Sequence record: MK308675.1 | Reading direction: 5' to 3' (one strand) | Length of the DNA: 64,000 bases | In this document: piece by piece, positions 1 through 64,000 of the stretch | How the letters are laid out: each line of letters begins with the position of its first letter | How positions within the stretch are numbered: the first letter of the stretch is position 1 | Made by a program: the position numbers and the translations under genes | Notes under the pieces: generated by a model | Told to the model about the DNA's origin: nothing | Seen by the model: the letters and a program-made list of their open reading frames with translations, nothing else | Databases searched by the model: none

Positions 1-288
1 CATACGGCTTAGGATTCGAGTTAGTTCTTCTTCCTGAACTGACATGCGGATAACGCCGTGCAGAACATCGTGTGCTTCTTTGTAACATTGCCAGAGAATA
101 TCTAGCTTTTCTTCGGGTAGAGTCGCTAACAGTTCATTCGTCGGACCGAATACTTCTTCAGTCGGAACTGTATTTAGCTTGCCCCAGACACTATAGCCCC
201 AAGTCAACTCTTCGCCTTTGTACGATGTACCTAAGCGCTTAGCTGTCTTTAAGGTTGTTATCTTAAGGACCGGTTTGTTTCCAGACAT
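1..288 (-). CDS. nvRNAP sigma-like subunit (phiKZ gp68-like), N-terminal 96 aa, truncated by window edge
   Basis: Not in the ORF track; translated by hand as MSGNKPVLKITTLKTAKRLGTSYKGEELTWGYSVWGKLNTVPTEEVFGPTNELLATLPEEKLDILWQCYKEAH. It resembles the recalled phiKZ gp68 N-terminus (HNGKRLTW...VFQEINDYWSGLSAEAQQHIWNCY), has a GGAG RBS, and is syntenic after the chmC-like gene. Confidence 0.75.
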   Translation of the reverse strand, partial: MSGNKPVLKITTLKTAKRLGTSYKGEELTWGYSVWGKLNTVPTEEVFGPTNELLATLPEEKLDILWQCYKEAHDVLHGVIRMSVQEEELTRILSRM

Positions 289-327
289 TGGGTTTCTCCA
301 TTTCAATTATGAGGTGGATGCCTATAG

Positions 328-346
328 GTAATATAGGTGACAGATT
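328..346 (-). promoter_or_regulatory. putative early promoter for the gp68-like gene
   Basis: AATCTGTCACCTATATTAC contains the phiKZ-type TATTAC motif. Confidence 0.65.
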
Positions 347-407
347 ATTTTGAATAGTCTTCCACTCCAGACTATACGGGCCCTCCGTAAATTTGAGCAA
401 TAAAGTT

Positions 408-432
408 AGATGCAGGAACAAGCCCTGCATCT
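408..432 (-). terminator. hairpin terminator after chmC
   Basis: AGATGCAGG/CCTGCATCT stem. Confidence 0.6.
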
Positions 433-439
433 TTATTTA

Positions 440-1123
440 TTACCAGCCAGTACTAGAGCCTGAAACTTCAGATTCGCTTTGCGGTTTAGACGCATACTTA
501 TCTTTGTTTCCGCCGTTACGTCCCTTAGGCTTAAAGTCAGGGTCGTAGTCGTGATAGAATACTTTCGAATATACATCCAGTACGCTATCTAAGAAGCCAC
601 GAGCAATTAAGTCAGATTGGTGAGCGATGTGTGTGGTCGTCTCGTCATCGTTAACTACGTTGTGCCAGCTATCGTCTTTAAATAGGAACGGTAATACCGG
701 ACGCTCTTTGTTTCGAATCTCGATAAACAAGTAACCTTCTGGGTTACGCCCATAGACAATGCGTGCCTGCTTGGCTCGCTTACCAGGGACCGTGTTTCCG
801 TCTTCATCTTTAAGGACGGTCAACGTCTCTAGGATGCGCGTGGTAGGCTCATGCTTACCTACTAAGCTCAACAGGTCATAGAAGATAGAACGCAGTCGAG
901 GATAACTCGTAGACGCTTTAATAGGCGTCTTATGTAAAGGTTTACCTGTAACCTTGTTTACCTTACCTTCTTCAGCTGGGTGCTCTGACCATACTACGAA
1001 CTGAGGATTACCAGCGTAGATGTCAAACTTCAGGGTAGGACCTTTCCAATCATCCGCAGTATATGGTTCACCGCGCAATACAAGTTTGTTGTGGTCCAGT
1101 GGGGTCTTTTTATATTCAGCCAT
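440..1123 (-). CDS. chmC: ChmC-like nuclear-shell-associated RNA-binding protein (phiKZ gp67 position)
   Basis: 227 aa, beta-rich core plus low-complexity C-tail (KPKGRNGGNKDKYASKPQSESEVSGSSTGW). It lies immediately upstream of the gp68-like gene, where ChmC sits in Chimalliviridae. Mainly a synteny call. Confidence 0.6.
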   Translation of the reverse strand: MAEYKKTPLDHNKLVLRGEPYTADDWKGPTLKFDIYAGNPQFVVWSEHPAEEGKVNKVTGKPLHKTPIKASTSYPRLRSIFYDLLSLVGKHEPTTRILETLTVLKDEDGNTVPGKRAKQARIVYGRNPEGYLFIEIRNKERPVLPFLFKDDSWHNVVNDDETTTHIAHQSDLIARGFLDSVLDVYSKVFYHDYDPDFKPKGRNGGNKDKYASKPQSESEVSGSSTGW

Positions 1124-1132
1124 TGTATTTTC

Positions 1133-1927
1133 CTACCATTGAGCCCGGGCCAGTTTAAGACAAAGTTCTCTGACATCTGCATCTACCAACTCACCTAGAT
1201 GCTCGCGCATTCGGGTTTGGGTAGTCGACGTATGCCACTTCTTCTCTAGTCCCAGGTCGATGACTCTGTTCTTCGCTTTCTGACTAGGGCACTTAAAGTG
1301 GTTAGACCCATCGCCGAAGAGCTGTAGTGTGAAGAGGTTAAACGGGAAGTGTTGTAAATCTTCTCGTTTGTTTAATTTACTAAACCATTTGGCCTGAGGT
1401 TTTATTTTGCCTGTGTGGCTTTCCAGTAACTCTAGTTTAGAGAACTTGAATCGGTTAAGTAAATCAAACGGAAACGACGTTATCATCCACGCAGTAGTCC
1501 CTACCGACGGCAGTTCTATATCTGACGTAATGAGCTTGTCGCCTAGCTGTTTAAAGACCACTTCCATCATTATCCGCTCTGCTGTTTCATATGCCTTAGC
1601 GTTCTCTGATTTGGCTTCGACTAGTGCAGCGTGAGGGTAGCGATTAGGTAGTGAGCGATAGGACAAATGGTAGAACTTAGGCGCGATGCCTTGGTTCGTA
1701 CATAGTCCCTCTATGTTCTCCAACTCTTCGAGGAAGTCTTTGAACATATGGACCACCGGAGGGCGGTCCGCGTTTTTCCAGCTGCCCCAGAAGTTTCGGA
1801 ATAACGTACGCACGTTCATCCAAAGGTCCTGGGGTTTGGGTCCGTCTCCAACAATGTGCATCTCGAAAGGTTGCGCTGTTGGTACTGAGAGCGGTAGCTG
1901 GTCGCCCAAGGAGCGCTTAACTATCAT
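1133..1927 (-). CDS. conserved Chimalliviridae protein (gp66 position), possible degenerate 5'-3' exonuclease/PIN-like fold
   Basis: 264 aa; DLWMNVRTLFRNFW motif; lies between sbcD and chmC; stop/start overlap with sbcD. Confidence 0.5.
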   Translation of the reverse strand: MIVKRSLGDQLPLSVPTAQPFEMHIVGDGPKPQDLWMNVRTLFRNFWGSWKNADRPPVVHMFKDFLEELENIEGLCTNQGIAPKFYHLSYRSLPNRYPHAALVEAKSENAKAYETAERIMMEVVFKQLGDKLITSDIELPSVGTTAWMITSFPFDLLNRFKFSKLELLESHTGKIKPQAKWFSKLNKREDLQHFPFNLFTLQLFGDGSNHFKCPSQKAKNRVIDLGLEKKWHTSTTQTRMREHLGELVDADVRELCLKLARAQW

Positions 1928-3147
1928 TATGCTGCCTCCAAGATTTCGTCAAGATAGACTAGGGTTACTTCAATCTCTTCTTCCGATATCCCTTGCATTC
2001 TCATCTCTTCCGCCAAGAGCTCATCTGCGTTGTCCTTAGTCATGGTGACCTGGTTGGTGGACATTGCAAAAGACTCCATGACACTAGCACGAGGAACGTC
2101 ATCACGCTCTACTTGCTTGTCCCAGACGATGTTAGGATACTTGTCGGAGAAATATTGCATTACTCCTTCGGAATACAGAGACTCCGATATAAGAAGACGA
2201 ATGAATCGGCGTTCTTCAGGATGACAATGTTCTTCCACAACTTCCATTGTGCGTTCGAAGGTATGTTGGGTTACATCCAGTGTTACCATGTAAGTCGCTT
2301 CTTCGTTCTCGTAGAAATGAACCTTGTCATGTTCTATACCGAGCGGAGAGACTTCAATGACGAAAAGACCTTTCTGTTCTTCTTCGCCTTGCTTTAATCT
2401 ATCCCAAGAGCCGTTCGTTATGAAGCGCTTCTTATAAATAGACTTGGTATGGATGTGTCCGTTGTTTACATAACGGTCGACTATACTTAAGTACGCATCA
2501 GGGTCATGGGCAGTAATGTCTAGACCTTGCTTTACATGGTGCTTGTACATTCCATGAGTTACGGCAAAGTCTACAGACTCTAAGCCTTCCTGAGCGAGAC
2601 GTTCTCTCACCATTTCCCAAACAGAATCAGGGTCACTGATTTCATCCGGTACATAGAGCCATGTGGAGCCGTCTTCTTCAGTGATGATGTCGATAGTTTC
2701 TACATAGCGTAGGTCCGTACGTTTATCTGCAACCATGTGATTGTTTAGTGTAACGAACTGAGAGGACTGCTTACGGTCATGTGATGGCGTGCCCTCCAAT
2801 ACTCGCAATTTAACATTGTTTTCTTGGCAGAAAGTAAGTAACATGCTGATAAACAATTGGGCATCGCCTACGTCTGCTTCCGGCAGTAACTGCGCCGCAT
2901 CAAAGAGGTCACCCGCGATAACTAAGTAGTCAAGCTCATGTACCTTAATGAGTTTGAAAAGCTTACGCAGGAGACGGCTTGAGATGTCTGCGGTCTTTAC
3001 TCGACGATGTAACAAATGGATGTCGGATACAAAGAGTATCTTAAGGCCAGTCGTCGTCCACAAATGTTTCGTGCCCATTTTGTTGCCCTTGAGTTTCTTG
3101 TTTCTGTTCTTCACCGTCAACGCGGTCATAACCGTAACGCTGGGCAA
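1927..3147 (-). CDS. sbcD: SbcD/Mre11-like metallophosphoesterase nuclease
   Basis: Calcineurin-like motifs SDIH, AGDLFD, GTPSHD, THG and GHIH. The true start is probably MGTKHLW. Confidence 0.9.
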   Translation of the reverse strand: MPSVTVMTALTVKNRNKKLKGNKMGTKHLWTTTGLKILFVSDIHLLHRRVKTADISSRLLRKLFKLIKVHELDYLVIAGDLFDAAQLLPEADVGDAQLFISMLLTFCQENNVKLRVLEGTPSHDRKQSSQFVTLNNHMVADKRTDLRYVETIDIITEEDGSTWLYVPDEISDPDSVWEMVRERLAQEGLESVDFAVTHGMYKHHVKQGLDITAHDPDAYLSIVDRYVNNGHIHTKSIYKKRFITNGSWDRLKQGEEEQKGLFVIEVSPLGIEHDKVHFYENEEATYMVTLDVTQHTFERTMEVVEEHCHPEERRFIRLLISESLYSEGVMQYFSDKYPNIVWDKQVERDDVPRASVMESFAMSTNQVTMTKDNADELLAEEMRMQGISEEEIEVTLVYLDEILEAA

Positions 3148-3532
3148 TCTCTGCCCACGCTTCTAAGTCTGCATCGCTCTCGTCCACCTGTTCAAAACGA
3201 CCACCCAGCTCTTGCTGAATGTAGTTCATGGTGGTCTTAGGCGGATAAGCCTTAGAGACTCGGTCAATGTTTGCGAAGACTGCGTTAAAGTTTCCACCTA
3301 CTTGGGTTTCGGCAGAACGACGTAAAGCCGGTACGCGGAACAACTCGATGGTCTCATCTTCATCGTCTACGACACGAACCTGACTAAAAGGGTTTACTGC
3401 GATTTGGTCTATCCATCTCTGGCAGACTGCTTCGTCTCCTTCCACAAACCCAGGAAGGAAGATATCACGGAATGCCGTTTCGCGAATCCAAGGGAGGGCT
3501 TCAGCAGGCACTCGAAAGACAGAATCTGTCAT
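3041..3532 (-). CDS. conserved phiKZ-like hypothetical protein
   Basis: 163 aa in the core operon; overlapping start/stop; acidic tail ending DDDWP. Confidence 0.6.
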   Translation of the reverse strand: MTDSVFRVPAEALPWIRETAFRDIFLPGFVEGDEAVCQRWIDQIAVNPFSQVRVVDDEDETIELFRVPALRRSAETQVGGNFNAVFANIDRVSKAYPPKTTMNYIQQELGGRFEQVDESDADLEAWAEIAQRYGYDRVDGEEQKQETQGQQNGHETFVDDDWP

Positions 3533-3927
3533 CGGTTAATCTCCTCTATAAGGGCAACAGCCGTTGAGGTCGGGTCTACTGAAAGAACGCGACCTAGGCT
3601 ATAGATGTTGTTACCTGACCAGGCACGGACATCTATATTGATGTTGTAAGTAGCGGCATCAACGTCTTCAGAAGTAATGCTAACTTCAGCACGGTCAAAG
3701 ACTCTCTCTATATAAGAGGTCAGTGCTTGAGCGAGTTCGGAGACGAGAACTGTAGGGTTCTTTTGATTTACCGCAACTATCTTTTGAATCGACACGATGT
3801 ATTCCGGGAACAGATTACTGTCGTTGTGGCGAATTTCAAAAGCATTAGCGAACATAAGAGAAAGCATCTCTTTTGGTTCAGTAACATATCCTCCGCCGCC
3901 GAGGTGAGGAATACACTTCTTGGTCAT
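3529..3927 (-). CDS. conserved phiKZ-like hypothetical protein (possible gp25/gpW-like wedge fold)
   Basis: 132 aa with RBS; helix followed by a beta-hairpin pattern (AEVSIT...YNINIDV). Confidence 0.5.
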   Translation of the reverse strand: MTKKCIPHLGGGGYVTEPKEMLSLMFANAFEIRHNDSNLFPEYIVSIQKIVAVNQKNPTVLVSELAQALTSYIERVFDRAEVSITSEDVDAATYNINIDVRAWSGNNIYSLGRVLSVDPTSTAVALIEEINR

Positions 3928-4006
3928 CTTAGACTCCTAAAAAGAAAAAAGCGTTAAGTTTGATAAAAGGAACCCAGGCCAGGTTCCTTCTATCTGATTT
4001 CTCGCC

Positions 4007-4636
4007 TTAGCCGATTAGCTCATTATACTGCGACGTTGGGTCGAGTAGTGAATCTTTAAGGAAGTGAGTGACAGTGTTGTAGGTATGGGCTACCGCTATC
4101 TTGTCGTTAAACGTAGGAGCGTAATCCATTTCCGCTGCTTCTACTGTGGTACGAGAAACAAGAATTTCGTTATCATCCTCATCGTACTCTTCCATCAGAA
4201 TACCGTTGGTGATTGTACGGTACTCGAAGCTACGGCCGAATGCTAGCGTTGGGGATGGGTTCACGTAAGCACCATCATAACCGTCAATGCGACCTTCGCG
4301 ATAAAGCTTGTTCAGCGCAGGATGTGCCATTACATAATGACGCATGCCTTCCGGACAGTGCTGTAGGTCTTCCATTGTTTCTAAGCGACAGATATCTGCC
4401 TCTTGCTTAAAGTGTTGGTTAACCATACCGCGAACTTGGTTAATGCGACGAGCGAACTCACCTGTTGTGAATTCTTGGTAACGCTGCTGTACTCGCTCTG
4501 CGATAGAAGCAGCATAACCTTGCGTCGATTGCACGAAGTTATGTACGTTCTCACGGATTTTATTTTGGAGTGCTTGCGATGGTCTGCCGAACAGACTTTG
4601 CATAGCTACGTCAGTATCCGCATAAATAGTTTGCAT
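4007..4636 (-). CDS. conserved phiKZ-like hypothetical protein
   Basis: 209 aa with GGGAG RBS, bounded by hairpins; MAHPAL...GRIDGY motif. Confidence 0.6.
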   Translation of the reverse strand: MQTIYADTDVAMQSLFGRPSQALQNKIRENVHNFVQSTQGYAASIAERVQQRYQEFTTGEFARRINQVRGMVNQHFKQEADICRLETMEDLQHCPEGMRHYVMAHPALNKLYREGRIDGYDGAYVNPSPTLAFGRSFEYRTITNGILMEEYDEDDNEILVSRTTVEAAEMDYAPTFNDKIAVAHTYNTVTHFLKDSLLDPTSQYNELIG

Positions 4637-4759
4637 TGTATTTTCTCCCGTCTTACTCAGACTATAAGGTGGTTCAGTTAAAAGCCACCCTTTAGTAAGG
4701 CGACGTATGTTAAAGTTCGCAAAGGTTATATAGGTCAGACTTTCGCCTGACCTATGTGC

Positions 4760-5935
4760 TTACTTTTTCTTTTTCTTAGACTTTGGAGCAGGGTGGTAAC
4801 TATCGACTATCTTCCGGAACTGGCTTATCTGGGCGTCACTCACCACATAGACGGGATGAATGCCTTTTACAGGTACGCGCATTTTCTTGAGATAGTCTAA
4901 GTCTTCCAGGAGTTCATCTGCGACGCCAATGTCATTACTTAGCTCATAGATGGCCTGGGAGAAAGCAGGTAGGTCTAAGTCCACCTCCAATTCTTCCACT
5001 AGGTCATGAATGGATTCGCAGTATTCCGGCTTAAGCGGGCGACCGTCCTCATCTGTGGTCACATAATGGTAAGGTCCCGTGGCGAAGCCTCCGACAAAAG
5101 TCTCGCCGCGCCAGACACAGATGCGGCCATCCGAAATGGTTTCGGTAAGGTCATCGTTGCCTAAACTTAGTTCCAACAAAGGGGACTGTATTAGCTTCTT
5201 AGATGCAGGGGCACCTATACCTTCGAACATCTTATTGATGAGGCTTTCCATATGGTTAACCTTTTCTAAGATTGCCGAATTGTCGTAGACTGTCTGTAGC
5301 TTAGGCCGGTGTAAGTCAGGCCTCTCCACATCTTCGTCCTTTTTAAAGGCGAAGTCACAAAGATTCCAATCGCCTCTAGGAGCCGATAGTTCTAACCTAC
5401 GATAGTCGCGCTGTTCTTCATAAGGTTTAGAGCGAGCAATGAGTTCCTGCACATTTACCGTATGCAACTCATGTGTTGGCACATGATAGTGAACCCCTGC
5501 CAATTGCCCATCTTCACTGACGAAGATAAGTTCTCGAGACTGGACGTCATAAACTCGACCCGTGTTGGCGCTTACGGCTAGGTTAGGGTACCCTGCAACA
5601 GCAACCGACTGAATCTCTTTATTCTTGTCGAACGGGTCAGGGAAAGATAAACCAGGTAGCTCCACGAAGTCCCTGTAGATGAACGACACATTGCCGGCAT
5701 CCACCGGGACGAAGTCTAGCTGTTGTGGCCGGATAATGAAACGACCGTAGTTATCAAAGTAGAAAACCTTTAGCCACTCTGGCGTGATGGTAATCTTCAA
5801 TGGGGCCACAGTGTAGCCTTTGATTTCCAGTTCAAATGGTAACGGTACTGATTTACCATGGAGACAATCATAGAGCTCGTATTCGTCGGCCGAATAGCGA
5901 TTGTCCGTAAACGGAATAACTTTAGGCAGGCACAT
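4760..5935 (-). CDS. degenerate NUMOD4/HNH-family-like protein without an HNH catalytic motif
   Basis: The segment FPDPFDKNKEIQSVAVAGYPNLAVSANTGRVYD aligns by eye to the intron HNH segment FTKPLPLRKNPNYFRIPGCTKYGLSKEGLLLN. The basic tail is KSKKKK. Confidence 0.5.
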   Translation of the reverse strand: MCLPKVIPFTDNRYSADEYELYDCLHGKSVPLPFELEIKGYTVAPLKITITPEWLKVFYFDNYGRFIIRPQQLDFVPVDAGNVSFIYRDFVELPGLSFPDPFDKNKEIQSVAVAGYPNLAVSANTGRVYDVQSRELIFVSEDGQLAGVHYHVPTHELHTVNVQELIARSKPYEEQRDYRRLELSAPRGDWNLCDFAFKKDEDVERPDLHRPKLQTVYDNSAILEKVNHMESLINKMFEGIGAPASKKLIQSPLLELSLGNDDLTETISDGRICVWRGETFVGGFATGPYHYVTTDEDGRPLKPEYCESIHDLVEELEVDLDLPAFSQAIYELSNDIGVADELLEDLDYLKKMRVPVKGIHPVYVVSDAQISQFRKIVDSYHPAPKSKKKKK

Positions 5936-6389
5936 CTTTATACCTCTTAAAACTGTTGTGAAAGTAAATGTTATCAGGGACCTCTATAAAAGAAGTAAAG
6001 CCCTTCCATAACTCCAAAGGGGAATAACCATTGAGTCCATGACCGTCCGCTTTCTGGACGACAATGAACATTTTATCCGGATGTTCTCTAGCGCACTCGT
6101 AGAGCTCGACTATGTTCTCGCGGATTTGGTCCAAGCCCACTGAGCAAGGACCTTCTGTGGGATAGCGTATCTCTCTACCATCCGGTAGCTTCTCTACGAA
6201 GCCAGCTTTGAGGTTCTTGGTTACCAAGGCGTAGGTCTGACCCATAAGTCCCCGGCCTACTCCGTACTTGGCTCCATACCTTAAGGCTAACTTCGCAGCT
6301 CCCAAGCCATGGCGCCCCTCGGGGTTTGAACCGTAGACGAAGACCATGTTCGGTTTCAGTTTGGTAATGGTACCGTTCCACCATTTCAT
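5922..6389 (-). CDS. A1S_2505-family (macro-domain-like) phage protein
   Basis: VFVYGSNPEGRHGLGAA and GRGLMGQTYALVTK match the family consensus. Confidence 0.75.
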   Translation of the reverse strand: MKWWNGTITKLKPNMVFVYGSNPEGRHGLGAAKLALRYGAKYGVGRGLMGQTYALVTKNLKAGFVEKLPDGREIRYPTEGPCSVGLDQIRENIVELYECAREHPDKMFIVVQKADGHGLNGYSPLELWKGFTSFIEVPDNIYFHNSFKRYKDVPA

Positions 6390-6398
6390 GGACCCTCC

Positions 6399-6932
6399 TT
6401 ATTTGCGCTTAATGAGACCTTTCTCTTCTAACACCTTAAAGAACTTCTTCTGGTTATCGTTGGCTTCGCGGTTAGGGGAAGTGCCGATATAGCTATAGTA
6501 AGGATGCGGACATACCGTGCGTCCTGTACTGAAGAAGCGGCGCATCTCTTTTTCAATCTCCTGGTGGTTATTGTTCTTGACATGCATCATTGTTCCGCGA
6601 TAACCGGCGAGTTTAAGATGGCGATTAAACAAAGTCCACGCTACGTAAGTCGGAGCTCCATTGGCCATTTGGTTAAGGGTTTTACGGTTGACCGGCGTCT
6701 TATAGTCAACCATGTTGCGCATGCGTACTTGAAGAGGCTTACCTGTGGTCATGTGTAAAATAAGGCCTTTCAAAATCTTATCTTGGAGTTCTTCACTATA
6801 ATGTTGGCGCTTGACTAGCTCAATCATTCGATGATAGTATGCGACGTCCTTATTGTAGATATAATCTGCATAAGGGGTTGGGTTTACTTTATCGTGGTTT
6901 GACTTAGGCATTGTTCTGTCCTCTATGTTCAA
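6399..6932 (-). CDS. hypothetical basic protein
   Basis: 177-aa ORF with RBS, co-oriented with its neighbours. Confidence 0.55.
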   Translation of the reverse strand: MNIEDRTMPKSNHDKVNPTPYADYIYNKDVAYYHRMIELVKRQHYSEELQDKILKGLILHMTTGKPLQVRMRNMVDYKTPVNRKTLNQMANGAPTYVAWTLFNRHLKLAGYRGTMMHVKNNNHQEIEKEMRRFFSTGRTVCPHPYYSYIGTSPNREANDNQKKFFKVLEEKGLIKRK

Positions 6933-6957
6933 AAAATAAAAAATATGGTTTAGTGGA

Positions 6958-6982
6958 GAGTAGCCCTCGAAAGGGCTAACTC
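6958..6982 (-). terminator. hairpin terminator
   Basis: TAGCCCT/AGGGCTA stem with a spaced A-tract near 6931. Confidence 0.6.
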
Positions 6983-7336
6983 TTATTTTGCAAAGTATTC
7001 AAATTCGATTGTCTTAACGCCAGAGTGGCCTTCAATGCCACGCTCGAACTTCCATGGTTGGCTGTGTTCCTCTTCAATATGAGGCTCAGAGATGCGGATA
7101 TAGAAGCGACCTTTGGCGTCACGCGCTTCAAGCATTGCTTCCATATAAGCGATTGCGGTACGCTTAGTCTCAGGCTCAATCAGAATGATTGGAGTACCAA
7201 TAGGTAGTTGACGATGTTCCATAGTTAAGCGGTACTTTTCAGCAACACGCAGGATGATTGTTTCGTCGAACGAACGCTTACCTACTTCGTCTGCTTGAAC
7301 TTGCGGAATGCGAATAACTAGACCTGTTACTTTCAT
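6983..7336 (-). CDS. hypothetical protein
   Basis: 117 aa with GAGG RBS, downstream of the early promoter motif at 7387. Confidence 0.6.
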   Translation of the reverse strand: MKVTGLVIRIPQVQADEVGKRSFDETIILRVAEKYRLTMEHRQLPIGTPIILIEPETKRTAIAYMEAMLEARDAKGRFYIRISEPHIEEEHSQPWKFERGIEGHSGVKTIEFEYFAK

Positions 7337-7386
7337 GGGTAAATCCTCATTTTAGTTGAGTACATTATTGTACAATTGCATTAAGA

Positions 7387-7400
7387 CAATATAGGTTTTA
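7387..7400 (-). promoter_or_regulatory. putative early promoter
   Basis: TAAAACCTATATTG. Confidence 0.6.
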
Positions 7401-7411
7401 CTTTTGACTGG

Positions 7412-8002
7412 TTATTCTTCTTCCACAATGTCCCAAAAGAACTTTCTGTCTAAGAACGGTGTAAGAAAAACACTTACGACCGGATAACGGTAGTTCTCAA
7501 TTAGTTTAGTTTCTGGATGCTCTAGGTCGTCAAAGTCATAGTTCATGACTCTAGACCGTACGTTTAGTCCTCGCCATATATGGAGGACAAAGAAGAAGAA
7601 GAACGCATAGGTGCCCCAGATGCTGTTGTCGGCATTTGGCGGTGCGGCCGTCCCAGCCGTGCCATAGAAGCCTAGTCCCATTAAGTACGGCGTAGTGAAA
7701 TCTCTCACTTCGCCTATTTGGTAATAGTGGTACCCGGTGCGACCTACCGATACTGATTGTACGCCGAATCGAGTCTCTACTATCACATAATAATGGCAGC
7801 TACGACGAGTACACTCCTGGCCCTTATATGTAATTTTGCCGTACGTAGGGACACGAGATACCTGATAGGCATCGACCTGGACGGAGACATAAAACGCAAA
7901 GAGACACCACGCAATAACCCAGGTAACCGGGCGGTGCCAAAGAAAGCGTTTCTCTTTATTATAGATTCTAGTCTTCATCTTCATCGTCCTCAAAGTAGTC
8001 AC
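7412..8002 (-). CDS. membrane protein with two hydrophobic segments
   Basis: Hydrophobic stretches VTWVIAWCLFAFYVSV and IWGTYAFFFFFVLHIW. Confidence 0.6.
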   Translation of the reverse strand: MTTLRTMKMKTRIYNKEKRFLWHRPVTWVIAWCLFAFYVSVQVDAYQVSRVPTYGKITYKGQECTRRSCHYYVIVETRFGVQSVSVGRTGYHYYQIGEVRDFTTPYLMGLGFYGTAGTAAPPNADNSIWGTYAFFFFFVLHIWRGLNVRSRVMNYDFDDLEHPETKLIENYRYPVVSVFLTPFLDRKFFWDIVEEE

Positions 8003-8162
8003 TATACGGAACGACGTCTAAAGAAAAGCCAGGGAGCGACTGAGGAACATGGACCTCTAGTCCTTTACACCATCCTTTCATGAGGTCGGTGACCGGAGTA
8101 GAGTTTACCGGCTCAGTAATCTGGATACTCATATGTAACCTCGGTAGGTAGTATGCCGTCAC
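7968..8162 (-). CDS. small protein with acidic tail
   Basis: Likely start MSIQITEPV; ends YFEDDEDED. Confidence 0.45.
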   Translation of the reverse strand: MTAYYLPRLHMSIQITEPVNSTPVTDLMKGWCKGLEVHVPQSLPGFSLDVVPYSDYFEDDEDED

Positions 8163-8379
8163 GCATGCGTGAGGCGGTTATTAAAAGAAGAGTCGTATTG
8201 AGACCAATCATGTCTCCGGAGATTTTAGCCCATAGTGGGTTGTTCGTTTGAACGTCCCACTTGAGCATGTTAAGATGCATCTCCCAAAGTTCCATTTCTT
8301 TCTCTGTGACTCTCGTTGTTAAAGCAGTGCGGCGAATCGACCGGTACTTTAAAGGCGGTACGTTAAAGAGATGCTTCAT
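8113..8379 (-). CDS. hypothetical protein
   Basis: 88 aa, co-oriented, overlaps the next gene. Confidence 0.5.
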   Translation of the reverse strand: MKHLFNVPPLKYRSIRRTALTTRVTEKEMELWEMHLNMLKWDVQTNNPLWAKISGDMIGLNTTLLLITASRMRDGILPTEVTYEYPDY

Positions 8380-8445
8380 AGTTTCGTCTCGCTAAAAATA
8401 CAATAAGGAAAGGCAAAGGACCGAGCGGTCCTTTGCTTATAACGT

Positions 8446-9000
8446 CTACGGGCGTTTGTTCGGGTCGTACATGTGGTAGTCTAGGTCGTACGCCTTAGGC
8501 ATAGTCTCGATTTGTTCACCGTCTAGCTTCACAACTAGGTCTTCCATGTGCACTACGATGTTGCCTTCAATCTCAGAGAAAACACCGCGGAGCTTAAAGC
8601 TTGCAGTGACAGCTTTACCTTCGACGATTGCTTCCGAAGATAGACTATGTTTCGCTTCCAGCGAATGGCAGCGCGGTGCCTCAGAGGAAGGGGAGAACTT
8701 GAAGTTTAACTCTTTTGGTAATTGAAAGCCGATTGAGTCGAACCCGGGCAGGTTCGCTTCAAAGTAAACGCCTGTCACAAAGATGTCAGGAGAAACATAG
8801 CCCATATCGAAACTTGGTTGGCCTCGGTCTGAAAGACTCAAAAGGTCTAAGCGTCGACCGAACAGGATGGGCGCCGTTTGGAACTGCTCTTCGTCGCTAA
8901 CCTTTACGGTTTTAAGGCAAGAGGCGAATAGGTGGTCTTTATTGCGGTCGTTTAAAACGGGATACAGTTGCATTTCTTTGTCCTCAAAGTCGATTAACAT
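8446..9000 (-). CDS. free-standing protein resembling an internal domain of the phiKZ-type major capsid protein
   Basis: TAPILFGRRLDLLSLS and PKAYDLDYHMYDPNKR resemble the recalled gp120-type MCP segments TAPL..GK..DLL.LS and IIGYDL.AYRTN.NRR. Confidence 0.5.
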   Translation of the reverse strand: MLIDFEDKEMQLYPVLNDRNKDHLFASCLKTVKVSDEEQFQTAPILFGRRLDLLSLSDRGQPSFDMGYVSPDIFVTGVYFEANLPGFDSIGFQLPKELNFKFSPSSEAPRCHSLEAKHSLSSEAIVEGKAVTASFKLRGVFSEIEGNIVVHMEDLVVKLDGEQIETMPKAYDLDYHMYDPNKRP

Positions 9001-9191
9001 TAGATTGTGATGGGGGTTTATTTTTTACCAGCGGGAGGCAGGAGTTTCTTAGATGGACTGTAGGAGTCAGCTACAAAACTTACTTTCTCACGGGAACGCT
9101 TAGGGGCGAAAGTAAGATAAGGCTGTCCTTCGACGGTTTTAATCGAAAGAATGCCGTCCGGAGCGCCTTACAGTTATGGTAAAAACCTTTA

Positions 9192-10079
9192 CTATTTATC
9201 TTCGTCCACCATCCGGTCATGGACACTCTGAAGCCAATCGATGAGCTCTTTAACTTCTTTCTTATCTAGGTCTTCAGAGAAGTGGTTATCGCAATCTTCC
9301 TGAATTTCCAATAGCTCCGGCTTAGCAGGGTCGAAAGAAAAGCTTACGATTGAAGAATAATCGCGATGGTTTCTACCGTATTCCTCTTCTCTCTTTTTGA
9401 TAAATCGGACCGTTTGATACGCAACGGTATAGCCGATTACTTCAGCTTCCAGCGGAGAGTCCAAATAGAACTCCGTAGTAAAGTAAGGCGTGAAGACGGA
9501 GCTCTTGGTTTCTAGAGTCGCCTGAATTCCGAGACGTATAGACATAGAAGCAGTCATGCCGTCTTCTGGTCGTATGCAGCCAAAGACGTCAGGTAGAGGC
9601 CTGCCGTCAGATGTGACATATCGGAACTTGAGAGGTAGACCAACCGACATTTCGAGGTGGTTTAAGTTCGATTCTTCTCTAATCGACACAGTGCGGCCGT
9701 TGGTGACCGAAACCGCTAAAAACGCTTCCGTTTGTTTGTTGGGGTCGCGTAGCTTAACAAGGTAAGACGTGATGTGGAATTGTTCTACATCCACTTCGTC
9801 GGTTTCCTCGAGGAGGTCTAGACTGCCCTTACCGTTTCTGCCTAAAGCGATGAGGTCCACAGGGGCGCCAGCCTTAATATAGTCGGTATCACTGACGAAC
9901 AGTTCTGCCATCTCTTCAGAGCGACGAACGATTACGTGGTCCGGGCGGAGCTGTTCAATGTGTGCTCTAAAAGCCGATTCGCTCTTAACGCCCAGAGGGT
10001 TGTTAATATGGAGATGATTTGACATTTCGTAATCCTCTTTTGAAAATGAGATAAAAAGTGGAGACCCGAAGGCCTCCAC
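9192..10079 (-). CDS. second MCP-domain-like protein, paralogue of 8446-9000
   Basis: IKAGAPVDLIALG...LDLLEETDEVD and VIGYTVAYQ segments. Confidence 0.4.
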   Translation of the reverse strand: MEAFGSPLFISFSKEDYEMSNHLHINNPLGVKSESAFRAHIEQLRPDHVIVRRSEEMAELFVSDTDYIKAGAPVDLIALGRNGKGSLDLLEETDEVDVEQFHITSYLVKLRDPNKQTEAFLAVSVTNGRTVSIREESNLNHLEMSVGLPLKFRYVTSDGRPLPDVFGCIRPEDGMTASMSIRLGIQATLETKSSVFTPYFTTEFYLDSPLEAEVIGYTVAYQTVRFIKKREEEYGRNHRDYSSIVSFSFDPAKPELLEIQEDCDNHFSEDLDKKEVKELIDWLQSVHDRMVDEDK

Positions 10080-10085
10080 TCGACT

Positions 10086-10274
10086 TTATTGCAGTGTAAC
10101 TTGCTCTGCCGCACACCAAGCATATTGGTTTGCAACTGTAACAGCAGGCATCTTGATGTTGTTCTTAATAGAACCAGGGTTTTGCGTAGAGTGAATATCG
10201 TACTGAGGCTCCAACATACTGAAGCGCTCTGCCATGTATTCGTCTAGTGCTAACGACCCCGTCATCATATCTCC
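10086..10274 (-). CDS. nvRNAP beta' N-terminal subunit, exon 2 (phiKZ gp56.1-like)
   Basis: Begins GGA GAT ATG ATG (G-D-M-M), which completes NADFD+GD; 62 aa. Confidence 0.9.
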   Translation of the reverse strand, partial: GDMMTGSLALDEYMAERFSMLEPQYDIHSTQNPGSIKNNIKMPAVTVANQYAWCAAEQVTLQ

Positions 10275-12096
10275 CGTACCTTCAGCCAGTTCGTTAGACT
10301 GACCCGCAGCATGACCTGCTAAGCTCTAGGGTTTCCCACTAGACGACTCACCTTCGTGAGAAGGGCATTTGACTGCCGTCGAGACTATATCATCGGTTCC
10401 TCTCAAGGACACCGCCTCATGCTTCGCCCGCACTTGCTGGGCTAGCGCTAACTTATTCCGCTATTAGGATAGCATCTGTTAGCATTAGTCGTTGAACCTG
10501 CCACAGTTTAAAGTAGCTCGGCTGCTGATTACCAATTCCATGTTCCCTTAGGAGTGTCATCGCGACAGGTCCATAGGACATCTCTTATGTTCTTTCTGTT
10601 TTCACAGCCTTTCCATCTGAACTTTCGTTCTCTGTTTCGGCCATAAGAGCTTTACGGATTTCCAGCAATTCAAAAGGTTTTACTTCGACTTAGATTTCCA
10701 GCTTCTCAATCTTTTTATGTTAATGTTAAAGCGCCCAAGCAAAGGGACGTTTTTCTTTTCAGCGTTTCTTATTGTAGACTCAGCTATGCCTATTTGCTTA
10801 GCAACTTGCTGTATGGAAGTGCCTACGTAGATTTCTTTAGTTAAGGGGTCCTCTACAGTAACGATGGCCGAAATGCGACTAGCGTCCTTCAGGATAGCGC
10901 CTTCCGCTTCTGTAAAGTCTGGCCATTCAGGTTTGTCCAAAACGGGACGAACCACGTAGCCTCGGCACGGGACATCGTCGAAGGTACTCTTCATCCTGGA
11001 AACATTCGACTCCACTGTCCCTATGTATCTGGCAGCTGCTCCGGAACTTTCAAAGATTTTTACTTCTCCGAAACTTTCCGGGCGATAGCTTTTTACCATA
11101 CAGGACGCGCACATACCAGAGCGACCAACCTGTTTTTCTAGCTCCGACGCCACCGGTACCGGCAATCCGCTGTCTTCATAGGAAAAAGCATATGTGCCCT
11201 TTTCATTTAGCTGATAGACGGCTTCTTCTGCGGCTCTTCTAGAAAGGCGGTCCACGCTATTGAAGTGCATGCCTGTGGCTTTAGCGGCCACCGTAGAGGA
11301 ACTATATATTTCCTGAGTGTTTTCTCTAACGTCAAAAACACAAACTCTTCTACCCTTCCCTTTTCTTGAGATGTTCTTTTCTTTCCCGGCGTTCTTGCTC
11401 TGAGTAAGCCATTGAAGGTTACTGAGCCCATCATTAAAGCCATCAGTATCCTTATGGTCACACTCTAAAACATCCACGTTAGCCGGATAGTCTTTAAAAG
11501 CCAGTAGTTTCGCTCTGCCTCTCCCAAGTAACAGATGTCGCCCCAAGTCGTCTAAAATACTGGCCTTCATATAACGACCATGTATGCTAAATGAATGGGT
11601 CTTTCCGGTTGCTCCATTCAGCAATAGACCTTCTTTAGACAGTCCGTATTTCGTACAGCCTGGAATCCTAAAGTAATTTGGATTTTTTCTAAGCGGCAGG
11701 GGTTTGGTAAACCCATACGTTAGATTACCTGGATGTAGATTATTACGGTCACCGTCTATGAACAATGGGCGTATTTTTCTTACTTCTTCCAGAGAAAAAG
11801 CGAAGAGTTTCTTCCATGCCCAGACCATAACTTTAGCGATGGCCACTTCCACACGGCCATTATCGCTTTTTAAGAATACGCTTTTGTTTCTTCCATTGAC
11901 TTTGCGGACACATTTTGCTTCCGTTCCGTCACTAGAATAAACATTACCCTTTTTGTCTAGCCAGAGACCATAGTTTGGAATCTCGACTCGACTAACATTA
12001 ACATAACCACTTAAACGTTCTCTTTTCATAGCTTATCTCCTCTATGATATCCGTTTTTATGGTTTATTTTGATTTAAAAAACTTACCCTTCTTTTA
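10275..12096 (-). mobile_element. group I self-splicing intron (1822 nt) in nvRNAP beta' with a homing endonuclease ORF
   Basis: The 5' exon ends in U (TTCGAT), the intron starts TAA and ends in G. Core elements on the minus strand: P AATTGCTGGAAA (10659-10670), Q AATCAGCAG (10522-10530), R GTTCAACGACTA (10486-10497), S GATATAGTC (10383-10391). Confidence 0.93.
10680..12029 (-). CDS. intron-encoded HNH homing endonuclease with NUMOD4- and NUMOD1-like modules
   Basis: Intact motif CDHKDTDGFNDGLSNLQWLTQSKN; a degenerate first copy (FIDGDRNNLHPGNL); GAGGAG RBS inside the intron. Confidence 0.9.
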   Translation of the reverse strand: MKRERLSGYVNVSRVEIPNYGLWLDKKGNVYSSDGTEAKCVRKVNGRNKSVFLKSDNGRVEVAIAKVMVWAWKKLFAFSLEEVRKIRPLFIDGDRNNLHPGNLTYGFTKPLPLRKNPNYFRIPGCTKYGLSKEGLLLNGATGKTHSFSIHGRYMKASILDDLGRHLLLGRGRAKLLAFKDYPANVDVLECDHKDTDGFNDGLSNLQWLTQSKNAGKEKNISRKGKGRRVCVFDVRENTQEIYSSSTVAAKATGMHFNSVDRLSRRAAEEAVYQLNEKGTYAFSYEDSGLPVPVASELEKQVGRSGMCASCMVKSYRPESFGEVKIFESSGAAARYIGTVESNVSRMKSTFDDVPCRGYVVRPVLDKPEWPDFTEAEGAILKDASRISAIVTVEDPLTKEIYVGTSIQQVAKQIGIAESTIRNAEKKNVPLLGRFNINIKRLRSWKSKSK

Positions 12097-13434
12097 ATCG
12101 AAATCTGCGTTAGGTCCCACCAGTGCAAGGACCGAGAGTGCTATCTCGCATTCGCTTAGGCCCACGATTCTTAATCCTTGCGTGCTAGACCTTGCAAGAC
12201 TAGGATAACGAGTCAGAGCACACTTAATGCCGCCGCCCTTACGCTTACGTGTACGCAACGTAGAAGGCAGTTCTTTAAGTGTAGGGTTACCAGCCGCATC
12301 TTTTACTACGATGGTCTGAGCAACGCTCTCAGGAGTCGGAGGAGTATCATCGATAAGTTCTTCCAGGACATCTACAAGTAGAGGGTCCCAATCCGTAGCA
12401 TGTTGTAGTACGTAGGCTTGGGCCTGAGCGTGACTAAACTTATGTTTCCGGATGAGCTTAGCGATGACTAATGGTTCCAGACAAGTTAACATCTGATGGT
12501 ACGGTACGAGAATAGTATCGTACTCATGAGGACGATGATAAGACGTGATGATGTTACGGAACGAGTAGTTCATGCGCGTACCGAAGTTCACACGGCGTAA
12601 CCAACCAGACTTAGACGATAAGTTGTTTTCGATAACGTCTTTATAGTAGTTGGTTAAGTCTACCATGATGTTAGTAAAGCGAGTCTCTAATCGCTTCACG
12701 TTTATCATGCCCATTGTGCCGGCTGCGGCAAAGATAGCTTCCATTGCAGAAGCCATTGTCTTATCGTAGTAGTTACCGTAAGCTGTTGACTCGATGGCAA
12801 ATGCTACTTTAGACGGGATTGGAATGTGCTTAACGAATAGATGCTCACGGTACTCTTCCACAAACTCTTTCAGTTCTTGGCGTTTCTGCACGGAGGCAGT
12901 CTGGCGTAAAGCAACTTCTAGAATCTTGTCGAACTCTTCTTTTACATTAGAGAGGCCACGTTTAAGACCTAGCTTCTTGAAGTGCTCTACAATAGAGGTA
13001 CCTTTCTTCTTAGACTCATCTGGGTCAGGCAGCTTAGGGTCCATTGCCCACTGCAAGCCATCGAAGCCACGGTTATCCTTTAAGCGTTCGCTTAGGAAAA
13101 TCCAAGGCAGTGGTGCTAAGAAGTAATCGATGCCGCGAGGAACAGAAATCCAGATTTCCGATTCGATTGCTTGGTTGTGGTGAGATACCACTTTGGTGTT
13201 ACAGTGTTCACAGATAACACCGAGGTTAACTGCTTCTTTTGTCTTACGACAACCACACTGAGGCACAGTAGCTAAAACATCCGAAGACTCATACTTAGTC
13301 ACCGTCAATGACTCAAGTAGCTTTCGGTCTTCTTCGGTTTCAAGTTTCAGTTCGTTTACGATGACCGGAGGGTTTTCCATTGAAGATAAACGCCAGTCCA
13401 AGTTACCGAATTTTAGAACCTGTGTTCCTAACAT
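12097..13434 (-). CDS. nvRNAP beta' N-terminal subunit, exon 1 (phiKZ gp55-like)
   Basis: Zn-binding CGC...CEHC, GWLRRVNFGTRMNYSFR and TRYPSL; ends GPNADFD. The spliced product would be 508 aa. Confidence 0.92.
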
Positions 13435-13462
13435 AGGGTCGTGCTCCTTTGTTATGTTTAAC

Positions 13463-14233
13463 TTACTGTTCGTACTTAGTGTTTTGGCTTACGTCGCCAA
13501 CTTCACTCTTAGGGGGAATATAGGACAAACCGTTCTTTGAAACGTACTCCGTAATCTCCTCAAGAGTGTCGAACTTCTTACCACCCAGGTGCTTAGGGAT
13601 AATCTCCATAAACTCCACTAGGGCTCTTTGGTCCGCTACGGCAGCACCTACGTCATCTAACGCGAAATGTGTTGACTGGGTGCGACTGAGGCGGTTAGGT
13701 AGGATTTTAGAAGGATACATCATCGTACGAGTAGACGAGGTATCCGCTACCTGGTGGCCTAGGATTAAACCTAAGCGAGGCATCTGCGCATTGATGAAAG
13801 ACTTATCGAAGTTCACGGACTTCCCGTGGACGATAATGACGTACTTCGCTTTGGCGTCATAAGCCGGTAGTTTACCGTCAACTAGGAACTCTCGATGGTT
13901 CGCAGTAAAGTAGCTAGTTAAGATAAAAATGATGCGGTCTTCTACTTCGTGAAGAGGTAGCCGCTCGCGTGTCTCCCATTCTACGTCAAAGCCGTTTTCA
14001 ATATGGAACTGCACAGTGCCTTCGTCAGAACGCGCCATTTCTTCAGCTGTAGGCTGAACCATATAGTCGAAGCTGACCTGTTCTTCTAAGTCTTCCGATA
14101 GAATTGTTCCTGCCACTTGGACTAGTGGGTAATGATTACAGCCAGCAACATAAGTGCCGTCCTCTAGCTTAACTGGGTAGTTGAAACCCATTGTCTCTGA
14201 ATCCAGGGACAGATATACGATGGTCTTTGCCAT
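13463..14233 (-). CDS. DEDDh 3'-5' exonuclease (oligoribonuclease/RNase T-like)
   Basis: ExoI LDSETMG, ExoII GKSVNFDKSFI and ExoIII HFALDD motifs. Confidence 0.8.
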   Translation of the reverse strand: MAKTIVYLSLDSETMGFNYPVKLEDGTYVAGCNHYPLVQVAGTILSEDLEEQVSFDYMVQPTAEEMARSDEGTVQFHIENGFDVEWETRERLPLHEVEDRIIFILTSYFTANHREFLVDGKLPAYDAKAKYVIIVHGKSVNFDKSFINAQMPRLGLILGHQVADTSSTRTMMYPSKILPNRLSRTQSTHFALDDVGAAVADQRALVEFMEIIPKHLGGKKFDTLEEITEYVSKNGLSYIPPKSEVGDVSQNTKYEQ

Positions 14234-14271
14234 ACTAACCTCTTATAAAGGAAAAAGAAAATATAAGTAAA

Positions 14272-14301
14272 CTGAGGCTACGGCGTGAACCGTAGCCTCA
14301 G
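14272..14301 (-). terminator. chmA terminator
   Basis: 12-bp stem CTGAGGCTACGG/CCGTAGCCTCAG with a spaced T-tract. Confidence 0.75.
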
Positions 14302-14332
14302 CTAATTACTTACTTACGTTTTTTAATGCAAC

Positions 14333-16237
14333 TTAAGAAGTCACACCGTAACGGTATTGAGAACGACCTGCTTGGTATGCACCTTCACCGTATACACCAC
14401 GTTGTGATGTTGCAGTTTGGAATGCTTGACCAGGCTGGAACGCTTGACCAGCGTTGAAGCCGTGTACGCCTTGAGTGTTGTCGTAGTCAGTGTCAACCAG
14501 ACCTTCAGTGTTTAGAACCATGCCGCTGTTGATAACTGCTTGCATGAACGCTGGAAGGAAATCTGGAGAGTAGAAGAAACGGTCGTAGATACCGTCAATG
14601 TCTGCATTAACTACTTGCTTAAGGATTTCACGACGAGTGTGGATGTTCACAAGACCTTGTGGACCATTACAGCCGCCAGGTACTAGAGACTGCTGGAACT
14701 CACGCATGCGAGTGCCTGCTTCTGCACCGAACAGTTGTAGCATCTGTAGCTGACCACATTCACGTAGGTCGTGAGTGTTACCTTCTTTATCTGTGTAAGT
14801 ACCAGCATGAACAGCAACAGCTTGAGGCTGTAGTACTGGACGTGCTTCGTTACCCCAGATTGGAAGGAAGTGTCCGCCTAGGAATTGGTCTACTAGAGCT
14901 ACGAATTCTGCGTTTGCTTGTAGACGGTCTTGGTCATCACCTAGAACCGATGCAACTAGAAGTTCGTAAATCCATGCAGTACGACCACCACGCAGTACGT
15001 CGAATGCCACAGTGATTGTGTCATGTACGTTACGTGCAATGTACTGGTCAAGTGATACGCGGCCAGTTGTGTCCATACCCATAGATACAGATTTGTCTAG
15101 CTCAATTTCACATGGTGCCCAATCTTCAGCGCCAGTCATACGACCGTCCCACTGATAGTTAAGAACGCCTAGTGAAGGTTTGCCACCAAAGTTACGACGG
15201 AAGACCTGCTTGTAGTTCTGGCCAGACGCTTGCTGTGCAAGTGCTAGTAGGCTGAACAGTACAGTTTCTTCAGACTCGTATGCTTTAGCAGTGTGTGGGT
15301 CAATACCTTGAGCCACTGATTGAACTAGTAGAGGGTGGTACGCACGACGTACGAATTCACCGTTTTCTAGACGCACTGCATCGTTAGATGGAGCGAATAC
15401 GAAATCTACGTAAGTTTCAGCTTGGGCTAGAGTGATACGACGCTCACGGTTGTTACGAGAACGTTTAGCGTTACCGCGACGAGTACGTGCTTCACCAACA
15501 GTTACTGTAGAAGTAATGTCAGTGTAAGTTGGGTTACCTTCTACGTCAGATGTAGTTGAACCTGGGTTCACTTCATGACCGATTTCGATAGTAAGACCAC
15601 GGCTCACGATGTCTGGTGCGCTTACGGTAATGTTGCTGTTTAGAGACATTAGGTTACGTTCAGCTGTTGCGTATAGACAGCCTAGGTAAGCTTCATTCGT
15701 TAGGTCCATTGATGCACGAGCAGTCATGAAGCCGTTTTGAATGTAGTCTACAGTAGCACCGGTACGACGTACAACTTCGTCTGTGATAGCGTTAACAAGA
15801 ACGGCATCCCAGAACTCTGAAGTATCTGCGTCAAGAAGGATTGGTTGGTTTTCAACGATGATTTCTTCGCCTTTAACCGCGCCTTCATATGCACCTTCTT
15901 CGATTAGGATGGTGTAGAAACCTTTAGTCTCACCTACAGTGTTGTAGGCTACGATTGCAGGTACACCTACCTTCATGTCATCGTCGATTGCGATGAACTG
16001 AAGACCTAGTGCGTTGCGAGAAGCTTTCTTCTCAGTAGCAGCACGCTCATTAAGGAACGCTATGCCAGCTGTGATAGCTTCGTTGGTGCGACCAGTGAAG
16101 TCAGAAGCAGAGCCTAGAACTTGGTCTAGGAAGTTGCCGCCCATCGGTGCAGACTGTTGTGCAGCTGCGCCTTGCTCAGGTGCGTTAGTTTCAGTTTGTG
16201 CTTCTTTCTTAGCTTTGTTACCTTTAGGGTCGAACAT
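14333..16237 (-). CDS. chmA: chimallin, the major phage nuclear shell protein (phiKZ gp54-like)
   Basis: 634 aa with disordered Q/A-rich N-terminus and aromatic/Gly C-tail; strongly biased codons; own promoter and terminator; lies between the gp52-like gene and nvRNAP beta'. Confidence 0.85.
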   Translation of the reverse strand: MFDPKGNKAKKEAQTETNAPEQGAAAQQSAPMGGNFLDQVLGSASDFTGRTNEAITAGIAFLNERAATEKKASRNALGLQFIAIDDDMKVGVPAIVAYNTVGETKGFYTILIEEGAYEGAVKGEEIIVENQPILLDADTSEFWDAVLVNAITDEVVRRTGATVDYIQNGFMTARASMDLTNEAYLGCLYATAERNLMSLNSNITVSAPDIVSRGLTIEIGHEVNPGSTTSDVEGNPTYTDITSTVTVGEARTRRGNAKRSRNNRERRITLAQAETYVDFVFAPSNDAVRLENGEFVRRAYHPLLVQSVAQGIDPHTAKAYESEETVLFSLLALAQQASGQNYKQVFRRNFGGKPSLGVLNYQWDGRMTGAEDWAPCEIELDKSVSMGMDTTGRVSLDQYIARNVHDTITVAFDVLRGGRTAWIYELLVASVLGDDQDRLQANAEFVALVDQFLGGHFLPIWGNEARPVLQPQAVAVHAGTYTDKEGNTHDLRECGQLQMLQLFGAEAGTRMREFQQSLVPGGCNGPQGLVNIHTRREILKQVVNADIDGIYDRFFYSPDFLPAFMQAVINSGMVLNTEGLVDTDYDNTQGVHGFNAGQAFQPGQAFQTATSQRGVYGEGAYQAGRSQYRYGVTS

Positions 16238-16340
16238 GGTTGTATCTCCTGGTTGGGATTATAGTCAAAATAGGCAAAGAAAAAACAATATTGTTCTTTC
16301 TAAGCTGTACTTGCAGCGTTAAGTTGCCCAAGTACACAAT

Positions 16341-16360
16341 GACAATATGGGTGATAGATT
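16341..16360 (-). promoter_or_regulatory. putative early promoter for chmA
   Basis: AATCTATCACCCATATTGTC. Confidence 0.65.
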
Positions 16361-16569
16361 TTCTTCAAAATCACTTTTGCAATGTGAACTGCGGTACTAG
16401 GTGCTAGCAATGCACCTTACGGTACATTCACTAACATACTATTAGTAGTAAAACCGTTATGAATTTTACTAAAGGGTTTTATGACAGTTATGTCGAAAGC
16501 TCTAAATGGCTCTCGTCACATCTTATAGGGCAATGCTGTTTATTTTAAATTCGATACAGGTAACTTATT

Positions 16570-17649
16570 ATGCTAAAGCTATTTTCTACCTTTACTGGAC
16601 TAGATAGAGGAGAGACTATAGAGGCAGGTCTAAATCGAGTCTTGCAGCTACAGGCTAAGAATATAGCTGTAGCTGAGACCTACTATCAGAACCAATACGT
16701 TCCGACGGATATGACCAACCCACTCATACGTCTCTGCTATCGTTTCAATTGGGAGTTGACAACCGAACCTGTTAACTACTATAATAGAGCTAAAGAAGAA
16801 ATGCAAGAACTATGTCTTAACACAGGCATCACTTCTTCTGCTAATGAAGGCGATATCTTCGAAGGGCTCTTTTACGGCGAGAACGTAAAGACTGTGATGG
16901 TCGCGGAAGCAGACGCCGCTCGGCGTAACCGCATCCTGAGTCAACCTCGATGGAAAGACATCCGTCCTGTTAGGGTACTCACCCGACCAGGTGTAAAAGG
17001 CTCATATGTTCGCCCCGACCTAATTGAGTACAACGAAGGTCACTGCGTCATCTCGGTAGATATCCCCGCGTTAGCTTACATGTTCCGAGGATGGATTGAG
17101 GATAACCTCAAACTTCCTGTGGAGCAACAGAAGCAACCTTTCCACTTTGTTTGCCATTATGTCTTACCTTCAATGATGTGGTCTCAGCAAGACGCTACGC
17201 TTATCAATAGCCTAGTGATTGGTGCAGACGCATGGAAGGAAGACGCTGGTGAGTTCTCAACCTTCTTAGCTATTAACAACATGACCGACTCTTTACTACG
17301 GACTACCTATGGCCTAGTTAAAGAAGTCGGGACTCAAACTGCGACGTGGGAAAAGCTACTTAGCCACATACCTTCTTTTATAGGGGAAGACATGTCAACT
17401 GCCCTCCCTCAGTTCTTTGACCGTAAGACGATTAAGAACGAGTGGGTCGAGCTAATAGCCATGTTACCCATTGCGACGGTCTGTGCTAAATACGCTAAGA
17501 ACAATCCAGAGTCTACTATGGTGGACAACCTCTGGAAAGAGTATTCTCGCTATCTTAAGAACCAACGCATCATCTCTAAGATACCGGACAAGAAACTCAT
17601 TGCTCAGGTAGATGAAGCCTTTGCTCAATTCGTAATTGAATATAGTTAA
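16570..17649 (+). CDS. conserved Chimalliviridae protein (phiKZ gp52-like)
   Basis: 359 aa, divergent from chmA and convergent toward the DNA polymerase, the arrangement seen in phiKZ-like phages. Confidence 0.6.
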   Translation: MLKLFSTFTGLDRGETIEAGLNRVLQLQAKNIAVAETYYQNQYVPTDMTNPLIRLCYRFNWELTTEPVNYYNRAKEEMQELCLNTGITSSANEGDIFEGLFYGENVKTVMVAEADAARRNRILSQPRWKDIRPVRVLTRPGVKGSYVRPDLIEYNEGHCVISVDIPALAYMFRGWIEDNLKLPVEQQKQPFHFVCHYVLPSMMWSQQDATLINSLVIGADAWKEDAGEFSTFLAINNMTDSLLRTTYGLVKEVGTQTATWEKLLSHIPSFIGEDMSTALPQFFDRKTIKNEWVELIAMLPIATVCAKYAKNNPESTMVDNLWKEYSRYLKNQRIISKIPDKKLIAQVDEAFAQFVIEYS

Positions 17650-17660
17650 AAAAAAATAAG

Positions 17661-17686
17661 CTCCTTAGGCCATAAGGCCTAAGGAG
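17661..17686. terminator. bidirectional terminator
   Basis: 11-bp perfect stem between convergent genes. Confidence 0.75.
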
Positions 17687-17692
17687 TACTTA

Positions 17693-18886
17693 TTAACGCT
17701 TTATGACGGCGACCGGTTCTCTTTGCAATATAGAAGATACGTACTTAACATGTTCTTCTAACGTTGTTCCTTCCGGCATTATTCTGGTCTCCGTATAACC
17801 GACACCAAAGCTTTCTTTAGAAAGAGTAGGATACGGCATAGAATCTAGAACTAGTTTCTCTTCACTGGGGTCTTTTGTCGACCACACGTATGCTTTGTTT
17901 AGGCCGAGATGGCCCATTCGGCTTTTTAATGAGGATGTAAATCCCAACTTGAATGCACCCGCACCATCGATTGGCATCAGGTAGACGACAGCGATACCTT
18001 CGGCCTTACAGCATTCCGGGATTACCCGCAAATAGAGGTCTCTTCCGCTATAAGTGTTTTCACCATGACACGAACACGTTAACTTGACCGTTCCTTTATC
18101 TTTAACGAAGCTATAGGTGTGACCAGTAATGGCCGTCGATTGGGTCAGGCGAAACTTAAGGGCAGATTCTGTTATTTCTAGATGCAGTCCCCTATTCGCG
18201 TTACCGCACGTTTGACAACCAGTACCATGGTGGACTAGGTTACTGATTATCGGGTCCCATTCTCTACCGCAGGCCTTACACTTACAATGGATGGTATCCG
18301 TGTTCTTCTTGCCGTCTAGCGAAGAATGCTCGATGCCATCCTCTTTTAGTCTGGCCTTTAGGTCATCGTATTTACCGTCTTGGTAAAAGCGCTTCTCTGC
18401 CATCTTCTTGTAGCCACATTCAGGACAGCCTGTCTTGCGCATAACCGATTCAGCTTGAACCCACCACTCGTGCTTACATGTCTTACAGACGGCCCAACCG
18501 TGCTCCTTGAGACCTTTGTACTCGAACTTACTTAGGTCGATGTTAGGGTCTCGTTTCTTAGTCTCGGTAATGAACTGCTTTTCCGTAATCTTGCGGCTCT
18601 CGTTCTGGTTACGGTACTTACACTCCTTACAGCCTCGTCCCTGCATTAAGTTGCTAGGGCGAATTTCCCATTCGTAGCCACAGCCTTCTACACCGCAGTA
18701 AACTGTAGAGGCTACCTTGTCTCCGAGATACTCGAACTTGTCGAGCATAATAGTGGAGTCCGGATGTCGAGCTCGGAACTTCTCGACAAACTTCTCCGTT
18801 GACATTCTTGCCATTGTGTTTTCCTTATAAGGATAAAAGATTGTTAGAGACAGACTTTCGCCTGTCTCTAACGGTTGCATGCACAA
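17693..18886 (-). CDS. free-standing zinc-ribbon-repeat endonuclease with GIY-YIG/T5orf172-like C-terminus
   Basis: Repeated C-x2-C...W...G-C-x2-C units; C-terminal VVYLM...FKLGFTSSLKSRMGHL. Likely start MARMST. Confidence 0.7.
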   Translation of the reverse strand: MCMQPLETGESLSLTIFYPYKENTMARMSTEKFVEKFRARHPDSTIMLDKFEYLGDKVASTVYCGVEGCGYEWEIRPSNLMQGRGCKECKYRNQNESRKITEKQFITETKKRDPNIDLSKFEYKGLKEHGWAVCKTCKHEWWVQAESVMRKTGCPECGYKKMAEKRFYQDGKYDDLKARLKEDGIEHSSLDGKKNTDTIHCKCKACGREWDPIISNLVHHGTGCQTCGNANRGLHLEITESALKFRLTQSTAITGHTYSFVKDKGTVKLTCSCHGENTYSGRDLYLRVIPECCKAEGIAVVYLMPIDGAGAFKLGFTSSLKSRMGHLGLNKAYVWSTKDPSEEKLVLDSMPYPTLSKESFGVGYTETRIMPEGTTLEEHVKYVSSILQREPVAVIKR

Positions 18887-18889
18887 TGG

Positions 18890-18904
18890 CTATATAGGTT
18901 TTAC
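18890..18904 (-). promoter_or_regulatory. putative early promoter for the Zn-ribbon endonuclease
   Basis: GTAAAACCTATATAG. Confidence 0.5.
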
Positions 18905-18910
18905 TTTAGT

Positions 18911-21139
18911 TTAAATGTCTACGGATAGAGTTGAATCCTCCAACCATCTGTCTGCTTCCTCCTCGGAAATGTCGTCACTGAAGAAATGAGTGAATTTAGT
19001 ATTTGCAATGTTCATGTAAATGCCGTTACATGCCAGATAGAAAGGCTGCATTAGAGACATTAGGATTTTGCGCTCATCCATTACGGCGATGATTTCTTTC
19101 GGTATCTTTCCGCCTTGAAGCTGGTCAACCGGAGCCAGTAACTGAGTCATGGCTTTCTTATCGCGACTATACATGAATTCTTTCAATTCACTCGTAACGT
19201 TCCCATCAAGCGATTCCGCCCACTCATTAAAGTCTTTCTCTTTGCCTAACGTCACGTTGACCTTTAATGCGTCCGCTGGAGTTTGTTCAACTCTACCGTA
19301 CTTAGACCCCAAGACGATATTCCATAAGTCTTTACAGACTATCTGAGTTGCTCTGTCTTCAGCGGCGTACGTTTGAGGAGTCTTAATCTGTTCCGTTTTA
19401 AAGTACGTCGCATCACCGTCTCTCAAACGACCAAGAATACGGTGTTCTAATTTGGCCAAATAGGCGGCAGGCTCCATGGGACTAATCCCGCCCTCAATCG
19501 ACGGAGCATTAAGAAGATACCAGTAGAACTTTTCTGTTTCTCTTCTCACTGGGCTCGGCAACTTGGAGCTCTTTAACTGCACTCCTTTCACTTCTAGTTC
19601 GGATTCAGGATATACATTCCCTTCACATGCCGATATATCCATGATGTAGTGTTTTGTGACCGTTGTATTAACCTGAGCCTTAGAGTAGAACTCTGACTTC
19701 ATAGAAAGTCGGAACAGTTGGTCTTTATGAACGCCCATCTGACCGGACATGAGAGCTAAGGTATGTACGATAAGCTGAGACGTTAGGTATGATGTGATTG
19801 CGCCTGCTTGTACAGCACGGTGAGAGAAATCAATCTTACCAGTAAACCACTTAACCTGACGTTGAGTAGAGAAGATAGATGAGTCGGTATCTGAACCCAC
19901 AACCACACGACGTTTGATTGTAGGTAGAGAATGGATTGACCCTGGCATAATCTTAGTTGAGATGAACGCATCGATAAATACTTGGTACTGGTCGAACGTT
20001 TCCACAACTTGTTTGATGTAGCCAGTCCAGATAGCATACTCGTCTGGAGTTAAGTCCTTCGCTTTCTTACCTGCCATGAAGTCCGCAGATAACAGAGACG
20101 CTAGTGCCACATCATCGTCTGACGCACCGCCTGCATATTTCTTTTGTTCTTCTGGGTCAGTAAGAGGAGTAGGGCGACGACAAAGGATATCGTACAGTTG
20201 ACGAATAGCTTTATCGTTCGTTTCATGAAGTGCGTTTAAATCACCAATGAAACTAAATGCTGCACGCTCAATAGGTGTCATGTTCTCTACCATTCTGTGA
20301 ATGAGAGTTTCAGCATGCTCATCTTTCCAATATAGGCGAGATGAACTTAGGATTTGTTCGTAGACATATTCAACCGATGGCGGAGTGATGTCGAACAACA
20401 TTACGGCTTCTTCTACCTTAACAAGGTCTGCCTGCGACGTCACATAAACCATGTTCTCCATCGTCACCTCTGGGCTGAAGTAATGACGGTTAGAAGCCAT
20501 GAATTTCTCGTTACATGCGTTAGCGTATGAAGTGATAGCACGACATACAGAAGTTAATGACGTGTGAGATGAAGCGTAGTAAAGTGGGTTGTATGGCGAA
20601 CTCAGTGCACCTGAGATAGAGTTGTTACGGATTTTAAAGTTAGCCTGTAACAGGTTACAGAACGTAGCATGTTCATGGTTACCATCCATGAAAGCTGACT
20701 GGCCTTCTTTCTTAACTGCTTTACGCATCGAAAGGTTATTTGAAATGAAGCCAGATAGGAATGAATCTTCTACGTCTGGGTTACAGTAAGCGATTAAGTT
20801 AGGCGCTAGGATATGGTTCTTAGCAATTACCCAATCTAGGTAAGAAAGTAAATCAACCTTACGCTTAGTACGGTCTCCGCGTGGGGCGCGCATGAGAGAG
20901 TGTAAGTCAGGTGATTTAGGACGCCAATCGGTTAGCATCTTTTCATCGACATAGCCTGTCGTCTTTTCTAGGTCGTCGCCTGTACCTAGGTGAAGTGCCA
21001 TAGACATGGACTTCTTATAATTACCAACGATATCGTAATCACGACCGTAGTAATCTAAATCTTTTACAAAAGCGGACATTGTAGTTCTCCTTTTATCTAA
21101 CAGATTGACCGAGCCTGTAAAAAAGAAAAAACACTCCAC
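18911..21139 (-). CDS. family B DNA polymerase, polymerase-domain subunit (phiKZ gp50-like)
   Basis: FKIRNNSISG (motif B), VGSDTDSSIF (motif C) and KHY. Likely start at 21079 (MSAFVK) with AGGAG RBS. Confidence 0.9.
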   Translation of the reverse strand: MECFFFFTGSVNLLDKRRTTMSAFVKDLDYYGRDYDIVGNYKKSMSMALHLGTGDDLEKTTGYVDEKMLTDWRPKSPDLHSLMRAPRGDRTKRKVDLLSYLDWVIAKNHILAPNLIAYCNPDVEDSFLSGFISNNLSMRKAVKKEGQSAFMDGNHEHATFCNLLQANFKIRNNSISGALSSPYNPLYYASSHTSLTSVCRAITSYANACNEKFMASNRHYFSPEVTMENMVYVTSQADLVKVEEAVMLFDITPPSVEYVYEQILSSSRLYWKDEHAETLIHRMVENMTPIERAAFSFIGDLNALHETNDKAIRQLYDILCRRPTPLTDPEEQKKYAGGASDDDVALASLLSADFMAGKKAKDLTPDEYAIWTGYIKQVVETFDQYQVFIDAFISTKIMPGSIHSLPTIKRRVVVGSDTDSSIFSTQRQVKWFTGKIDFSHRAVQAGAITSYLTSQLIVHTLALMSGQMGVHKDQLFRLSMKSEFYSKAQVNTTVTKHYIMDISACEGNVYPESELEVKGVQLKSSKLPSPVRRETEKFYWYLLNAPSIEGGISPMEPAAYLAKLEHRILGRLRDGDATYFKTEQIKTPQTYAAEDRATQIVCKDLWNIVLGSKYGRVEQTPADALKVNVTLGKEKDFNEWAESLDGNVTSELKEFMYSRDKKAMTQLLAPVDQLQGGKIPKEIIAVMDERKILMSLMQPFYLACNGIYMNIANTKFTHFFSDDISEEEADRWLEDSTLSVDI

Positions 21140-21159
21140 TGACCCGAAGGCCAGTGGAG
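21134..21159 (-). terminator. UUCG hairpin terminator upstream of the DNA polymerase RBS
   Basis: CTCCACTG/CAGTGGAG stem followed by TTTTTTCTTTTT. Confidence 0.7.
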
Positions 21160-21289
21160 GTCATCGGACAGTTGTCCAGATAAGGATTGCCTATAAAGGC
21201 CTACAATGCCTGACTCGTTCCCACCGCGACCCGAACTGTTCCCCAACAATCCGACAGAGTCCTCGCTAGATAATAACTACTATCCGTTT

Positions 21290-21706
21290 TTAATTACGGA
21301 CGATAGCCATCGATGAGATTTCCCAACCACCTTGGTTAACCCATAGGCGGAACTTATCGTAGTCCCCTTCATCGAAGTTCTTTATCTGTACGTCTAGGCG
21401 GGTGTCACCTAAAGACTCGATAGTGTTATCGATAATCCAAGGCAGGCCAATGTAAACCATACTACCATCAGCTAGAGCCAACTGTACGTAGTCGTACGAA
21501 GCGTAGTCATCTAAGAAACGCGCTTTACGGTCTTCCGAAAGAGTTGGATAGATGTTGATATGGTTTGTATCAGCGTTAGAAGTCTGAGGTACAAACTGGC
21601 CACCGATGATAGCGGCAATCGTTCCTTCAAACTGTTTACGGCCACTGATAGAACCGTAGATAGTAAAGCGGTGTTGGCCGCCAGTTACTAAGTCATTGAT
21701 AGTCAT
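21290..21706 (-). CDS. conserved Chimalliviridae protein (gp49 position)
   Basis: 138 aa; NHINIYPTL...YIGLPWI motif; directly upstream of the DNA polymerase. Confidence 0.6.
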   Translation of the reverse strand: MTINDLVTGGQHRFTIYGSISGRKQFEGTIAAIIGGQFVPQTSNADTNHINIYPTLSEDRKARFLDDYASYDYVQLALADGSMVYIGLPWIIDNTIESLGDTRLDVQIKNFDEGDYDKFRLWVNQGGWEISSMAIVRN

Positions 21707-21733
21707 GACGGTCTCCTTATAGTCTATATGATT

Positions 21734-22093
21734 CTAGCGGTAAGTCACCGCTAGCTCATACGGACCACCTGCAAACTCAATGTTGCATGGGGCCAAATCT
21801 TTGTTCTGTAATTCGGGAACGGAATCTAAACTTTCGTAGAGCGAAGAATACAGCTCTCTAAAAGATAACAGAACGTCTTTACTTAAATGTCGATTGAAGA
21901 CATCGCACGTATATCCATAAGGCGCTAGATGGGCGAACATCTCTTCTGCTTTCTCATGGTACGCCATTAGGGCTTCGATGTCGTCATCGATTGGAGCATC
22001 CATAAAGGAAGAGGCTTTAGCAACCTCCATGGCAAACTTATGCACCAGAGGAGTACGCACCATCACCACTACTGCTCGTATAGGACTGAACAT
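21734..22093 (-). CDS. small hypothetical protein, paralogue-array member
   Basis: N-terminal VVVMVR strand; C-terminal hairpin ...YELAVTYR. Confidence 0.55.
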   Translation of the reverse strand: MFSPIRAVVVMVRTPLVHKFAMEVAKASSFMDAPIDDDIEALMAYHEKAEEMFAHLAPYGYTCDVFNRHLSKDVLLSFRELYSSLYESLDSVPELQNKDLAPCNIEFAGGPYELAVTYR

Positions 22094-22532
22094 GTTGTTC
22101 CTCCGGTTGCACTAGAATTGAATCAGGGTCTATTACAATTACGCTAAAGTCTGAAAAAGAACAAGCCTCAGTCGAGTTTAGTAGAACGTTGCGTAAGTCT
22201 GAGTTGATGTTAAAAAGACGAACCATAGCTTCTATAAAGCCGCAGGCCATCGCATCTATCTGGATAGAATCCTCGCAGTCTCTACAGCCTGAGATTCTAC
22301 CACCACAATGACAATGGTCTATGAGTAATCCCTCGCAGGTATCTTCATAGAGTTGGTCTTTGATATCGCTAACGTCTGTTATGTCTTGCATCAGACATTT
22401 CAAAATGGGCTTAAGCATAATATCGAACCCGGGAGGGTAGCGATTAACTACCTCCCGAATTCCCGCAGTGCGCATTATTACAAAAGCCGGTTCGTTAACG
22501 TACTGGACGTTGAACATGGGCGGCACCCTCAT
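22038..22532 (-). CDS. paralogue-array member with Cys/His cluster
   Basis: FVIMR N-strand; HCHCGGRISGCRDC; C-motif FSVIVIDPDSILV. Confidence 0.6.
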   Translation of the reverse strand: MRVPPMFNVQYVNEPAFVIMRTAGIREVVNRYPPGFDIMLKPILKCLMQDITDVSDIKDQLYEDTCEGLLIDHCHCGGRISGCRDCEDSIQIDAMACGFIEAMVRLFNINSDLRNVLLNSTEACSFSDFSVIVIDPDSILVQPEEQHVQSYTSSSGDGAYSSGA

Positions 22533-22860
22533 TGTAAGTAACCAAGAAAATTAAATCGCGAGCAGCAAGCTCTTCCCGATATACTACCTGCCAATCGTTT
22601 CCGTAAGGGAAGCTTTCCGCAATCTCAGATACAATGTTCCAGCGCAATTCATCTAAATGAGTGAGAGACTTACCTGAAGGTAGGAGTATCTCGTTCATCG
22701 TGAACTGGTTACCGTTATGTTTGTATCCAAAGGCTAATGCATTGCGGATTATCTCTTCTCGGTCCGATTCAGCAGAACTATCCATGATGACTTCGCGCAT
22801 TAACTTATCCACGAACTGATGTCCGCGAACAATTACAGTGTGCACAACATTACTCATCAA
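22495..22860 (-). CDS. paralogue-array member
   Basis: TVIVR N-strand; C-terminal DLIFLVTYN. Confidence 0.55.
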   Translation of the reverse strand: MMSNVVHTVIVRGHQFVDKLMREVIMDSSAESDREEIIRNALAFGYKHNGNQFTMNEILLPSGKSLTHLDELRWNIVSEIAESFPYGNDWQVVYREELAARDLIFLVTYNEGAAHVQRPVR

Positions 22861-23246
22861 TCTATCCCCGATACAGTTATCAATAACGTGTGGTCATCCA
22901 GAGAAGTTGCAAAGTAGAAGATACCTGTCATGAGACAGAGCTTATTCTCCACTTCGGTCAACTTCGCTTTCAGCTCAGCCAAATGTCTTTCATCTAATTC
23001 AGACATTAAATACGTTATATCTTCCGAGAACTTCTCGTACTCGTCATCCGTACCATGGAAGGCTTTGAGCACATCATCGAATGCATCGTCAGGGTCCATG
23101 CCCATAATGCGGTGGCGTACCCACAGGCCAAACGCATGTCTGGCCTCATGGGTGGCCTCAGGCAATATCGTTCCCGCTAGTCTATGTCGGATAAGGATAT
23201 TGTAATCACTCATAATAAAGCACCATACTATCGTTATCGATAACAT
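22857..23246 (-). CDS. paralogue-array member
   Basis: NILIR N-strand; C-motif YFATSLDDHTLLI. Confidence 0.6.
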   Translation of the reverse strand: MLSITIVWCFIMSDYNILIRHRLAGTILPEATHEARHAFGLWVRHRIMGMDPDDAFDDVLKAFHGTDDEYEKFSEDITYLMSELDERHLAELKAKLTEVENKLCLMTGIFYFATSLDDHTLLITVSGID

Positions 23247-23592
23247 CTACTTTAAATTCGCAGTTACCATCCCCAGTAAAACGCTCCGTTAAAAGGCCGC
23301 GTTCCGATTCAGACTTAGGCAGTTGGTTGAAGACCGTGTTTAGAATCTCTTCTTTTATTTCCGTGAAGTACTGCTGCCAACCTTTAGAACCATCGTTAAA
23401 GGCTGGAGCATATTCTTCTAGGTCCGACGAGATTGTTTCACGGTCCACGCCCCACATGTGCATTTCAATTGCTGCCAGAGTCATTTCTCTCAGTTCATCT
23501 TGCGCCGACAAGATATGGGCGTTGGCCTGAGGAAACCGGACTATTACTTTGTCTTGCATTAGGGCCTCCTGATTGGTAACGAGAGAAGACAT
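23206..23592 (-). CDS. paralogue-array member
   Basis: KVIVR N-strand; C-motif FKVDVIDNDSMVL. Confidence 0.6.
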   Translation of the reverse strand: MSSLVTNQEALMQDKVIVRFPQANAHILSAQDELREMTLAAIEMHMWGVDRETISSDLEEYAPAFNDGSKGWQQYFTEIKEEILNTVFNQLPKSESERGLLTERFTGDGNCEFKVDVIDNDSMVLYYE

Positions 23593-24085
23593 TAGTTACA
23601 GGGCGAAGTCTAGGCGTAGGACGAACATCCATGATGCCCTGAGACGTATACGGCATGTTAGCGGCATAAACCACAACGGTTTCGCCATCAATGATAGCTG
23701 TGCCGAAGTGGTCAGTATTCATAACGACATTACACGCTTCAGGGTCATAGCGGAAGCCATCTAGCATATGAACCATCAAGTTTAAGAACTCGTCTTCCAG
23801 AGCTTCATTCTCTTGACAGCCGCCGCAAACGTTCTGCTGATTGTAACAAGTGCATGGTTGTTTTTCCAGACACAATAGTGTGTCCTGCTCAATCATCCAA
23901 AGTTCTAGGTTAGCACAAAGGACGTTATAAGCGTAGTTAAGGTCGATAGTTTGACCAGAAGCTAACGTGGCTTCTTTAAGTTTGGCATAAGCGAGATGAT
24001 AGAACTCTCTGACTGCAAGCGCAGTCAGAGAAGGGTTTGCTCTTGCGAAATCGCTTATCCCAGTATGACGTACTAGGATTTGCAT
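23495..24085 (-). CDS. paralogue-array member with Cys cluster
   Basis: QILVR N-strand; CTC...CGGC; C-motif FGTAIIDGETVVV. Confidence 0.6.
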   Translation of the reverse strand: MQILVRHTGISDFARANPSLTALAVREFYHLAYAKLKEATLASGQTIDLNYAYNVLCANLELWMIEQDTLLCLEKQPCTCYNQQNVCGGCQENEALEDEFLNLMVHMLDGFRYDPEACNVVMNTDHFGTAIIDGETVVVYAANMPYTSQGIMDVRPTPRLRPVTNVFSRYQSGGPNARQSNSPVSSGQRPYLVGAR

Positions 24086-24495
24086 TACAGTATGTCTCCA
24101 AAGTTTAACGCAGGCGCCTCTTCTTGAACTGCCTGCTCTAGTCTATGTAGATAGAACGAGTTCATGTCGATACGCTCGCATTGAAAGTGGTAATACTCTC
24201 GGTCGTGTTCACTAGTGTGCGCATCGACAAGCTGTTGGACTCTTGTTCTTACAGCACCAAATATCGCATTCACGGTATTCGTAGGCACGAAGTTAGTTTC
24301 AAAGTATTCCTGTAAATCGGTCTTTACAAATGCTTGAAACTGAGGTCCCCAAAAGAACCACTGGAATTCACTCCAGGCCATTTCGTTAAAGTCTAAGTGC
24401 GGAGCATAGAACCCATACATCTCGAACTGGTATTCTATCTCAGCGGCGACTTTATCGAAACTAATTAATTCTGGGCTTCGCATTGTATACTCCAT
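24085..24495 (-). CDS. paralogue-array member
   Basis: C-motif FQCERIDMNSFYL. Confidence 0.6.
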   Translation of the reverse strand: MEYTMRSPELISFDKVAAEIEYQFEMYGFYAPHLDFNEMAWSEFQWFFWGPQFQAFVKTDLQEYFETNFVPTNTVNAIFGAVRTRVQQLVDAHTSEHDREYYHFQCERIDMNSFYLHRLEQAVQEEAPALNFGDIL

Positions 24496-24964
24496 CTACG
24501 AAATGTTCTTGTTCCCATTGCAGGATACGGAAGTCACCAATATAGTCAACGAAGAGTTCTCCAGCTTCAGAGAATCGAGGCGACCAGATATCGAATGAGT
24601 GTGTACCTAATAGCTGCGTGAGTTGATTATGTAAGGTTAGTCCTGAATTTTCCATATAGAAACGACGAAGGTCTTCCATTTGCTTCTTATCGAAAAACCC
24701 GATGGCTTTCATAATGTACGCATCTAAGGGATTGAGTTGTTCTTCGAAAACGAACTCATGGGGTTCGCGACAGAAGTCCAGCATGCTTAGGTTTAGGACA
24801 TGTCGTGCGTGTGCTTCCACCATACCTCTGAAGAACTCAAAGGAATGCGGCGTATGGAATGGCCAAGGCTGGCTTTCCAGTTTGTTGTATTCAACTACGT
24901 TTACGAGGCGGTACACATATAGGTTACCGTCCAACACATAGCCTTTTAAATGCTCGTCTTGCAT
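24461..24964 (-). CDS. conserved hypothetical protein within the array
   Basis: 167 aa; GDFRILQWE motif; overlaps both neighbours. Confidence 0.6.
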   Translation of the reverse strand: MQDEHLKGYVLDGNLYVYRLVNVVEYNKLESQPWPFHTPHSFEFFRGMVEAHARHVLNLSMLDFCREPHEFVFEEQLNPLDAYIMKAIGFFDKKQMEDLRRFYMENSGLTLHNQLTQLLGTHSFDIWSPRFSEAGELFVDYIGDFRILQWEQEHFVDGVYNAKPRIN

Positions 24965-25326
24965 CTGCGTCGTACTCCTTCCTCGTAGACTATAAAGCTC
25001 AGGTCGTCTATCATTTCTACTTGGAACGTGACTTGCCAGAGGTTTATCGGTTGTAGGGCCTCAGATATCTCATCCATTAAGAAAGGACGCCACTTATCTA
25101 AGAACCGCAATAAGCCTTCTGAGTCAATTGGGTTTACGGGACTGAACTTAGCTCCCCACTTTCGTTGCAATATTAAACCGACTATGGTCTCAACAGTTGC
25201 ATCTCTAAGTCTTTTAGTTTCTTCTCGAGGGATTCTCTCAAAAAGAAAAGTCTCGACATCGTAAGCCACCAAACCTAGTTTAGAAACTAAGTCTGGGGCA
25301 AGCTGTCCTATATAACAAATGTCCAT
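24946..25326 (-). CDS. first gene of the paralogue array
   Basis: C-motif FQVEMIDDLSFIV; lies ~40 nt downstream of the early promoter motif. Confidence 0.6.
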   Translation of the reverse strand: MDICYIGQLAPDLVSKLGLVAYDVETFLFERIPREETKRLRDATVETIVGLILQRKWGAKFSPVNPIDSEGLLRFLDKWRPFLMDEISEALQPINLWQVTFQVEMIDDLSFIVYEEGVRRRCKTSI

Positions 25327-25364
25327 AGCTGGAAACCTTTTTATTTATGATGATAACTATGGGA

Positions 25365-25375
25365 GTAATATAGGT
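25365..25375 (-). promoter_or_regulatory. putative early promoter for the paralogue array
   Basis: ACCTATATTAC. Confidence 0.65.
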
Positions 25376-25514
25376 ATAAAAATATCTAGAAATCAGGCTA
25401 AATCCAATAGGGTGACGAAGCCTTTATTTATAAGGGTCTTCAAAATCCTATTTTCGCTCAGGCCTTTATTCTATTGGATTCAGGCTGCATGTTAAAGAAT
25501 ACAAAGGGACCGCT

Positions 25515-26297
25515 ATGAACAATCTCATTGATTTCTGTATTAAAGGTCATATCCGTAATCGTATTCCGCAAGTGATACTACAGCGTGCCTTTAAACCAGA
25601 CCCTCTGTTCGGACGCCACAATGTTCAGAACCTAGACTGGCTTATTGAGCAAGACGTGCTTATGAACAAGGTTCTACCCGACCTCAATACCATAGGCGGT
25701 GAGCAAATCACCATTGAGTTAACTGAGTTAAATCCTGTCCCTGTTGAAGGGGCATACATCTATGAAATCCCATTGTCTAAGACACAAGGCCGTAATATAA
25801 GCCGAGTGATGTCAGTAGACTATTCCATGGGCCGTCGTGGCGTAACAGACTCACGTGACCCTCTAATGGGAGCTGCTCGTAAGATGTTAATGGCATCTAC
25901 ACCTTATGAGTCCACAGGCAATGCTCAGGTTCGTTTAGTCGGACCTAACACTATTGCCGTTCATGAGACTCTATCGGGCGTAGCTCACTTACGTTGTGTC
26001 TTAGGCTATGACGACGAACTCTCCACAGTAGACCAGTCTTACTGGCTAGACTACGCTAACCTGGCTGTCGTAGCAGCAGAGATGATTATCTATAATCGCA
26101 TCTCTATTGAGTTGGGTTCCGGTTCTAGTACAGGTGGTTCTCCGAACGACCGTCTAGTGCAACGTGTAGAAGAAATGTCAGACGCATGGGAACGATATCA
26201 GGAACTGCTTGATTCGACCATGGGTAAACTCTCTGTCCTTTCTAGCTACGATGCGAACTTAGAACACTTGCAGTTACAATTAGGTCCGCTGCCTTAA
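25515..26297 (+). CDS. conserved Chimalliviridae protein (phiKZ gp42-like)
   Basis: 260 aa, isolated plus-strand gene; VRLVGPNTIAV and LRCVLGYDDELS motifs. Confidence 0.55.
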   Translation: MNNLIDFCIKGHIRNRIPQVILQRAFKPDPLFGRHNVQNLDWLIEQDVLMNKVLPDLNTIGGEQITIELTELNPVPVEGAYIYEIPLSKTQGRNISRVMSVDYSMGRRGVTDSRDPLMGAARKMLMASTPYESTGNAQVRLVGPNTIAVHETLSGVAHLRCVLGYDDELSTVDQSYWLDYANLAVVAAEMIIYNRISIELGSGSSTGGSPNDRLVQRVEEMSDAWERYQELLDSTMGKLSVLSSYDANLEHLQLQLGPLP

Positions 26298-26316
26298 ACA
26301 GCAAAAAAGAATAATA

Positions 26317-26346
26317 CCTAGGACTCCCGAATAGAGGAGTCCTAGG
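26317..26346. terminator. bidirectional terminator
   Basis: CCTAGGACTCC/GGAGTCCTAGG stem. Confidence 0.7.
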
Positions 26347-26463
26347 ATTATCAGTATTTTATCGTCCGCTTCCAGACCTTTCAAGCGTCATCGCTAGCGT
26401 ACCTATGGGCCGCCGTTCTCAAGTGCTTTTGATTGTTTGTGTTTTAAACTCGTCCTAGTTAAC

Positions 26464-26769
26464 CTAACCCGGTTCCCAAGGCACAGCAAAGTTACGAGTC
26501 TTCTCACTAGTCCTAATTGTCACTGCTGGGCCAGCCGTCCAATGATTCCTGCGTGCTTCGAAGAAGGCGCACTCAATAGACATAATCCCAGATAACAATA
26601 TTCGCTCGGAGGCCGGTATCGCATGGTTAAACGAAATACAAGACTCGACCGAACTATCACATACTATTGGGGCTTCCAGTAGTAGATGATTCGGATGTGA
26701 CAATATGAACGGAGAGAAGAACAATGCTAGAATAAGGAGGATTCCGTATCTCAACATAGGACGTCTCAT
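26464..26769 (-). CDS. possible small secreted or membrane protein
   Basis: Signal-like MLRYGILLILALFFSPF; weak RBS. Confidence 0.3.
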   Translation of the reverse strand: MRRPMLRYGILLILALFFSPFILSHPNHLLLEAPIVCDSSVESCISFNHAIPASERILLSGIMSIECAFFEARRNHWTAGPAVTIRTSEKTRNFAVPWEPG

Positions 26770-26822
26770 GCAGTTCTACACATATCATTATATAATGCGG
26801 TAAATAAAGAAGGGGTGAGGCG

Positions 26823-27191
26823 TTAAGCCTCTACCCCATTATTATAATCTTTACGAGCGTGTGATTTGACAGCTTTAAAAAAGCCTGGGAAAAGCTTAGG
26901 ACTATGACCCAACAACTTGGCATTGTCAGTATAGAAGCGAGACGCTCTACGAACATGTTTCGCAGATACTCCCTTGCCCTCTTCTAGTGCGAACTCTCTA
27001 GCCAACTTTGCGCAATAGATGATAGTCTGTACTTTTTCTATCTTTTGTTTCTTTTTCTTAGACTTTACTAATAGCTCCATCTCCGCCTCTCTCTTCTTTC
27101 GACGAAAAGTGACGAAAGCAAAGATGATGCCGAGTATTGTTAGTAGTATGCCTAAAGCCTGGATTATTAATTCCGGCATAGTGCTCCCCAC
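26823..27191 (-). CDS. N-anchored basic membrane protein
   Basis: TM segment LIIQALGILLTILGIIFAFVTF followed by a K/R-rich region. Confidence 0.6.
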   Translation of the reverse strand: MGSTMPELIIQALGILLTILGIIFAFVTFRRKKREAEMELLVKSKKKKQKIEKVQTIIYCAKLAREFALEEGKGVSAKHVRRASRFYTDNAKLLGHSPKLFPGFFKAVKSHARKDYNNGVEA

Positions 27192-27234
27192 GGGTAATAA
27201 TGAAATCGCCCTCGTGGAGTGTCATAGAAGAAGA

Positions 27235-27621
27235 TTAAGCTCTAGTTATTTCTAACGCCTTGTCGACGACGTCTTGGAAATCACTCTCTTTTAACAAATC
27301 TCCTGCAACACTGGAGCAGGCAGTTTTACGATAACGGGTTTTAATCCACCTGATAGGGTCAGGTAGGTTAGGACAGTATACTAATTTCGACTTCAAAAGA
27401 ACGACGAGTTTAGCCTTTTCTCTTTTCCGAATACGGTCAATCTGCGCTTGTTCCACGGAGGACTTGGTCAACACGCTTCCAATAGCAAAAAATGCAAACA
27501 TTGCGAAGGCGAAGGTAAGGCTATGTAGCCACGCTCCGTCTAGCACAAAATTACAATCCGCCATAAGAACTCCTAGGGCAGTGCCCTTCTTTTGGTTAAA
27601 CATACGGAGTGTGAACTCCAT
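27235..27621 (-). CDS. membrane-anchored basic protein
   Basis: TM segment LTFAFAMFAFFAIGSV; likely start MFNQKK. Confidence 0.55.
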   Translation of the reverse strand: MEFTLRMFNQKKGTALGVLMADCNFVLDGAWLHSLTFAFAMFAFFAIGSVLTKSSVEQAQIDRIRKREKAKLVVLLKSKLVYCPNLPDPIRWIKTRYRKTACSSVAGDLLKESDFQDVVDKALEITRA

Positions 27622-27880
27622 ACTATTCCGGGCAGAGGGAGTGAGTTACATCTCGGAGTACCTATCTTGTCTCTTAAGGATGATGAGTCTATAGTCTATC
27701 TAATCATTATCTATGCACTAGACAGCATAAAGCCTTCCCTGGGGCCGTGGGGGCTGAGGGGCAGTTTACTCTACTACAAGTATAACACGAATGTGTTTAT
27801 TATGACCGACATAAAGAAAAAAGATAGAGAGAACCTCCCTCCTCCCCTTAGGGAGAAGAGAGATTATCTATCGACTTATC

Positions 27881-29086
27881 TTAGTCTCCTACAACTTCAC
27901 GTAGAGAAGTAGACGTTACTTCCAGTTCCTTCTCAGGCATCTTCCAACCACTGTACTCGCAAATCTCAGGGAGTAAGACTTGACTACCACAAAGAATGAC
28001 GTTACCACGACGCTTGATACGCGATAGCAGGCTATGGTTACCAGTCAGAGGGTTAGAGCTGACCTTGAAGACAACGGTACCCGGGAACTCTTCAACTTCT
28101 TTTAGAGTCTGAGACCAATCGTTCACATCTACTACCATAACGCCGCCCTTGAAGAACTTTTCATTCGCCTTAATCACTTCGGAGTTCTGAGCAACATAAT
28201 AAGCGCCTTCTAACTTCACCTTCTGTTCTTCTGGTACGTCCAAAGATAGCTCCACAATAGGGCGCGTGTGCTCTGACGGAATTGTACCGAAAACAGTTCG
28301 TCCAAAAGACCCGAAGAAAGAGTTAGATGCGAGCTTAGCCATGCAGAGCTGCATCGCATGTTCGTTAGATTGCATCAGTTCCGACTGTAGTAACTTGCGC
28401 ACCCAGTAAGTAGGTAGCTGAGCGAAGAAGTCGCGGAGCATCTGTGCATCGGGGCCGACTTTCAAAATAGACCCATAGTGGTGGACTAAGGTAGTTAAGT
28501 CCTGCTTGTCGTATTTCCACTGAAGAAGTTCCTCTTTAAGTAGGAGGTTTTCTCGAGTCTGTTTGACGTCATCTAGTTGCTTCTCGGCATAACGCTGCGC
28601 GCGGTCGAATAAGTCATCTCGCGCTGGGCCTACTTCAAAGTAAGTTTCTACTAAGATACGCTGACGAGAGCGTACATGGTTTTGTAAGAAACCTACAAGG
28701 TTAGATGCGGTAGCGCCGTAGTTCACAGCCCCTTCTTTCATCTTCTCTCGCATCTGTGCTAAGAACTTAGGATTTTTAGAAAGAGCTAACAGTTGAGCCT
28801 GCTTTGTTTCAGATTCGATGACCTCGCACCAATCGATGCCTTGGTCAAGCCAGCGTAAGCGCTGTATCTCGCCTAGGAGCATATCTTTAACCTCAAAGGG
28901 CTTACCGCTTACTAGTTCAGAAACCCAGCATTTCTTCATGATGAGCTTAGCAGCGGACTTCAGAGTAATGCCTTTAGGCTTATCCTCGAAGACCTTTAGA
29001 ACGGCTTCGTAGAAGTCAGAACATGCGCCACATGGTGGACCTGCTTGAAGTGCTTGCTCGCGAGTGATGTAAATTTTCTTAGCCAT
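27881..29086 (-). CDS. hypothetical helical protein
   Basis: 401 aa with AGGAGG RBS; N-terminal ITREQAL...CGAC. Confidence 0.65.
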   Translation of the reverse strand: MAKKIYITREQALQAGPPCGACSDFYEAVLKVFEDKPKGITLKSAAKLIMKKCWVSELVSGKPFEVKDMLLGEIQRLRWLDQGIDWCEVIESETKQAQLLALSKNPKFLAQMREKMKEGAVNYGATASNLVGFLQNHVRSRQRILVETYFEVGPARDDLFDRAQRYAEKQLDDVKQTRENLLLKEELLQWKYDKQDLTTLVHHYGSILKVGPDAQMLRDFFAQLPTYWVRKLLQSELMQSNEHAMQLCMAKLASNSFFGSFGRTVFGTIPSEHTRPIVELSLDVPEEQKVKLEGAYYVAQNSEVIKANEKFFKGGVMVVDVNDWSQTLKEVEEFPGTVVFKVSSNPLTGNHSLLSRIKRRGNVILCGSQVLLPEICEYSGWKMPEKELEVTSTSLREVVGD

Positions 29087-29112
29087 AATAGGCCTCCTTT
29101 ATTAATGAGTGA

Positions 29113-29736
29113 TTAGTTTGTTGGTTTGAATTGAGAACCATCGTCAAGATGTTCTTGAAGGATTTCGATATATTCAGCAATTGCCTGGCGCGGATGGTCT
29201 TGCATATAAGAATCCATAATAGGGAGTAAGTCTTCTATCTTAAGACGCATACCTTCACGGTGCGCAATCATAGCGGTCCTACGAGGCTCTATAAAGGCCT
29301 TAGTTGAACCATTTGGCATATGTAGTACAATATTAACTACGGGACCGTTCTTGTTCTTAGCGACCCATAGAGGAAGGTCTTTGCCCTTTCTATTGGCAGG
29401 GAAAAGATTTCTATGTTCTGAACGGAATACTACAAAGTCAGATAGGCCGATTGAGCTTTTGCCGAAACGTAGAGCAGTGTTCATGATAACGGTATCGTGG
29501 CCATCTAGCATATGCTCCTGTGCGACGATATGGCGGCGGAAAGCTTTCAGCGATAGAATGTCATCATCTAACTCCCAACCGTTCTCCTGAGCATCAACAA
29601 GCAGCTTGCGCCACTTGTTGAAGTAAGGACAAGATTTTAGTTTACCGTCTTCTTTAAATGAAGTTGGCCAGTCTGCATCGTTAATGCCGATGCCTGCAAT
29701 AATTTTACTTCGCATGTTTGCCCCACTGAGGTTCAT
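29113..29736 (-). CDS. degenerate GxGIND/AP2-like homing-endonuclease-family protein
   Basis: IAGIGINDAD...CPYFNKW and LPLWV...AHRE motifs. Confidence 0.55.
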   Translation of the reverse strand: MNLSGANMRSKIIAGIGINDADWPTSFKEDGKLKSCPYFNKWRKLLVDAQENGWELDDDILSLKAFRRHIVAQEHMLDGHDTVIMNTALRFGKSSIGLSDFVVFRSEHRNLFPANRKGKDLPLWVAKNKNGPVVNIVLHMPNGSTKAFIEPRRTAMIAHREGMRLKIEDLLPIMDSYMQDHPRQAIAEYIEILQEHLDDGSQFKPTN

Positions 29737-30358
29737 AACGTCTGTGGCTATGGATATGTTCTTCTAGATGAATCATGAAACGATGGAAAGCCATCTTAGC
29801 ATGCCAAAGGTGGTCAGAATAGAAATCGGACAACCACTGCGCATTATTGACTTTCGCTTGAGCGGCTGCTACGTGAGCATCTAAAGCATCCGCCATTATC
29901 TGGCAGAACTTCTTACGAGGACGCTTGTTCTCTTCGGAAGGCATATATTTGACCTGAGCCTGGTAGCCTCCTGCGACGTAGTGCGATGTCCACAGAGGTA
30001 AGGTGCGGTCGTATCTGATTCTAGGGAAGAAGTTACGATGGTGACGATGTAGTACAACAATATTGTCCAAGGAGACATAGTCGAGATTTAGAATCTCACT
30101 CATCATTACGATGGTTGTTGGTTGGTCACCGAATGCCTTTTCTTGCTGTTCGACGTGTTTCTTGAAGTTCTCGAACTGCGCGAAGTCAGGACGTACTTCA
30201 ACCTTAGCAATCTTAGCACGGCGCAGAATACCTGCCCAAGAGGTGTAATAAGGGCAACGAATCTTCTTAACCTTACCGCCTACGTGTTCAGTCCAGGCTA
30301 CCTGAGTTTCTTTAAAGCGGCGGCCTGCGCCGTAGAGTAATTTAGTTTGCTGCATCAT
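29705..30358 (-). CDS. tandem paralogue of 29113-29736
   Basis: LLYGAG...RCPYYTSWAGILRR and LPLWT...AHVA motifs. Confidence 0.55.
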   Translation of the reverse strand: MMQQTKLLYGAGRRFKETQVAWTEHVGGKVKKIRCPYYTSWAGILRRAKIAKVEVRPDFAQFENFKKHVEQQEKAFGDQPTTIVMMSEILNLDYVSLDNIVVLHRHHRNFFPRIRYDRTLPLWTSHYVAGGYQAQVKYMPSEENKRPRKKFCQIMADALDAHVAAAQAKVNNAQWLSDFYSDHLWHAKMAFHRFMIHLEEHIHSHRRYEPQWGKHAK

Positions 30359-30836
30359 AGCGCTCCTTAGATACTTTGAATGAATGTTCAGAACGTTCAG
30401 TCAATAACCATTCTTCCGTAAGTTCTCTTAGGTAGTACAACTCATCGGAACGGTTAGTGATTTTAGGATGGTTCTCTTCTTTATAGAACTCGATTAGTAA
30501 AAGAAGCTCATCTGTAAGGAAGTTAGCTGAGTCCGCCACATGAATGCGAGAACTGAGCAGTTTAGGCTCCGGCTTCTTCTCGCCGCCGAAACGGAACAGG
30601 TTAGTCTTTATACTATCCAGTGTGGTTATCACCTCACCATTGACGTCCAGTAAGAACTCCTTACTAGGACATAGAGGCAGAGTGTTAAATAAAGGAGTGC
30701 CGGTATGTAGGATTGCTTTCACCTGACCTTTAAAGGACTTACCTATCCACTTCATACTAACAGTTTCCAGAGACACGTGTACATTTGAAGTAGAACAGAA
30801 TTTAGTGATGGCGCCAATAGTTTTTACGATTTCCAT
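30342..30836 (-). CDS. hypothetical protein
   Basis: 164 aa with GAGG RBS. Confidence 0.55.
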   Translation of the reverse strand: MEIVKTIGAITKFCSTSNVHVSLETVSMKWIGKSFKGQVKAILHTGTPLFNTLPLCPSKEFLLDVNGEVITTLDSIKTNLFRFGGEKKPEPKLLSSRIHVADSANFLTDELLLLIEFYKEENHPKITNRSDELYYLRELTEEWLLTERSEHSFKVSKERYDAAN

Positions 30837-30899
30837 TTGAATATCCTCGTTTATAAGTTAATATCATAAAGGCCTCTCTTAACGAGAAGCCTTGAGTTA

Positions 30900-31457
30900 T
30901 TAACTAAATGGTTTCTGGGTAGTTGTATGCTCTTCTAAGAGCTCGCAGAGTTTAAGCATTGAATCCTTCGTAGGAGAACCTTTAGGGTACTCTCCGGCAA
31001 TTCTACGCACGTTACGGTTAGTTAACTCTAGACAGGCGAAGTGAAGTTCTCGCTCGTCCCAATGAACTGCATAACGCGGCTTGACCTCACCGTAAACCTT
31101 AAAGGCACATGTAAAGCTTTCTTGAAACTCGTCCTTACCTGGGTGCGTCCATTTAAGAGTCGTTCCTTTCCTTTCATTTAAGAAACGGAAGTATCCTGCG
31201 TGGAGTTTATCCACAGATACCAAAGAGGCTAATGGGTTCTTAGGGTCGAAACTAACCTTAGAGAAGTCCAGTAACATCTGGGTAGCTGGGTTGTGACGGA
31301 TGTAGATTAAGTGGTCTAGGTATTCCTTAACGCCAGGATAGACCATACCTTCCACATTGGCCGACTTTAGTTTATTGCGTAGGACTTGCACGCGGTTATA
31401 AACCGTATGCGCATCCATCTGAACCAAGTCGCCAGTTAAGCTAGTCCAATGGTACAT
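30900..31457 (-). CDS. hypothetical protein
   Basis: 185 aa with GAGGAG RBS. Confidence 0.6.
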   Translation of the reverse strand: MYHWTSLTGDLVQMDAHTVYNRVQVLRNKLKSANVEGMVYPGVKEYLDHLIYIRHNPATQMLLDFSKVSFDPKNPLASLVSVDKLHAGYFRFLNERKGTTLKWTHPGKDEFQESFTCAFKVYGEVKPRYAVHWDERELHFACLELTNRNVRRIAGEYPKGSPTKDSMLKLCELLEEHTTTQKPFS

Positions 31458-31466
31458 GTTTACTCC

Positions 31467-32309
31467 TCAAAGTAGTTTGCCCGCGAACAGTCCAATCATG
31501 AACGTAGCGAAACAGATAATGCTCCACTCACCATGGCCTAAGCGGAACATGCCAGGCTTAAAGTGTTCTGGTTCCTTAGTAGAAACAAAAGACTCGCCTA
31601 AGGCTTCGTCCATCATCGCTTTTTCTTGATACTCTGTAATGAAAGTAATGTGTGCGCCTAGGCTCACGTCGGCAGCGAAAGAGCGCAGAGGGAAAGACCC
31701 TACATATTCCGTGCCCGCATACATGTCTAGACCAACATAGTCCGTACCAAAACGAACTACGCGGAAGCCAAAGCCGCTTTCTAGGTTATGGAACCATTCC
31801 CCGTTATTATCCACAGTAAGCCCATCGAAGTATTCGCGAGACATTGCGCCAATAAGCTTTACGTCGTCTGCGAAAGGAGTCCCTTCGAATTCTTGATACT
31901 TGCGACCCAGGTAGTAATCGGCCATATGTTTCGCGCGCGCTTGTTGCTCTTTACACAACTTCTCAAATTCTTCGATAGTCATAGCGCTACTATCAAACCA
32001 CTCACTAATTGCGGCATGTAATAGTGGGAACTCGGCGACGTGTACATATGAGGACGGCTCGCCGCTGTTCGCGCCGGAGATAAGAAATGCTTCGCCATCA
32101 CAGCTTATACAAAGACCTGCGCGGGTAATCCATTTGTTTTCGTCTACCATTTGGTTATCGGTAAAATATTCTTCTTTACCAATAAAGCCAGCCAGTAAAC
32201 CGCCGAGAACATTGAAGTCCTTGCAGAGAGGGCTACGTAAAAATAGACCCACTTCTTGTTCTAGGCCTGAAGGGGCAGCTGTAGTAGTTTGTTGTTTTTG
32301 ATTTAACAT
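31467..32309 (-). CDS. C-tail-anchored protein
   Basis: Ends WSIICFATFMIGLFAGKLL. Confidence 0.6.
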   Translation of the reverse strand: MLNQKQQTTTAAPSGLEQEVGLFLRSPLCKDFNVLGGLLAGFIGKEEYFTDNQMVDENKWITRAGLCISCDGEAFLISGANSGEPSSYVHVAEFPLLHAAISEWFDSSAMTIEEFEKLCKEQQARAKHMADYYLGRKYQEFEGTPFADDVKLIGAMSREYFDGLTVDNNGEWFHNLESGFGFRVVRFGTDYVGLDMYAGTEYVGSFPLRSFAADVSLGAHITFITEYQEKAMMDEALGESFVSTKEPEHFKPGMFRLGHGEWSIICFATFMIGLFAGKLL

Positions 32310-32377
32310 GATGTTTTTCCTTATTTAAGGTTGAGTAAAAATCATAAAGGACCCTCGCTAGAAGGCCCTTGAGTTTA

Positions 32378-32764
32378 TCACTCTGGTTCAGTGTAGACTT
32401 CGGTCTTGTCGTACCGGATGGTCTGGAAGTAGTTATCTTCGTACTCATCCCGTACTTTCTCAGCCAGCGGCTCCAAGACATGAATTAGATTACGCCAGCT
32501 AATGAACTTCATTCGAGCATTGCCGCAGAAACATAGGCCATCTTTACAGGACGTGTAGTAGATGCCAATGTAGTTGCCTTCCTTGGCCATGATGGCCAAG
32601 TTCTGTTTATCGATAATGTAAGCCGTGAAGTACTCGTTTGGATTGAAGTTATTCATCCAAAGCTTATCGAAGGTAATCTCAGTTTTGAAGGAACTGGCAC
32701 GCTCTAGATTATATTCCTCTAGCTTGCCTTCTTCAATGAGAGCTTTTATTTCATTTACGTTCAA
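32378..32764 (-). CDS. hypothetical protein
   Basis: 128 aa, co-oriented with its neighbours. Confidence 0.55.
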   Translation of the reverse strand: MNVNEIKALIEEGKLEEYNLERASSFKTEITFDKLWMNNFNPNEYFTAYIIDKQNLAIMAKEGNYIGIYYTSCKDGLCFCGNARMKFISWRNLIHVLEPLAEKVRDEYEDNYFQTIRYDKTEVYTEPE

Positions 32765-32767
32765 GGT

Positions 32768-33385
32768 TTAATCCTCGCGACCAATGTGTGGATTTAATAC
32801 GGGCTTCCCGCAAGGCATCGGTTTGAGCACTGCCCTGTCAAGCATGGCGTCGTCGAACTTAGGAGGCTCAGTTCCATTGTACATTCCATCGCCGAAAGCG
32901 GCGTCTGCGTTACAGTCACAGTCGCGGAGGTGCTCCCCGCAATACATGCAGTCCGTTATCATCGAACGGTCCAGTGCAGCTAGGAACTCTTCACGATGTT
33001 GTAGGCGTAAAGCTAACTTCACGTGGTATTCCAGCTGACCACTCGAGATGGTTTCTTCGGCCTGTTTCTTCTTACGGAAAAGTAGGAGGAAAGGGCGGTC
33101 GCGGGCGAAAGGCTCTTCGCCATCCAAACCCATCGCTCTCGTGGTCGCACTATAAACGTGGTTCATGACGCGTGGTAATGCGGGAGTTATCGGTTCACCG
33201 CTCTTCTCACCTATCCACACGTTAGTCTTACCGATAGTTGCCACCATGGCACGGGTAGACCAGAATTCACACTTAACAGTTTCTGCTTTCAACTCGCCAT
33301 CGGTAGAAATTAAACCGAGAATGGCCCAGAGATGCTCATCGTTAGAGCTTACTTCAGAAAGCTTCTTAATGCGATGCTTTAACAT
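32768..33385 (-). CDS. hypothetical protein with Cys cluster
   Basis: CMYCGEHLRDCDC motif. Confidence 0.55.
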   Translation of the reverse strand: MLKHRIKKLSEVSSNDEHLWAILGLISTDGELKAETVKCEFWSTRAMVATIGKTNVWIGEKSGEPITPALPRVMNHVYSATTRAMGLDGEEPFARDRPFLLLFRKKKQAEETISSGQLEYHVKLALRLQHREEFLAALDRSMITDCMYCGEHLRDCDCNADAAFGDGMYNGTEPPKFDDAMLDRAVLKPMPCGKPVLNPHIGRED

Positions 33386-33918
33386 TAGTACTCTCCTTTT
33401 TGGATGCGTTTAACGAAGTCCGCATATTCGCGCTTAGGCCACCAGAACATATCGTTCTCGTCGAAGTCTTCACAGGTGTCCACGAAATGCATGTCCATGT
33501 TCAATACATAGCCAGGCAGTTTGTTCTCGTTCTGTTCGCGAATATCTTTCCAAGTAACCGCTTCCAGCGCAGGGTCTAGAATCTCAGGAATGTCCTTATG
33601 CTCTAGCCAACGACCTTCTTCAGTTACTTCGTTAGTGACCTGAGTCAAGCCACGCGCATTATAAAGACGGTCACCGATAATAGGAATTAAAACTCGGTCA
33701 TCGTCATTGGCCACGCTCAGGATGAGTCGGCCTTTACAATAGACGTAGATGTTATGGTCGCGGTCATACCCGTTCTCGCCAATAGTTGCTAGCACCCACA
33801 GGGCCATGTGCAGGGTATTGTAGCTACCACGGAAGTCCTGAACGCCACCGCGAGGGTAGTACTCTCCGAATTCCTCGACCACAATCGGTTTAGAGAAGTC
33901 TGGTAATTTACGTTCCAT
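33385..33918 (-). CDS. hypothetical protein
   Basis: 177 aa with AGGAG RBS, downstream of the promoter motif at 33957. Confidence 0.6.
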   Translation of the reverse strand: MERKLPDFSKPIVVEEFGEYYPRGGVQDFRGSYNTLHMALWVLATIGENGYDRDHNIYVYCKGRLILSVANDDDRVLIPIIGDRLYNARGLTQVTNEVTEEGRWLEHKDIPEILDPALEAVTWKDIREQNENKLPGYVLNMDMHFVDTCEDFDENDMFWWPKREYADFVKRIQKGEY

Positions 33919-33956
33919 TGGGAACTCCTTAGTTTAAGGGTTTAAAATCAATTAGG

Positions 33957-33967
33957 CTATATAGGTT
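33957..33967 (-). promoter_or_regulatory. putative early promoter
   Basis: AACCTATATAG. Confidence 0.5.
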
Positions 33968-33976
33968 ATAGTTTAA

Positions 33977-35077
33977 TTAAAACCAGCCAAACAGTTTACC
34001 TGCAAGTGCTAGCGTAGCAGCGGCAAAGAACGAATACTCCAACACTGTAACCCAAGTAGCTTGTTCGGTTGCCTTAGGGCGGCACTGTATTGGAGCAGGG
34101 ATTGGAGCAATCTTGTCCTCTTCTTCTTTAACGGGGAACACGCGCTTGTTTAGACTGTCGCGTATGTCCATGGCAGCATTGATTCTGTGTTCGGGAACAG
34201 GACTCAATTCTTTAACTGCCTCCAAACGAGCAGGGACGTCGTCTTCCTTTTTAGCCATGAGTACGTCCCTTAGACCAGTTAAGGCCGCATCGTTATTGAG
34301 GCGCTCTATGTCCCGAGCTGTTCTTTCCTTGGGATAAGAAGCCAAGAAACGGTCTCTAGCTTTAATCGCAGAACAGTCGCTCTCTAAACCTACCTTAAAT
34401 AGGTAATTACAAAGCACGTTAGCGAATGCTTGTTGGGCGCGCGACCAGACAATGAAGCTGCTCACGATTTGGTCCTCTAGAGTAACGTGTGCGATAATGA
34501 CATCGGTAGGAGAAACCAGTTTAATACCTAGCCCTTTAAACGGGCCTTCTACGCAAAGGAAGCGCCCGTGGATTTTACCCCCGTTGTCAGGTTCTGCCTG
34601 ACGAAGGTAGAAATCTGGACGAGTAAAGAAGTCACGGATGAATTCTCGTGTTTCTTCCTGAACGCGTTCCTTTTGTTGTGAACGATGACGTTCCTTTTCG
34701 CAAGCGGACATACCGAAGAACTCTTGAGTGTAGAACTGAACATAAGACTCACCAAAGTGATTAAGTCCCGCAGCCAGCAAAGAATAGATAACCGGATAGT
34801 GACTCTTGGAGACAACCGCTTCTACCTCGCGGTTCTGAACCGTGATGAAGTTTTCAGTTTGTATGACGTCTGTGCCCTCAAGCTTCCAGTGCCCCGAGGC
34901 AACAGATTCGAAGCGCTTTTGACAAAAAGAAGCAAATGCACAGAATATAAGTAAGCCAGCTTTTTCACCATAGCTTTCAGTAAAAGCATCTAGTTCTTTC
35001 CTAGCAGGTTTTTCTTCATTGTGAATTTCGCCCATAAGGTAAGATGCGATTTTTAAGGACTCTTCATAATGTGACAT
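33977..35077 (-). CDS. C-tail-anchored protein
   Basis: Ends WVTVLEYSFFAAATLALAGKLFGWF. Confidence 0.6.
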   Translation of the reverse strand: MSHYEESLKIASYLMGEIHNEEKPARKELDAFTESYGEKAGLLIFCAFASFCQKRFESVASGHWKLEGTDVIQTENFITVQNREVEAVVSKSHYPVIYSLLAAGLNHFGESYVQFYTQEFFGMSACEKERHRSQQKERVQEETREFIRDFFTRPDFYLRQAEPDNGGKIHGRFLCVEGPFKGLGIKLVSPTDVIIAHVTLEDQIVSSFIVWSRAQQAFANVLCNYLFKVGLESDCSAIKARDRFLASYPKERTARDIERLNNDAALTGLRDVLMAKKEDDVPARLEAVKELSPVPEHRINAAMDIRDSLNKRVFPVKEEEDKIAPIPAPIQCRPKATEQATWVTVLEYSFFAAATLALAGKLFGWF

Positions 35078-35094
35078 GTTTTTATTCTCCGAAA

Positions 35095-35316
35095 TTAAAA
35101 AGGGGTATAGAGGGAAGCCACTTTAGAGAGTGACCAACCGAGTACGCATAGGGCCATCCCTACTACGCTAATAATCATTAGTTCAGGCACCACGACGCCT
35201 ATAGAGAACAGGAACGACCCAAACAGGGTCACTCCTAGGGAAAGTAAGGATAGGATAATAAACGCCATCCACGTCCATACAGTTACGTTTTTCTTAATCA
35301 TCCGAATATGTCCCAA
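35095..35316 (-). CDS. small two-TM membrane protein
   Basis: Almost entirely hydrophobic, 73 aa. Confidence 0.55.
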   Translation of the reverse strand: MGHIRMIKKNVTVWTWMAFIILSLLSLGVTLFGSFLFSIGVVVPELMIISVVGMALCVLGWSLSKVASLYTPF

Positions 35317-35963
35317 TCGTCGCTACTGTCCGTAGACCAATCCGTCATAAACAAGGCAAAGCCATAGACAAAGAAGCCAAATATCTGACACAGCAGCCAT
35401 ATTTTAGGGCCCATGTCCATTGGTCCGCCTAGGGCGTGTATAAAGATACCTAACACAGGAGATAACAAGGCAGTAATGAATAACTGACCAATCCAGAATA
35501 TCCATAGGTTAGCCGGCCTCTTAAAGATGAGACGGAACGGGTTATGACTAACTGACTCTGTAATGCCAGGTTCCACAAACTTCTCTACATCGCCTACCTT
35601 AGGACGAGGACTAAGAGGACTACTCTCTTCTAGAGTCTCTTCGATGCCTAGTCGTCCTTTCTCCACGATACCAGTACGCACCGTTAGCTTACGGATAATG
35701 ATAGGGTCAGGGTCAACGATGTTGAGAGTAATACCCAACCCTGCCGCATCTAACATAACGACTAAGTCCCCGTTATCGACATACATGCGGTTCCATCCGC
35801 ATACAGAGGTAATCTCACACTTACCTTCAGTAACGACACTGTCTTCGCGTACCAACAAACGCTCAACCGCTTCTGAGAAAGATGTGAGCTGGTCATCAGT
35901 ATAGGAGGCTTGGTAACCGTGCTTACAGAACCACACCTGCATCAAACTTTTAATTCTTAACAT
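35298..35963 (-). CDS. membrane protein with two C-terminal TM segments
   Basis: TM segments LWIFWIGQLFITALLSPVLGIF and IWLLCQIFGFFVYGFALF. Confidence 0.6.
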   Translation of the reverse strand: MLRIKSLMQVWFCKHGYQASYTDDQLTSFSEAVERLLVREDSVVTEGKCEITSVCGWNRMYVDNGDLVVMLDAAGLGITLNIVDPDPIIIRKLTVRTGIVEKGRLGIEETLEESSPLSPRPKVGDVEKFVEPGITESVSHNPFRLIFKRPANLWIFWIGQLFITALLSPVLGIFIHALGGPMDMGPKIWLLCQIFGFFVYGFALFMTDWSTDSSDDWDIFG

Positions 35964-36271
35964 TTTTAATATCCTTTTCTAGAAATAGGGCAATAATGCA
36001 CGGCCAGGCCATAAAGGCCCGCCGCGCGCGATTCTTACGTAATTGACATAACAGCTGTTAGATAGACCTATTACCTCAGGGCAATGAGAACTATCTAACC
36101 GCAGTCATGAACTATCTCGTCTCTATAGAGGGATAGATAAAGAAGACTATCTACTCCCTCTATATAGGCATAATACTAATAGACAGTATAAAGGCATGTC
36201 TCTGGGAGGATGACCCCCCTCCTGCTCCGCTAGGTTCCCCCCGTCAACATGCCTAAATGATTAGGTGAATA

Positions 36272-37402
36272 TCAGCCAGTACAAATAGCACTACCTACAG
36301 CAGCTAGACCTATCGTACCTACAGCCAAGAACCCTAGTGCAACGACACCTGGATTGAGAATACAGAATGCCTTAAACTTAGACCATAGAGACATCTTACG
36401 TTCCTCTATTGTGAAGGAAGGCTTAACTAGTCTCTCTAGACTTTCCTTAGTTTCAGATAGACGACTAGCCTCTTCCTGAGCACGCTTTAGCCAAGGACGT
36501 TCAGGGTCATTAGGGTCAGAGCGCTCTATCTCTTCACGCACACGTCTAGCGGTCTCTACCTCTTCCATTATTCTTCCAAAGCGAGGAGTCATAGGTGGCT
36601 GAGGAGCGAAAGCTTTTTGTAGCCTTTCCAACTGAGCATACATACGCTCACTTTTAAGCATAGCATCTGTAGGTACCAAGCCGAAAGCGTTATAGGCTCG
36701 CAACCAGTGCTCTGATGGGTCTATCGGTTTAGTATGGATGCCGCCGCCTGTACAGCCCACGATAGCGTCTAGTGTATCGAAGAGCTCTTTATAAGCTTCA
36801 GTAAACTTCTCAAGTTTAATGACCTGTCGCGTCATAGAGAACTCTGTCTTGGTGACTACGACAGCCCACTTATGGACATCCGACTTAACGATGCGAATGT
36901 AAAAGTCTCGCTTCGTCTTCCCTGTTAATGCCATGGTAGTAGGTATGATTTGAAATAGGTCGCCTTCTCGCGTAACTCGGCAAGTCGCCGGTGCGTTAAA
37001 GATGGCATTAAAGAGATTACGAATGTCTCCGTCCAAACCTAGTCTGTCATGTCCGACGGACTTTAGCCACTCACTAGCGTAGTCGGGTAACTGCTTAGCT
37101 CCCTCCATAAACTTCTCGATGAAGTAAGAACGCCATTCGTGGGGCAGGTCGGTGATAAGAATAGAGCGGTCTTTGACGGGTTGGATTTTGTAGATGCCGC
37201 CCACTTCGATAAGCATGCCGCCTTTATGGTCGACGAGCATACGCTGGTCTTTACATTCAGCAACATCCATGACACCTTTAGTATAAAAGCGCATGAGTTG
37301 GAAGCATGCCTCATTGGTGAGAGATTCGTTATGACGTTTTTCGTCTTGTAGGGCTGCCCACATTTTTTTACGCGATAGCATAGTGCTTTCCTTCTTTACC
37401 AA
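36272..37402 (-). CDS. C-tail-anchored protein
   Basis: Ends GVVALGFLAVGTIGLAAVGSAICTG; likely start MLSRKK. Confidence 0.6.
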   Translation of the reverse strand: MVKKESTMLSRKKMWAALQDEKRHNESLTNEACFQLMRFYTKGVMDVAECKDQRMLVDHKGGMLIEVGGIYKIQPVKDRSILITDLPHEWRSYFIEKFMEGAKQLPDYASEWLKSVGHDRLGLDGDIRNLFNAIFNAPATCRVTREGDLFQIIPTTMALTGKTKRDFYIRIVKSDVHKWAVVVTKTEFSMTRQVIKLEKFTEAYKELFDTLDAIVGCTGGGIHTKPIDPSEHWLRAYNAFGLVPTDAMLKSERMYAQLERLQKAFAPQPPMTPRFGRIMEEVETARRVREEIERSDPNDPERPWLKRAQEEASRLSETKESLERLVKPSFTIEERKMSLWSKFKAFCILNPGVVALGFLAVGTIGLAAVGSAICTG

Positions 37403-37452
37403 AAATGAAATAGTGAAATAGAGGTAGGTTGTAGCCTACCTCTTATTATGTT

Positions 37453-37773
37453 TTAAATGTCTTCGTTCCAGCGGTTTTCTAACCACAAGTCAAAAGAGTT
37501 AAAGCGATTGATGAAGCCAGACTTCTTGTAAGCTACGTCCTGTGACATATAAAGATACACGCGACTGCGAGCCTCTTTAAAGTCTAGGCCTTCCATCTTA
37601 GCTTTACGTAGAACGTCCAGAACGTCGCTGCGTAGTTCGTTGAGGGTTTTCTCAACTAGAAGTTTGTAACGGTCTCTGGCTTTCATAGCGCCAAGTCGTA
37701 GACGGTAAAGACCGATGGAGATAGCGCAAGCGGCTAGCACGAAGTACCAGTATTCGATAAAGTACTCAATCAT
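37453..37773 (-). CDS. N-anchored basic membrane protein
   Basis: TM segment YFIEYWYFVLAACAISIGLY. Confidence 0.6.
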   Translation of the reverse strand: MIEYFIEYWYFVLAACAISIGLYRLRLGAMKARDRYKLLVEKTLNELRSDVLDVLRKAKMEGLDFKEARSRVYLYMSQDVAYKKSGFINRFNSFDLWLENRWNEDI

Positions 37774-37939
37774 TGTTTTTCTCCGCAGAGTGTTGTAGGT
37801 GGTAGATGGTAAACTCGGAATGACAGCGACCGCAAACGGCCATGCTTATGTCCCCTGAGTCAACTTGTTCAAGACAACCTGAGTTGTTACATTCAGGACA
37901 GATGCCTTGTATTAGCTTTTCGTAGGTTTGATTGGACAT
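37766..37939 (-). CDS. 57-aa zinc-ribbon microprotein (not in ORF track)
   Basis: MSNQTYEKLIQGICPECNNSGCLEQVDSGDISMAVCGRCHSEFTIYHLQHSAEKNND has two CxxC motifs and overlaps both neighbours. Confidence 0.65.
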   Translation of the reverse strand: MSNQTYEKLIQGICPECNNSGCLEQVDSGDISMAVCGRCHSEFTIYHLQHSAEKNND

Positions 37940-38757
37940 GCTTCTAAAACTCCAGCAAAGTCGATGTTACATTTCTTACAGATGCTGCCGTACACTTCGA
38001 CTAGGCTGATATTCATAACCGACGGGATACAGCTGACATCGCCGCTACGACTACCTAATACGTGCCAGGTCGTCCAAGGGAACCAATGTGACGATGGTAC
38101 GGTTGGTTCTTCCAAAGGGTCGATTAGCGAAACTACGCCGGAGTTTAACGTTTCTAGTTCGGACAGTAAGAAATCGCCATTGGCCACATGAAGAGCTTCG
38201 TATATTTCCTTAGCGGTGTGGGTTCCAACCGTACGGTAGTGATTCTGTGCCTCGACCGCAGTTACGTCAGAGTCAAGAACCCATTGAATGCGGTTCTTTT
38301 TCACATAAAGATGAACCGACTCTGCGCCAAACATTCCAGTCACATAATAGAAGTCTTCTTCTAGGTCTAGATGTACCGCCTCTAGGCCGATAGGCACTAG
38401 GTTGTTATCGTCAGACAATCGGTAGACCGGGTTACCTGTAAGGTACCAAACGCGAAGTAAGGCAAGGGCACCTAGTGTTTTGGGTACCTCTTCGTAATTA
38501 GAAAGAGGATTAGTATTTTCATCCTCATGAATCGTAATGGCGATTTTCAATTCATCCCAGTTATCGAGCAGTCCGATGTCAAATGGAATCCCTTCGATTC
38601 CGCAGTCACCTTTCTGCCAGATTTCATTAGCGCCTTTAGCGTAGATAAAAGGAACTTCTACGCCATACTTAGCAAAGCGAACAGTAATCACGGAACTTTC
38701 ATCTACAATATCTAAGACGGCTTTGAAGTCGTCCTTAGTAAGTATTTCTTTTTGCAT
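37912..38757 (-). CDS. hypothetical protein
   Basis: 281 aa with AAGGA RBS. Confidence 0.6.
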   Translation of the reverse strand: MQKEILTKDDFKAVLDIVDESSVITVRFAKYGVEVPFIYAKGANEIWQKGDCGIEGIPFDIGLLDNWDELKIAITIHEDENTNPLSNYEEVPKTLGALALLRVWYLTGNPVYRLSDDNNLVPIGLEAVHLDLEEDFYYVTGMFGAESVHLYVKKNRIQWVLDSDVTAVEAQNHYRTVGTHTAKEIYEALHVANGDFLLSELETLNSGVVSLIDPLEEPTVPSSHWFPWTTWHVLGSRSGDVSCIPSVMNISLVEVYGSICKKCNIDFAGVLEACPIKPTKS

Positions 38758-38766
38758 GTTATTTCC

Positions 38767-39102
38767 TTAGTGCTTTATAGTCGCACAGTCCAAGTCATTG
38801 ATGCGAAATGCCAGGGCAGGCATGTCGTGTGTTTCTAGAACATAACTGCTATCGATTTCAGTAAGAATAGATAAAACAATATCCATCATCGTAGCTCTAA
38901 TAAGGTCCTGTACTTCAGGCTTTAGAGGAGACTGCTTTAGACCTTCTAAGTAGCCGACCATATATTCATGCACTCCGATGTTGCCATGTTGTCTCCAGAA
39001 CCCAACGATTCGACTGAGGGACAACTGTAAAGCTCTCTCGGCGAATTGACGGTCTTCCTTACTGAGTTCGCCGCGGCTATATTCTCCCACTAATGTTGTC
39101 AT
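38767..39102 (-). CDS. hypothetical protein
   Basis: 111 aa. Confidence 0.55.
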   Translation of the reverse strand: MTTLVGEYSRGELSKEDRQFAERALQLSLSRIVGFWRQHGNIGVHEYMVGYLEGLKQSPLKPEVQDLIRATMMDIVLSILTEIDSSYVLETHDMPALAFRINDLDCATIKH

Positions 39103-39158
39103 AATTTATCCAAATTTAAAGTTAGTGGAAAGGAGCCCCGCAGGACTCCTTTATAAGG

Positions 39159-39890
39159 TTAGCAAGTAATAGCTTTCTCAACGCTGTGCCAAACAGACTG
39201 ACCGATATCTTGTACGGTCTTGCTGCTAGTCTTAAGAGGCTGAATCTGAGAACGAGGATAGTCCTCGTACGTTACGATACCGCCTTCAGTCAGTATACCT
39301 ACTCGACACATCGCATATGCCTTAGACGTCGGTGCGTCAGCATGTACGAATACGCCAACTCGTGAGTTAGGATTACTCGGCGTAGGCAAGATGCGAACGC
39401 GACGTCCTTCGTTAATAGGCGGGAAGTCCTTCTTAACGATTTCCAGAATGCGTTCGGTTTCCGAGATAGCCTTATTGCCGTAGTAAGTCTTGCCGATGTG
39501 GCGTAACTCTTTAGCCGGGATAACTAGGAACTCGTTTTGCATCACGTACTTGTGACTCTCTAGGATTTTCTCCATGAGGCCTGGCTGTGATTGTAAGCGA
39601 GTCATCTCGATGGAGAGAAGCTTCACGTAACCACTAGCGCCTAATGTTAGTAGGGCATTAGTATAGTTCGTGAAAACATTCATCATCCATGCGGCTTGGA
39701 TAACTGCGTTACCGTCGTTATCTGAGGCAGGTGGAATTGCGGGAGCGAACTCCGACAACCCTTGAAGTGCATTTGATAACTCACGTGTGCGTTCAGAAAC
39801 GTATGAACCCGGGACTTCTGTAGATTCTTTAAAGATTGCTACGGTGCCGTCGAGTAGAGTGATTTCGTAATCCATGTGGTTAATCTCCAA
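39159..39890 (-). CDS. hypothetical protein with possible C-terminal SH3-like barrel
   Basis: INEGRRVRILP...VGVFV pattern. Confidence 0.55.
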   Translation of the reverse strand: MEINHMDYEITLLDGTVAIFKESTEVPGSYVSERTRELSNALQGLSEFAPAIPPASDNDGNAVIQAAWMMNVFTNYTNALLTLGASGYVKLLSIEMTRLQSQPGLMEKILESHKYVMQNEFLVIPAKELRHIGKTYYGNKAISETERILEIVKKDFPPINEGRRVRILPTPSNPNSRVGVFVHADAPTSKAYAMCRVGILTEGGIVTYEDYPRSQIQPLKTSSKTVQDIGQSVWHSVEKAITC

Positions 39891-40269
39891 TTACGGTTTG
39901 AATGTAAGCCTCCGCCACAATCTCACGAATCTTAAGTTCGATGTGTGCTGGGCAAGAGGCCGATACAGAGAGAACTGCTCCGTTCTCCCAACAGTTTGAC
40001 ATATGGTAGATAGGTTCGATAATGTCAAGGCTAGCGTAGGTGCCGATACTAATTGCGGTTACAGAACCGCAAGGAGTACGACGCTCAACGTTAAGTTCGG
40101 CAACCAGAATAGGTTGCTCTAGAATAAGTTTAAGAAACAGATGAACAACTTCTTCGTTCTTTTTATAGCTGTTCGTAGAAAGAACGCGCTGATGCGGCCA
40201 ACACTCTTTAGCGTGAGAGTTGTAGTTGCTAGGCAGGTTCTTAGTTAGTGCATTGATGCGTGCAGACAT
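39880..40269 (-). CDS. hypothetical protein
   Basis: 129 aa, downstream of the promoter motif at 40310. Confidence 0.55.
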   Translation of the reverse strand: MSARINALTKNLPSNYNSHAKECWPHQRVLSTNSYKKNEEVVHLFLKLILEQPILVAELNVERRTPCGSVTAISIGTYASLDIIEPIYHMSNCWENGAVLSVSASCPAHIELKIREIVAEAYIQTVIGD

Positions 40270-40309
40270 GATATGTTATCCTTTATTTTAATGATAGAAA
40301 TTCATAAGG

Positions 40310-40321
40310 GTAATATAGGTT
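40310..40321 (-). promoter_or_regulatory. putative early promoter
   Basis: AACCTATATTAC. Confidence 0.65.
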
Positions 40322-40474
40322 ATACTTTTACTTGAATAATATTATAGAGGGAATCATGCCTCACGCGCGGGGCATCCAATCTTTAGCCTACCTGTCTCCG
40401 GACGGGTAGGTTCCTCTACCCTATAAACAAAAAAGAATATTAACCTGCCCTCCATAAAAGGAGAGCAGGCTATT

Positions 40475-40975
40475 TTAAAACTCTATAAAGAGTACTTCGG
40501 TATCGTCGGGGAAGATGTCGCAGATGGCTGCCTCTAAGACGCCTCTGTCTTCCGTCTTAGCGCAATACTCTCTCCATGGTACGATTACCCTCCTTCCTTG
40601 ATGTAAAGCTTCAGCTGCCTTTAGAGAGCCGATTAGAGCCGATTCCCTTAGTGCGTCTCCGTCTCTCTTATTCTCTATAAAGCAGTAGAGATTATAGACG
40701 TAGAATCCAGCAGACTCTTTAGCCCAAGTGAGCATACCTAGTTTGTCCGTACTTCCTCTATGGGTGCCCTTATCAGCGATATAGGCCTTAAAGAACTTGT
40801 TACGGAATGCGGACTGGAGTATGGTGTCCCAGTTACAACCGATGTTGCAGAAGTTCAGTAAGATATCGCCGGTCTTCAAAGAGCCCATAATGGACTCGTC
40901 GCTTTCTACTATTTTAGCCATGCGAAGAATTCCGTTACTAAAGTGTAGTGATAAGAAGTAACCCAGGATGCCCAT
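40475..40975 (-). CDS. degenerate macro-domain-like (ADP-ribose-binding) protein
   Basis: ILLNFCNIG...AFRNKF...VYNLY...VIVPW follows the macro-fold layout but lacks the Gly loops. Likely start at 40921 (MAKIVES). Confidence 0.5.
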   Translation of the reverse strand: MGILGYFLSLHFSNGILRMAKIVESDESIMGSLKTGDILLNFCNIGCNWDTILQSAFRNKFFKAYIADKGTHRGSTDKLGMLTWAKESAGFYVYNLYCFIENKRDGDALRESALIGSLKAAEALHQGRRVIVPWREYCAKTEDRGVLEAAICDIFPDDTEVLFIEF

Positions 40976-41031
40976 CCGGCTAACCAGATAAGCAATAGAA
41001 CGGCTAGCGCTAAGCCTCGAATCTTATTCAT
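40909..41031 (-). CDS. 40-aa single-TM microprotein (not in ORF track)
   Basis: MNKIRGLALAVLLLIWLAGWASWVTSYHYTLVTEFFAWLK with AGGAG RBS. Confidence 0.6.
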   Translation of the reverse strand: MNKIRGLALAVLLLIWLAGWASWVTSYHYTLVTEFFAWLK

Positions 41032-41049
41032 GTCGTGTCTCCTAATAAT

Positions 41050-41495
41050 ATAGTTAACAACTCGTCACTGTTAACTTACCGTCCACAGAAAGTCGTGCTT
41101 CTGTGTATGGGTTTCTCCAAAAATGGAATGCTCACCTTTCTTCGGGAAGGTGGGCAAACCTATTTATCCTTAACCCTTTTCTCTAATACTATAGTTTAGG
41201 GCTGTGCTTTTTCACGCCGCCCCTTGAGCGTGACCCAAACGAGCCTACAATCAATGCAATAATCCCGTGCATGACTGTAATCCTAAACTGTGTGGTTTTT
41301 CCGACTAAGTTGGTTGGAATATAGACTTGGGTCTCTTATAGATAGGATAATCTGTTCGAGACCATTTTTTCTATACCTCAAAATTATTGAGGTGTCGGTG
41401 GGCTTCTGGTTGGGTGCCGACATCTCTCCCTTCGGGGAACATTAATGACAGCCAATAAAGTAAATCTCCTCAGGACGTGTCCTGAGGAGATAAAC
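41050..41495 (+). ncRNA. putative structured non-coding RNA
   Basis: About 10 consecutive stems; two cUUCGg loops and several G-U pairs work only on the plus strand; no ORF of 60 aa or more. Confidence 0.4.
41464..41491. terminator. terminator after the dead-HNH gene, possibly also ending the plus-strand RNA
   Basis: 12-bp perfect stem. Confidence 0.7.
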
Positions 41496-41508
41496 TATTT
41501 ACCGCTTA

Positions 41509-42459
41509 TTACCAGCTTTCGTCGAACGATACTTCTTCATCAGAAGATGCAGGTTCTTCGTAAGTAGGTTCAGCCGTTGGGTTTGGTGATTCACTCACTG
41601 CACCGCCAGCTTCAGGTAGTTCAGGCATGTCTGCTTCAGCAGCTGACTTAACTTGCCATGGACCTTCGCTCACCATATCTTCTAATGGTTTACGCTGATG
41701 CTTAGCTAGACGTTTCTGTGTATCGTCGCCGAACTTGTACTCAACAGCACAGACTAGGAACTCAGGGAAGTTGTTGTATAACTTCTGCTGACCTGTTTCA
41801 CTGTTACGTACTTTAACTGCTTCACGTGGGACCCAAGTGATAGTACCAGTCTCTTTATCGAACTTAAGCTCATGTGAGAAGATGCCGCCACCGAAGTCAA
41901 TGAAGTTCTCAGGAAGAGGACCCCAAGCTAGTGCCTGTAGCATTTCTTTCTTAGCCCACCAAGGAGCGTTAGCAAACGCCGGACCGTCAGCTACAAGTTT
42001 GTACATTGTGTCGCTCTCAGGCGTTACAGGCATCTTGTTGTACGCATTAAGTACACGGCCATAGCGGTCGATAACGTAACGAGTATAACCAGGAATGTAG
42101 CGGAAGTTCTCGTCGTGTTCCCAAGGGATAGGGCTAGCGAATACGAAGTAGTAATCCGAAGCTTGATATTCAGAGTTGAACTTCTTAATCATTGGGTAGT
42201 GCGGATGCGATACCGGAATACCTGCCTGACGAAGAATCATAGAAGCTTTAGGAATGTCAATGCTCTTACGTTCAGTATCGCCATCGAAAAGAATCGTGTC
42301 GTTAGAAGGCTGTTCGCCTGGGTAACGGAAGTTCTTCGGAATGTTGCGGTCCATTTTTAGAATCGATTCAAAGCGCGGATTAAGTTCGTGCTCCGGGCCG
42401 TGATGTTCACGAGGTTTAGGTTGACGCTTTTGGCCACCCCAGCCACCACCATAATTCAT
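41509..42459 (-). CDS. catalytically dead homologue of the intron HNH endonuclease
   Basis: YFVFASPIPWEHDENFRYIPGYTRYVIDRYGRVLN aligns to the intron HNH; the DH...N...N motif is absent; biased codons; acidic tail. Confidence 0.6.
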   Translation of the reverse strand: MNYGGGWGGQKRQPKPREHHGPEHELNPRFESILKMDRNIPKNFRYPGEQPSNDTILFDGDTERKSIDIPKASMILRQAGIPVSHPHYPMIKKFNSEYQASDYYFVFASPIPWEHDENFRYIPGYTRYVIDRYGRVLNAYNKMPVTPESDTMYKLVADGPAFANAPWWAKKEMLQALAWGPLPENFIDFGGGIFSHELKFDKETGTITWVPREAVKVRNSETGQQKLYNNFPEFLVCAVEYKFGDDTQKRLAKHQRKPLEDMVSEGPWQVKSAAEADMPELPEAGGAVSESPNPTAEPTYEEPASSDEEVSFDESW

Positions 42460-42544
42460 GGGGTTCTCCTTACAAAAGAAAAAAGATTTGTTGTTTGTTA
42501 ATATAGGACGGCCATAAATCCCATCCTATATTATTAATATACGG

Positions 42545-42916
42545 CTAAGCTCTAGCCCAATTGTTCTCGCAGTCTCGTTCGATTGCAATTGGATTAGAGT
42601 CAGCTATAATGCCTTTAGTGAACTGTGCTCGACTTTTAACCGTAGGGTCATCATCGGAACTAAGCTCTTCTAGTTGCTCCATATTGCGAACAACTAATAG
42701 TCTTACGTTCGGGTCAGGATGTTTAGCTAGCTCAGCGAAGTCTTCTTGAGTATTCTCAGAGAAAGCTTCATCAAGCCATTGCTGGTTCTCCTGACCCGCA
42801 TATGCCGTTTTAAGGCGACAGCCTTGTGTATCGTTGAGAGCAAAGAATTGTCCCACGACAATAAGTTGGTCTCCGTTAATATTCGCCTGTTTCATATTCG
42901 AAATAACTTTGTACAT
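42545..42916 (-). CDS. hypothetical protein with HEAT/LRV-like motif
   Basis: LAKHPDPNVRLLVVRN and LSSDDDPTVKSRA. Confidence 0.55.
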   Translation of the reverse strand: MYKVISNMKQANINGDQLIVVGQFFALNDTQGCRLKTAYAGQENQQWLDEAFSENTQEDFAELAKHPDPNVRLLVVRNMEQLEELSSDDDPTVKSRAQFTKGIIADSNPIAIERDCENNWARA

Positions 42917-43661
42917 CGGGTACGCAATTACCTAACACAATGTTAGCCTGGTGTTCTTTAGTGAACCCATCGTTTACGATATCCAAATACAGAAGCTCCC
43001 CTTTTAATGTTAAACTTTCAGGTACGTTAAATTGATACGGACCATGAATGATGATTTTACCTTCTATGGTATACATCTCTGCATTTTTATTATACAAAGT
43101 TTGAACGTTAGGGGTTTTCTCACAATATGTTACAAGGTCTAATTTAGGGACCTGTTCAAATACCTCCATGAACATGCGTTCGAGAGTTTTAACTTTATCC
43201 GTGTTCTGGATAATCTTACACATTCCGTTTTCAGTCACACGAGAGTTTCTTCTATCTTCTAAGTAAGAGTTCCAGCTAGAAGGGTCGAAGACACGGATGC
43301 CTTTTACACGACCTGTGCGAGCTTTGTCTTGACTCTCAACAGAATCAGCACGTACGCGAGAACGTACTTCCGAGTTAACGAAATATAAGTCTTTCATGAA
43401 CGTCACGTTATGTGCGCCTGCTAACTTACAATCGGCTAACCAAACATCTTCGTGGAAGATTGTTCCTTTCGGAATAAGTAAAGCTTGTTTACGATTGAAA
43501 CCTAGAAAGATAATCTTTCTAAATGTTTCCCCAAGTTGATAGCCCATCTCCTTTAAAATCATGGGAGTGATTATCATGGGCGAATCTTTATCGACTCGAT
43601 ACGCACGGCGTATCTCCTCGAACAAGGCCTCTTTGGCCCAAGTAAAATTTTCCTTTCTCAT
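42876..43661 (-). CDS. hypothetical protein
   Basis: 261 aa, downstream of the promoter motif at 43707. Confidence 0.55.
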   Translation of the reverse strand: MRKENFTWAKEALFEEIRRAYRVDKDSPMIITPMILKEMGYQLGETFRKIIFLGFNRKQALLIPKGTIFHEDVWLADCKLAGAHNVTFMKDLYFVNSEVRSRVRADSVESQDKARTGRVKGIRVFDPSSWNSYLEDRRNSRVTENGMCKIIQNTDKVKTLERMFMEVFEQVPKLDLVTYCEKTPNVQTLYNKNAEMYTIEGKIIIHGPYQFNVPESLTLKGELLYLDIVNDGFTKEHQANIVLGNCVPDVQSYFEYETGEY

Positions 43662-43706
43662 TAAGAGCTCCTAAGATTGTAACAATCCGAATATAAAATC
43701 ATGAAG

Positions 43707-43719
43707 GTAATATAGGTTT
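43707..43719 (-). promoter_or_regulatory. putative early promoter
   Basis: AAACCTATATTAC. Confidence 0.65.
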
Positions 43720-43788
43720 CAAGACTTGATGAAACGAATCATCTAGAACCCCTTCATTTTTAACCGTTTAATCTTAAAGGTTTAACTC

Positions 43789-44994
43789 ATGAGTTTTGCT
43801 AGTGTTAAGGACTTGATGGAGGAACATACTGACTTTAAAGTGGACCGAAAGTTCATTAACAAAGTCTTAATGTTTGTCCAAACATTCCAAAATAAAAACG
43901 ATGAACATACAAACTTCTTCGGCGGGCACCTCATGGGTGTTTACCGACCTGTGTGGGGCGACCAATACGAAAGCATGTATTGGCTCCAAGAAATCTGCGG
44001 TATCTTCGATATCGAGCAAGCACAGGATGACGTGTATGAATTAAAGGACGTTGACCGTAACTGGCGCGTTGCTTCTAACTTAACAAACATCTCGTTCTTG
44101 TACGTAGCCCACCGTATATACAATTCCGGACTGCCACAGAAAGAGAAAGAGATAGGTATCATTTATACTATCATCGCTGCGCACATGAAACACCTAACAT
44201 CAGGTATGCGCAAGCGTTTCCGTTTCCGCGCTAATGAATCGATTGCTATGGCACACTTCGAAAGCTTAGACTACCGCAGTGACTTAAAGAAAGCCGGCAG
44301 CTGGTTCGATTTACTGCGTATGCGCGGTGAGCAAGTGATTGGTCCTAAGTTCCTATGGCAAAAGCAACTAGCTACTTTCCAAGGCACGTACGACATTGTT
44401 AAATGGACGAACGACTTACAGGACCGTCTGACTGACGTACTCAATACTCTTACGGAATCATTCCACAAGATAAAAGACCAAGAAGCTAAGATTAGTTCTT
44501 TCTCTCGCATTGGTGAATACGAAGGCATTAAAGAGGTTGGTTCTTATCGCAACATGCAGCGAGAGATTATCGAAGACCTCAAGAACAAGATGACTCGAAG
44601 AGACGACTTCATTAAAGAAGCACTCATTGCGGATACGGACAGTGTTCTTAGTACTCTGGATGCGCGTTACCTAAGGCAGACGTTAGACTACTTAGTAGAG
44701 AACAACCGCGTACTCCGTACTGACTTAGATAAGCTAGCCGAGTCGATTACCGTACTCATCTTCGAGATTGCTAAGACTGAGAGCATTCCGCTCACACAAC
44801 CTTCTCTTTTATATGGGAAGCTGCGTGACTTGTTCCGTTCTGCTCGTACTAAGCGAGAAGACATCATCGGCATTAAATATCTCTGTAAGACCTTAGTGGA
44901 AGAAGCAATTCCTCGTGCTCGCATGCCCATCCAGACATCGACAGCTATCGGTCTATATACGTACATCATTTTACGCATCTTCACAATACGCTAA
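43789..44994 (+). CDS. conserved Chimalliviridae protein convergent with TerL (probably virion-associated)
   Basis: 401 aa; FFGGHLMGV motif; shares a bidirectional terminator with terL. Confidence 0.55.
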   Translation: MSFASVKDLMEEHTDFKVDRKFINKVLMFVQTFQNKNDEHTNFFGGHLMGVYRPVWGDQYESMYWLQEICGIFDIEQAQDDVYELKDVDRNWRVASNLTNISFLYVAHRIYNSGLPQKEKEIGIIYTIIAAHMKHLTSGMRKRFRFRANESIAMAHFESLDYRSDLKKAGSWFDLLRMRGEQVIGPKFLWQKQLATFQGTYDIVKWTNDLQDRLTDVLNTLTESFHKIKDQEAKISSFSRIGEYEGIKEVGSYRNMQREIIEDLKNKMTRRDDFIKEALIADTDSVLSTLDARYLRQTLDYLVENNRVLRTDLDKLAESITVLIFEIAKTESIPLTQPSLLYGKLRDLFRSARTKREDIIGIKYLCKTLVEEAIPRARMPIQTSTAIGLYTYIILRIFTIR

Positions 44995-45000
44995 TATAAG

Positions 45001-45026
45001 CTCTCCTATCCCGAGGGATAGGAGAG
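45001..45026. terminator. bidirectional terminator at terL
   Basis: CTCTCCTATCC/GGATAGGAGAG stem. Confidence 0.75.
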
Positions 45027-45032
45027 TACTTA

Positions 45033-47183
45033 TTATGCTGCTAAACCGTGTCGCTCGATAGCTTCAGAAAGACTACGCGCGCCCTTAACCTTCTCGACTG
45101 TAGATGCCTTAAGGTCTGCTAGTACGCGTGTCTCAAACTCCATGTCACCTAACTCTTTAGCCAGAACTTTTATCTGCTGAGTCATTGTGGCTGCCATGAG
45201 GTCGTCGTTACAGTTCATCAAACGTTCTTTTAGTTCCGTGATACGCTTAATCAAACGCTCGCGGTAGATGCGTTCTTGAATCTCTTCTTCACTTAGTTCC
45301 GCACCCATGTCATTTACTAGAGACTGAACAGTACCTGGCTTAATGCCGTACCAGCTCAAGTTAGTGGCGAACGTGGAGAACCAGTGAGCCAGCAACCATG
45401 CGATAACCATATCGTCATGCTCACCTGCCGGGTGGTCAATGCGGCCGTTAGATTTACGCACAAGCCCGCGTATCTGTTCGGATAACATCTTATTATTGAT
45501 GAGATGAGCGGTGGACTGAGCTGCTTTCTGAAGAACCATGTTATATAGAACAGGGCGAGATTGTCCCGTTGTTTTAAAGCCAAAGTACTTCTTGTATTTC
45601 TCATACAAAGCAGGGTCTAACATATCGGAACCTTGCTGCACTTCTAGCCAAGCTGTAGACATCTGTTGAGGTTTATCAACGACCTGGTTAAAGATACGTC
45701 GGAACGGGTTCTCACCTGCCTGATACAGGTACTCGGCAACAATGTCAAGTAGTGCCTGTCCGGAGGCAGCGTTCTCTAATACCAAAGTCATGTTATGAAA
45801 GCTAGTCAATTGCTTAGCAATCCAACGACCTAGGACAGGGATAGAGGTTGTGGTAATGTTAGTGCCGGCTACGACTTCCATATTGCGAAGGTCCACAATA
45901 AGAATGCCGTTACCATCTTCACCAACAGATTGAGAAGGGTCGACACAAAGCGCTAGTTCAGTAGAAGTAAGACGCTTCTGTATTTCGTGTGGCGGTATGT
46001 ACCAATCCAGCACGTACTTCTCTTTGAACTTCTGACAGTAAGTAGGTTCTCTGACCGCCTGAGCCACTACTCGGTTGAGAGTAACAGATAGAGGAGAACT
46101 TTCACTACCTGAGGTCCACATGTTTAGATAGTCGCGTTCAGCACCATCTTTATCCGCAGCAGATTCTGAAATCTTACGGCGTAGCCATTCATCGTCCTTA
46201 CCGATTTGACGGTGAGAGAATGTACCGTTAACTAGACGACGGTCTGGGTTAGCTGCATGGACTTTAATCATTTCCCATGCTTCTTCGCGTGAGCCTGCAT
46301 CTAAAAGGATTTCAGACCAGTACATGCCGGAGTGGATAAGCTCGTACATGAACTTACCTTCTTTAGTATCTTTCTTACCTGCCGTTGTAGTGAACAAGTT
46401 TCCGTAGAAGGTCTGGTTCTCTTCGGCGATATCACGTGCCGTACCCGCACCCGCTAGGGCTACTGGGAGAGAGATGTGTACGTTAACGCAGTAAGGGGCC
46501 TCATCGAGCTGGATGATAGGACAGGTTAATCCTCGGCCTACGTTATCCGCAGCACCCTTATCTTTTTGAGCAACCGCTGTAACGTATTCGTTACCCAGCA
46601 AGTTACAAGTAAGTTTCTCAGTGTTGTTCGCGTCTTTGCCTGGCTGATAGAAGCTGAGGTAGGGAGGGAGAAGGTCCCGTATCTCTTTAAGACGCTTGAT
46701 GTTCTTAACGCGTAGGTCATCACCGCGCGTTAGAAGCTGAATAGAAAGCTTTTTACCAGCTACGTGCATTAGCCAGTTGTTGAGAATATCGGCCCCTACT
46801 GACTTACCACACTGACGCGGCATGATGTTAGCGAAATCGATATTGTTAAGGAAGCACCAGTTAAGTGCCATGTTTGCACGGTTAGCCAAATACTTAGATG
46901 GCTCAGGTGTACCTGCTTGTGGTACTCTAGCTACTTCACGAAGGAAGTACCAATAGTTGTAGTTTGATTCGATAGCGATGGCTGCTACTTGCTCGGTAGT
47001 CAGGTCGGGACTGAATGGGTCGACACCTTGCAACGCCGGATTCATCAATGCCAAAGGCCATGCGTGGTTAGCACATCCTAACGACTTAAGAGTTTTTGCA
47101 TAATGAAGAAAACTTGCGTTTGTTGTCGAGGTGTCCGCTATTGCGTCTGGGTATCTGGCCCAGTCACTGGCATGTCTAATCAT
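45033..47183 (-). CDS. terL: terminase large subunit
   Basis: Walker A PRQCGKS, Walker B IIQLDE, nuclease motifs LCVDPS and HDDMVIAW. Confidence 0.93.
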   Translation of the reverse strand: MIRHASDWARYPDAIADTSTTNASFLHYAKTLKSLGCANHAWPLALMNPALQGVDPFSPDLTTEQVAAIAIESNYNYWYFLREVARVPQAGTPEPSKYLANRANMALNWCFLNNIDFANIMPRQCGKSVGADILNNWLMHVAGKKLSIQLLTRGDDLRVKNIKRLKEIRDLLPPYLSFYQPGKDANNTEKLTCNLLGNEYVTAVAQKDKGAADNVGRGLTCPIIQLDEAPYCVNVHISLPVALAGAGTARDIAEENQTFYGNLFTTTAGKKDTKEGKFMYELIHSGMYWSEILLDAGSREEAWEMIKVHAANPDRRLVNGTFSHRQIGKDDEWLRRKISESAADKDGAERDYLNMWTSGSESSPLSVTLNRVVAQAVREPTYCQKFKEKYVLDWYIPPHEIQKRLTSTELALCVDPSQSVGEDGNGILIVDLRNMEVVAGTNITTTSIPVLGRWIAKQLTSFHNMTLVLENAASGQALLDIVAEYLYQAGENPFRRIFNQVVDKPQQMSTAWLEVQQGSDMLDPALYEKYKKYFGFKTTGQSRPVLYNMVLQKAAQSTAHLINNKMLSEQIRGLVRKSNGRIDHPAGEHDDMVIAWLLAHWFSTFATNLSWYGIKPGTVQSLVNDMGAELSEEEIQERIYRERLIKRITELKERLMNCNDDLMAATMTQQIKVLAKELGDMEFETRVLADLKASTVEKVKGARSLSEAIERHGLAA

Positions 47184-47250
47184 GAGTGTTTGCCTCGTTA
47201 GTTTTATAAATAGGGACCGCCTTACGGCGAGTCCCTCTATATAATTGCCT

Positions 47251-48909
47251 TTACGTCAAGTCTGGATTGATGTACAGCGGAGATAGAGCTAGCGTCTTAT
47301 CGCCTCCTGGAGTCTCCAGAATGAAGCGAACGAGTGCAGTCTTACCATCGGCCCAGTTGGTCATGCCGCCTGGGAGAGCGATGTTAGAGAAGTAATCGTT
47401 GACACTAATCTTAGCTGTCTCAGCACCATCATACATCACAGTGAAGTGTGTAGGAGTTGGTGCCTCAGTTAGTACCGCTGGGTCGTATAGTGGCTCAGCA
47501 GAACGGTAGAGCTTAGTCAACCATGTTGCTTGAACTGCTTCACCTAAACCTACGTTAAGTTCAGTACCGCCCAAGTTAGTTGAAGCCGCAAGGTCCTGAC
47601 CGTAGACGTTAGAACCATCGCCGACGTAGTCGAGTAACCATTTCTGTCCACTGATTGCGCCAGGCTGGTCAACTGTAATCTTGAAGGTCTGGGTATGAAC
47701 ATAGCCTGCATAAACAGAAGGCGAAACCGTTTCCATATCCAACGATAGAGAAATCTCTTGTTCGTTAGTGAAGTCGGTACCAGCAATAGGCTGGCCATCT
47801 GAGTTACGTACAGCTGTAACATCCGAGGTCACTTCAGTTAACAAGTCGCCATCTAGATTGATAACCCAGTAGCGGAAGTTGTAACGAGTATTCGCAGAAT
47901 CCCACTCAGGAACAATGAAGACTTTAAGTGCGAAGCTGTCACCGCGTACGACGTTAGCCAAGCGATAGATAGCGGACACTACTGGGGTCACACCAATCGA
48001 ACCATTGATGAACGGTTCGTTTGCGCCAGGGTAGTATTTCAACACAACGTTACGTGGGCGACCCGCATAAGAAGTATCGAAACCTACAACGCCGTCTAGT
48101 ACCATCTTAGTACCATCGATGTTCATCTCTACGGAGTCACCATTGTTGTAATGGAGAACACCTTTGAATAGAGCCGAACTAATCGGAGTACCGATGGTGT
48201 TAAGAATGAGGTCAGTCTCGGAAGAAGAAATCAAATCACTCTTAAGCGATACGCGGTCGATGTACTTAGTGGTTGCATCTTGAGGACGGAAGCCTGCTGA
48301 TTCAAATGCAAGGAAAGTTTGCTCAGAGTAACGTTGTCCAGTACCAGTAAAACTAACGCCCGTGATTACCTCACCAGCATCTAGTTCTTTCGTGGTCTTG
48401 AACTGTACAGGTCGCTTCTGTGTACCCGCAGCGTTCAGGTCGGTAAGAGGAATCTCGATGCCTGTTAGAACACCGCTGCCGTTGTAGACTTCGGAGATAA
48501 CTTCGCCATCAGCTGATGTGTCAGTACCACGGAAGAATACCATCTTAACCGGACCACTACCAAACAGAGTATATTTACCGTCCACTTCAACAGTGTAAGG
48601 TGCTCCGTTTGACTTGTCGATAAAGATTTTGTTTGCAGCGTTTGGCTGGTAGCTAGAAACGCCAGTGATAAGAGAAGTCGAGTCGATGTTAAAGCGACTG
48701 TCTTGAGAGAACGGCGAAACGAACTCTAGCGTAGGTCGGTTATCCGTTACGCTAACAACGCGATACATGCCGCGACTCCAGTCAACAACCATGTCGTCGA
48801 CGTTAGGTACCCAATAGGCGCGGTCATCCGGTGAGCCTTCTAGGTACATCTGCGAGATGAGCCACTGGTTAAAAGTGTCTGCATCTGGATGAAGAAATTT
48901 TAATGACAT
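47251..48909 (-). CDS. virion structural protein (phiKZ gp26-like, baseplate)
   Basis: 552 aa, beta-rich; YWVPNVDDMVVDW motif; directly upstream of terL. Confidence 0.7.
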   Translation of the reverse strand: MSLKFLHPDADTFNQWLISQMYLEGSPDDRAYWVPNVDDMVVDWSRGMYRVVSVTDNRPTLEFVSPFSQDSRFNIDSTSLITGVSSYQPNAANKIFIDKSNGAPYTVEVDGKYTLFGSGPVKMVFFRGTDTSADGEVISEVYNGSGVLTGIEIPLTDLNAAGTQKRPVQFKTTKELDAGEVITGVSFTGTGQRYSEQTFLAFESAGFRPQDATTKYIDRVSLKSDLISSSETDLILNTIGTPISSALFKGVLHYNNGDSVEMNIDGTKMVLDGVVGFDTSYAGRPRNVVLKYYPGANEPFINGSIGVTPVVSAIYRLANVVRGDSFALKVFIVPEWDSANTRYNFRYWVINLDGDLLTEVTSDVTAVRNSDGQPIAGTDFTNEQEISLSLDMETVSPSVYAGYVHTQTFKITVDQPGAISGQKWLLDYVGDGSNVYGQDLAASTNLGGTELNVGLGEAVQATWLTKLYRSAEPLYDPAVLTEAPTPTHFTVMYDGAETAKISVNDYFSNIALPGGMTNWADGKTALVRFILETPGGDKTLALSPLYINPDLT

Positions 48910-48921
48910 TTCTAATCACCT

Positions 48922-51765
48922 TTAGTTGATGAAGAAGTCACGAGCGACATTCACTCGGCTTGCAAAGAAATATTCGTTTAGTCTACGAATAAGCGAGTAC
49001 TGTTCCGAACTTAGACCGATAGGGTCTTTCTCAGCATGACCATAACAAGCAATGAAGTCATAGTCATAAGACGGCTGTCCGCAAGGGTCACCATCCAACA
49101 GGTATTGGTAGTCACGCGTCAAGAAGTCGATTGCTGCATCGCTCAGGTCTGTCCCGTTAGGGATGATAATATTAGCTTTAAGTGCGCGAGTCACTTCAGA
49201 CAAGAACGAGCTAACCACCTGAATCTGGCGAGGGATGTTAATTACGCCGACTTCCACTTGAGGTAGAACGGTATTCAGGTAAGCTGCTAATGTAGCAGTC
49301 TTAGTGGCAGCTTCTTCACGGCTATCGGAGAACTTCTCAATCGTGAAACGACTTACGGAGTTACTCTTACCAGAGAAGTGATAAAGCTTAGCATTGTCCG
49401 GCGTAACCAGAGGTAAGCCTTTCTTCGCTACGTACTTCGTACTTAGGTCGACATCGGAGGTAACGTCAGTGTTAACTTCAGCGCCGTCTTTATATACGAC
49501 CTTCTGCATTAGCTTATTGCCGTAGACAAAGAGAACAACGTGAGTATCTGTAGTACCATCCAAGAAGTAAGGAATGCTAGTCCAGATTCTTCCCCAGTCG
49601 GCTTCTTCAAATACCGCAGACGCTTTTACCTCTACTGAAGTAAAGTAGGCAACTTCTCCATAGCGAACCATGGAACCGGCAGGATAAGTGGTGCCCTCTA
49701 GCCACTGTGGTAGTTCCAGAACAGTCGGAGTGAACTCATACTCACCGCGATACGCTTCAGCTAAGTAAACGTCTTCTAGTGACTTCAGCTGACCTTCTAT
49801 AAAAAGACGGAAGTTGCGGTTACGAACCAAATCGACATCAGTGTCGTGGTTAACCATTCCATCTACCATAAAGCCGAACTGGCCATCTTCAACATCGTTA
49901 GGCAAAGCGTGCGCAATAAGAACCACTTCCACTTCCTGAGCAGGGTCGACGTAATCGAGATGTTCTAAGGTATGCAGATAGAGTTTAAAGTCTTTATGTG
50001 TGTACTCCATGCCCGCTGCGAGTTTACGGCCGTTAAACCAAACGTCAACGCGACCGAAGTCAAACTTCGTAGCAGATATACTGCCGCCACTGAAGATGTT
50101 GATGGGTTTAGTTAAGTCACTGAAAGGAACAGTAACAGTTCTCAGCGAGAGATACTTAGACGAACGTTTCATCTTGTCAGCAGAGAAGAGCGGAGCTGAC
50201 CACTCTACGCGGCCTGATAGGGCATTGTAGGTATAGTCGGTACCATATGTCGCCTTTACCCAAGTCAAAGCGCCGGAGAGCTTATAGAAGCGTTCCTCGT
50301 CCATTTCTCCTGGGATGTCATTGTCGCCGTTAACCGTAGTGTCCATAGCCGATGCGTCAGCAATGTCCTCACCGCAATAAACGATAATGTCTTTAACGTC
50401 TGTCGGTACTGCGTGAGTATTGCCTGGGTTAGCACCATTAGCATAATGCTGATAGCTATGTAAAGAACCATCGGCATCTAAGTTAATAACTACGCAACCT
50501 TCTCGAGCAGCTTCTGGTAATGTCCAGAGAGTGTCCGATTGCTTGACTGGATAATGAAGTGCTTTAACAACACCGTAGTAGTTGTAGACATTCTTCATGC
50601 CCGCTTCATTAAGTTCATGTCCTGGGGTATTAAGCCACTTCATGAAAGCACTAGCTTCTAGATTGGAAGCGCGCCAAGGTTCAAAGGTACCGGCACCACC
50701 ACTTAGGATAGCGTGGCGGATACCATAATCCAGAGAATAAAAGTCGTCCAGATACTGACCATCTCCCACATTTACATCACCGTTAGTTGTCTTACGCAAG
50801 AATACACGAACGAAAGCACCACCTAAAGGAATCTCTCCGCCATGTTGAATGACGAGTTCATTTAGGCGCTGAGTGTTAAATGCCCAGTCTCGGTGTGTAA
50901 TCTGCGTTAACTGCGTGTTCTCTTGTCGGTCGTGATAACAGCCAATGGTGCGGCCGTTTAAATCGGTGCCGCAAACGAAGAACTCAACGTCGTCGTAGAA
51001 GAGGAAGTCCTCGTCCACAAACCCAGGTGTGATAACAGTACCTTTGGCCATGTTATCGCGCGCACTCATAAATGAAACGAAATCCGTAAAAGGAATGTCG
51101 AACATCTCAGTGCCGGATGGGTCATGTACCCACTGAAGAGTATCGCCCACATCTATTTCCACAACCGTCGGCCTTTCGATAAAGTAACCGTTACGGAACC
51201 AGAACGTGTGGCCTTCAGTGAAACCACGCGCTAAGTAATCCGCGATGGTATCAGCAATATCCTGCTCGACTTCACAGAGTTTAGAAACAGCACTGATTGG
51301 AGCGGGTGCCCCAGGTTGGTTAAACCAGCTGTTACTATAAAAGCGGATATAAAGGTCGTCGGTAATATCGAACAGGGCTTTGTTCTTGTCGATAGAGACA
51401 GCAAACAAAACATTGTTATCGTTGATGCGCATTACTTTCACACTGTCGAACTGACACATGCGTTGGTTAAGCATAGGGAACATGACTAGGTTCTCACCTT
51501 CCATGATTTCCACAGCATCACGCCAGACTAGGTTTGTCTTCTCTAGACCGATGAGTTTAGGGTTAAGGCTACCATACTCATAGATAGCCCAGCGCTCCGT
51601 TACGTTCGGAGCAGGGTACGTCTGGAAAGGAGTACGGTGTGAGCCACGTACGCCGTATGACGGTGTAACCAACATAGGCTTGATGAGTAGCTGACGGTCC
51701 TGTTCTGGATTCGCCCAAGCATTCTCGATGGCGTGTCTCAGAAGAGCACCTGAAAAATCAAACAT
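48922..51765 (-). CDS. virion structural protein (phiKZ gp27-like, baseplate)
   Basis: 947 aa; LLRHAIENAWANPEQDRQ start; syntenic position. Confidence 0.7.
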   Translation of the reverse strand: MFDFSGALLRHAIENAWANPEQDRQLLIKPMLVTPSYGVRGSHRTPFQTYPAPNVTERWAIYEYGSLNPKLIGLEKTNLVWRDAVEIMEGENLVMFPMLNQRMCQFDSVKVMRINDNNVLFAVSIDKNKALFDITDDLYIRFYSNSWFNQPGAPAPISAVSKLCEVEQDIADTIADYLARGFTEGHTFWFRNGYFIERPTVVEIDVGDTLQWVHDPSGTEMFDIPFTDFVSFMSARDNMAKGTVITPGFVDEDFLFYDDVEFFVCGTDLNGRTIGCYHDRQENTQLTQITHRDWAFNTQRLNELVIQHGGEIPLGGAFVRVFLRKTTNGDVNVGDGQYLDDFYSLDYGIRHAILSGGAGTFEPWRASNLEASAFMKWLNTPGHELNEAGMKNVYNYYGVVKALHYPVKQSDTLWTLPEAAREGCVVINLDADGSLHSYQHYANGANPGNTHAVPTDVKDIIVYCGEDIADASAMDTTVNGDNDIPGEMDEERFYKLSGALTWVKATYGTDYTYNALSGRVEWSAPLFSADKMKRSSKYLSLRTVTVPFSDLTKPINIFSGGSISATKFDFGRVDVWFNGRKLAAGMEYTHKDFKLYLHTLEHLDYVDPAQEVEVVLIAHALPNDVEDGQFGFMVDGMVNHDTDVDLVRNRNFRLFIEGQLKSLEDVYLAEAYRGEYEFTPTVLELPQWLEGTTYPAGSMVRYGEVAYFTSVEVKASAVFEEADWGRIWTSIPYFLDGTTDTHVVLFVYGNKLMQKVVYKDGAEVNTDVTSDVDLSTKYVAKKGLPLVTPDNAKLYHFSGKSNSVSRFTIEKFSDSREEAATKTATLAAYLNTVLPQVEVGVINIPRQIQVVSSFLSEVTRALKANIIIPNGTDLSDAAIDFLTRDYQYLLDGDPCGQPSYDYDFIACYGHAEKDPIGLSSEQYSLIRRLNEYFFASRVNVARDFFIN

Positions 51766-51774
51766 GGTAACTCC

Positions 51775-52719
51775 TTATGCGCTAGTTGTCGCTAGGCTCC
51801 AGTCGCGTAAGTGGTCCGATACTTGCTCTACACGGACACGTGAGCGCTTCATTGCCGCAACTGCCTGACCTACTTTAGTACGGCTAAAGGTACCGATAGA
51901 TAACGACATGTCAATCATGTACGCCAACATAGGTGGGTGCTCAGTAGCAACACCGACGATGTCTTGTGCAGCAGCGCCCATCCAGCTAGAGCGAATAACT
52001 AACTGTAGTAGAGCACCAGCATCTAGACGAATAGCCGGAGTATCCAAATAAAGGTTAAGCTGGGTCAACCAAGTATTCAAATCGTTTTTACCGTTAGCTG
52101 CAACTTCAGAGATAGCTTGTTTGAACTGAGGGCTGCCCATAATAGAGCGCAATAGTTCAGACTGTAGGTTGAATGTGCGAGTAACGAAACGGTAAAGAAC
52201 CTCTTCGATATCTTTCTCGTCCAAGCGCTCAGTCAGGTCACTACCTGAGTAAAGAGTCAGTCGGTAATAAGCACCTAAGAAGATGCGGATGATTTCTTGC
52301 TGTAGTACAGTTGTAGAGAAACGTAGGCGGATTGCTTGAACCATCCATTCCGCATACACTGAACAAAGCTCACCAGCAATTCCTTCATAGCCGCCTTCAG
52401 TCAACCAGTTGTATTCAATGCTGGCACGGCGGATAGCATTGTTCATTTCAGGAGCCTGACGGATTTTACCTAGAGAGTCTTCGAATTGGCGTAAGTCTAC
52501 GATAACGTAAACTTCATCGCGATACTCAACGCCTACAGGTAGACGGAAAGGTTTTACTTCACTAGTGGAAATCTCAGGGTTGATTTTATACACCCCTTCG
52601 CGAATCTTGACTACACCGTCGTCACGACGAAGAATAGACTTGATTGCGAACTCACGCACTTCATTGATAACGTTAGCAGATAGACGGCCAAACGTTGTTT
52701 CGTAAGCACTCTGTTCCAT
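51775..52719 (-). CDS. virion structural protein (phiKZ gp28-like)
   Basis: 314 aa; SAYETT start and EHPPMLAYM motif; divergent from the sheath gene. Confidence 0.7.
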   Translation of the reverse strand: MEQSAYETTFGRLSANVINEVREFAIKSILRRDDGVVKIREGVYKINPEISTSEVKPFRLPVGVEYRDEVYVIVDLRQFEDSLGKIRQAPEMNNAIRRASIEYNWLTEGGYEGIAGELCSVYAEWMVQAIRLRFSTTVLQQEIIRIFLGAYYRLTLYSGSDLTERLDEKDIEEVLYRFVTRTFNLQSELLRSIMGSPQFKQAISEVAANGKNDLNTWLTQLNLYLDTPAIRLDAGALLQLVIRSSWMGAAAQDIVGVATEHPPMLAYMIDMSLSIGTFSRTKVGQAVAAMKRSRVRVEQVSDHLRDWSLATTSA

Positions 52720-52947
52720 AATACTAATTCCAGTTTTGTTGAAAAGTTAAAGTTATTAAGCAAGCCTGTTAATTAAAAAGCACAAATCAAATAGAGTTTA
52801 CCTCACGTTTTGAGGAAACACTATTCGGTCTGATAAAAAGGCAATGCTTTGGCGACATTGCGCCTAACGGAGATTTGTCTCCTATGGGATTTAGCCTACC
52901 TAACGTTAGAGAAAATAAGTTTATAAACTGTCTTGAGGAAAATGTAG

Positions 52948-54984
52948 ATGTCTATTAACAAACCTACACCAAGAGCGGTATTCCGAGGCTGGCAAGATTT
53001 GTCTACTCGTGCGTTGCCTGTAGTGCGCGACGAGTTGCCTATCCACCTTCCTCGTTTCTTCCTTCGTACACAGAAAGGTCCTCTAGAGGACATGTTTGTT
53101 AGTGGAAGCGAATTCCTTAACATGTACGGAGCAGATTCAGCTGACGAGCTGAAGCAATACTTCTCGCACCAAACGGTTGCCGCAGTTACTGCCATCGGCA
53201 ATGCAAACGCAGTCTACATCAAGCGTATCACGGGCACAGGCGCAGCTAAGTCTCGCTTAGTCCTAACGGCTGAAGTAGTCACTGCTGAGTTTGAAGAATA
53301 TCAACGTAGCGGTGACGGTAGCCTAGTTACCGACTTGAATGGCGACCCGCTAACCAACTCAGGTGTTACGTTTGATGGTACTCTTATCCGTTGGGCTGTA
53401 CGTCCAGTAACGGAACTGGAAGCTGGTGCAATCGCGAACCAAACTCCAGGTACTCTAGTTGGTAAAGTTGGCGAGCAATCAACAATTTACCCAATCCTAG
53501 AGTTTGAAGCTTCTCACATCGGTGAGTATGGTAACAACATCGGTTTCCGTATGTCTGTGCCGCACTCTAAGTCTGCTGAACCAGCAGATGCGTTTGTGGT
53601 AGAAGACCAGAAAACAATGATGTACCGTTTCGAACTTCTACAACGTGCTGCGGCTGACCGCACTGCTGTAGTTGTTCCGTCTCAGCTAGCTGAACGTTCT
53701 ATCGACGTAAGCTTTAAGTCTGGTGTTACTAATACTAACACAGCGGTAACATTTGAAATTGACCGTCTAGTTGAAAACTGGAACTTGGATGAAGTAGGTA
53801 GCGTACCTCGCTTTGGTCCTCTAGGTCAAATCTATGTCTACGAAGACAACATCGAAGCTATCCTTACTCAAGCTAAGGCAGCTGAAGACGCAGAGTCTGG
53901 TGTTACTATCGAAGACATCCATCAAGTCAACATCTTTACAGCTATCGGCTGGGATGGTAACAACCATGAGACCGTTCGTATTTCGGACGACTCTATTGAC
54001 TTGAACAGCGTTACTACGCACTACCTACAAGGTGGTAGCGATGGTTCTATGACCGACGCTGACTACGACGAGAAAGTACGTACTGAACTTGAAACAGGCT
54101 GGGAAAATCCAGACAACCCTGTACAAGACGCACTACGTTTCCCATTCTCTTGTATGTACGATACTGGCTTCTCTCTTGATACCAAGAAAGCAATGCTTAA
54201 CTGCCTAGGTGTACGTCCAGACATCCACGTTGGTGTTTGTACACACATTGAGGGTACTAACCCTAATGACCTAGCAGCAGAAAGTTCTGTTGGCCAAGTT
54301 CTACTACAAGCAGCTCGTCTAACTCCTGAGTCTTCTGTATATGGCACCGGCGTATGTCGTGCTACTATTACCCGCTCAGTGGGTACGTGGTCTGACTCTG
54401 TACGTAAGCGCACAGTTCCTCTACTTATCGACCTTATCGATAAACGTTCTAAGTACCTAGGTGCTGGTAACGGTGTAGCGAACGCAACTTACTCGTACGA
54501 CGAGTACCCAGCTAAGCTTGTAGCTAAAGTACTTAACCCTACTAACACTTACACTCCATCGGCTGTTAAAGACAACTTCTGGGACCTAGGTGTGAACGGC
54601 GTTGAATACCTAGGCCGTCAAGAAATCGGCTGGCCAGCAATCCAAACGGTTTACGAGAACAGTACTTCGGTTCTGAACTCTGACATCGTTATGCAGCTAA
54701 TGGTTGACGTGACTAAGCAGGCTCACCTGACTTGGGCACAGACTTCTGGCGGCTCTAAGGATACAGATGCGCAGTACTTCCAGAAAGTACAGGATAGCTT
54801 CAATGCGAAAGTAGAAGGTCGTTACGACAGCCGACTAACTATCCGTGCGACAGCTTACAAGACTCCGGAAGATAAAATCCGTGGGTACAGCTCGTCTATG
54901 GACATCGAAGTCTACGCCGATGTAATGCGTACAGTTCAACAGTTCAACATCATTGCGCGTCGTCGCTCTGACTTGACAGCATAA
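52948..54984 (+). CDS. tail sheath protein (phiKZ gp29-like)
   Basis: 678 aa; GWQDLSTR...HLPRF...KGP, LQGGSDG and MYDTGFSLDTK motifs. Confidence 0.9.
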   Translation: MSINKPTPRAVFRGWQDLSTRALPVVRDELPIHLPRFFLRTQKGPLEDMFVSGSEFLNMYGADSADELKQYFSHQTVAAVTAIGNANAVYIKRITGTGAAKSRLVLTAEVVTAEFEEYQRSGDGSLVTDLNGDPLTNSGVTFDGTLIRWAVRPVTELEAGAIANQTPGTLVGKVGEQSTIYPILEFEASHIGEYGNNIGFRMSVPHSKSAEPADAFVVEDQKTMMYRFELLQRAAADRTAVVVPSQLAERSIDVSFKSGVTNTNTAVTFEIDRLVENWNLDEVGSVPRFGPLGQIYVYEDNIEAILTQAKAAEDAESGVTIEDIHQVNIFTAIGWDGNNHETVRISDDSIDLNSVTTHYLQGGSDGSMTDADYDEKVRTELETGWENPDNPVQDALRFPFSCMYDTGFSLDTKKAMLNCLGVRPDIHVGVCTHIEGTNPNDLAAESSVGQVLLQAARLTPESSVYGTGVCRATITRSVGTWSDSVRKRTVPLLIDLIDKRSKYLGAGNGVANATYSYDEYPAKLVAKVLNPTNTYTPSAVKDNFWDLGVNGVEYLGRQEIGWPAIQTVYENSTSVLNSDIVMQLMVDVTKQAHLTWAQTSGGSKDTDAQYFQKVQDSFNAKVEGRYDSRLTIRATAYKTPEDKIRGYSSSMDIEVYADVMRTVQQFNIIARRRSDLTA

Positions 54985-54995
54985 GGAGGCTGATA

Positions 54996-55856
54996 ATGTC
55001 ACAGGTCCTTTTAGGCGCTGACCACAGCCTTAACCGTGGTGCAAACACTGGGGTCGCTGACCCTCGTGTTGGTGCACAGAACGGCTTGGTTCCTGACTTT
55101 GCTAACTGGGCAAACTCAGGCAAGATGGTTAAGCAGCGTTTGATTCCGGTTCTTATCCAAGAACCTTCAGGCATGCAGCTAATGGACGATGGTCCTAGCC
55201 GTATCGAATTCCTGAAAGCAATGGTAGAGCTACTGCCTAAATCTATTACGGGTCTAAACCGTTCTAAAGAAGGTGCGTTCCTAGAAACTGTTGCAACGAA
55301 CTCGGGCGAAGTAATGGAGACGGTTACTCGTGTATCTCGTCAACGTTCTACTCCGACGTACGTTTGGGATGAGCTAGATGGTAAACCAATCACTCGTTCA
55401 ATCGAGGACTGGATGGATGAGCTTATGCAAGATAGTATCACTGGTCACCCGGGTATTATCTCTAAGCCAGCCTATGAAGAAGCAGGTTCTCCTGCTATCT
55501 CTCCTGACTTCCAGTCAATGGTAGTGCTATTCATCGAGCCTAACCGCCAGATGAACGGTGTAACATCTGCTTACCTTTGTGCTAACATGATGCCTAAGTC
55601 GTTCACTGACGAGTCTTCTCGTGTTGTAGGTGAAGACCTTGAAGGTATGGAACAAACTGTAGAGTTTACTGCATTCACCATGACTGGTACTGCGGTTAAC
55701 GCTATGGCGCTTGAATACTTGAACTCTGTTCAGAAGACTGGTCTAGCTCCTCGCGGTCTAGCTCCATTCCAAGCGGGCCGTTCAGTTAACGTCGCATCTG
55801 ACGCTGCTCCTCTGGGTAACGTTGAAGCGGTTAACGCTGTAGCTGCTACTCTGTAA
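54996..55856 (+). CDS. tail tube protein (phiKZ gp30-like)
   Basis: 286 aa directly after the sheath gene; VLFIEPN...AYLCANMMPK motif. Confidence 0.85.
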   Translation: MSQVLLGADHSLNRGANTGVADPRVGAQNGLVPDFANWANSGKMVKQRLIPVLIQEPSGMQLMDDGPSRIEFLKAMVELLPKSITGLNRSKEGAFLETVATNSGEVMETVTRVSRQRSTPTYVWDELDGKPITRSIEDWMDELMQDSITGHPGIISKPAYEEAGSPAISPDFQSMVVLFIEPNRQMNGVTSAYLCANMMPKSFTDESSRVVGEDLEGMEQTVEFTAFTMTGTAVNAMALEYLNSVQKTGLAPRGLAPFQAGRSVNVASDAAPLGNVEAVNAVAATL

Positions 55857-55873
55857 GCAAAAAAAATAATGAT

Positions 55874-55904
55874 ATACTCCCCGAGCGAAATGCTCGGGGA
55901 GTAT
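55874..55904. terminator. bidirectional terminator after the tail tube gene
   Basis: ATACTCCCCGAGC/GCTCGGGGAGTAT stem. Confidence 0.75.
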
Positions 55905-55907
55905 TTG

Positions 55908-56045
55908 TTATTCTTCCTCTTCCTCGTCGTCAAGGAAGTCATCGATGTCGGAAGCCACATCCTCAGGATTTACTGGCTCTTCATCTAGGTCCAAATGGAG
56001 ACCGAACTCGTCTGCCCAGTCTCCTGAAATAGAGTCTCTAATCAT
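55908..56045 (-). CDS. 45-aa highly acidic microprotein (not in ORF track)
   Basis: MIRDSISGDWADEFGLHLDLDEEPVNPEDVASDIDDFLDDEEEEE; the start overlaps the upstream stop and the gene ends at a terminator. Confidence 0.65.
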   Translation of the reverse strand: MIRDSISGDWADEFGLHLDLDEEPVNPEDVASDIDDFLDDEEEEE

Positions 56046-56295
56046 CTTTTAACTCTTCGGTGATTTCTTTACGGAACGCGATAAGTTCCGCTTGGATTTT
56101 CTTAGCTTCGGAGATTTGAAGCGTTAGGGTGGTGTCGGTAGCACGACCTGAGTTAGGCGTAATAGTAGAAAGCTTAGGGCGCTTTTTAGTAAGCTTACTG
56201 ATAGCGTCTTTAATTTCCAGGTTAGTAGACGTAATGCGCTGTAGTTCGAGAAGAAGGGAAAGGTTAAAACCTTTTAGGCTTAGAGTGTTTGACAT
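56038..56295 (-). CDS. small helical or coiled-coil protein
   Basis: 85 aa with GAGGA RBS. Confidence 0.6.
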   Translation of the reverse strand: MSNTLSLKGFNLSLLLELQRITSTNLEIKDAISKLTKKRPKLSTITPNSGRATDTTLTLQISEAKKIQAELIAFRKEITEELKDD

Positions 56296-56320
56296 GTAGA
56301 GTCCTCTTTATAAGAATGAG

Positions 56321-56626
56321 TTAAACGCCGAAACGCTGTTCAACGTAACGGATGATGTATGGTGCCAAGATTACTTCGTACAGGCTATCGCACTTCTCGG
56401 TGCTGCCGTCGTTGGGTAGGACGCCATCGCGAATTAGCACGTAGTGGCGCTTGATGTCTCGGGGGTCCGTATCGTGTTTTTCCATGACCGCATCGATGAA
56501 CGTCTTAAGTTCATGTACGGTAGGCTGACGCTTTATGAACGCTCGACTTTCGGCAGGCTCTTTATTAGGTGCCTGACCGAACAGGTCCTGAAATACGTGC
56601 GCTTGTGAGCGGAAGTGCTGATGCAT
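56321..56626 (-). CDS. hypothetical protein
   Basis: 101 aa with GGAG RBS. Confidence 0.55.
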   Translation of the reverse strand: MHQHFRSQAHVFQDLFGQAPNKEPAESRAFIKRQPTVHELKTFIDAVMEKHDTDPRDIKRHYVLIRDGVLPNDGSTEKCDSLYEVILAPYIIRYVEQRFGV

Positions 56627-56712
56627 GTTTTGTTCTCCAAAAAATAAAATGTGATAGGTGGTTAAAAAGCCAGCACGGATGCTGGCTTTTTATTTCGGTA
56701 TTGCTTTATGCG

Positions 56713-57138
56713 TTACTCTTCTTCAGCTACTGCTTCTTCAGATGTAACTAGTGCAGCTACTTGAGCGTGCACTTGCTTGATTACGCTTTCCGGACCGAAC
56801 GTGTGAGTGATTGCAGAAGTCATGTAGTTATGACGCTCTTCATCTTTAATCGTTGCAGTCTTGTGGTAAGAGTGCTCAATCGCCATGTTTAGTTTAGGTG
56901 CAGTAAATGTACCTTGAACTTCTTCATAGCCAGACTCAATAGCCATTTCGCCAAGAGCAAGTGCAGAACCCGCTGTGAAGTCTTCAACATGCTGCATAGA
57001 CGCGCGGAAGTTTTCTTCAGTCAAACCTTCTGGTAGAGTTTCGATGATTGCTTCGTTATCAGTAACTAGGCCATCTTCAACTTTAGTCGTAGCTTTAAGA
57101 AGGTCACAGATGTTTTGCATTGCAGTTGTATTAGACAT
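56713..57138 (-). CDS. probably abundant early acidic protein; promoter and RBS nearly identical to chmA
   Basis: 141 aa; biased codons; monocistronic between a promoter and a terminator. Confidence 0.7.
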   Translation of the reverse strand: MSNTTAMQNICDLLKATTKVEDGLVTDNEAIIETLPEGLTEENFRASMQHVEDFTAGSALALGEMAIESGYEEVQGTFTAPKLNMAIEHSYHKTATIKDEERHNYMTSAITHTFGPESVIKQVHAQVAALVTSEEAVAEEE

Positions 57139-57186
57139 GATAGTCTCCTGGTTGTTGTATGGGAATTACCCGTTTAAATGCATAAA

Positions 57187-57206
57187 GACAATATAGGTGA
57201 TAGATT
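57187..57206 (-). promoter_or_regulatory. putative early promoter, twin of the chmA promoter
   Basis: AATCTATCACCTATATTGTC, 19/20 identical to the chmA copy. Confidence 0.65.
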
Positions 57207-57645
57207 ACTTTGAACGATACAAGTATGTAAACTCTCGTGGCGTGAATGTCAATACTCTACGTGATAAGAACGCATTGTAAATATCGACACCAACATCGTG
57301 CTGTTCAAAGTTAACTACTTGACGCACGGCCTCAGGGCGGTTGCGTTGTAGTGGTCGCTCAAAGGAGAAGCCGATGATGTCACCGCGAGGGATTGAAACC
57401 GTATGGCCTTCGATTGGCTGGAACGTGATAAGGTCGCCGTCTTCTTCAAAGTCATAAGACAGGAAGATGTCCATAGCTTGACGAGGAGAGGATTTTAACT
57501 CCTTCCCGAATTCGCCATAGGTATTGCAACTTTCTTCACGCACCCATTCTAAGTTCGCAGTATCGAACATCATCGATACGGCCTGATATTGCTTCATGGT
57601 GTTATCCATGCAGCGCAATAGCTCTGCTGTATTACCTAACCACAT
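57205..57645 (-). CDS. hypothetical protein
   Basis: 146 aa with AAGGAG RBS. Confidence 0.55.
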   Translation of the reverse strand: MWLGNTAELLRCMDNTMKQYQAVSMMFDTANLEWVREESCNTYGEFGKELKSSPRQAMDIFLSYDFEEDGDLITFQPIEGHTVSIPRGDIIGFSFERPLQRNRPEAVRQVVNFEQHDVGVDIYNAFLSRRVLTFTPREFTYLYRSK

Positions 57646-57656
57646 AGGGTTACTCC

Positions 57657-57956
57657 TTATAAGTCAAGAATCCAACCAGTATCGTTCTGAAGAGCGACTT
57701 GCTCATCTGCCTTCTTGATTTCGTTTTCGCGATTTCGACATTCTTCCAAGAACTCGATAACTAGTTGTGGTTTACGCTCATGTTTAGCTTGAGCAAGTGC
57801 ATCCTCAATGCGTTCTACATTGAGAGAGATATCGTTACGGCGGAGAATGTTCTCCATAGTAAGAGCTAGGGATTTCTCTGTACGGAAGCGTTTTAGAAAT
57901 TCACGGATTTCAGAACGTACAGTAAGAGAACCTGAGATAGTTACGATTGCTTTCAT
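57657..57956 (-). CDS. hypothetical protein
   Basis: 99 aa with AGGA RBS. Confidence 0.6.
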   Translation of the reverse strand: MKAIVTISGSLTVRSEIREFLKRFRTEKSLALTMENILRRNDISLNVERIEDALAQAKHERKPQLVIEFLEECRNRENEIKKADEQVALQNDTGWILDL

Positions 57957-58065
57957 TTTCTTTTCCTAATGGATTTTAAGAGGTAGTTAATAAAGTTTAA
58001 GTAGATTGTATCAAGATACATCGATAAAAGGCTCTGTGTGCGTTACAGAGCCTTTAGGCAAGTAT

Positions 58066-58860
58066 CTAAGCTAACTTGTTCACGTCGATATTCCATTTGC
58101 GGAAACGCTCAGGGTTATCGGTGTTCCAAGGAATCTCTCCACCTAGTATGCCCCAGATGACTCCGTTGGGTAGTCCGAAGAACGGATGGTCTCTCGGTAA
58201 GTCACAGCGTTTAGCGTCCGGATGGTTGATTGGGCTAGCTTGTTCGTCTTCGTTCGCAACACCGAACAGGAAGTAGCTATCTACCGACCCTTCGAAGTGA
58301 CCGTCTGGATTCTTACCTATTGCTGAAGCTCGAGGTATGTATGCGGACGGTTGAATGTTTACGATGATGGTTGCGTCATCTAAGTGAGTAACCAATAAGC
58401 CGCGTCCGACTTCTAGGTTCTGTCCTTTAGGGATAACGCTGTCCAAATCCCAACGAGTGAACTCTTGGTATGTAGGGTGGCACATCGCTTCTTCTACACG
58501 GTTACGTGCAGCCATCTTGCGAGCTTGACGCTCAGAACGAGGACGCAGTTGGATAACTGGCGACTCGGATGCTCTCTGAGGTTTAACCTCTCGAACATAA
58601 GGTTTCGTATTAAGGTTAGGGTTAGCGTCGACTTTAGGTTGGTCGTAGCGAGGACGGCTAGGTACTTCTACAACTTTCTCTTGGACAACAACTTTCTCTA
58701 CCTCTACGATTTTAGGTTCTACTGGGTCAACCGCTATTTGTAGCGTCTCGACACGAGCCCACGCAGACGGCTCAAAGAAACCTAAGGAAAGGATTACTAA
58801 CAGTGCAGTTGCAAAGTTAGCAATAGCCTTGCCCAAGCGCGTAAAGATATTACTTAACAT
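58066..58860 (-). CDS. secreted or membrane-anchored protein
   Basis: MLSNIFTRLGKAIANFATALLVILSLG...AWA signal-like N-terminus; Pro/Val/Glu linker. Confidence 0.65.
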   Translation of the reverse strand: MLSNIFTRLGKAIANFATALLVILSLGFFEPSAWARVETLQIAVDPVEPKIVEVEKVVVQEKVVEVPSRPRYDQPKVDANPNLNTKPYVREVKPQRASESPVIQLRPRSERQARKMAARNRVEEAMCHPTYQEFTRWDLDSVIPKGQNLEVGRGLLVTHLDDATIIVNIQPSAYIPRASAIGKNPDGHFEGSVDSYFLFGVANEDEQASPINHPDAKRCDLPRDHPFFGLPNGVIWGILGGEIPWNTDNPERFRKWNIDVNKLA

Positions 58861-58880
58861 AAAAGTATTCCTTATAAGTG

Positions 58881-58933
58881 GGCTAACGCCAGAGGAGTGC
58901 CCTCGTTAGAAGACACTCGAGTTGCGTTAGCTA
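58881..58933 (-). repeat. 53-bp structured repeat, copy 1
   Basis: 52/53 identical to 60235-60287. Confidence 0.9.
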
Positions 58934-59512
58934 GGTATGAAGAACGGCGTCTATGTACATTCTGTGTTCTTGGAAATAGGTAAAACCTTGCGTTTCCAGA
59001 CACAGTAGGCCGTCACGTAGGCCGTCAGCGATGAACTTTACAAGCTCGCTATCGCTGTCGCTTACTGAGAAAGTTTCACGTGCAAGAATGTCTTCGGTAG
59101 ACTTTAGTAAGTCCTCCGCGGACAGCCGTACTCGGTCAATGGCATCGTTCAGGCGGACCATGTCCTTACGCGACAGTCTTTTAGAAACCCATTCGGTAAA
59201 AGCCAAACGGCCACCTAGATAGCAAAGGCCAAGACCGATGCCGACCACCGCCAGCCATGCGTTCGCGCCGAACGCAGCGCCTTTAAGGAAGGCAGTTAGC
59301 TTGGCAAAACCCGATGCCTTGGCAGCGGATGCGGCGAGACCGCCACTAACGGCACTAGCGCCGGCAAAGCCAGCCAGAAAGGTATCTACAAAGACAATGT
59401 TGTTCTTAAAGCGACATCTCTCAGAGAAGAACTCCATTACGCTGGATTTGGTTTCGGCGGTCTTGATGGCGTACGCTATTTTGTTAAGCGTCAGTATGTC
59501 TTTCTTGTTCAT
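58931..59512 (-). CDS. membrane protein with Gly/Ala-zipper region
   Basis: FLAGFAGASAVSGGLAASAAKASG...AVVGIGLGLCYLGG. Confidence 0.6.
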   Translation of the reverse strand: MNKKDILTLNKIAYAIKTAETKSSVMEFFSERCRFKNNIVFVDTFLAGFAGASAVSGGLAASAAKASGFAKLTAFLKGAAFGANAWLAVVGIGLGLCYLGGRLAFTEWVSKRLSRKDMVRLNDAIDRVRLSAEDLLKSTEDILARETFSVSDSDSELVKFIADGLRDGLLCLETQGFTYFQEHRMYIDAVLHT

Positions 59513-59762
59513 TTTTTCTTTCCTTTATAAAGTCAATAATGGTAGATTCTTCGGGCTTGTTCTTATACACCCAAAGTAAGAGCATGTCTAGTTCTTTCCA
59601 AGGTTGGCCGTGTGGCTCCAGCCGACTCACCCCATGTGTTTTATGCCCGCTGATGGTAAGTAAGGTCTCTGCGAGTTTTTGGAAGTTTCTTTTATTTTCG
59701 ACCACCACTCCGGCAAGCTTCCCGCCGCCATAGAGCGCTACGAGTATCAGAATCGCTGGCAT
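59484..59762 (-). CDS. small N-anchored protein
   Basis: MPAILILVALYGGGKLAG; overlaps both neighbours. Confidence 0.55.
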   Translation of the reverse strand: MPAILILVALYGGGKLAGVVVENKRNFQKLAETLLTISGHKTHGVSRLEPHGQPWKELDMLLLWVYKNKPEESTIIDFIKERKNEQERHTDA

Positions 59763-60214
59763 GGTTTACCTCCGGCACGGACCATATACTCGTGAGCCAA
59801 AGGACTACCTTGGTTCTCTTTAAAAGTAAACGGAACAAAATCGGGCTGAGTAAGCTCTATTTCGCCCGAGTGCTCCTCGATGGTTACCGTGAGCCCATTC
59901 ATGGCGGCACGGACAACGCCCATCTCCCACGCGTACCATGCGAAGATAGAAGCATGCTCTAAATTTCTCTTAGTTCCTTCTTTGCCCCAAAGTTCAAAAT
60001 AGCGCTTTAGGTCGTAAGGCTTAGAAAAATCAAACATGAAGTCGATGTCTCGGCGGGTATATCCTTCCTCCAAGGCCTCTAACATGAAAGGACTAATGTC
60101 AAACGAGATAATCGCTTGACGTTCGTATGGTGGAATTCCAAACAGGAAAGAAACGACATAAGCGTAAAGCGTAAAGAACACTTTAACTGCGAAAGATTTA
60201 ATATTAGAAAACAT
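59747..60214 (-). CDS. early membrane protein, MF-x-x-IK cluster
   Basis: MFSNIKSFAVKVFFTLYAYVVSFLFG. Confidence 0.6.
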   Translation of the reverse strand: MFSNIKSFAVKVFFTLYAYVVSFLFGIPPYERQAIISFDISPFMLEALEEGYTRRDIDFMFDFSKPYDLKRYFELWGKEGTKRNLEHASIFAWYAWEMGVVRAAMNGLTVTIEEHSGEIELTQPDFVPFTFKENQGSPLAHEYMVRAGGKPCQRF

Positions 60215-60234
60215 AATAGTATTCCTTATTCTGA

Positions 60235-60287
60235 GGCTAACGCCAGAGGAGTGCCCTCGCTAGAAGACACTCGAGTTGCGTTAGCTA
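60235..60287 (-). repeat. 53-bp structured repeat, copy 2
   Basis: 52/53 identical to 58881-58933. Confidence 0.9.
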
Positions 60288-60332
60288 ACAATAGAGAACT
60301 CATCCTAGGCGTCCCCAGGATGAGTTAATGTG

Positions 60333-60632
60333 TTAGGCTTGTGCTTCGTCGCTAGCTTCTACTTGAGCGTTAACGTCGTCAGCTAGGTCGTGTTTCTCAG
60401 CTACAACAGGAGCTTCTACTGTAGACATGTCGTTAGTAGACTCAGTAGCAGGAACAGACTCTTCAATCTGCTCCATGACTTCTTCAGCTTCAGCCGAACC
60501 GATTTCAGTGAATGTTGCACAAACGAAAGTAACAAGAGCGAATGCCGCAGCAGCCCAAGTCTTAGGTGAAGTTAGGAAAGCCCAAGTTGCTTTAGCAGCA
60601 TTAACGATAGCGTTTTTGATAGTAGTAAACAT
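60333..60632 (-). CDS. early single-TM protein with acidic tail, MF-x-x-IK cluster
   Basis: MFTTIKNAIVNAAK...WAAAAFALVTFVCATF. Confidence 0.65.
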   Translation of the reverse strand: MFTTIKNAIVNAAKATWAFLTSPKTWAAAAFALVTFVCATFTEIGSAEAEEVMEQIEESVPATESTNDMSTVEAPVVAEKHDLADDVNAQVEASDEAQA

Positions 60633-60689
60633 AACGATGTTTCCTTATTTAAATGATTTCGAATTAGGTTTTAAGAATAGCGACTTAGA

Positions 60690-60887
60690 TTAAGCTGCCG
60701 CTGAAGCTTCGTCAGACTTACCGAATGGGTTAAGGCCAGACAGTTTCGCACCTAGTGCAGAGAACTTCTCTTTAGCAGAAGCTTTAACAGTTTGGAACTT
60801 AGCTTTAGCTTTAGTAGCTAGAGAAGATACAGCTGTTTTGATTGAAGCGAAACGAGTAGAGATTGAAGTTTTTACATTAGCGAACAT
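60690..60887 (-). CDS. 65-aa K/A/S-rich amphipathic protein with 11-mer repeats
   Basis: FANVKTSISTR / FASIKTAVSSL ... FQTVKASAKEK / FSALGAKLSGL. Confidence 0.7.
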   Translation of the reverse strand: MFANVKTSISTRFASIKTAVSSLATKAKAKFQTVKASAKEKFSALGAKLSGLNPFGKSDEASAAA

Positions 60888-60956
60888 AATAGTTCTCCTG
60901 ATTTGATTTAGTTAAATGAAAGATGCAGGAAGAGAGTCCTGCGGCTCGTAATTGAG

Positions 60957-61256
60957 TTAAGCTTTTGGAGTGCCGTCTTCGTTGTACTTGTCGAAGATAG
61001 CTTCTACGAAAGCAATGATGAACCCGTATGCCGCAAGTGTAGAGAATAGCACTACGAAGAATGCAATAGTCGGTAGACCGCCTAGTTCAATAGCAGTTGC
61101 TAGAGCAAGAGCAGCAACCCAGCCAAGCATGGTCAGCAATACGCCAGCGATGAATTTACCGAAGCGTGTTAGATGTGCCCAGAAACCTTCACCTTCAACG
61201 TCGTTGAAAAGGTGGCCAGAGATATTTGCGAAAGTAAGTTGAATAGTTGCGAACAT
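60957..61256 (-). CDS. early two-TM membrane protein
   Basis: MFATIQLTFANIS start followed by two long hydrophobic helices. Confidence 0.65.
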   Translation of the reverse strand: MFATIQLTFANISGHLFNDVEGEGFWAHLTRFGKFIAGVLLTMLGWVAALALATAIELGGLPTIAFFVVLFSTLAAYGFIIAFVEAIFDKYNEDGTPKA

Positions 61257-61335
61257 GATAGTTCTCCTTATGAGATAGAAAGTTATTTTGTGTTAAAAGC
61301 GGATTGACTATGTAGTACTAAGAATTTCTTGAAAG

Positions 61336-61704
61336 TTAAGCAAACGTTTTAGTTGCTACAACTCCAACCTTCTTAGCCTTACGAGCTTCCTCAGCTTTGT
61401 TACCGCCAGCATAGATGCACATGCTGTAGTGCTTAGGATTTTGTGGGTTAGCCGCTGCTTTACACTCGATAACGAATAGAGAGTAAAACACGATAGCTGA
61501 CATTTCAGGTACGCCGACTACTAGACCCAGGATGATAAGACCAACTGCAAGTAGTTCGCAGAGGCCAGCAAAGATAACAAGAATTTGACGACCAGTCTCA
61601 GATTCAGTGAACCATTCGATGATGTCAAGTACAAGAGTAAAGATACCCATTACTTTAGAGCGCACAGAAATGAACGCATTTGAAATTAGTGCTAACATAG
61701 TCAA
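61336..61704 (-). CDS. early two-TM membrane protein
   Basis: Likely start MLALISNAFISVRSK. Confidence 0.6.
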   Translation of the reverse strand: MTMLALISNAFISVRSKVMGIFTLVLDIIEWFTESETGRQILVIFAGLCELLAVGLIILGLVVGVPEMSAIVFYSLFVIECKAAANPQNPKHYSMCIYAGGNKAEEARKAKKVGVVATKTFA

Positions 61705-61738
61705 TGTCCTTAATGATAGAAAGTTAATTACACGAGGG

Positions 61739-61751
61739 CAATATAGGTTTT
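61739..61751 (-). promoter_or_regulatory. putative early promoter for the membrane-protein cluster
   Basis: AAAACCTATATTG. Confidence 0.6.
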
Positions 61752-61756
61752 AATAA

Positions 61757-62026
61757 TTATGCAGCTTTTGCACAATCGTCAAAGAAGTAAATCGGTTTAG
61801 CCATAATGCGTGCTTTAGCGTGAGCTGAAGTGTAAACATCTTTAAGGCGAGCTGGTGCAAAGAAAACTTCTTCCCATAGACGTGGATTGAAGTAAAGCAC
61901 AAGTAAAGCGATTGGTGAAACGACAGAAAGGATTGCCGATAGGAAAGCAAGCACTTCTAGTACAAAGCTGCCAACGTAGTAAAGTGGACGGTTAGCAAGT
62001 ACAATGTTTTTAGTTTTAGCGAACAT
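61757..62026 (-). CDS. early membrane protein
   Basis: MFAKTKNIVLANR start followed by a TM segment. Confidence 0.6.
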   Translation of the reverse strand: MFAKTKNIVLANRPLYYVGSFVLEVLAFLSAILSVVSPIALLVLYFNPRLWEEVFFAPARLKDVYTSAHAKARIMAKPIYFFDDCAKAA

Positions 62027-62132
62027 AGCAGTTCTCCTTTATGCCAAAAGAAAATTATACATACCCCTATCTGCTCGAGCAGATAGGAGGGGGTATGTTT
62101 AAAGGATTAATATAAGAGTGAGAGCATAAAGA

Positions 62133-62145
62133 TAATATGGGTTTT
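62133..62145 (-). promoter_or_regulatory. putative early promoter
   Basis: AAAACCCATATTA. Confidence 0.55.
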
Positions 62146-62208
62146 ACTTTTTCTTGAAAACGTGAAATAGGTAAGGATACGAGCCGAAGCCCGTATCCCT
62201 TTTATGCG

Positions 62209-62559
62209 CTAGGCCACAAAGTAGGCAAATACAACAGCCACTATCCCGAGGAATAACTGAAGACCTACAAATGTTGTCTTAACTTCTTCTTTCACCAGAG
62301 CATGTTTCAGGAAACTACCCCGAGGTCGCTTGAAGGTAACTGAGTTACCATTGGCACCGTAGTAGTGTTCGATGTTACATGCGTCGCACATAACCTTACG
62401 GATAAATGCAACAGGCTTAGGCGCCTTAACGTTAGTGAAGTCAGAAAAAGCTTTTTGTAGTCCCCAGATAAGAAGAGCCGCAAAAGCTAGGATAAGAATA
62501 GAGTACATGGTAATTGCCTCCGTAGTGTGATTACCAGAATGTTGAACTACGTGGGTCAA
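62209..62559 (-). CDS. membrane protein with N- and C-terminal TM segments
   Basis: Likely start MYSILIL (GGAGG RBS). Confidence 0.55.
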   Translation of the reverse strand: MTHVVQHSGNHTTEAITMYSILILAFAALLIWGLQKAFSDFTNVKAPKPVAFIRKVMCDACNIEHYYGANGNSVTFKRPRGSFLKHALVKEEVKTTFVGLQLFLGIVAVVFAYFVA

Positions 62560-63337
62560 TCAATTGAACTTTCTCCCAGCCCATGGCAGAGCGAATCATA
62601 GTTGAAGTAACTAAGTCATCTCCTTCCATGCCGATGCCGTCGAGTAGTTTGGCTTCCTGCTCAGATTTAAATAGAGCAGCCTCACTGATAGCGATAGGTT
62701 CATCTTTGTCAGGTGTCCAGATGCCTTCGTTAGAAGCATCGATACCTTCCATAGATGGCGTATCCCATTTGTTTGCTACAGCAATACCGCCATGGTTCAC
62801 TTGGTCCCACGTAACGATTAGTTTGATACGTTTATTTGGAACGCCGCCTTCATAAGTAGTAGGGTGCGTTAGAGTACGTATCGAGAAGTCGACATTCTCT
62901 TCTGGATTGTCAAACTTCTTCTCTAGTTGAGGACCATATAAGCCAGAGCCCTTAACCCAACCGAACACTTTAATAATGCGATTGCCTTTATCGTCTTTAC
63001 CTTCTTCTAGTCGTACTGACTTGATGTGGTGACCAACGAGTTCATTTGCAACGCGACCTACACGACTAACGAACATGCCGAAAGTCATACCAGGAACAGG
63101 ATAAGGGTGTTCAACCTCACCGTGTAGTTTACCGTTAGCGATTTGTTGCATTAGTCGAGAGCTAGGAGAGAACATAGCTTCAAGTTCTTTAGTGAAGCGG
63201 TAGAACTCGCCTTTCTCAGACATGCAGTTAAATGCACCTAAACAGATTTCACGATAACCATTGGCATCAATGGCCATCTTGCCAACTTTGTTGCGTGTCT
63301 GCAACACAGTGCTTTCATATAGAGCGATAGTAGACAT
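62531..63337 (-). CDS. prohead protease (phiKZ gp175-like)
   Basis: GEVEHP, HHIKSV, FSIRTL and VTWDQVNHGGI motifs. Confidence 0.85.
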   Translation of the reverse strand: MSTIALYESTVLQTRNKVGKMAIDANGYREICLGAFNCMSEKGEFYRFTKELEAMFSPSSRLMQQIANGKLHGEVEHPYPVPGMTFGMFVSRVGRVANELVGHHIKSVRLEEGKDDKGNRIIKVFGWVKGSGLYGPQLEKKFDNPEENVDFSIRTLTHPTTYEGGVPNKRIKLIVTWDQVNHGGIAVANKWDTPSMEGIDASNEGIWTPDKDEPIAISEAALFKSEQEAKLLDGIGMEGDDLVTSTMIRSAMGWEKVQLIDPRSSTFW

Positions 63338-63340
63338 TGT

Positions 63341-63994
63341 TTACAACCTCAACAGCGATTCTATTTCTTCTGTGGTCTCACTTGGGTTCACTAGGGAAGA
63401 TGCGATACCTGTTTTAAGGTACGAGCCCAATAAGCGAGACGCTGTATTATCAGCACCGAACGCGACACTTCGCAGTGGGATAATGTCAACTTCGGCGTTG
63501 TCGTAATCTTCTTGTGTAGCGAAACCTTCGCGTGCCGGAATAGAGCGGTCTGCCGGGTCACGAATACAAGAAGAGGCAAAGATAGATTGTAGGGACTGAC
63601 CACCACCCAAGTCTACACCTGCAAACTTAGGAGCAGAATAAAACAGTTCAGCGCGAGCACGGTGACCGATATACCAAGGCTGTTTGCCTTTAGCAACGAT
63701 TTCATCGTATACTTCGAACACTAATGTCTTCTTCTGTGCCAAACGATAGTTAGGACAGATAACGCTACCTTTAGTCCAGCTAAGAACATAGTAGCTACCT
63801 TCCTTGACTTTCACGACGCCTACTTCTTCAGGAGTAAAAGGCATGATAGCGTGCACGCGACTTAATGCGTAAGAGCCACCAACAATCCAACCTACGAAAC
63901 AGGCGGCATTGTAACGGCCGTCAATAGTGCCTAACTTACCGTTGAAGTAGTGCTCTGGAATGTGAAGTGAGATATCTTCTTTAGCAATCAGCAT
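63341..63994 (-). CDS. virion RNAP small subunit (phiKZ gp176-like)
   Basis: IPEHYFNGKLG...YYVLSW...RDP...LRSVAFGADNTASRLLGSY; sits upstream of the protease as in phiKZ-like phages. Confidence 0.7.
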   Translation of the reverse strand: MLIAKEDISLHIPEHYFNGKLGTIDGRYNAACFVGWIVGGSYALSRVHAIMPFTPEEVGVVKVKEGSYYVLSWTKGSVICPNYRLAQKKTLVFEVYDEIVAKGKQPWYIGHRARAELFYSAPKFAGVDLGGGQSLQSIFASSCIRDPADRSIPAREGFATQEDYDNAEVDIIPLRSVAFGADNTASRLLGSYLKTGIASSLVNPSETTEEIESLLRL

Positions 63995-64000
63995 GTGGTT

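What the first reader, a model, noticed from the sequence alone, without database searches (positions are those of the whole stretch)
10275..12096. Group I intron inserted exactly inside the RNAP catalytic motif NADFD|GD
Seen: exon 1 ends ...AAC GCA GAT TTC GAT then TAA, and exon 2 starts GGA GAT ATG. The U at -1, terminal G and P/Q/R/S core elements are canonical, and the HNH ORF precedes the core. Without splicing the Mg-binding DFDGD motif is broken, so the intron is hard to lose. Established: phiKZ has a gp55/gp56 HNH/gp56.1 split, and a PhiPA3 intron endonuclease was reported to cut the nvRNAP gene of co-infecting phages. Inference: this enzyme may target intron-less beta' alleles of competing phages.
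Basis: partly seen in the sequence, partly recalled or inferred. Interest (0 to 1): 0.7.

Follow-up and report, generated by a model that had tools for sequence, protein, structure and literature searches.

The report
Self-splicing intron in phage RNA polymerase
A self-splicing RNA element that carries its own DNA-nicking enzyme interrupts the catalytic centre of a giant Vibrio phage's RNA polymerase gene; such elements are already known in related phages, so this is a new, so far unannotated example, not a new kind.

Summary

- **Host gene:** its non-virion RNA polymerase beta'-N gene (phiKZ gp55 orthologue) ends ...AAC GCA GAT TTC GAT at 12097.
- **Intron:** a 1,822-nt group I intron follows (12096-10275). 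Exon 2 resumes GGA GAT ATG at 10274.
- **Evidence for the intron:** Rfam finds the core. A guide sequence pairs 8/8 with the exon end, giving U.G at the splice site, and the last intron base is G. Intron-less relatives and a PHROG profile run straight through the junction (positions 420|421).
- **Intron ORF:** the 449-aa ORF is an I-HmuI-type HNH endonuclease. It lies in the P1 loop, and its stop codon overlaps the guide sequence.
phiKZ is split in the same motif, but 12 nt upstream. PhiPA3 gp210 cuts the virion RNAP beta gene, not the nvRNAP gene.
- **Competition idea:** plausible but untested.
- **Wider context:** related phages and metagenome contigs use at least five insertion sites within 18 nt of this motif. 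One contig appears to hold two introns separated by a 3-nt exon.

Verdict: a real feature and a new member of a known kind.

The parts
12097..13434 (-). Exon 1 of the nvRNAP beta'-N gene (446 codons), ending ...PNADFD
   Evidence: ORF list. PHROG 2987 'RNA polymerase beta subunit', E 1.6e-91, profile positions 5-420. tblastn finds 281 phage records, mostly annotated RNAP beta/beta'. Only one copy per Yong genome.
12097..12104 (-). 5' strand of P1 (exon AUUUCGAU); the 5' splice site follows U12097
   Evidence: Pairs 8/8 with GUCGAAGU at 10689-10682, with U12097.G10689 as the wobble pair.
10275..12096 (-). Group I intron, 1,822 nt
   Evidence: Rfam RF00028 at 53.8 bits, exon contiguity, helix covariation with related introns.
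12030..12096 (-). A/U-rich intron leader: in-frame stop UAA as the first intron codon (12096-12094) and a Shine-Dalgarno GAGGAG (12042-12037) 7 nt before the ORF start
   Evidence: Read directly from the sequence.
10680..12029 (-). Intron ORF, 449 aa: I-HmuI-type HNH endonuclease with an N-terminal degenerate HNH-like module, an HNH motif (DHKD..N..NL.W.T...N, H192/N213), NUMOD1 and a C-terminal HTH. It occupies the P1 loop.
   Evidence: Pfam NUMOD1 26.4 bits (cut-off 22.8), HNH_3 19.3 bits (below cut-off). PHROG HNH families, 8e-8 and 2e-7. BLASTP to phiKZ gp56, 2e-9. The family profile hits I-HmuI 1U3E at E 1.2e-20. hhalign of the N-terminal module against the HNH region: 80%, E 1.3e-5.
10682..10689 (-). 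Internal guide sequence GUCGAAGU (3' strand of P1). It overlaps the last two sense codons and the first base of the ORF's stop codon (TAA 10682-10680).
   Evidence: It lies 4 nt 5' of P3; in the five compared introns the 6-nt guide lies 3-6 nt 5' of P3. Only 0.2% of random 13-nt windows give such a match.
10672..10677 (-). P3 5' strand CCUUUU
   Evidence: Pairs with AUGAGG 10420-10415 (5 of 6, one UxU). The position is homologous and covaries in six introns.
10662..10667 (-). P4 5' strand UGCUGG (element P)
10529..10661 (-). P5 and a long P5 extension with GAAA-capped hairpins
   Evidence: Rfam alignment. The MFE fold recovers the CUCUUAUG/CAUAAGAG stem and the GNRA hairpins.
10523..10528 (-). 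P4 3' strand UCAGCA (element Q)
10496..10522 (-). P6/P6a hairpin
   Evidence: Rfam alignment and MFE fold.
10486..10495 (-). J6/7 UCAAC and P7 5' strand GACUA (element R)
10421..10483 (-). Two hairpins between P7 and P3' (P7.1/P7.2-like, as in subgroup IA introns)
   Evidence: MFE fold. Positional correspondence with phiKZ, PA7 and 2050HW. The subgroup assignment is my inference.
10415..10420 (-). P3 3' strand AUGAGG
10395..10413 (-). P8 hairpin GGUGUCCU-UGAG-AGGAACC
   Evidence: The three outer pairs covary.
10383..10394 (-). J8/7 GAUGAUA and P7 3' strand UAGUC (element S)
10275..10382 (-). P9 region with several hairpins, ending in the terminal G at 10275. The last ~40 nt resemble the 3' tail of the phiKZ intron.
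10086..10274 (-). Exon 2 (62 codons, GDMMTGSLALDE..., plus stop). GenBank annotates only a 60-aa (59 codons + stop) 'hypothetical protein' from the second of the two adjacent Met codons.
   Evidence: PHROG 2987 positions 421-475.

Best explanation
[quoted passage not shown] Shown by sequence: the insertion lies between the second Asp and the Gly codon of the Mg-binding motif NADFD|GD. The ribozyme core, the guide sequence, U at -1 and the terminal G are all present. Joining the exons restores a 508-codon reading frame colinear with intron-less homologues.

Inferred mechanism:
1. The pre-mRNA folds so that the exon end AUUUCGAU pairs with GUCGAAGU 1.4 kb downstream. This forms P1, with the whole endonuclease ORF in its loop.
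2. An external guanosine cleaves after U12097.
3. The freed exon attacks after G10275, and the ligated mRNA encodes the intact catalytic motif.
4. Unspliced RNA can only give a 446-aa product lacking the third Asp, because the intron begins with an in-frame UAA.
5. The 449-aa ORF has its own Shine-Dalgarno site and encodes an I-HmuI-type HNH enzyme with NUMOD1/HTH DNA-binding modules. It most likely nicks the uninterrupted NADFDGD-coding site of an intron-less allele in a co-infecting relative.
6. Repair from the intron-bearing genome then copies the intron in (homing). If the genomes are too divergent to recombine, the nick simply damages the competitor.

Because the ORF's last codons are the guide sequence, translation of the ORF and formation of P1 cannot occur on the same RNA molecule at the same time. 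In a nucleus-forming phage, splicing presumably occurs inside the ribosome-free phage nucleus before export (inference).
For: - **Identity of the genome:** 100% match to four Yong phage genomes. The chimallin gene lies two genes upstream (phrog_4795, 1e-31).
- **Ribozyme:** Rfam RF00028 at 53.8 bits, E 7e-11. The core folds better than shuffles, z = -2.15.
- **Exact junction:** sequence. PHROG 2987 positions 5-420 and 421-475. sm033, BONAISHI and PhiPA3 are continuous through NADFDGD. So are 42 of 44 IMG/VR loci and 44 of the 52 metagenome loci that reach the motif.
- **P1:** 8/8 pairs ending in U.G, just 5' of P3 as in five related introns (4 nt here; the 6-nt guides there lie 3-6 nt away). 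The chance for such a window is 0.2%.
- **Helix covariation:** in six introns of this gene, 99.4% of cells are paired against 30-50% when partners are slid. 13 of 26 pairs change on both sides, all in P1, P3 and P8.
- **Homologous case:** phiKZ gp55 is split in the same motif and is purified as a 56-kDa protein, larger than its 420-codon first ORF (PMC4666361).
- **Endonuclease:**
- **Necessity of splicing:** only one beta'-N copy per Yong genome, and the phage is a propagated isolate.
- **Mobility of such introns at this motif:** in the Moabitevirus group there are HEG-carrying, HEG-less and empty alleles among 84-99% identical genomes.
Against: - There are no RNA or protein data for this phage.
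- The Rfam score is only 3.8 bits above the gathering threshold. Rfam's own alignment misplaces P3', because the model lacks P7.1/P7.2.
- My P3 has one UxU mismatch.
- P1 is long-range (1.4-kb loop). A second 8-nt exon complement exists at 11987-11980 inside the ORF, and such a match somewhere in 1.8 kb is expected by chance in 41% of shuffles.
- The block alignment behind the covariation count was fitted by hand to the structure.
- For the phiKZ homologue, one long-read transcriptome study saw no spliced reads (bioRxiv 10.1101/2023.10.13.562163).
- The endonuclease is an orphan: only itself was found among 5.8 billion proteins. Its HNH_3 Pfam score is below the cut-off, and its predicted structure is unusable (mean pLDDT 51).
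- All four Yong isolates carry the intron and no intron-less close relative is known, so homing of this particular element is not documented.
Confidence: 0.9

Rival explanations
1. The intron is also a weapon. Its endonuclease nicks the intron-less beta' gene of co-infecting, related Vibrio jumbo phages and lowers their yield, giving Yong an advantage (interference competition, as for PhiPA3 gp210). It adds to the best explanation rather than replacing it.
For: - There is a precedent in the same virus family: PhiPA3 gp210, an intron-encoded HNH nickase in an RNAP gene, reduces phiKZ fitness (PMC11620839; review PMC12908238).
- The Yong ORF is intact, with catalytic His and Asn conserved.
- The target motif is conserved at first and second codon positions in all relatives.
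Against: - The precedent concerns a different gene (vRNAP beta).
- There, the enzyme had to be artificially imported into the competitor's nucleus or act in hybrid nuclei.
- No co-infecting competitor of Yong is known.
- The closest intron-less relative (sm033) shares only 37 of 60 bases around the site.
- Several relatives already occupy neighbouring sites in the motif, which would break the target.
Confidence: 0.25
2. The element is an immobile relic. The ribozyme still splices, because it must, but the endonuclease no longer has a usable target or activity. The element persists only because imprecise loss would destroy the catalytic motif.
For: - The ORF has no close relative anywhere.
- All four Yong genomes are identical here.
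- Decay of the endonuclease gene is seen in relatives: an in-frame stop in pir03 and ORF-less introns in 2050HW, L054 and L102.
- The HNH_3 score is below the Pfam cut-off.
Against: - The 449-codon frame is open.
- It has a good Shine-Dalgarno site, conserved HNH catalytic residues and NUMOD1 above the cut-off.
- A decaying gene of 1.35 kb would be expected to carry stops, as pir03's does.
Confidence: 0.2
3. There is no splicing. The gene is genuinely split into two polypeptides (446 aa and about 60 aa) with a free-standing HNH gene between them, as GenBank annotates it. These polymerases are already built from split subunits.
For: - The GenBank record lists three separate 'hypothetical protein' CDS.
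- Jumbo-phage RNAPs are naturally fragmented (PMC4666361).
Against: - The split would leave NADFD on one chain, and the annotated second CDS starts after GD, losing the third catalytic Asp.
- A complete group I core with a matching guide sequence, U at -1 and a terminal G lies exactly between the pieces.
- The frame is restored to the base.
- No start codon or ribosome-binding site precedes GGAGAT.
- The phiKZ protein runs at the spliced size.
Confidence: 0.03

Closest known systems
phiKZ gp55 / gp56 (HNH) / gp56.1 group I intron in the nvRNAP beta'-N gene
   Same: It is in the orthologous gene and the same NADFDGD motif, with the same layout: in-frame stop soon after the 5' splice site, HNH ORF in the P1 loop, guide sequence right after the ORF, then the core. 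P4 and P7 sequences are identical and the 3' tail is similar.
   Different: The insertion site is 12 nt upstream (AAU|GCU, N|A), with its own guide sequence GUUGGG. The ORFs share only 27% identity over 148 aa. gp56 (334 aa) lacks the N-terminal module of the Yong ORF. Peripheral helices differ.
PhiPA3 gp210 intron (Birkholz et al. 2024, Science; PMC11620839)
   Same: A group I intron with an HNH nicking endonuclease, inserted next to conserved Asp residues of a chimallivirus RNAP gene. It is the experimental precedent for homing and for interference competition.
   Different: It sits in a different gene (the beta subunit of the virion RNAP, PhiPA3 gp211/209, target phiKZ gp178) and a different motif. 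Its activity is demonstrated, whereas nothing is demonstrated for Yong.
Escherichia phage Goslar gp206 with the annotated Intron_gpI between two vRNAP beta pieces
   Same: It is the closest detectable relative of the Yong ORF (25% identity over about 285 aa), including the N-terminal degenerate HNH-like module. It has the same ORF-then-core layout.
I-HmuI (SPO1 DNA polymerase intron; PDB 1U3E)
   Same: It is the structural prototype of the endonuclease family. The profile of the Yong, PA7, Goslar and phiKZ ORFs matches it end to end (E 1.2e-20). It is a nicking HNH enzyme encoded in a phage group I intron.
   Different: I-HmuI is 174 aa, and the Yong protein is 449 aa with an extra N-terminal module and extra C-terminal DNA-binding repeats. 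The host gene and target differ.
Other introns in the same motif: pir03 and C-ZP2022 (NAD|FDGD), Serratia phages 2050HW and Totoro (NCDFDG|D), Pseudomonas phage PA7 (NADFDGD|Q), metagenome contigs L054, L098 and L102 (NADFD|GD)
   Same: They are group I introns in the orthologous gene within 18 nt of each other. Each of the five introns compared in detail (phiKZ, PA7, 2050HW, Totoro, L054) has a guide sequence complementary to its own exon end. L098 and L102 use exactly the Yong site and the same guide GUCGAAGU, and also begin with UAA.
   Different: The sites differ, except in L054, L098 and L102. The ORF may lie before the core, after it, or be absent. The L098 and L102 cores are not recognised by Rfam. 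None of their ORFs is closely related to Yong's.

Membership tests
Group I self-splicing intron (Rfam RF00028) | Conserved catalytic core (P3-P9 with the P4-P6 and P3-P7-P8 domains; P/Q/R/S elements) | tested here: met
   Rfam 53.8 bits against a gathering score of 50, E 7e-11. P4 and P7 strands are identical to those of five related introns. P3 and P8 covary.
Group I self-splicing intron (Rfam RF00028) | P1: the exon end pairs with an internal guide sequence, with a U.G wobble at the 5' splice site | tested here: met
   AUUUCGAU (12104-12097) pairs with GUCGAAGU (10689-10682), 8/8, with U12097.G10689. The position is homologous to the guide in related introns. P1 covaries with the different exon contexts of phiKZ, PA7, 2050HW, Totoro and L054.
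Group I self-splicing intron (Rfam RF00028) | Terminal guanosine at the 3' splice site | tested here: met
   G10275 immediately precedes GGAGAT.
Group I self-splicing intron (Rfam RF00028) | Removal restores a functional host reading frame | tested here: met
   446 + 62 codons. PHROG 2987 positions 420|421. Colinear with sm033 (502 aa), BONAISHI (497 aa) and PhiPA3 gp054 (488 aa). The pieces were searched separately; no joined protein was given to any tool.
Group I self-splicing intron (Rfam RF00028) | P10 pairing between the guide region and the start of exon 2 | tested here: inconclusive
   Only AGAU (exon 2 positions +3 to +6) against AUCU (10695-10692), with a 2-nt offset. This is 4 bp and not distinguishable from chance (read).
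Group I self-splicing intron (Rfam RF00028) | GTP-dependent self-splicing | not testable with these tools
   Needs in-vitro transcription and splicing, or RT-PCR.
HNH homing endonuclease of the I-HmuI type | HNH (beta-beta-alpha-metal) motif with the general-base His and the metal-binding Asn | tested here: met
   D191-H192-K-D194...N199...N204-L-x-W...N213 aligns with the motif of phiKZ gp56, the PA7 ORF, Goslar gp206 and I-HmuI. PHROG HNH families score 8e-8. Pfam HNH_3 alone is below its cut-off (19.3 against 24.8).
HNH homing endonuclease of the I-HmuI type | C-terminal sequence-reading DNA-binding modules (NUMOD / helix-turn-helix) | tested here: met
   NUMOD1 26.4 bits against a cut-off of 22.8, plus a weak HTH_23 hit. 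The family profile covers I-HmuI residues 3-171 of 174.
HNH homing endonuclease of the I-HmuI type | Encoded in a peripheral loop of a self-splicing intron, with its own translation signals | tested here: met
   The ORF lies between the 5' splice site and the guide sequence (P1 loop). GAGGAG lies 7 nt before the ATG. The frame differs from exon 1.
HNH homing endonuclease of the I-HmuI type | Site-specific nicking of the intron-less allele | not testable with these tools
   Needs purified protein and a plasmid carrying the joined-exon site.
HNH homing endonuclease of the I-HmuI type | Presence/absence polymorphism among close relatives (evidence of homing) | tested here: inconclusive
   All four Yong genomes carry the intron. 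No closer relative was found in the phage, IMG/VR or metagenome collections. Polymorphism is seen for the neighbouring site in the Moabitevirus group.
Chimallivirus nvRNAP beta'-N subunit (phiKZ gp55 orthologue) | Homology to gp55-type proteins, including the zinc-binding Cys pairs and NADFDGD | tested here: met
   PHROG 2987, E 1.6e-91. Alignment with phiKZ gp055 and PhiPA3 gp054; C60, C62, C75, C78 and PNxDFD are invariant.
Chimallivirus nvRNAP beta'-N subunit (phiKZ gp55 orthologue) | Conserved neighbourhood next to the nuclear-shell (chimallin) gene | tested here: met
   Chimallin lies at 14333-16237(-) (phrog_4795, 1e-31). The shell gene precedes beta'-N in sm033, PhiPA3, phiKZ and Moabite. 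Yong has one extra 256-aa ORF between them.
Intron endonuclease used for interference competition (PhiPA3 gp210 type) | The enzyme cuts the homologous gene of a co-infecting phage and lowers its yield | not testable with these tools
   Only an analogy. Target conservation is limited to first and second codon positions.

The most novel reading that the evidence does not exclude
The 21-nt stretch that encodes NADFDGD in the chimallivirus nvRNAP beta' gene is a contested landing pad for homing introns. At least five different insertion points are in use: N|A, D|F, D|G, G|D and D|x. In the five introns compared in detail, the guide sequence is retuned to its own exon end. The endonuclease gene may sit before the core, after it, or be lost. 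In one environmental phage lineage two introns sit side by side, separated by a 3-nt exon that is the third Asp codon. On this reading each resident intron both breaks the target of its rivals' endonucleases (immunity) and attacks unoccupied alleles. The Yong intron would then be one move in an arms race between mobile introns that shapes which jumbo phages can co-infect. The pattern of sites is shown here. The arms-race interpretation is inference.
Probability: 0.35. Interest if true: 0.65.

Novelty: new member of a known kind. Interest (0 to 1): 0.4.

Why it matters
For this genome, it corrects the annotation. Three 'hypothetical proteins' are really one essential RNA polymerase subunit plus a mobile intron and its endonuclease, and the phage's middle and late transcription depends on RNA splicing.

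More broadly, mobile introns in jumbo-phage polymerase genes were recently shown to decide the outcome of phage-phage competition. A catalogue of which sites are occupied in which phages predicts which pairs could exclude each other. That is relevant when jumbo phages are combined in cocktails, and for understanding speciation of nucleus-forming phages.

The clustering of five sites in 18 nt, and the apparent 3-nt exon, also offer a natural test set for two questions: how group I ribozymes retarget their guide sequences, and how two ribozymes splice around a micro-exon.

Tried and rejected
- **Rfam's P3' placement.** In Rfam's own alignment, P3' falls at AACAGAUGCU with two mismatches. Comparison with phiKZ, PA7, 2050HW and L054 shows P3' is AUGAGG, just before P8, with two extra hairpins in between. 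I used the comparative model.
- **Structure of the ORF.** AlphaFold on a 5-sequence alignment gave mean pLDDT 51 and pTM 0.29. That is too poor for a fold search, so none was run.
- **Relatives of the ORF.** The search of 5.8 billion proteins returned only the query itself. The IMG/VR scan found no relative. PDB by single sequence gave only chance hits. A 4-sequence profile was needed to reach I-HmuI.
- **Close relatives of exon 1.** None were found in metagenome contigs. The alignment-based scan found only distant ones.
- **DNA search with the core.** It found only short conserved P4-P7 segments in Staphylococcus and Lactococcus phage introns, so there is no close intron relative in GenBank phages.
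- **A second NADFDGD-coding site in the window** (possible self-target). Only a 3-mismatch, chance-level match was found, inside the chimallin gene.
- **Further introns in the window.** None were found even at E <= 1.
- **Base composition.** The G+C content of the intron does not differ from its flanks. Only the strand skew differs.
- **Guide-sequence uniqueness.** Complementarity alone is not significant over 1.8 kb: 41% of shuffles give a match, and a second match exists at 11987. Only the position gives it weight.
- **Intein or protein splicing.** Not pursued. The insert has its own frame, stop codon and ribosome-binding site, and a ribozyme core.
Full report
**Where the feature is.** The window matches four Vibrio mediterranei jumbo phage genomes (vB_VmeM-Yong XC31, XC32, MS31, MS32) at 100% identity; window position 1 is about position 62001 of MK308674.1. 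Every CDS in this part of the record is annotated 'hypothetical protein'. The 634-aa ORF at 14333-16237(-) is the nuclear shell protein, chimallin (phrog_4795, E 1e-31). The phage is therefore a nucleus-forming chimallivirus. The finding lies on the minus strand.

**Check of the observation.** On the minus strand the ORF 13434..12097 ends ...GGA CCT AAC GCA GAT TTC GAT, followed by TAA at 12096-12094. At 10274 the sequence GGA GAT ATG ATG ACG... begins and stays open to the stop at 10088-10086. Rfam's group I intron model matches 10756..10362(-) at 53.8 bits (gathering score 50, E 7e-11). It is the only significant Rfam match in the window, even at E <= 1. A 449-aa ORF (12029..10680) lies between the 5' end of the insert and the ribozyme core.

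**The two flanks are one gene.**
- Exon 1 matches PHROG 2987 ('RNA polymerase beta subunit') at E 1.6e-91 over profile positions 5-420. The 62-aa exon 2 matches positions 421-475 of the same profile.
- tblastn with exon 1 finds 281 phage records. Most listed hits are annotated RNAP beta or beta' subunits of jumbo phages, and there is a single place per Yong genome.
- In a protein alignment, Vibrio phages sm033 (502 aa) and BONAISHI (497 aa) and Pseudomonas phage PhiPA3 gp054 (488 aa) run without interruption through ...PNADFDGD.... Yong exon 1 ends at NADFD and exon 2 starts at GD.
- Joined, the frame is 446 + 62 = 508 codons. I searched the two pieces separately throughout and handed no joined protein to any tool.
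- phiKZ gp55 is the N-terminal beta' fragment of the non-virion RNAP (PMC4666361). The chimallin gene lies next to it in phiKZ, PhiPA3, sm033 and Moabite. Yong has the same neighbourhood, with one extra ORF.

**Anatomy of the intron.** The last eight exon bases, AUUUCGAU (12104-12097), pair 8/8 with GUCGAAGU at 10689-10682, and the splice-site U12097 pairs with G10689.
- Complementarity alone is weak evidence. 41% of shuffled introns contain such an 8-mer somewhere, and a second one exists at 11987-11980.
- The position is what counts. The guide lies 4 nt 5' of P3; in the five related introns of this gene the 6-nt guide lies 3-6 nt 5' of P3. Only 0.2% of random 13-nt windows give such a match.

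The endonuclease ORF thus occupies a 1.4-kb P1 loop, and its last codons (AAG UCG AAG UAA) are the guide sequence. Downstream follow:
- P3 (10677-10672, paired with 10420-10415)
- P4 (10667-10662, paired with 10528-10523)
- a long P5 extension with GAAA-capped hairpins
- P6
- J6/7 and P7 (GACUA 10490-10486, paired with UAGUC 10387-10383)
- two hairpins between P7 and P3', as in subgroup IA introns (my inference)
- P8 (10413-10395)
- a P9 region ending in G10275

Rfam's alignment misplaces P3' because its model lacks the two extra hairpins. The comparative placement has one UxU mismatch. The 426-nt ribozyme part folds better than shuffles (z = -2.15). P10 is weak (4 bp with an offset) and I treat it as undecided.

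**Covariation.** I cut fixed blocks (exon end, guide, P3, P4, P7, outer P8) from six introns of this gene: Yong, phiKZ, PA7, 2050HW, Totoro and metagenome L054. I then counted pairs.
- 99.4% of cells form standard pairs, against 30-50% when the 3' partners are slid by 1-3 columns.
- 13 of 26 pairs change on both sides, all of them in P1, P3 and P8. P4 and P7 are invariant.
- No shuffle of 500 reached the observed values on four of the five measures; one did on the fifth.

The caveat is that I chose the blocks by position and complementarity, so the alignment leans towards the structure. The P1 result is the most telling: the exon ends differ because the insertion sites differ, and each guide follows its own exon.

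**The intron ORF.**
- Pfam gives NUMOD1 above its cut-off, and HNH_3 and an HTH below theirs. PHROGs gives several HNH endonuclease families (8e-8, 2e-7).
- BLASTP aligns the HNH region with phiKZ gp56 (27% identity, E 2e-9).
- The best phage relatives are Goslar gp206 and the intron ORF of PA7-like phages. Goslar gp206 lies between two vRNAP beta pieces and is followed by an annotated group I intron.
- A profile of the four ORFs matches I-HmuI (PDB 1U3E) from residue 3 to 171 of 174 at E 1.2e-20.
- The catalytic His (H192) and Asn (N213) are conserved.
- Residues about 60-105 form a second, degenerate copy of the HNH region in which the His is replaced by Phe (LFIDGDRNNLHPGNL). hhalign gives 80% probability and E 1.3e-5. 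PA7 and Goslar gp206 share it.
- The ORF has GAGGAG 7 nt before its ATG and is in a different frame from exon 1.
- It has no close relative in 5.8 billion proteins, and its AlphaFold model is unusable.

**Mechanism.** Shown: the insertion point, the ribozyme elements, the restored frame and the endonuclease family. Inferred from established group I intron and I-HmuI biology: guanosine-initiated two-step splicing, and nicking of the uninterrupted site followed by recombinational copying of the intron.
- Splicing must occur. The genome has one beta'-N gene, and without splicing the product stops after NADFD and lacks the third Asp.
- The homologous phiKZ protein is isolated at 56 kDa, the spliced size. 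One long-read study, however, saw no spliced phiKZ reads.
- Because the guide sequence is part of the ORF, a ribosome finishing the ORF would unwind P1. In chimalliviruses transcription is separated from translation by the phage nucleus (PMC12908238), so splicing before export would avoid this conflict. This last point is my inference.

phiKZ does carry gp55 / gp56 HNH / gp56.1. Its intron (Rfam 75.6 bits) is inserted at AAU|GCU, between N and A, 12 nt upstream of the Yong site, with guide GUUGGG pairing to CCUAAU. PhiPA3 gp210 nicks phiKZ gp178, a beta subunit of the virion RNAP, next to a DD motif. It does not cut the nvRNAP gene. The competition idea therefore rests on an analogy in another gene. 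The predicted Yong homing site is conserved among relatives only at first and second codon positions (37 of 60 bases in sm033, 28-40 of 60 overall).

**Wider survey.** Of 44 beta'-N loci from IMG/VR, 42 are continuous through NADFDGD. Of the 52 metagenome loci whose match reaches the motif, 44 are continuous. The broken ones, together with GenBank phages, define five insertion points within 18 nt:
- **N|A:** phiKZ.
- **D|F:** Vibrio phages pir03 and C-ZP2022. They have C rather than U at -1. Rfam gives 54.7 and 43.6 bits. The pir03 HNH ORF carries an in-frame stop.
- **D|G:** Yong and the metagenome contigs L054, L098 and L102. L098 and L102 start with UAA and use the same guide GUCGAAGU, but their cores are not recognised by Rfam.
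- **G|D:** Serratia phages 2050HW (no ORF) and Totoro (HNH ORF after the core), L097, and the first intron of L093 and L094.
- **D|x, after NADFDGD:** PA7 (ORF after the core), the second intron of L093 and L094, and probably L056 and L108.

In the Moabitevirus group, Totoro is about 84% identical to 2050HW over this region, and the other relatives are about 99% identical. The group shows all three states: an intron with endonuclease gene, an intron without one, and an empty site. The empty Moabite allele differs from 2050HW by a cluster of synonymous changes around the site. The scans required PN[AC]DF to be intact, so the first two sites are under-sampled. I found no paper that links NADFDGD with introns.

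**Two introns and a 3-nt exon.** In L093 (contig ODJR01000016.1, 240 kb) and the closely similar L094 (contig OECT01000007.1, 239 kb), Rfam finds two tandem cores (41.5-44.6 bits, E about 1e-7). In L093:
- Intron A (4225-6104) has P1 GAUGGU/GCUAUC and a 490-aa ORF in the P1 loop.
- GAU follows at 6105-6107.
- Intron B follows at 6108-6436. Its guide GUCCCCAU pairs 7/8 with AUGGUGAU, a sequence that exists only after intron A has been removed.
- Exon 2 (ELNF...) starts at 6437.

This reading rests on sequence alone.

**Verdict.** The feature is real, precisely delimited and functionally important for the phage, but it belongs to a known kind. Group I introns with HNH genes in jumbo-phage RNAP genes have been known since the phiKZ genome was sequenced, and one was characterised in 2024. 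What is new is this unannotated instance and its site. The broader picture of a crowded insertion hot spot in the catalytic motif also appears new; I found no paper describing it in the searchable library.

Noticed in passing
L006 (phiKZ), L110/L111 (pir03, C-ZP2022), window 10275-12096, L042/L052 (2050HW, Totoro), L027 (PA7): Five different group I intron insertion points lie within 18 nt of the NADFDGD-coding stretch of the orthologous nvRNAP beta' gene: N|A, D|F, D|G, G|D and D|x. All fall at codon boundaries. Each of the five introns compared in detail (phiKZ, PA7, 2050HW, Totoro, L054) has a guide sequence matching its own exon end.
   Followed up: yes
L093 4225-6436 (contig ODJR01000016.1) and L094 (contig OECT01000007.1): Two tandem group I introns appear to be separated by a 3-nt exon, GAU (L093 6105-6107), which is the third Asp codon of the motif. 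The guide of the second intron pairs best with the exon sequence that exists only after the first intron is removed, which suggests ordered splicing.
   Followed up: partly
L052 (Totoro), L042 (2050HW), L053 (Moabite): All three states of a homing cycle occur in one phage group. Totoro has an intron with an HNH gene, 2050HW has the same intron without an ORF, and Moabite has an empty site. Moabite is about 99% identical to 2050HW and Totoro about 84%. The empty allele differs from 2050HW by a cluster of synonymous changes around the site, like a co-conversion tract or a resistant target.
   Followed up: partly
L110 about 3802/3803 (pir03), L094 about 4224/4225, L054 about 1244/1245: Some splice sites are non-canonical. 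pir03 and L094 have C at -1, paired C-G with the guide. L054 pairs its U at -1 with A rather than G. I could not tell whether these introns splice efficiently.
   Followed up: no
window 11715-11850 (ORF residues about 60-105), minus strand: The endonuclease has an N-terminal degenerate duplicate of the HNH region that lacks the catalytic His (LFIDGDRNNLHPGNL). The PA7 intron ORF and Goslar gp206 share it, and phiKZ gp56 lacks it (hhalign 80%, E 1.3e-5).
   Followed up: partly
window 11980-11987, minus strand: A second 8-nt stretch (GUCGAGAU) inside the ORF can also pair 8/8 with the exon end. It is expected by chance, but it could form an alternative P1-like pairing about 110 nt from the 5' splice site.
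   Followed up: partly
window 10086-13434 = MK308674.1 72086-75434: GenBank annotates exon 1, the endonuclease and a 60-aa (59 codons + stop) fragment of exon 2 (starting at the second of two adjacent Met codons, after GD) as three separate hypothetical proteins. The intron and the full 508-codon gene are not annotated.
   Followed up: yes
L110 3833-4732 (pir03): The pir03 intron HNH ORF is interrupted by one in-frame stop and is annotated as several small ORFs. It is either a decaying endonuclease gene or a sequencing error. It shows no detectable similarity to the Yong ORF, although the two introns share the same ORF-then-core layout.
   Followed up: partly
window 13463-14233, minus strand: A 256-aa ORF sits between the chimallin gene and beta'-N. 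The relatives sm033, BONAISHI, PhiPA3 and Moabite have no gene there. It has no PHROG hit. Its N-terminus (SLDSET) looks like a DEDD-type exonuclease motif, from my own reading only.
   Followed up: no
L098 4219-5200 and L102 4000-about 4281: Two metagenome introns occupy exactly the Yong site, begin with UAA and have the same guide plus J1/3 (GUCGAAGUAAAA). Their core (AAUUAAGCGRGAAC...) is not detected by Rfam at E <= 0.01, so it may be a different group I subtype.
   Followed up: partly

What the first reader, a model, noticed from the sequence alone, without database searches (positions are those of the whole stretch)
21734..25326. Tandem array of about 9 highly diverged small paralogues under one early promoter
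Seen: nine overlapping ORFs of 120-200 aa. Six share a C-terminal motif F/Y-x4-(I/L)D-x2-(S/T)-hhh (FQVEMIDDLSFIV, FQCERIDMNSFYL, FGTAIIDGETVVV, FKVDVIDNDSMVL, YFATSLDDHTLLI, FSVIVIDPDSILV), five start with a strand ending in R (ILVR, VIVR, ILIR, VIMR, VIVR), and two carry Cys clusters. Established: the syntenic phiKZ region includes gp48, reported as import factor Imp2 (recalled). Inference: one fold amplified into a translationally coupled set, either a hetero-oligomeric ring or a panel of cargo adaptors or anti-defence proteins.
Basis: partly seen in the sequence, partly recalled or inferred. Interest (0 to 1): 0.7.

Follow-up and report, generated by a model that had tools for sequence, protein, structure and literature searches.

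The report
Conserved jumbo-phage operon of small look-alike proteins
Nine small overlapping genes of a nucleus-forming Vibrio jumbo phage form a conserved early operon of very old, fast-diverging look-alike proteins, at the spot where phage phiKZ encodes two cargo-specific nuclear-import factors; what they do here is still unknown.

Summary
The window is Vibrio phage vB_VmeM-Yong XC31, a chimallin-encoding jumbo phage. Nine overlapping minus-strand ORFs (117-196 aa) plus an SH3DP gene lie between a promoter-like 10-mer and a terminator-like hairpin.

This is not a recent amplification. The nearest relatives (DNA polymerase 65% and 41% identical) carry the same nine positions one-to-one. More than 100 chimallivirus loci have a 4-11 gene array at the same place, which in phiKZ is gp43-gp48.

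Paralogy is shown only in part:
- O4/O8 is solid: hhalign 87-89%, Foldseek probability 1.0, and a shared CxC..CxxC knuckle.
- O2/O3 is probable (66-90%).
- O1/O7 is weak.
- O5/O6 rest on the motif.
- O9 has no link.

AlphaFold models of O2 (pLDDT 80) and O8 (pLDDT 76) share one plan: N-terminal strand, helical bundle, C-terminal hairpin. In O8 the motif is that hairpin. Nothing in the PDB matches.

Both lie in the syntenic array, but no Yong protein shows sequence similarity to them. An import-adaptor role is therefore an inference from position alone.

The parts
25365..25374 (-). Promoter-like 10-mer CCTATATTAC, 38 nt upstream of the O1 start codon, preceded by a T-rich stretch
   Evidence: The same 10-mer sits 38-46 nt before the first ATG of minus-strand operons at 328, 40310 and 43707. 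The octamer also lies 20 nt before the O1 orthologue in L011 and upstream of phiKZ gp54, for which PMC8244752 reports an early promoter. Early timing in Yong is inferred.
24946..25326 (-). O1, 126 aa; C-terminal motif FQVEMIDDLSFIV; weak paralogue of O7
   Evidence: Orthologue in L011 with z 35 and 42% identity. O1-O7: blastp E 8e-5 over 47 aa; hhalign 28-53%.
24461..24964 (-). O2, 167 aa; member of the phiKZ gp43-like family found in most chimallivirus loci sampled
   Evidence: The iterative HMM family has 102 sequences and includes phiKZ gp43. There are 73 representatives with E below 1e-3 among 1.84 billion proteins. AlphaFold model: pLDDT 80.1, pTM 0.68, strand 8-12, four helices, hairpin 125-131/136-144. 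Foldseek hits in BFVD are mostly chimallivirus proteins. No PDB match.
24085..24483 (-). O3, 132 aa (alternative start at 24495); motif FQCERIDMNSFYL; probable paralogue of O2
   Evidence: The family grows to 81 sequences. hhalign of the O3 family against the O2 family, with no shared sequences, gives 66-90% probability, E 6e-5 to 2e-6, over 108-109 columns; the reversed decoy gives 0.6%. GGAG lies before ATG 24483.
23495..24085 (-). O4, 196 aa; N-terminal ILVR, CxC..CxxC knuckle, motif FGTAIIDGETVVV; its tail overlaps O5 by 65 nt
   Evidence: Paralogue of O8: hhalign 87-89%. The Foldseek search with the O8 model hits a 196-aa entry of the Yong accession series with probability 1.0 and TM 0.54/0.46. 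That this entry is O4 is inferred from its length.
23206..23559 (-). O5, 117 aa from ATG 23559; N-terminal VIVR; motif FKVDVIDNDSMVL
   Evidence: GGAGG lies 6 nt before 23559. The GenBank start at 23484 removes the N-terminal strand, which the L011 orthologue keeps. O5-O8 hhalign 14-25%.
22857..23213 (-). O6, 118 aa; N-terminal ILIR; motif YFATSLDDHTLLI
   Evidence: Orthologue in L011 with z 24. It is linked to the other members only by the motif and by a weak hhalign score with O5 (score 21).
22495..22857 (-). O7, 120 aa; N-terminal VIVR; no strict motif, but a hairpin-like C-terminal end
   Evidence: Positional orthologue in L011 with z 5.5 and 24% identity. Weak link to O1.
22038..22517 (-). 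O8, 159 aa (164 aa from ATG 22532); VIMR strand, CxC..CxxC knuckle, motif FSVIVIDPDSILV; not annotated in GenBank
   Evidence: No CDS in MK308674. Orthologues: L011 z 45, BONAISHI ORF66 E 3e-11. AlphaFold model: pLDDT 76, pTM 0.70; strand 13-16 is VIMR, the knuckle loop is 66-78, and the hairpin 124-130/133-138 is FSVIVID-PD-SILVQP.
21734..22093 (-). O9, 119 aa; N-terminal VVVMVR; at the position of phiKZ gp48 (Imp4); no detectable relative among the other eight
   Evidence: GGAGG lies before the ATG. Positional orthologue in L011 with z 6.7. All hhalign scores against the other positions are at decoy level. Against phiKZ gp48: phmmer E 0.11 in a small database and hhalign 0.2%.
21290..21706 (-). 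O10, 138 aa, SH3DP domain protein (phiKZ gp49 equivalent); last gene of the unit
   Evidence: Pfam PF20287 SH3DP, E 4.7e-30. 90 phage records carry it, always just upstream of the DNA polymerase in the loci fetched.
21134..21159 (-). Terminator-like hairpin (11 pairs, 7 G-C, T-run) between O10 and the DNA polymerase gene
   Evidence: Function not tested.
25515..26297 (+). Divergently transcribed neighbour (phrog_3179, phiKZ gp42 position); upstream boundary of the array. No PhuZ gene lies between it and O1
   Evidence: Synteny tables.
18911..21079 (-). DNA polymerase (phiKZ gp50 equivalent); downstream boundary and the anchor used to fetch related loci
   Evidence: phrog_2927, E 4e-183. Alignment A2.

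Best explanation
The nine ORFs are the Yong XC31 version of an operon that nearly all chimallin-encoding jumbo phages carry between the gp42-like gene (with or without PhuZ) and the SH3DP and DNA-polymerase genes. In phiKZ this block is gp43-gp48.

The unit appears to be transcribed from one promoter of the type that marks early operons in these phages. The genes overlap, so their translation is probably coupled. It ends at a hairpin before the polymerase gene.

The products are small soluble proteins built on one plan: an N-terminal beta-strand, a helical bundle of about 80-100 residues, and a C-terminal beta-hairpin.

The set most likely arose by very old tandem duplications. The pairs O4/O8, O2/O3 and perhaps O1/O7 are still visible. 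Each copy then became a separate, retained, fast-evolving gene.

My best guess at the function comes from position alone. The last two genes of the phiKZ array are Imp2 and Imp4, the cargo-specific adaptors of Imp1-dependent import into the phage nucleus. By analogy, each Yong member would bind a different partner or cargo through its variable helical surface, while the conserved strands hold the fold together or provide a common docking edge.

Shown here: the gene set, the motif, the synteny, the one-to-one orthology, three paralogous pairs, and two models.
Inferred: early timing, a single origin of all nine, that the three strands form one sheet, and the whole functional reading.
For: - Identity and synteny.
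- Chimallin, RNA polymerase beta and DNA polymerase lie next door.
- One-to-one orthology of the nine positions in L011 and BONAISHI: diagonal z of 5.5-45, mean z of 2.4-30 over three genomes, 24-44% identity against 65% for the polymerase.
- 104 loci have 4-11 ORFs (mode 6) from the gp43-like gene up to SH3DP.
- Motif: 6 hits in the array against 0 elsewhere.
- Paralogy:
  - O4/O8: hhalign 87-89%, full-length alignment A8, Foldseek probability 1.0.
  - O2/O3: 66-90% over 109 columns, decoy 0.6%.
  - O1/O7: 28-53%.
  - hhalign scores among positions 1 and 3-8 exceed the reversed decoys and the SH3DP control.
- Tandem paralogy is demonstrable in the same array of other phages: a 178-member superfamily has 2-4 copies per locus in 59 of 81 loci.
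- Both models show a strand, helices and a hairpin. In O8 the motif maps onto the hairpin.
- Promoter and terminator. Background: PMC7598289 and PMC8244752.
- phiKZ orf47 is Imp2 and orf48 is Imp4, described as cargo-specific adaptors (10.1101/2024.03.27.586873; 10.64898/2026.09.21.753271). Neither tolerates disruptive transposon insertions (PMC12676376).
Against: - No Yong position shows sequence or profile similarity to phiKZ gp44-gp48 (2.3% or less). The functional transfer therefore rests on gene order alone.
- The O4/O8 profile does not match the O2 or O3 family profiles (0.1-0.4%).
- The Foldseek hit lists of the two models overlap only among low-probability hits.
- O9 has no link to any other member, and O6 is linked only by the motif.
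- Pairwise similarity between positions is at decoy level except for O4/O8.
- A strand, a helical bundle and a hairpin make a simple plan that could arise more than once.
- I could not superpose the two models, and I have no coordinates to show that the three strands form one sheet.
- The operon also contains SH3DP and abuts the polymerase, which fits a replication-linked role equally well.
Confidence: 0.45

Rival explanations
1. The array is a conserved operon of several unrelated small early proteins. There would be two or three small families (O2/O3, O4/O8, perhaps O1/O7) plus singletons. On this view the shared terminal strands and the D-x-x-S/T hairpin turn are a simple, convergent way to close a small helical domain, not the trace of one ancestral gene.
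For: - The O4/O8 profile gives 0.1-0.4% against the O2 and O3 profiles.
- O9 and O2 score at decoy level against the rest in 3-sequence profiles.
- Pairwise z-scores between positions are at decoy level except for O4/O8.
- The Foldseek lists of the two models barely overlap.
- The helix counts differ: 4 in O2 against 6 in O8.
Against: - The motif occurs 6 times in the array and not once in 14 times more protein elsewhere in the window, always at the same C-terminal place.
- hhalign scores among positions 1 and 3-8 lie above the decoys, with colinear C-terminal alignments.
- The order of secondary-structure elements is the same in both models.
- Tandem paralogy is proven in the equivalent array of other chimalliviruses.
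Confidence: 0.25
2. The proteins are accessory subunits or assembly factors of the replication machinery, or form a hetero-oligomeric complex. They would be co-expressed in fixed stoichiometry with the SH3DP protein and the DNA polymerase, and would not act as separate import adaptors.
For: - The array is in one unit with SH3DP, a domain family named for its association with phage DNA polymerases (Pfam PF20287).
- It lies directly upstream of the polymerase in every locus fetched.
- Overlapping genes suit stoichiometric co-production.
- Strict one-to-one retention of every position suits subunits of one complex.
Against: - A terminator-like hairpin separates the unit from the polymerase gene.
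- The number of array genes varies from 4 to 11 among loci, which is unusual for a fixed complex.
- The two phiKZ members with a known phenotype act in import of single cargos.
- No complex prediction could be run here.
Confidence: 0.15
3. The array is a panel of early host-takeover or anti-defence proteins, each aimed at a different host factor. The fast sequence divergence would reflect an arms race with the host.
For: - Probable early expression.
- Small size and no known domains.
- Orthologues are only 24-44% identical where the polymerase is 65% identical.
- The number of genes varies among phages.
Against: - The array sits in a core, syntenic block beside chimallin, the polymerase and RNA polymerase, not in a variable region.
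- Every position is retained one-to-one across phages of different Vibrio hosts.
- The gp43-like member is found in most loci sampled.
- PADLOC was not searched, and Pfam and PHROGs gave nothing.
Confidence: 0.12

Closest known systems
phiKZ Imp2 (gp47/orf47) and Imp4 (gp48/orf48), cargo-specific adaptors of Imp1-dependent import into the phage nucleus
   Same: They occupy the same place in the same conserved block: the last two small genes before the SH3DP gene (gp49) and the DNA polymerase (gp50), downstream of the divergent gp42-like gene. They are of similar size (178 and 127 aa, against 159 and 119 aa for O8 and O9). They have no known domains. By sequence they are restricted to close relatives.
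   Different: There is no detectable sequence or profile similarity to any Yong protein. phiKZ gp44-gp48 do not carry the motif family detectably. The only structural hint is a Foldseek hit of the O8 model to a 178-aa protein of phage SL2, with probability 0.30 and TM 0.27; I could not verify what that protein is. Function in Yong is untested.
phiKZ gp43 family (PhiPA3 gp039, Goslar, Noxifer, Psa21 homologues), uncharacterised
   Same: O2 belongs to it by iterative HMM search and by Foldseek (probability 0.94-1.0). It occupies the same position near the head of the array.
   Different: The Pseudomonas and E. coli phage members are 300-430 aa. O2 and most environmental members are about 150-170 aa and correspond to one domain of the long forms. 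No function is known for any member.
Tandem small-protein superfamily in the same array of other chimalliviruses (RP12-like and many metagenomic loci; defined here)
   Same: It has the same genomic slot, the same size range, and 2-4 adjacent copies per genome. It shows that duplication within this array is a family-wide habit.
   Different: The Yong proteins do not score significantly against its profile. The best is O7 at 18%.
SH3DP domain proteins (Pfam PF20287)
   Same: O10 is a clear member, and it closes the operon.
   Different: O10 is not one of the nine. It served as the negative control in the profile comparisons.

Membership tests
phiKZ Imp2 (gp47) family | Detectable homology to phiKZ gp47 | tested here: not met
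   hhalign of each Yong position against a 6-sequence gp47 alignment gives 2.3% or less. phmmer with gp47 finds only 5 phiKZ-like relatives in the pool.
phiKZ Imp2 (gp47) family | Second gene upstream of the SH3DP gene in the gp43-gp49 block | tested here: met
   O8 holds this position.
phiKZ Imp2 (gp47) family | Required for import of a specific cargo (Nlp1), and itself imported through Imp1 | not testable with these tools
   Genetic and microscopy phenotype from 10.1101/2024.03.27.586873.
phiKZ Imp4 (gp48) family | Detectable homology to phiKZ gp48 | tested here: not met
   O9 against gp48: phmmer E 0.11 in a database of about 80 sequences. hhalign 0.2%.
phiKZ Imp4 (gp48) family | Gene directly upstream of the SH3DP gene | tested here: met
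   O9 ends 27 nt before O10. gp48 precedes gp49.
phiKZ gp43-like family (applies to O2) | Matches the family profile, and the family is present across chimalliviruses | tested here: met
   The iterative HMM from O2 gathers 102 sequences including phiKZ gp43, Ea35-70 gp208 and RP12 ORF012. There are 73 representatives with E below 1e-3. Foldseek hits include PhiPA3 gp039, Noxifer and Goslar.
One paralogous family comprising all nine ORFs | Shared sequence motif at an equivalent position | tested here: inconclusive
   The strict motif is in 6 of 9 (O1, O3, O4, O5, O6, O8). O2, O7 and O9 have only hairpin-like C-terminal ends.
One paralogous family comprising all nine ORFs | Significant profile-profile similarity linking all members | tested here: not met
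   Only O4/O8 (87-89%), O2/O3 (66-90%) and O1/O7 (28-53%) are linked. O4/O8 against O2 or O3 gives 0.1-0.4%. O9 has no link.
One paralogous family comprising all nine ORFs | Same three-dimensional fold | tested here: inconclusive
   Two members were modelled (O2 pLDDT 80, O8 pLDDT 76). Both run strand, helices, hairpin. O8 against O4: Foldseek probability 1.0, TM 0.54. No superposition of O2 on O8 was possible, and seven members were not modelled.
SH3DP (PF20287), applies to O10 | Pfam gathering threshold | tested here: met
   104.2 bits against a cut-off of 25.

The most novel reading that the evidence does not exclude
The cargo-specific import adaptors known from phiKZ (Imp2, Imp4) would not be a Pseudomonas-phage peculiarity. 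They would be the local, unrecognisably diverged members of a universal Chimalliviridae 'adaptor array'. This would be a tandem set of small proteins of one fold, early-expressed from a fixed slot beside the polymerase and chimallin genes. Its copy number (4-11) and fast-evolving helical surfaces would set which proteins each phage admits to its nucleus.
Probability: 0.2. Interest if true: 0.75.

Novelty: new variant of a known kind. Interest (0 to 1): 0.5.

Why it matters
How a protein shell without known pores picks which proteins enter the phage nucleus is an open question. Outside the core factor Imp1/PicA, the only known specificity factors (Imp2, Imp4, Imp5, Imp7) are reported as confined to Pseudomonas phages.

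The Imp2/Imp4 locus turns out to be a positionally conserved array of small proteins across the loci sampled. At least some of these proteins are old tandem paralogues with a fold absent from the PDB. This gives a concrete, family-wide candidate set for the specificity layer, and a reason why sequence searches missed it. If the functional reading is wrong, the result is still useful annotation:
- a widespread gp43-like family with a confident model;
- a zinc-knuckle pair (O4/O8);
- one missed gene and one mis-started gene in the GenBank record.

Tried and rejected
- Pfam and PHROGs on all nine gave nothing above threshold.
- The search for homologous proteins with O5 and O3 found only the query itself. 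With a 106-sequence O2+O3 alignment it found 7 proteins. The word index is too coarse for these proteins.
- The search for related loci with O10, and with an SH3DP alignment, found nothing or had no usable pattern. The DNA-polymerase alignment worked.
Orthologues were then registered through the listing of cluster members.
- The first hhalign of A4 against A7 (96.8%) is not valid, because four sequences were in both alignments. The clean value is 66-90%.
- PDB by fold and by sequence gave no relative.
- Iterative HMM searches from O1, O5, O6, O7 and O9 never left their own orthologues.
- None of the nine scores significantly against the tandem superfamily of other chimalliviruses.
- Literature look-ups for phiKZ gp43-gp46 and for the core-genome blocks gave nothing specific. 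The Nature version of the Imp paper is not held.
- The sigma-70 promoter scan is at chance level (12 found, 14 expected), so it was not used.
- A context look-up for an O2-family representative returned only a 1.1-kb contig.

Full report
**Identity and setting.** The window matches Vibrio phage vB_VmeM-Yong XC31 (MK308674.1) at 100% identity; window position equals record position minus 62000. [quoted passage not shown] This is therefore a nucleus-forming jumbo phage.

**The observation.** One search confirms nine consecutive minus-strand ORFs, which I call O1 to O9 in the order of transcription. They are followed by O10 (21290-21706), a clear SH3DP domain protein (Pfam E 4.7e-30).
- All eight internal junctions overlap by 1-65 nt.
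- Shine-Dalgarno sequences support the starts 24483 (O3), 23559 (O5), 22517 (O8), 22093 (O9) and 21706 (O10).
It does not occur in the 17,825 residues of the other 69 putative genes of the window. Shuffled array proteins give a mean of 0.009 hits.
- The N-terminal ILVR, VIVR, ILIR and VIMR strings and the two Cys clusters are present.

**Transcription unit.** On the minus strand, 38 nt before the O1 start codon, lies CCTATATTAC, preceded by a T-rich stretch.
- All five exact copies of the octamer in the window are on the minus strand. The four that also carry the CC prefix (328, 25365, 40310, 43707) each lie 38-46 nt before the first ATG of an operon.
- The octamer also lies 20 nt before the O1 orthologue in the nearest relative.
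- In phiKZ it lies upstream of gp54, a gene for which dRNA-seq reports the early promoter motif (PMC8244752).
- Each RNA-polymerase-encoding jumbo phage is reported to have its own AT-rich motif of about 10 nt at -10 of early operons (PMC7598289).
- A strong terminator-like hairpin (21134-21159) separates O10 from the polymerase gene.

One promoter, ten genes and one terminator is thus the simplest reading. Early timing is inferred.

**Synteny.** In BONAISHI, pir03, sm033, RP12, LPKP23, Ea35-70 and phiKZ the order is the same: divergent gp42-like gene, often PhuZ, a run of small genes, SH3DP, DNA polymerase, then chimallin and RNA polymerase beta.
- In phiKZ the run is gp43, 44, 44.1, 45, 46, 47 and 48.
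- The preprint 10.1101/2024.03.27.586873 shows that orf47 is Imp2 (needed for Nlp1 import) and orf48 is Imp4 (needed for TopA import).
- Later work calls Imp2, Imp4 and Imp5 cargo-specific adaptors (10.64898/2026.09.21.753271).
- imp2 and imp4 lack disruptive transposon insertions (PMC12676376).

**Not a recent amplification.** Using a polymerase alignment I fetched 160 related loci.
- The nearest relatives (L011, L012, L091; polymerase 65% identical) have PhuZ, then exactly nine small ORFs, then SH3DP.
- A Smith-Waterman z-score matrix is strictly diagonal: 35, 40, 31, 10.5, 29, 24, 5.5, 45 and 6.7.
- With BONAISHI added (polymerase 41% identical), the diagonal means are 2.4-30, while off-diagonal values sit at decoy level except O4/O8 at 3.3.
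- Orthologues are only 24-44% identical.
- Across 104 loci, the stretch from the gp43-like gene to SH3DP holds 4-11 ORFs, with a mode of 6; Yong has 8.

**Paralogy by sequence.**
- O4 and O8 are paralogues. An iterative HMM search from O4 recruits O8 and both BONAISHI counterparts. hhalign gives 87-89%. The seven-sequence alignment A8 is colinear from the N-terminal strand, through a conserved PCxC-x(5-8)-CxxC knuckle, to the C-terminal motif.
- O2 belongs to a family of 102 sequences in the pool that includes phiKZ gp43. It has 73 representatives among 1.84 billion proteins.
- O3 heads a family of 81 sequences that begins to merge with the O2 family. With no shared sequences, hhalign gives 66-90% over 108-109 columns, against 0.6% for a reversed decoy. 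My first figure of 96.8% was inflated by four shared sequences and should be ignored.
- O1/O7 reach 28-53%, and O5/O8 reach 14-25%.
- With three-sequence profiles, scores among positions 1 and 3-8 lie above the reversed decoys and the SH3DP control. O2 and O9 do not.
- The O4/O8 profile does not match the O2 or O3 profiles (0.1-0.4%). The short alignment hhalign does report against O3 places motif on motif.
- In other chimalliviruses a 178-member superfamily occupies the same slot, with 2-4 copies in 59 of 81 loci. Duplication within this array is thus a family habit. The Yong proteins do not score significantly against it.

**Structure.** Only two prediction jobs were allowed.
- O2, with 76 sequences: pLDDT 80.1, pTM 0.68. 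The elements are strand 8-12, helices 13-26, 38-56, 79-88 and 93-119, strands 125-131 and 136-144, and helix 145-154.
- O8, with 7 sequences: pLDDT 76.0, pTM 0.70. The elements are strand 13-16 (VIMR), several helices, the knuckle loop at 66-78, a long helix 79-101, helix 106-117, then strands 124-130 and 133-138, which read FSVIVID-PD-SILVQP.
- Both models therefore show an N-terminal strand, a helical bundle and a C-terminal hairpin. I have no coordinates, so I could not superpose them or confirm that the strands form one sheet.
- Foldseek with O2 against BFVD returns, among its confident hits, only chimallivirus proteins. These include the long gp43-like proteins and several proteins of 114-165 aa, for example a 127-aa Ea35-70 protein at probability 0.98.
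- Foldseek with O8 returns three entries at probability 1.0. I assign each by length and accession series, so these assignments are not verified:
  - a 196-aa entry, taken to be Yong O4 (TM 0.54/0.46);
  - a 152-aa entry, taken to be BONAISHI ORF62 (TM 0.56/0.58);
  - a 137-aa entry, taken to be a pir03 array protein.
- The two hit lists share only low-probability entries.
- The PDB has no match to O2 by fold (best E 0.5). It has no match to either family by sequence.

**Link to Imp2 and Imp4.** No Yong position resembles phiKZ gp44-gp48 at profile level (2.3% or less). The O9-gp48 phmmer hit (E 0.11 in a database of about 80 sequences) is not evidence. The link is positional only.

**Verdict.** The array is a conserved, probably early operon of old, fast-evolving small proteins with a common architecture. 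Three paralogous pairs can be shown or suspected. A single origin of all nine and an import-adaptor function remain hypotheses.

1. I fetched phiKZ by an accession number from memory before any tool had shown it. Tools displayed the accession only afterwards.
2. The pattern I then searched for is present in the window, and its link with phiKZ was checked with tools.

Noticed in passing
window 22038-22532 (-); window 23484 vs 23559; L002:6028-6534: O8 has no CDS in GenBank MK308674, and its L011 orthologue is on record only as a truncated 107-aa call. Yet O8 is the best-conserved array member. The GenBank start of O5 (23484) removes the N-terminal strand, while GGAGG precedes ATG 23559. The BONAISHI O3 orthologue is also unannotated.
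   Followed up: yes
window 25327-25514: Yong has no PhuZ tubulin gene between the gp42-like gene and O1. L011/L012/L091, BONAISHI, LPKP23 and Ea35-70 all have one there. A tblastn search with the L011 PhuZ finds BONAISHI (31% identity) as the best phage hit, with no Yong record above it. Yong is therefore probably one of the PhuZ-less chimalliviruses.
   Followed up: partly
window 328-337, 25365-25374, 40310-40319, 43707-43716 (all -); near-copy at 61738: CCTATATTAC recurs 38-46 nt before the first ATG of minus-strand operons. It is a candidate early (virion RNA polymerase) promoter core for this phage. The same octamer lies upstream of phiKZ gp54 and of the L011 array.
   Followed up: partly
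window 17693-18886 (-) and 10680-12029 (-): HNH/homing-endonuclease-like ORFs sit next to the DNA polymerase gene and next to the RNA polymerase beta subunit gene.
   Followed up: no
alignment A4 (O3 family) and proteins P0012-P0079 (O2 family): Many O3-family proteins end in a conserved tail, GD[YW]xPE[RH]hR, which is degenerate in Yong O3 (it ends ...NFGDIL). O2-family proteins end in GxDYRhhDWERRMxSGEW. These look like short docking peptides appended to the domain.
   Followed up: no
L011:3860-4558: The O4 orthologue of the nearest relative carries two CxC..CxxC knuckles instead of one (232 aa against 196 aa).
   Followed up: no
L080:5153-5578 and L080:5559-6014: phiKZ gp48 (Imp4) hits two adjacent ORFs of one metagenomic chimallivirus at E about 0.003 each. 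This hints that Imp4-like genes are themselves tandemly duplicated elsewhere.
   Followed up: no
window 23495-23559 and 22038-22093: The C-terminal tails of O4 and O8 overlap the next gene by 65 and 56 nt. The O8 tail is low-complexity and is modelled with pLDDT below 52. These are unusually long overlaps for a phage operon.
   Followed up: partly
window 21134-21159 (-) and 26317-26346 (-): Two strong terminator-like hairpins (11-12 pairs followed by a T-run) bracket the region. One lies between SH3DP and the DNA polymerase gene. The other lies upstream, beyond the divergent gene.
   Followed up: no

What the first reader, a model, noticed from the sequence alone, without database searches (positions are those of the whole stretch)
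41050..41495. Hairpin-dense ~450-nt putative RNA on the plus strand, opposite all neighbouring genes and abutting a dead-HNH gene
Seen: stems at 41052/41069, 41084/41099, 41131-41154 (cUUCGg), 41191/41282 (a multibranch domain containing 41212/41228), 41299/41313, 41330/41358, 41375/41388, 41394/41415, 41427-41438 (cUUCGg) and 41464-41491. G-U pairs in at least five stems and both UUCG loops work only on the plus strand, whereas a minus-strand terminator at 21134 has UUCG on the minus strand. Established: HNH proteins paired with adjacent structured RNAs exist (HEARO, IscB-omegaRNA), and nuclease-dead RNA-guided derivatives are known. Inference: a new ncRNA, possibly forming an RNP with the convergent 316-aa HNH-derived protein.
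Basis: partly seen in the sequence, partly recalled or inferred. Interest (0 to 1): 0.75.

Follow-up and report, generated by a model that had tools for sequence, protein, structure and literature searches.

The report
Hairpin-rich spacer in a jumbo phage
A 470-base gene-free stretch of a Vibrio jumbo phage really is packed with stem-loops, but such spacers are common in this phage group; nothing links it to the neighbouring nuclease-like protein, and the strand that is transcribed remains undecided.

Summary
The window is Vibrio phage vB_VmeM-Yong, a 290-kb phiKZ-like phage. The stems are real: 41035-41508 folds far better than shuffles on both strands (z -7.1 plus, -5.85 minus). Other spacers of this phage and of its relatives are just as hairpin-dense.

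The plus-strand call is weak:
- G-U pairs number 14 in the plus fold and 11 in the minus fold.
- Three hairpins and both UUCG loops favour plus.
- The central multibranch domain and the 41459-41496 stem favour minus. That stem is the terminator of the 316-aa gene.

The "HNH-derived" reading of the 316-aa protein holds at fold level, and the canonical catalytic His seems to be missing. That protein is conserved in 12 relatives. None of them has a detectable homologue of this sequence, so co-occurrence, and with it the RNP idea, finds no support.

The slot downstream of this gene swaps cargo:
- Ro60 plus two YrlA Y RNAs (BONAISHI);
- Ro60 alone;
- a CCA-adding enzyme plus about 1 kb of non-coding DNA;
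- nothing.

Yong has no Ro60, and the region shows no Y-RNA or tRNA-like feature. A 14-nt motif repeated at 41042-55 and 41183-96 is the conserved minus-strand start region of the downstream gene.

Best reading: a lineage-specific composite spacer. A new plus-strand RNA is not excluded (about 0.2).

The parts
41509..42459 (-). 316-aa gene. HNH-homing-endonuclease-fold protein without the canonical catalytic His and with an acidic C-terminal tail. Conserved next to the terminase block in all relatives.
   Evidence: No Pfam, PHROG, NCBIfam or PDB sequence hit. AF2 model pLDDT 76. Foldseek: I-HmuI and many viral HNH endonucleases. hhalign to ORF 10680-12029, which carries HNH_3/NUMOD1. Family alignment.
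41459..41496 (-). Intrinsic terminator of the 316-aa gene: stem of 12-15 bp followed by TTACTTTATT on the minus strand.
   Evidence: Terminator scan. Energies -22.9 (minus) vs -21.2 (plus).
41389..41438 (.). Two hairpins. 41389-41426 has 15 pairs on plus, five of them G-U, but only about 6 bp on minus. 41427-41438 is a 4-bp cUUCGg hairpin on plus.
   Evidence: (-18.2 plus vs -9.7 minus).
41330..41371 (+). Hairpin of 12 pairs with a 2x2 internal loop, followed by ATTTTTT on the plus strand only. It looks like a plus-strand intrinsic terminator. It is the main positional hint of plus-strand transcription, and it could arise by chance.
   Evidence: Sequence. Energies -14.3 plus vs -11.5 minus. 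Not picked up by the simple scan because of the internal loop.
41299..41319 (.). 9-bp hairpin with two G-U pairs; plus favoured.
   Evidence: -8.3 vs -2.2.
41187..41294 (.). 108-nt three-way multibranch domain: a closing stem plus hairpins 41212-33 and 41246-79. It folds better on the minus strand.
   Evidence: (-30.2 plus vs -34.9 minus).
41183..41196 (-). Copy b of the 14-nt motif AACTATAGTATTAG, which contains the 8-bp palindrome ACTATAGT. Identical to L005 6379-6392, which lies on that locus's gene-sense strand.
41129..41156 (.). 12-bp hairpin with a cUUCGg loop and two G-U pairs on plus. On minus it is weaker but is followed by TTCCATTTTT.
   Evidence: (-17.4 vs -10.0).
41052..41110 (.). 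Palindromic hairpin 41052-41076 and hairpin 41079-41110.
41042..41055 (-). Copy a of the motif (AACTATATTATTAG), 10 nt upstream of the ATG of the 40-aa ORF and overlapping its AGGAG ribosome-binding site. Relatives have the same motif (RACTATAGAATTGG) 20-24 nt upstream of the ATG of the 148/151/156-aa gene.
   Evidence: Weak match to the phage promoter core.
40909..41031 (-). 40-aa hydrophobic (single-TM-like) ORF, annotated in GenBank. No homologue in any relative. It overlaps the start of the 148-aa gene.
   Evidence: (no tblastn hit).
40475..40921 (-). 148-aa gene with a weak PHROG 'phosphatase' hit. It is the orthologue of the gene that follows the slot in L002, L003, L016 and L017.

Best explanation
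The 41035-41508 stretch is most likely a lineage-specific, composite non-coding spacer. It sits at a cargo-exchange hot spot just downstream of a conserved gene block (terminase ... HNH-derived gene).

Its parts, read on the gene (minus) strand:
1. The intrinsic terminator of the 316-aa gene (41496-41459).
2. About 260 nt of orphan stem-loops (41458-41197).
3. A duplicated copy of the conserved start-region motif of the downstream gene (41196-41183).
4. A 126-nt hairpin-containing segment that would serve as leader (41182-41056).
5. The second motif copy with the ribosome-binding site of a Yong-specific 40-aa membrane-peptide ORF, which overlaps the 148-aa gene.

Stem-loops of this kind (terminators and transcript-end or leader structures) fill the spacers of this phage group generally. 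Here an unusually long run has accumulated, probably through insertion, duplication or deletion at the slot.

Shown: the structure, the terminator, the duplicated motif and its conservation in relatives, the variable slot content, and the absence of any homologue of the sequence.

Inferred: that the hairpins act in cis on minus-strand transcripts (termination, attenuation, stability) rather than forming one dedicated plus-strand ribonucleoprotein RNA.
For: - Identity and context: the window is phage Yong, and all neighbouring genes are on the minus strand.
- Terminator at 41491-41464 on minus.
- Hairpin density is generic. Other window spacers reach z -5 to -7. The equivalent gaps in L002, L003, L005, L007, L010, L016 and L017 reach z -3 to -7.6 on both strands. 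Ro60-flanking gaps in pir03, sm033 and L008 reach z -3.5 to -7 on at least one strand.
- Slot variability.
  - L016 and L017 have the 148-aa orthologue directly after the HNH-like gene, with gaps of 240 and 154 nt.
  - L002 and L003 insert a CCA-adding enzyme plus about 1 kb of non-coding DNA.
  - L008, pir03, C-ZP2022, sm033 and BONAISHI insert Ro60 on the opposite strand.
  - L005, L007 and L010 have yet other neighbours.
- No sequence homologue of the region anywhere:
  - the phage database finds only the four identical Yong genomes, one place each;
  - nothing in any fetched locus;
  - nothing elsewhere in the window;
  - nothing in IMG/VR for the 20-mer tried.
- The motif AACTATAG/TTATTAG occurs only twice in 64 kb, both times here and both on minus. 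It matches the conserved sequence 20-24 nt before the ATG of the downstream gene in L002, L016 and L017, and is identical in L005.
- No strand preference at the global level.
Against: - Three hairpins are much more stable on the plus strand, and both UUCG tetraloops read UUCG only on plus. Long-stem UUCG hairpins elsewhere in the window read UUCG on the minus strand, the strand of nearly all genes there.
- The hairpin at 41330-41363 has its T-run on the plus strand.
- G+C content (0.43) is closer to coding DNA than to the AT-rich spacers of this phage.
- 474 nt is long for a purely passive spacer in a densely packed phage genome.
- No expression data exist.
- The phage's one recognisable promoter class has no site on either strand here, so the transcripts that cross the region are unknown.
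Confidence: 0.5

Rival explanations
1. One or two independent plus-strand non-coding RNAs of roughly 41056-41371, about 130-320 nt, ending at the 41330-41371 terminator-like hairpin. They could be either of two things:
- a cis-antisense regulator of the leader of the 40-aa/148-aa operon;
- a cargo RNA filling the slot and strand where relatives keep their Ro60/Y-RNA unit.
For: - Plus z-score of -7.1 to -8.0 against -4.5 to -5.9 for minus.
- Three strongly plus-favoured hairpins, enriched against the rest of the window (3 of 8 vs 2 of 67).
- UUCG loops oriented for plus.
- A T6 run after the 41330-63 hairpin on plus only.
- In BONAISHI two YrlA RNAs and Ro60 lie in the same slot on the strand opposite to the HNH-like gene. 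pir03, sm033 and L008 also have an opposite-strand unit there.
- In L005 all three terminator-like hairpins of the equivalent 454-nt gap have their T-runs on the opposite strand.
Against: - No promoter was identified on plus.
- The global strand asymmetry is under one SD, and G-U counts are 14 vs 11.
- The central 108-nt domain prefers minus.
- The plus strand is T-rich here, which by itself favours G-U pairing.
- No homologue exists, so there is no covariation evidence.
- The repeated motif in the left part reads as a sense-strand element.
- With about 10 hairpins and two sides each, one chance T-run is expected.
Confidence: 0.25
2. A long structured minus-strand leader or attenuator for the 40-aa membrane peptide and the 148-aa gene. 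This could include a type-I-toxin-like arrangement: a small hydrophobic peptide, a folded 5' UTR and an antisense RNA.
For: - Two sense-strand copies of the conserved gene-start motif.
- On minus, the 41156-41129 hairpin is followed by TTCCATTTTT, which is attenuator-like.
- The 40-aa ORF is hydrophobic, Yong-specific, and has a strong AGGAG ribosome-binding site.
- The minus fold has z -5.85.
Against: - No promoter was recognised.
- No family hit for the peptide in Pfam, NCBIfam or PADLOC.
- The ribosome-binding site is unpaired in the predicted minus fold.
- The 41129-56 hairpin has two A.C mismatches on minus.
- The peptide ORF overlaps the 148-aa gene, which argues for an ordinary operon.
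Confidence: 0.17
3. One reading: a plus-strand guide or scaffold RNA that forms a ribonucleoprotein with the convergent nuclease-dead HNH-derived 316-aa protein, analogous to HEARO/IscB-omega RNA.
For: The protein is HNH-fold-derived and apparently inactive. The structured region abuts its 3' end.
Against: - The protein is conserved in 12 relatives, and none of them has a homologous sequence next to it. In L002 and L003 a CCA-adding enzyme gene starts 56 nt after its stop, and in L007 and L010 the gap is under 130 nt.
- No Rfam HEARO or related hit at E 10.
- No RuvC or other IscB/TnpB domain, and no transposon ends.
- The geometry is convergent rather than same-strand.
- The part that abuts the gene is its own terminator.
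Confidence: 0.03
4. A decayed remnant of a Ro60/Y-RNA (or CCA-enzyme/tRNA-like) cassette: leftover Y-RNA-like or UTR hairpins after loss of the protein gene.
For: - Same slot and same strand as the Ro60 + YrlA unit in BONAISHI.
- Yong lacks Ro60 altogether.
- G+C content is like coding or RNA-gene sequence.
Against: - No YrlA or tRNA match at E 10.
- No T-arm or D-arm sequence and no GNCGAAN0-1G motif inside the region (motif definition from PMC4201824).
- No tblastn trace of Ro60 or the CCA enzyme in the region (Ro60 and CCA proteins against the relatives' loci).
- The closest relatives (L002, L003, L005) do not carry Ro60.
Confidence: 0.05

Closest known systems
Hairpin-rich intergenic spacers of phages: intrinsic terminators and promoter/stem-loop cassettes at hyperplastic regions. 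The comparison with T4-type 'PeSL' cassettes rests on my own knowledge and was not tested here.
   Same: A non-coding stretch between same-strand genes at a position where gene content differs between relatives. It contains a bona fide terminator, several unrelated stem-loops and a short repeated motif at the gene-start border.
   Different: It is unusually long (474 nt). Its G+C content is near coding level. It holds a cluster of hairpins more stable on the antisense strand. The phage's main promoter motif is absent.
Bacterial and phage Y RNAs (YrlA, Rfam RF02553) with Ro60
   Same: It occupies the same genomic slot, and (if plus-stranded) the same strand, as the Ro60 + two YrlA unit of Vibrio phage BONAISHI. 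It has a multibranch domain of about 110 nt closed by a long stem.
   Different: There is no Ro60 gene in Yong. There is no tRNA-like T or D arm, no GNCGAA motif and no Rfam score.
HEARO / IscB omega RNA (HNH-associated structured RNAs)
   Same: A structured non-coding region lies beside a gene for an HNH-fold protein.
   Different: - No Rfam hit.
- The protein lacks RuvC and the HNH catalytic motif.
- The RNA would be convergent, not co-directional.
- There are no mobile-element ends.
- Protein and RNA do not co-occur in relatives.
I-HmuI-type HNH homing endonucleases (NUMOD4 + HNH_3), for the 316-aa protein
   Same: Fold-level match to 1u3e and to many phage and giant-virus HNH endonucleases. 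NUMOD4-like W...IPGYTRYVID..GRVLNA segment. Profile match to the window's own HNH_3/NUMOD1 ORF.
   Different: - No Pfam HNH hit.
- The His of the H-x-D-G motif is replaced by an invariant Phe (inference from the alignment).
- It sits at a fixed syntenic position in all relatives, so it is domesticated rather than mobile.
- It has an acidic C-terminal tail.

Membership tests
Any Rfam 15 family (including HEARO, group I/II introns, YrlA, tRNA, GOLLD/ROOL, riboswitches) | Covariance-model score at or near the family's gathering threshold | tested here: not met
   No hit in the region at gathering thresholds. At E up to 10 over 40800-41700 only chance-level miRNA, snoRNA and potC matches of 14-21 bits appear, mostly on the terminator hairpin.
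YrlA / bacterial Y RNA | tRNA-like domain (T arm GGUUCRAnYCC, D arm AGCUCAGUUGGUAGAGC) | tested here: not met
   The regex and Rfam scans find none in 41035-41508 on either strand. The BONAISHI control shows both arms twice.
YrlA / bacterial Y RNA | Ro60-binding motif GNCGAAN0-1G near the 5' end (PMC4201824) | tested here: not met
   There are no matches inside the region. The only matches lie inside the 316-aa coding sequence, at 41521/41523.
YrlA / bacterial Y RNA | Encoded within about 4 kb of a Ro60 (TROVE) gene on the same strand (PMC4201824) | tested here: not met
   tblastn with the pir03 and BONAISHI Ro60 proteins finds the four other Vibrio jumbo phages but none of the four Yong genomes. 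There is also no hit in the window.
IscB/omega-RNA or HEARO-type RNP | Protein with RuvC plus an active HNH domain, and an RNA gene adjacent on the same strand inside a mobile element | tested here: not met
   The 316-aa protein has no Pfam domain. Its fold matches homing-endonuclease HNH, not IscB. The geometry is convergent, and the locus is syntenic rather than mobile.
IscB/omega-RNA or HEARO-type RNP | Co-occurrence and co-variation of the RNA with the protein across homologues | tested here: not met
   12 homologous loci were examined, and none has sequence similar to the region. The downstream content differs in each lineage.
Rho-independent terminator (element 41459-41496) | G+C-rich stem-loop followed by a T-run, downstream of a gene on the same strand | tested here: met
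   12-bp stem, 4-nt loop, tail TTACTTTATT on minus, 13 nt after the stop codon of the 316-aa gene.
HNH endonuclease (protein 41509-42459) | I-HmuI-like fold (N-terminal beta-hairpin / NUMOD4 region plus beta-beta-alpha region) | tested here: met
   Foldseek: 1u3e at E 8e-3, prob 0.89; BFVD HNH endonucleases at E 1e-9 to 1e-4. hhalign to the HNH_3 ORF at E 3e-5.
HNH endonuclease (protein 41509-42459) | Catalytic His-Asn-His/Asn motif | tested here: inconclusive
   - No HNH Pfam match in any of 13 members.
- The expected 'N-H-x-D-G' reads N-F-I-D-F-G, with an invariant Phe.
- Positional equivalence is inferred. No residue-level alignment to a solved HNH could be obtained.
Type I toxin-antitoxin | Small hydrophobic toxin ORF plus an antisense RNA that overlaps its mRNA | not testable with these tools
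   A 40-aa hydrophobic ORF is present. No family hit was found. An antisense transcript cannot be shown from sequence alone.

The most novel reading that the evidence does not exclude
Yong may carry one or two previously undescribed plus-strand structured RNAs (about 41056-41371, possibly up to 41440). They would be transcribed against the flow of the surrounding genes, in the genomic slot where related Vibrio jumbo phages keep RNA-metabolism cargo (Ro60 with Y RNAs, or a CCA-adding enzyme). That would make it an orphan phage ncRNA that acts without a phage-encoded Ro60. It might regulate the adjacent membrane-peptide/148-aa operon by antisense pairing, or engage host RNA-surveillance factors.
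Probability: 0.2. Interest if true: 0.6.

Novelty: new member of a known kind. Interest (0 to 1): 0.3.

Why it matters
As it stands this is mainly a calibration result. In phiKZ-like Vibrio jumbo phages, intergenic DNA is so rich in stable stem-loops that a z-score of -7 and a list of hairpins do not by themselves mark an RNA gene. G-U counting on one strand is not a strand test either.

The useful biology lies in the context:
- The position just after a domesticated, apparently inactive HNH-fold gene is a cargo-exchange slot. Different lineages load it with RNA-metabolism functions: Ro60 plus tRNA-like Y RNAs, or a CCA-adding enzyme with about 1 kb of conserved non-coding DNA.
- If the Yong spacer does encode a plus-strand RNA, it would be a new RNA cargo at that slot and a handle on how jumbo phages manipulate RNA quality control.

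Tried and rejected
1. Rfam at gathering and at E 10 found nothing in the region. ARAGORN found no tRNA or tmRNA in the window or in relatives.
2. Homologues of the region were sought six ways, and none was found:
   - blastn against 50,697 phage records found only Yong itself;
   - blastn, nhmmer and Smith-Waterman with shuffle controls against all fetched loci;
   - a self-search of the window;
   - an IMG/VR scan for the exact 20-mer;
   - protein-anchored scans of viral and metagenome contigs;
   - the nearest relative of the flanking protein among 5.8 billion proteins is 59% identical, so covariation analysis is impossible.
3. A covariance model was built from the conserved L002/L003 block upstream of the 151-aa gene, which has a hairpin with two compensatory changes. 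It gave no hit in the region, only terminator-like hairpins elsewhere.
4. Pseudogene test: tblastn of 12 slot proteins, including a Ro60 and a CCA enzyme, against the window gave nothing in the region.
5. Y-RNA hypothesis: rejected on four defining features.
6. The phage promoter motif ACCTATATTRC was derived from the window and has 12 strong sites, all on minus. None lies in the region on either strand.
7. I briefly read the repeat CTAATAnTATAG as a plus-strand promoter shared with the Ro60 upstream regions of L008, pir03 and BONAISHI. I rejected this in favour of the sense-strand reading once the same motif turned up 20-24 nt before the ATG of the downstream gene in L002, L016 and L017.
8. 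Group-I-intron analogy with the HNH ORF + intron pair at 10362-12029: no Rfam score and no similarity.
9. Short ORFs in the region (23-54 aa): no family hits, and for those I inspected by eye no convincing ribosome-binding site.
Full report
**Identity and setting**

The window is 100% identical to Vibrio phage vB_VmeM-Yong XC31 (MK308674, 290.5 kb; window position = record position - 62000) and to three sister isolates. The phage is phiKZ-like: relatives carry phiKZ gp29 and VTX domains. GenBank annotates nothing between the 316-aa gene (41509-42459, minus) and a 40-aa ORF (40909-41031, minus) that overlaps a 148-aa gene (40475-40921, minus). All neighbours are on the minus strand.

Yes for the stems.
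- The plus strand of 41035-41508 folds to -155.1 kcal/mol, z -7.12.
- The minus strand folds to -148.8 kcal/mol, z -5.85.
- No shuffle does as well on either strand.
- The region has no ORF above 54 aa and no family hit for its short ORFs.
- It has no tRNA and no Rfam family, even at E 10.

**Is it unusual?**

Only partly. I called ORFs across the window and folded all 20 gaps of at least 120 nt. This gap is the most structured on plus. However, 35964-36271, 55857-56037 and 40270-40474 reach z -5 to -7 as well. The positionally equivalent gaps of eight related loci are all at z -3 to -7.6 on both strands, and most of the Ro60-flanking gaps of pir03, sm033 and L008 fold similarly well. Hairpin-dense spacers are a property of this phage group.

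**Strand**

- The plus fold has 14 G-U pairs and the minus fold has 11.
- Each fold contains A.C mismatches that are G-U on the other strand.
- After subtracting shuffle means, the strands differ by about 4 kcal/mol, less than one SD.

Locally the picture is mixed.
- Plus favoured: 41129-56 (12 bp, cUUCGg, -17.4 vs -10.0), 41299-319 (-8.3 vs -2.2) and 41389-426 (-18.2 vs -9.7).
- Minus favoured: the 108-nt multibranch domain 41187-41294 (-30.2 vs -34.9) and 41246-79.
- The 41459-96 stem is the minus-strand intrinsic terminator of the 316-aa gene, with a T-run on minus only.

- Strongly plus-favoured hairpins are enriched here: 3 of 8 against 2 of 67 in the other gaps.
- The only long-stem UUCG hairpin on the window's plus strand is here; the other four are on the minus strand.
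- The 41330-63 hairpin is followed by T6 on plus only.

Three points count against:
- The plus strand is T-rich here.
- One chance T-run among about 20 hairpin flanks is expected.
- No promoter is recognisable on plus. I derived the phage's promoter motif (ACCTATATTRC, with an upstream TCAAgtAA and a downstream ATG). It has 12 strong sites, all on minus and all intergenic, and none in this region on either strand.

**The neighbouring protein**

It has no Pfam, PHROG, NCBIfam or PDB sequence hit. An AlphaFold model built from 10 homologues has pLDDT 76 and pTM 0.72.
- In the PDB the model matches I-HmuI best (1u3e, E 8e-3, prob 0.89). This match is weak: no PDB hit reaches E 0.001, and the TM-scores are low.
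- In BFVD it matches dozens of HNH homing endonucleases, including Goslar, PA7 and phiKZ gp056.
- A profile of the family hits the window's own HNH_3/NUMOD1 ORF at 10680-12029 (E 3e-5).

So "HNH-derived" is right. No member matches an HNH model. Where HNH_3 enzymes have N-H-x-D-G, the family reads N-F-I-D-F-G with an invariant Phe. "Dead" is therefore a reasonable inference, but it was not shown residue by residue (one search gave no alignment). The family ends in an acidic D-[FI]-[DE]-F tail.

**Comparative context**

This is the decisive part. The protein has 9 homologues among 5.8 billion proteins, at 34-59% identity, and 4 in isolated Vibrio jumbo phages, at about 36%. I fetched their loci.

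The upstream block is conserved everywhere: terminase, an opposite-strand gene of about 400 aa, then genes of 255 aa and 119 aa, then the HNH-like gene. The sequence after the HNH-like gene differs in every lineage:

| Loci | What follows the HNH-like gene |
|---|---|
| L016, L017 | The 148-aa orthologue after 240 and 154 nt |
| L002, L003 | A CCA-adding enzyme and about 1 kb of conserved non-coding DNA, then the 151-aa orthologue |
| L005 | A 454-nt gap, then a different gene |
| L007, L010 | Gaps under 130 nt |
| L008, pir03, C-ZP2022, sm033, BONAISHI | A Ro60 (TROVE) gene on the opposite strand |

In BONAISHI, Rfam detects two YrlA Y RNAs upstream of Ro60 on that strand (59.3 and 35.8 bits, E 4e-11 and 2e-4). 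That fits the rule that YrlA lies within 4 kb of Ro60 on the same strand (PMC4201824).

None of these loci has any sequence similar to 41035-41508. The protein therefore does not co-occur with this RNA, and the RNP hypothesis loses its only comparative test.

**Is it a Y RNA, or a relic of one?**

The slot and the putative strand fit, so I tested the defining features:
- Yong has no Ro60.
- The region has no T or D arm, no GNCGAAN0-1G motif and no YrlA or tRNA score.
- There is no tblastn trace of Ro60 or the CCA enzyme.

It is not a member.

**The repeated motif**

The only repeat in the region is a 14-mer, read on minus as AACTATATTATTAG (41055-41042) and AACTATAGTATTAG (41196-41183).
- It occurs nowhere else in the 64 kb at one mismatch or fewer.
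- It is identical in L005, on that locus's gene-sense strand.
- Aligning the sense-strand sequence upstream of the first gene after the slot shows the same motif 20-24 nt before the ATG of the 148/151/156-aa gene: L002 AACTATAGAATTGG, L016 GACTATAGAATTGA, L017 GACTATATGATTGG.

It is therefore the conserved start region of the downstream gene, read on the gene strand. In Yong it is duplicated 141 nt apart. The proximal copy now serves a Yong-specific 40-aa hydrophobic ORF that has no homologue in relatives. This points to insertion or duplication at the slot border, and it gives the left third of the region a minus-strand reading.

**Conclusion**

The best-supported account (confidence about 0.5) is a lineage-specific composite spacer at a cargo-exchange hot spot. 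It consists of a terminator, orphan stem-loops, a duplicated gene-start motif, a hairpin-containing leader, and then the small ORF.

| Reading | Confidence |
|---|---|
| Composite spacer (best explanation) | about 0.5 |
| Dedicated plus-strand ncRNA | about 0.25 |
| Minus-strand leader or type-I-toxin-like module | about 0.17 |
| Decayed Ro60/Y-RNA cassette | about 0.05 |
| RNP with the HNH-derived protein | about 0.03 |

Only transcript mapping or closer relatives can decide. Neither exists in the collections searched: the sole paper that mentions Yong (PMC7765460) has no transcript data.

Noticed in passing
window 10362-12029 (minus), and 8446-9000: A group I intron (Rfam 53.8 bits, E 7e-11) lies directly downstream of, and overlaps the end of, a 449-aa ORF with HNH_3 and NUMOD1 domains. 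The nearby 184-aa ORF has a weak PhiKZ major-capsid-protein match. The capsid-gene region may therefore be split by an intron/homing-endonuclease unit. GenBank annotates none of this.
   Followed up: partly
window, 12 sites (e.g. 40310-40320, 43707-43717, 57188-57198, 61738-61748), all on the minus strand: A phage promoter-like motif: TCAAgtAA-N6-ACCTATATTRC-N5-7-ATG. It lies 35-50 nt upstream of gene starts. There is a clean score gap between the 12 sites and background. Its core is conserved in pir03, sm033, L008 and BONAISHI.
   Followed up: partly
window 35964-36271 (minus): A second long hairpin-dense spacer: five or six stem-loops in 308 nt, z -5.8 to -7.2 on the gene strand, with no Rfam hit.
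   Followed up: partly
L012 (Vibrio phage BONAISHI MH595538) 7465-7576 and 7659-7778, minus strand of the locus: Two unannotated YrlA-type tRNA-like Y RNAs lie upstream of the annotated 'RNA binding protein' (Ro60). pir03, C-ZP2022, sm033 and L008 have Ro60 but no Rfam-detectable YrlA. The pir03/C-ZP2022 leader has a GAGA-loop hairpin with a compensatory change.
   Followed up: partly
L002 6017-8266 and L003 6007-8443: A phage CCA-adding enzyme (PolyA_pol + HD) is followed by about 1 kb of non-coding DNA. That DNA has an AT-rich conserved block and a conserved 130-nt block of three hairpins, one of them with two compensatory substitutions between L002 and L003. No Rfam or tRNA hit.
   Followed up: partly
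window 41509-41560 (C-terminus of the 316-aa protein) and homologues: All family members end in a disordered acidic tail that finishes with D-[FI]-[DE/P]-F. From my own knowledge this resembles the partner-binding tip of bacterial SSB. Not tested.
   Followed up: no
window 42498-42534: An inverted pair of promoter-core-like sequences (TCCTATATTAA on minus, TCCTATATTAT on plus) forms a hairpin just upstream of the 316-aa gene.
   Followed up: no
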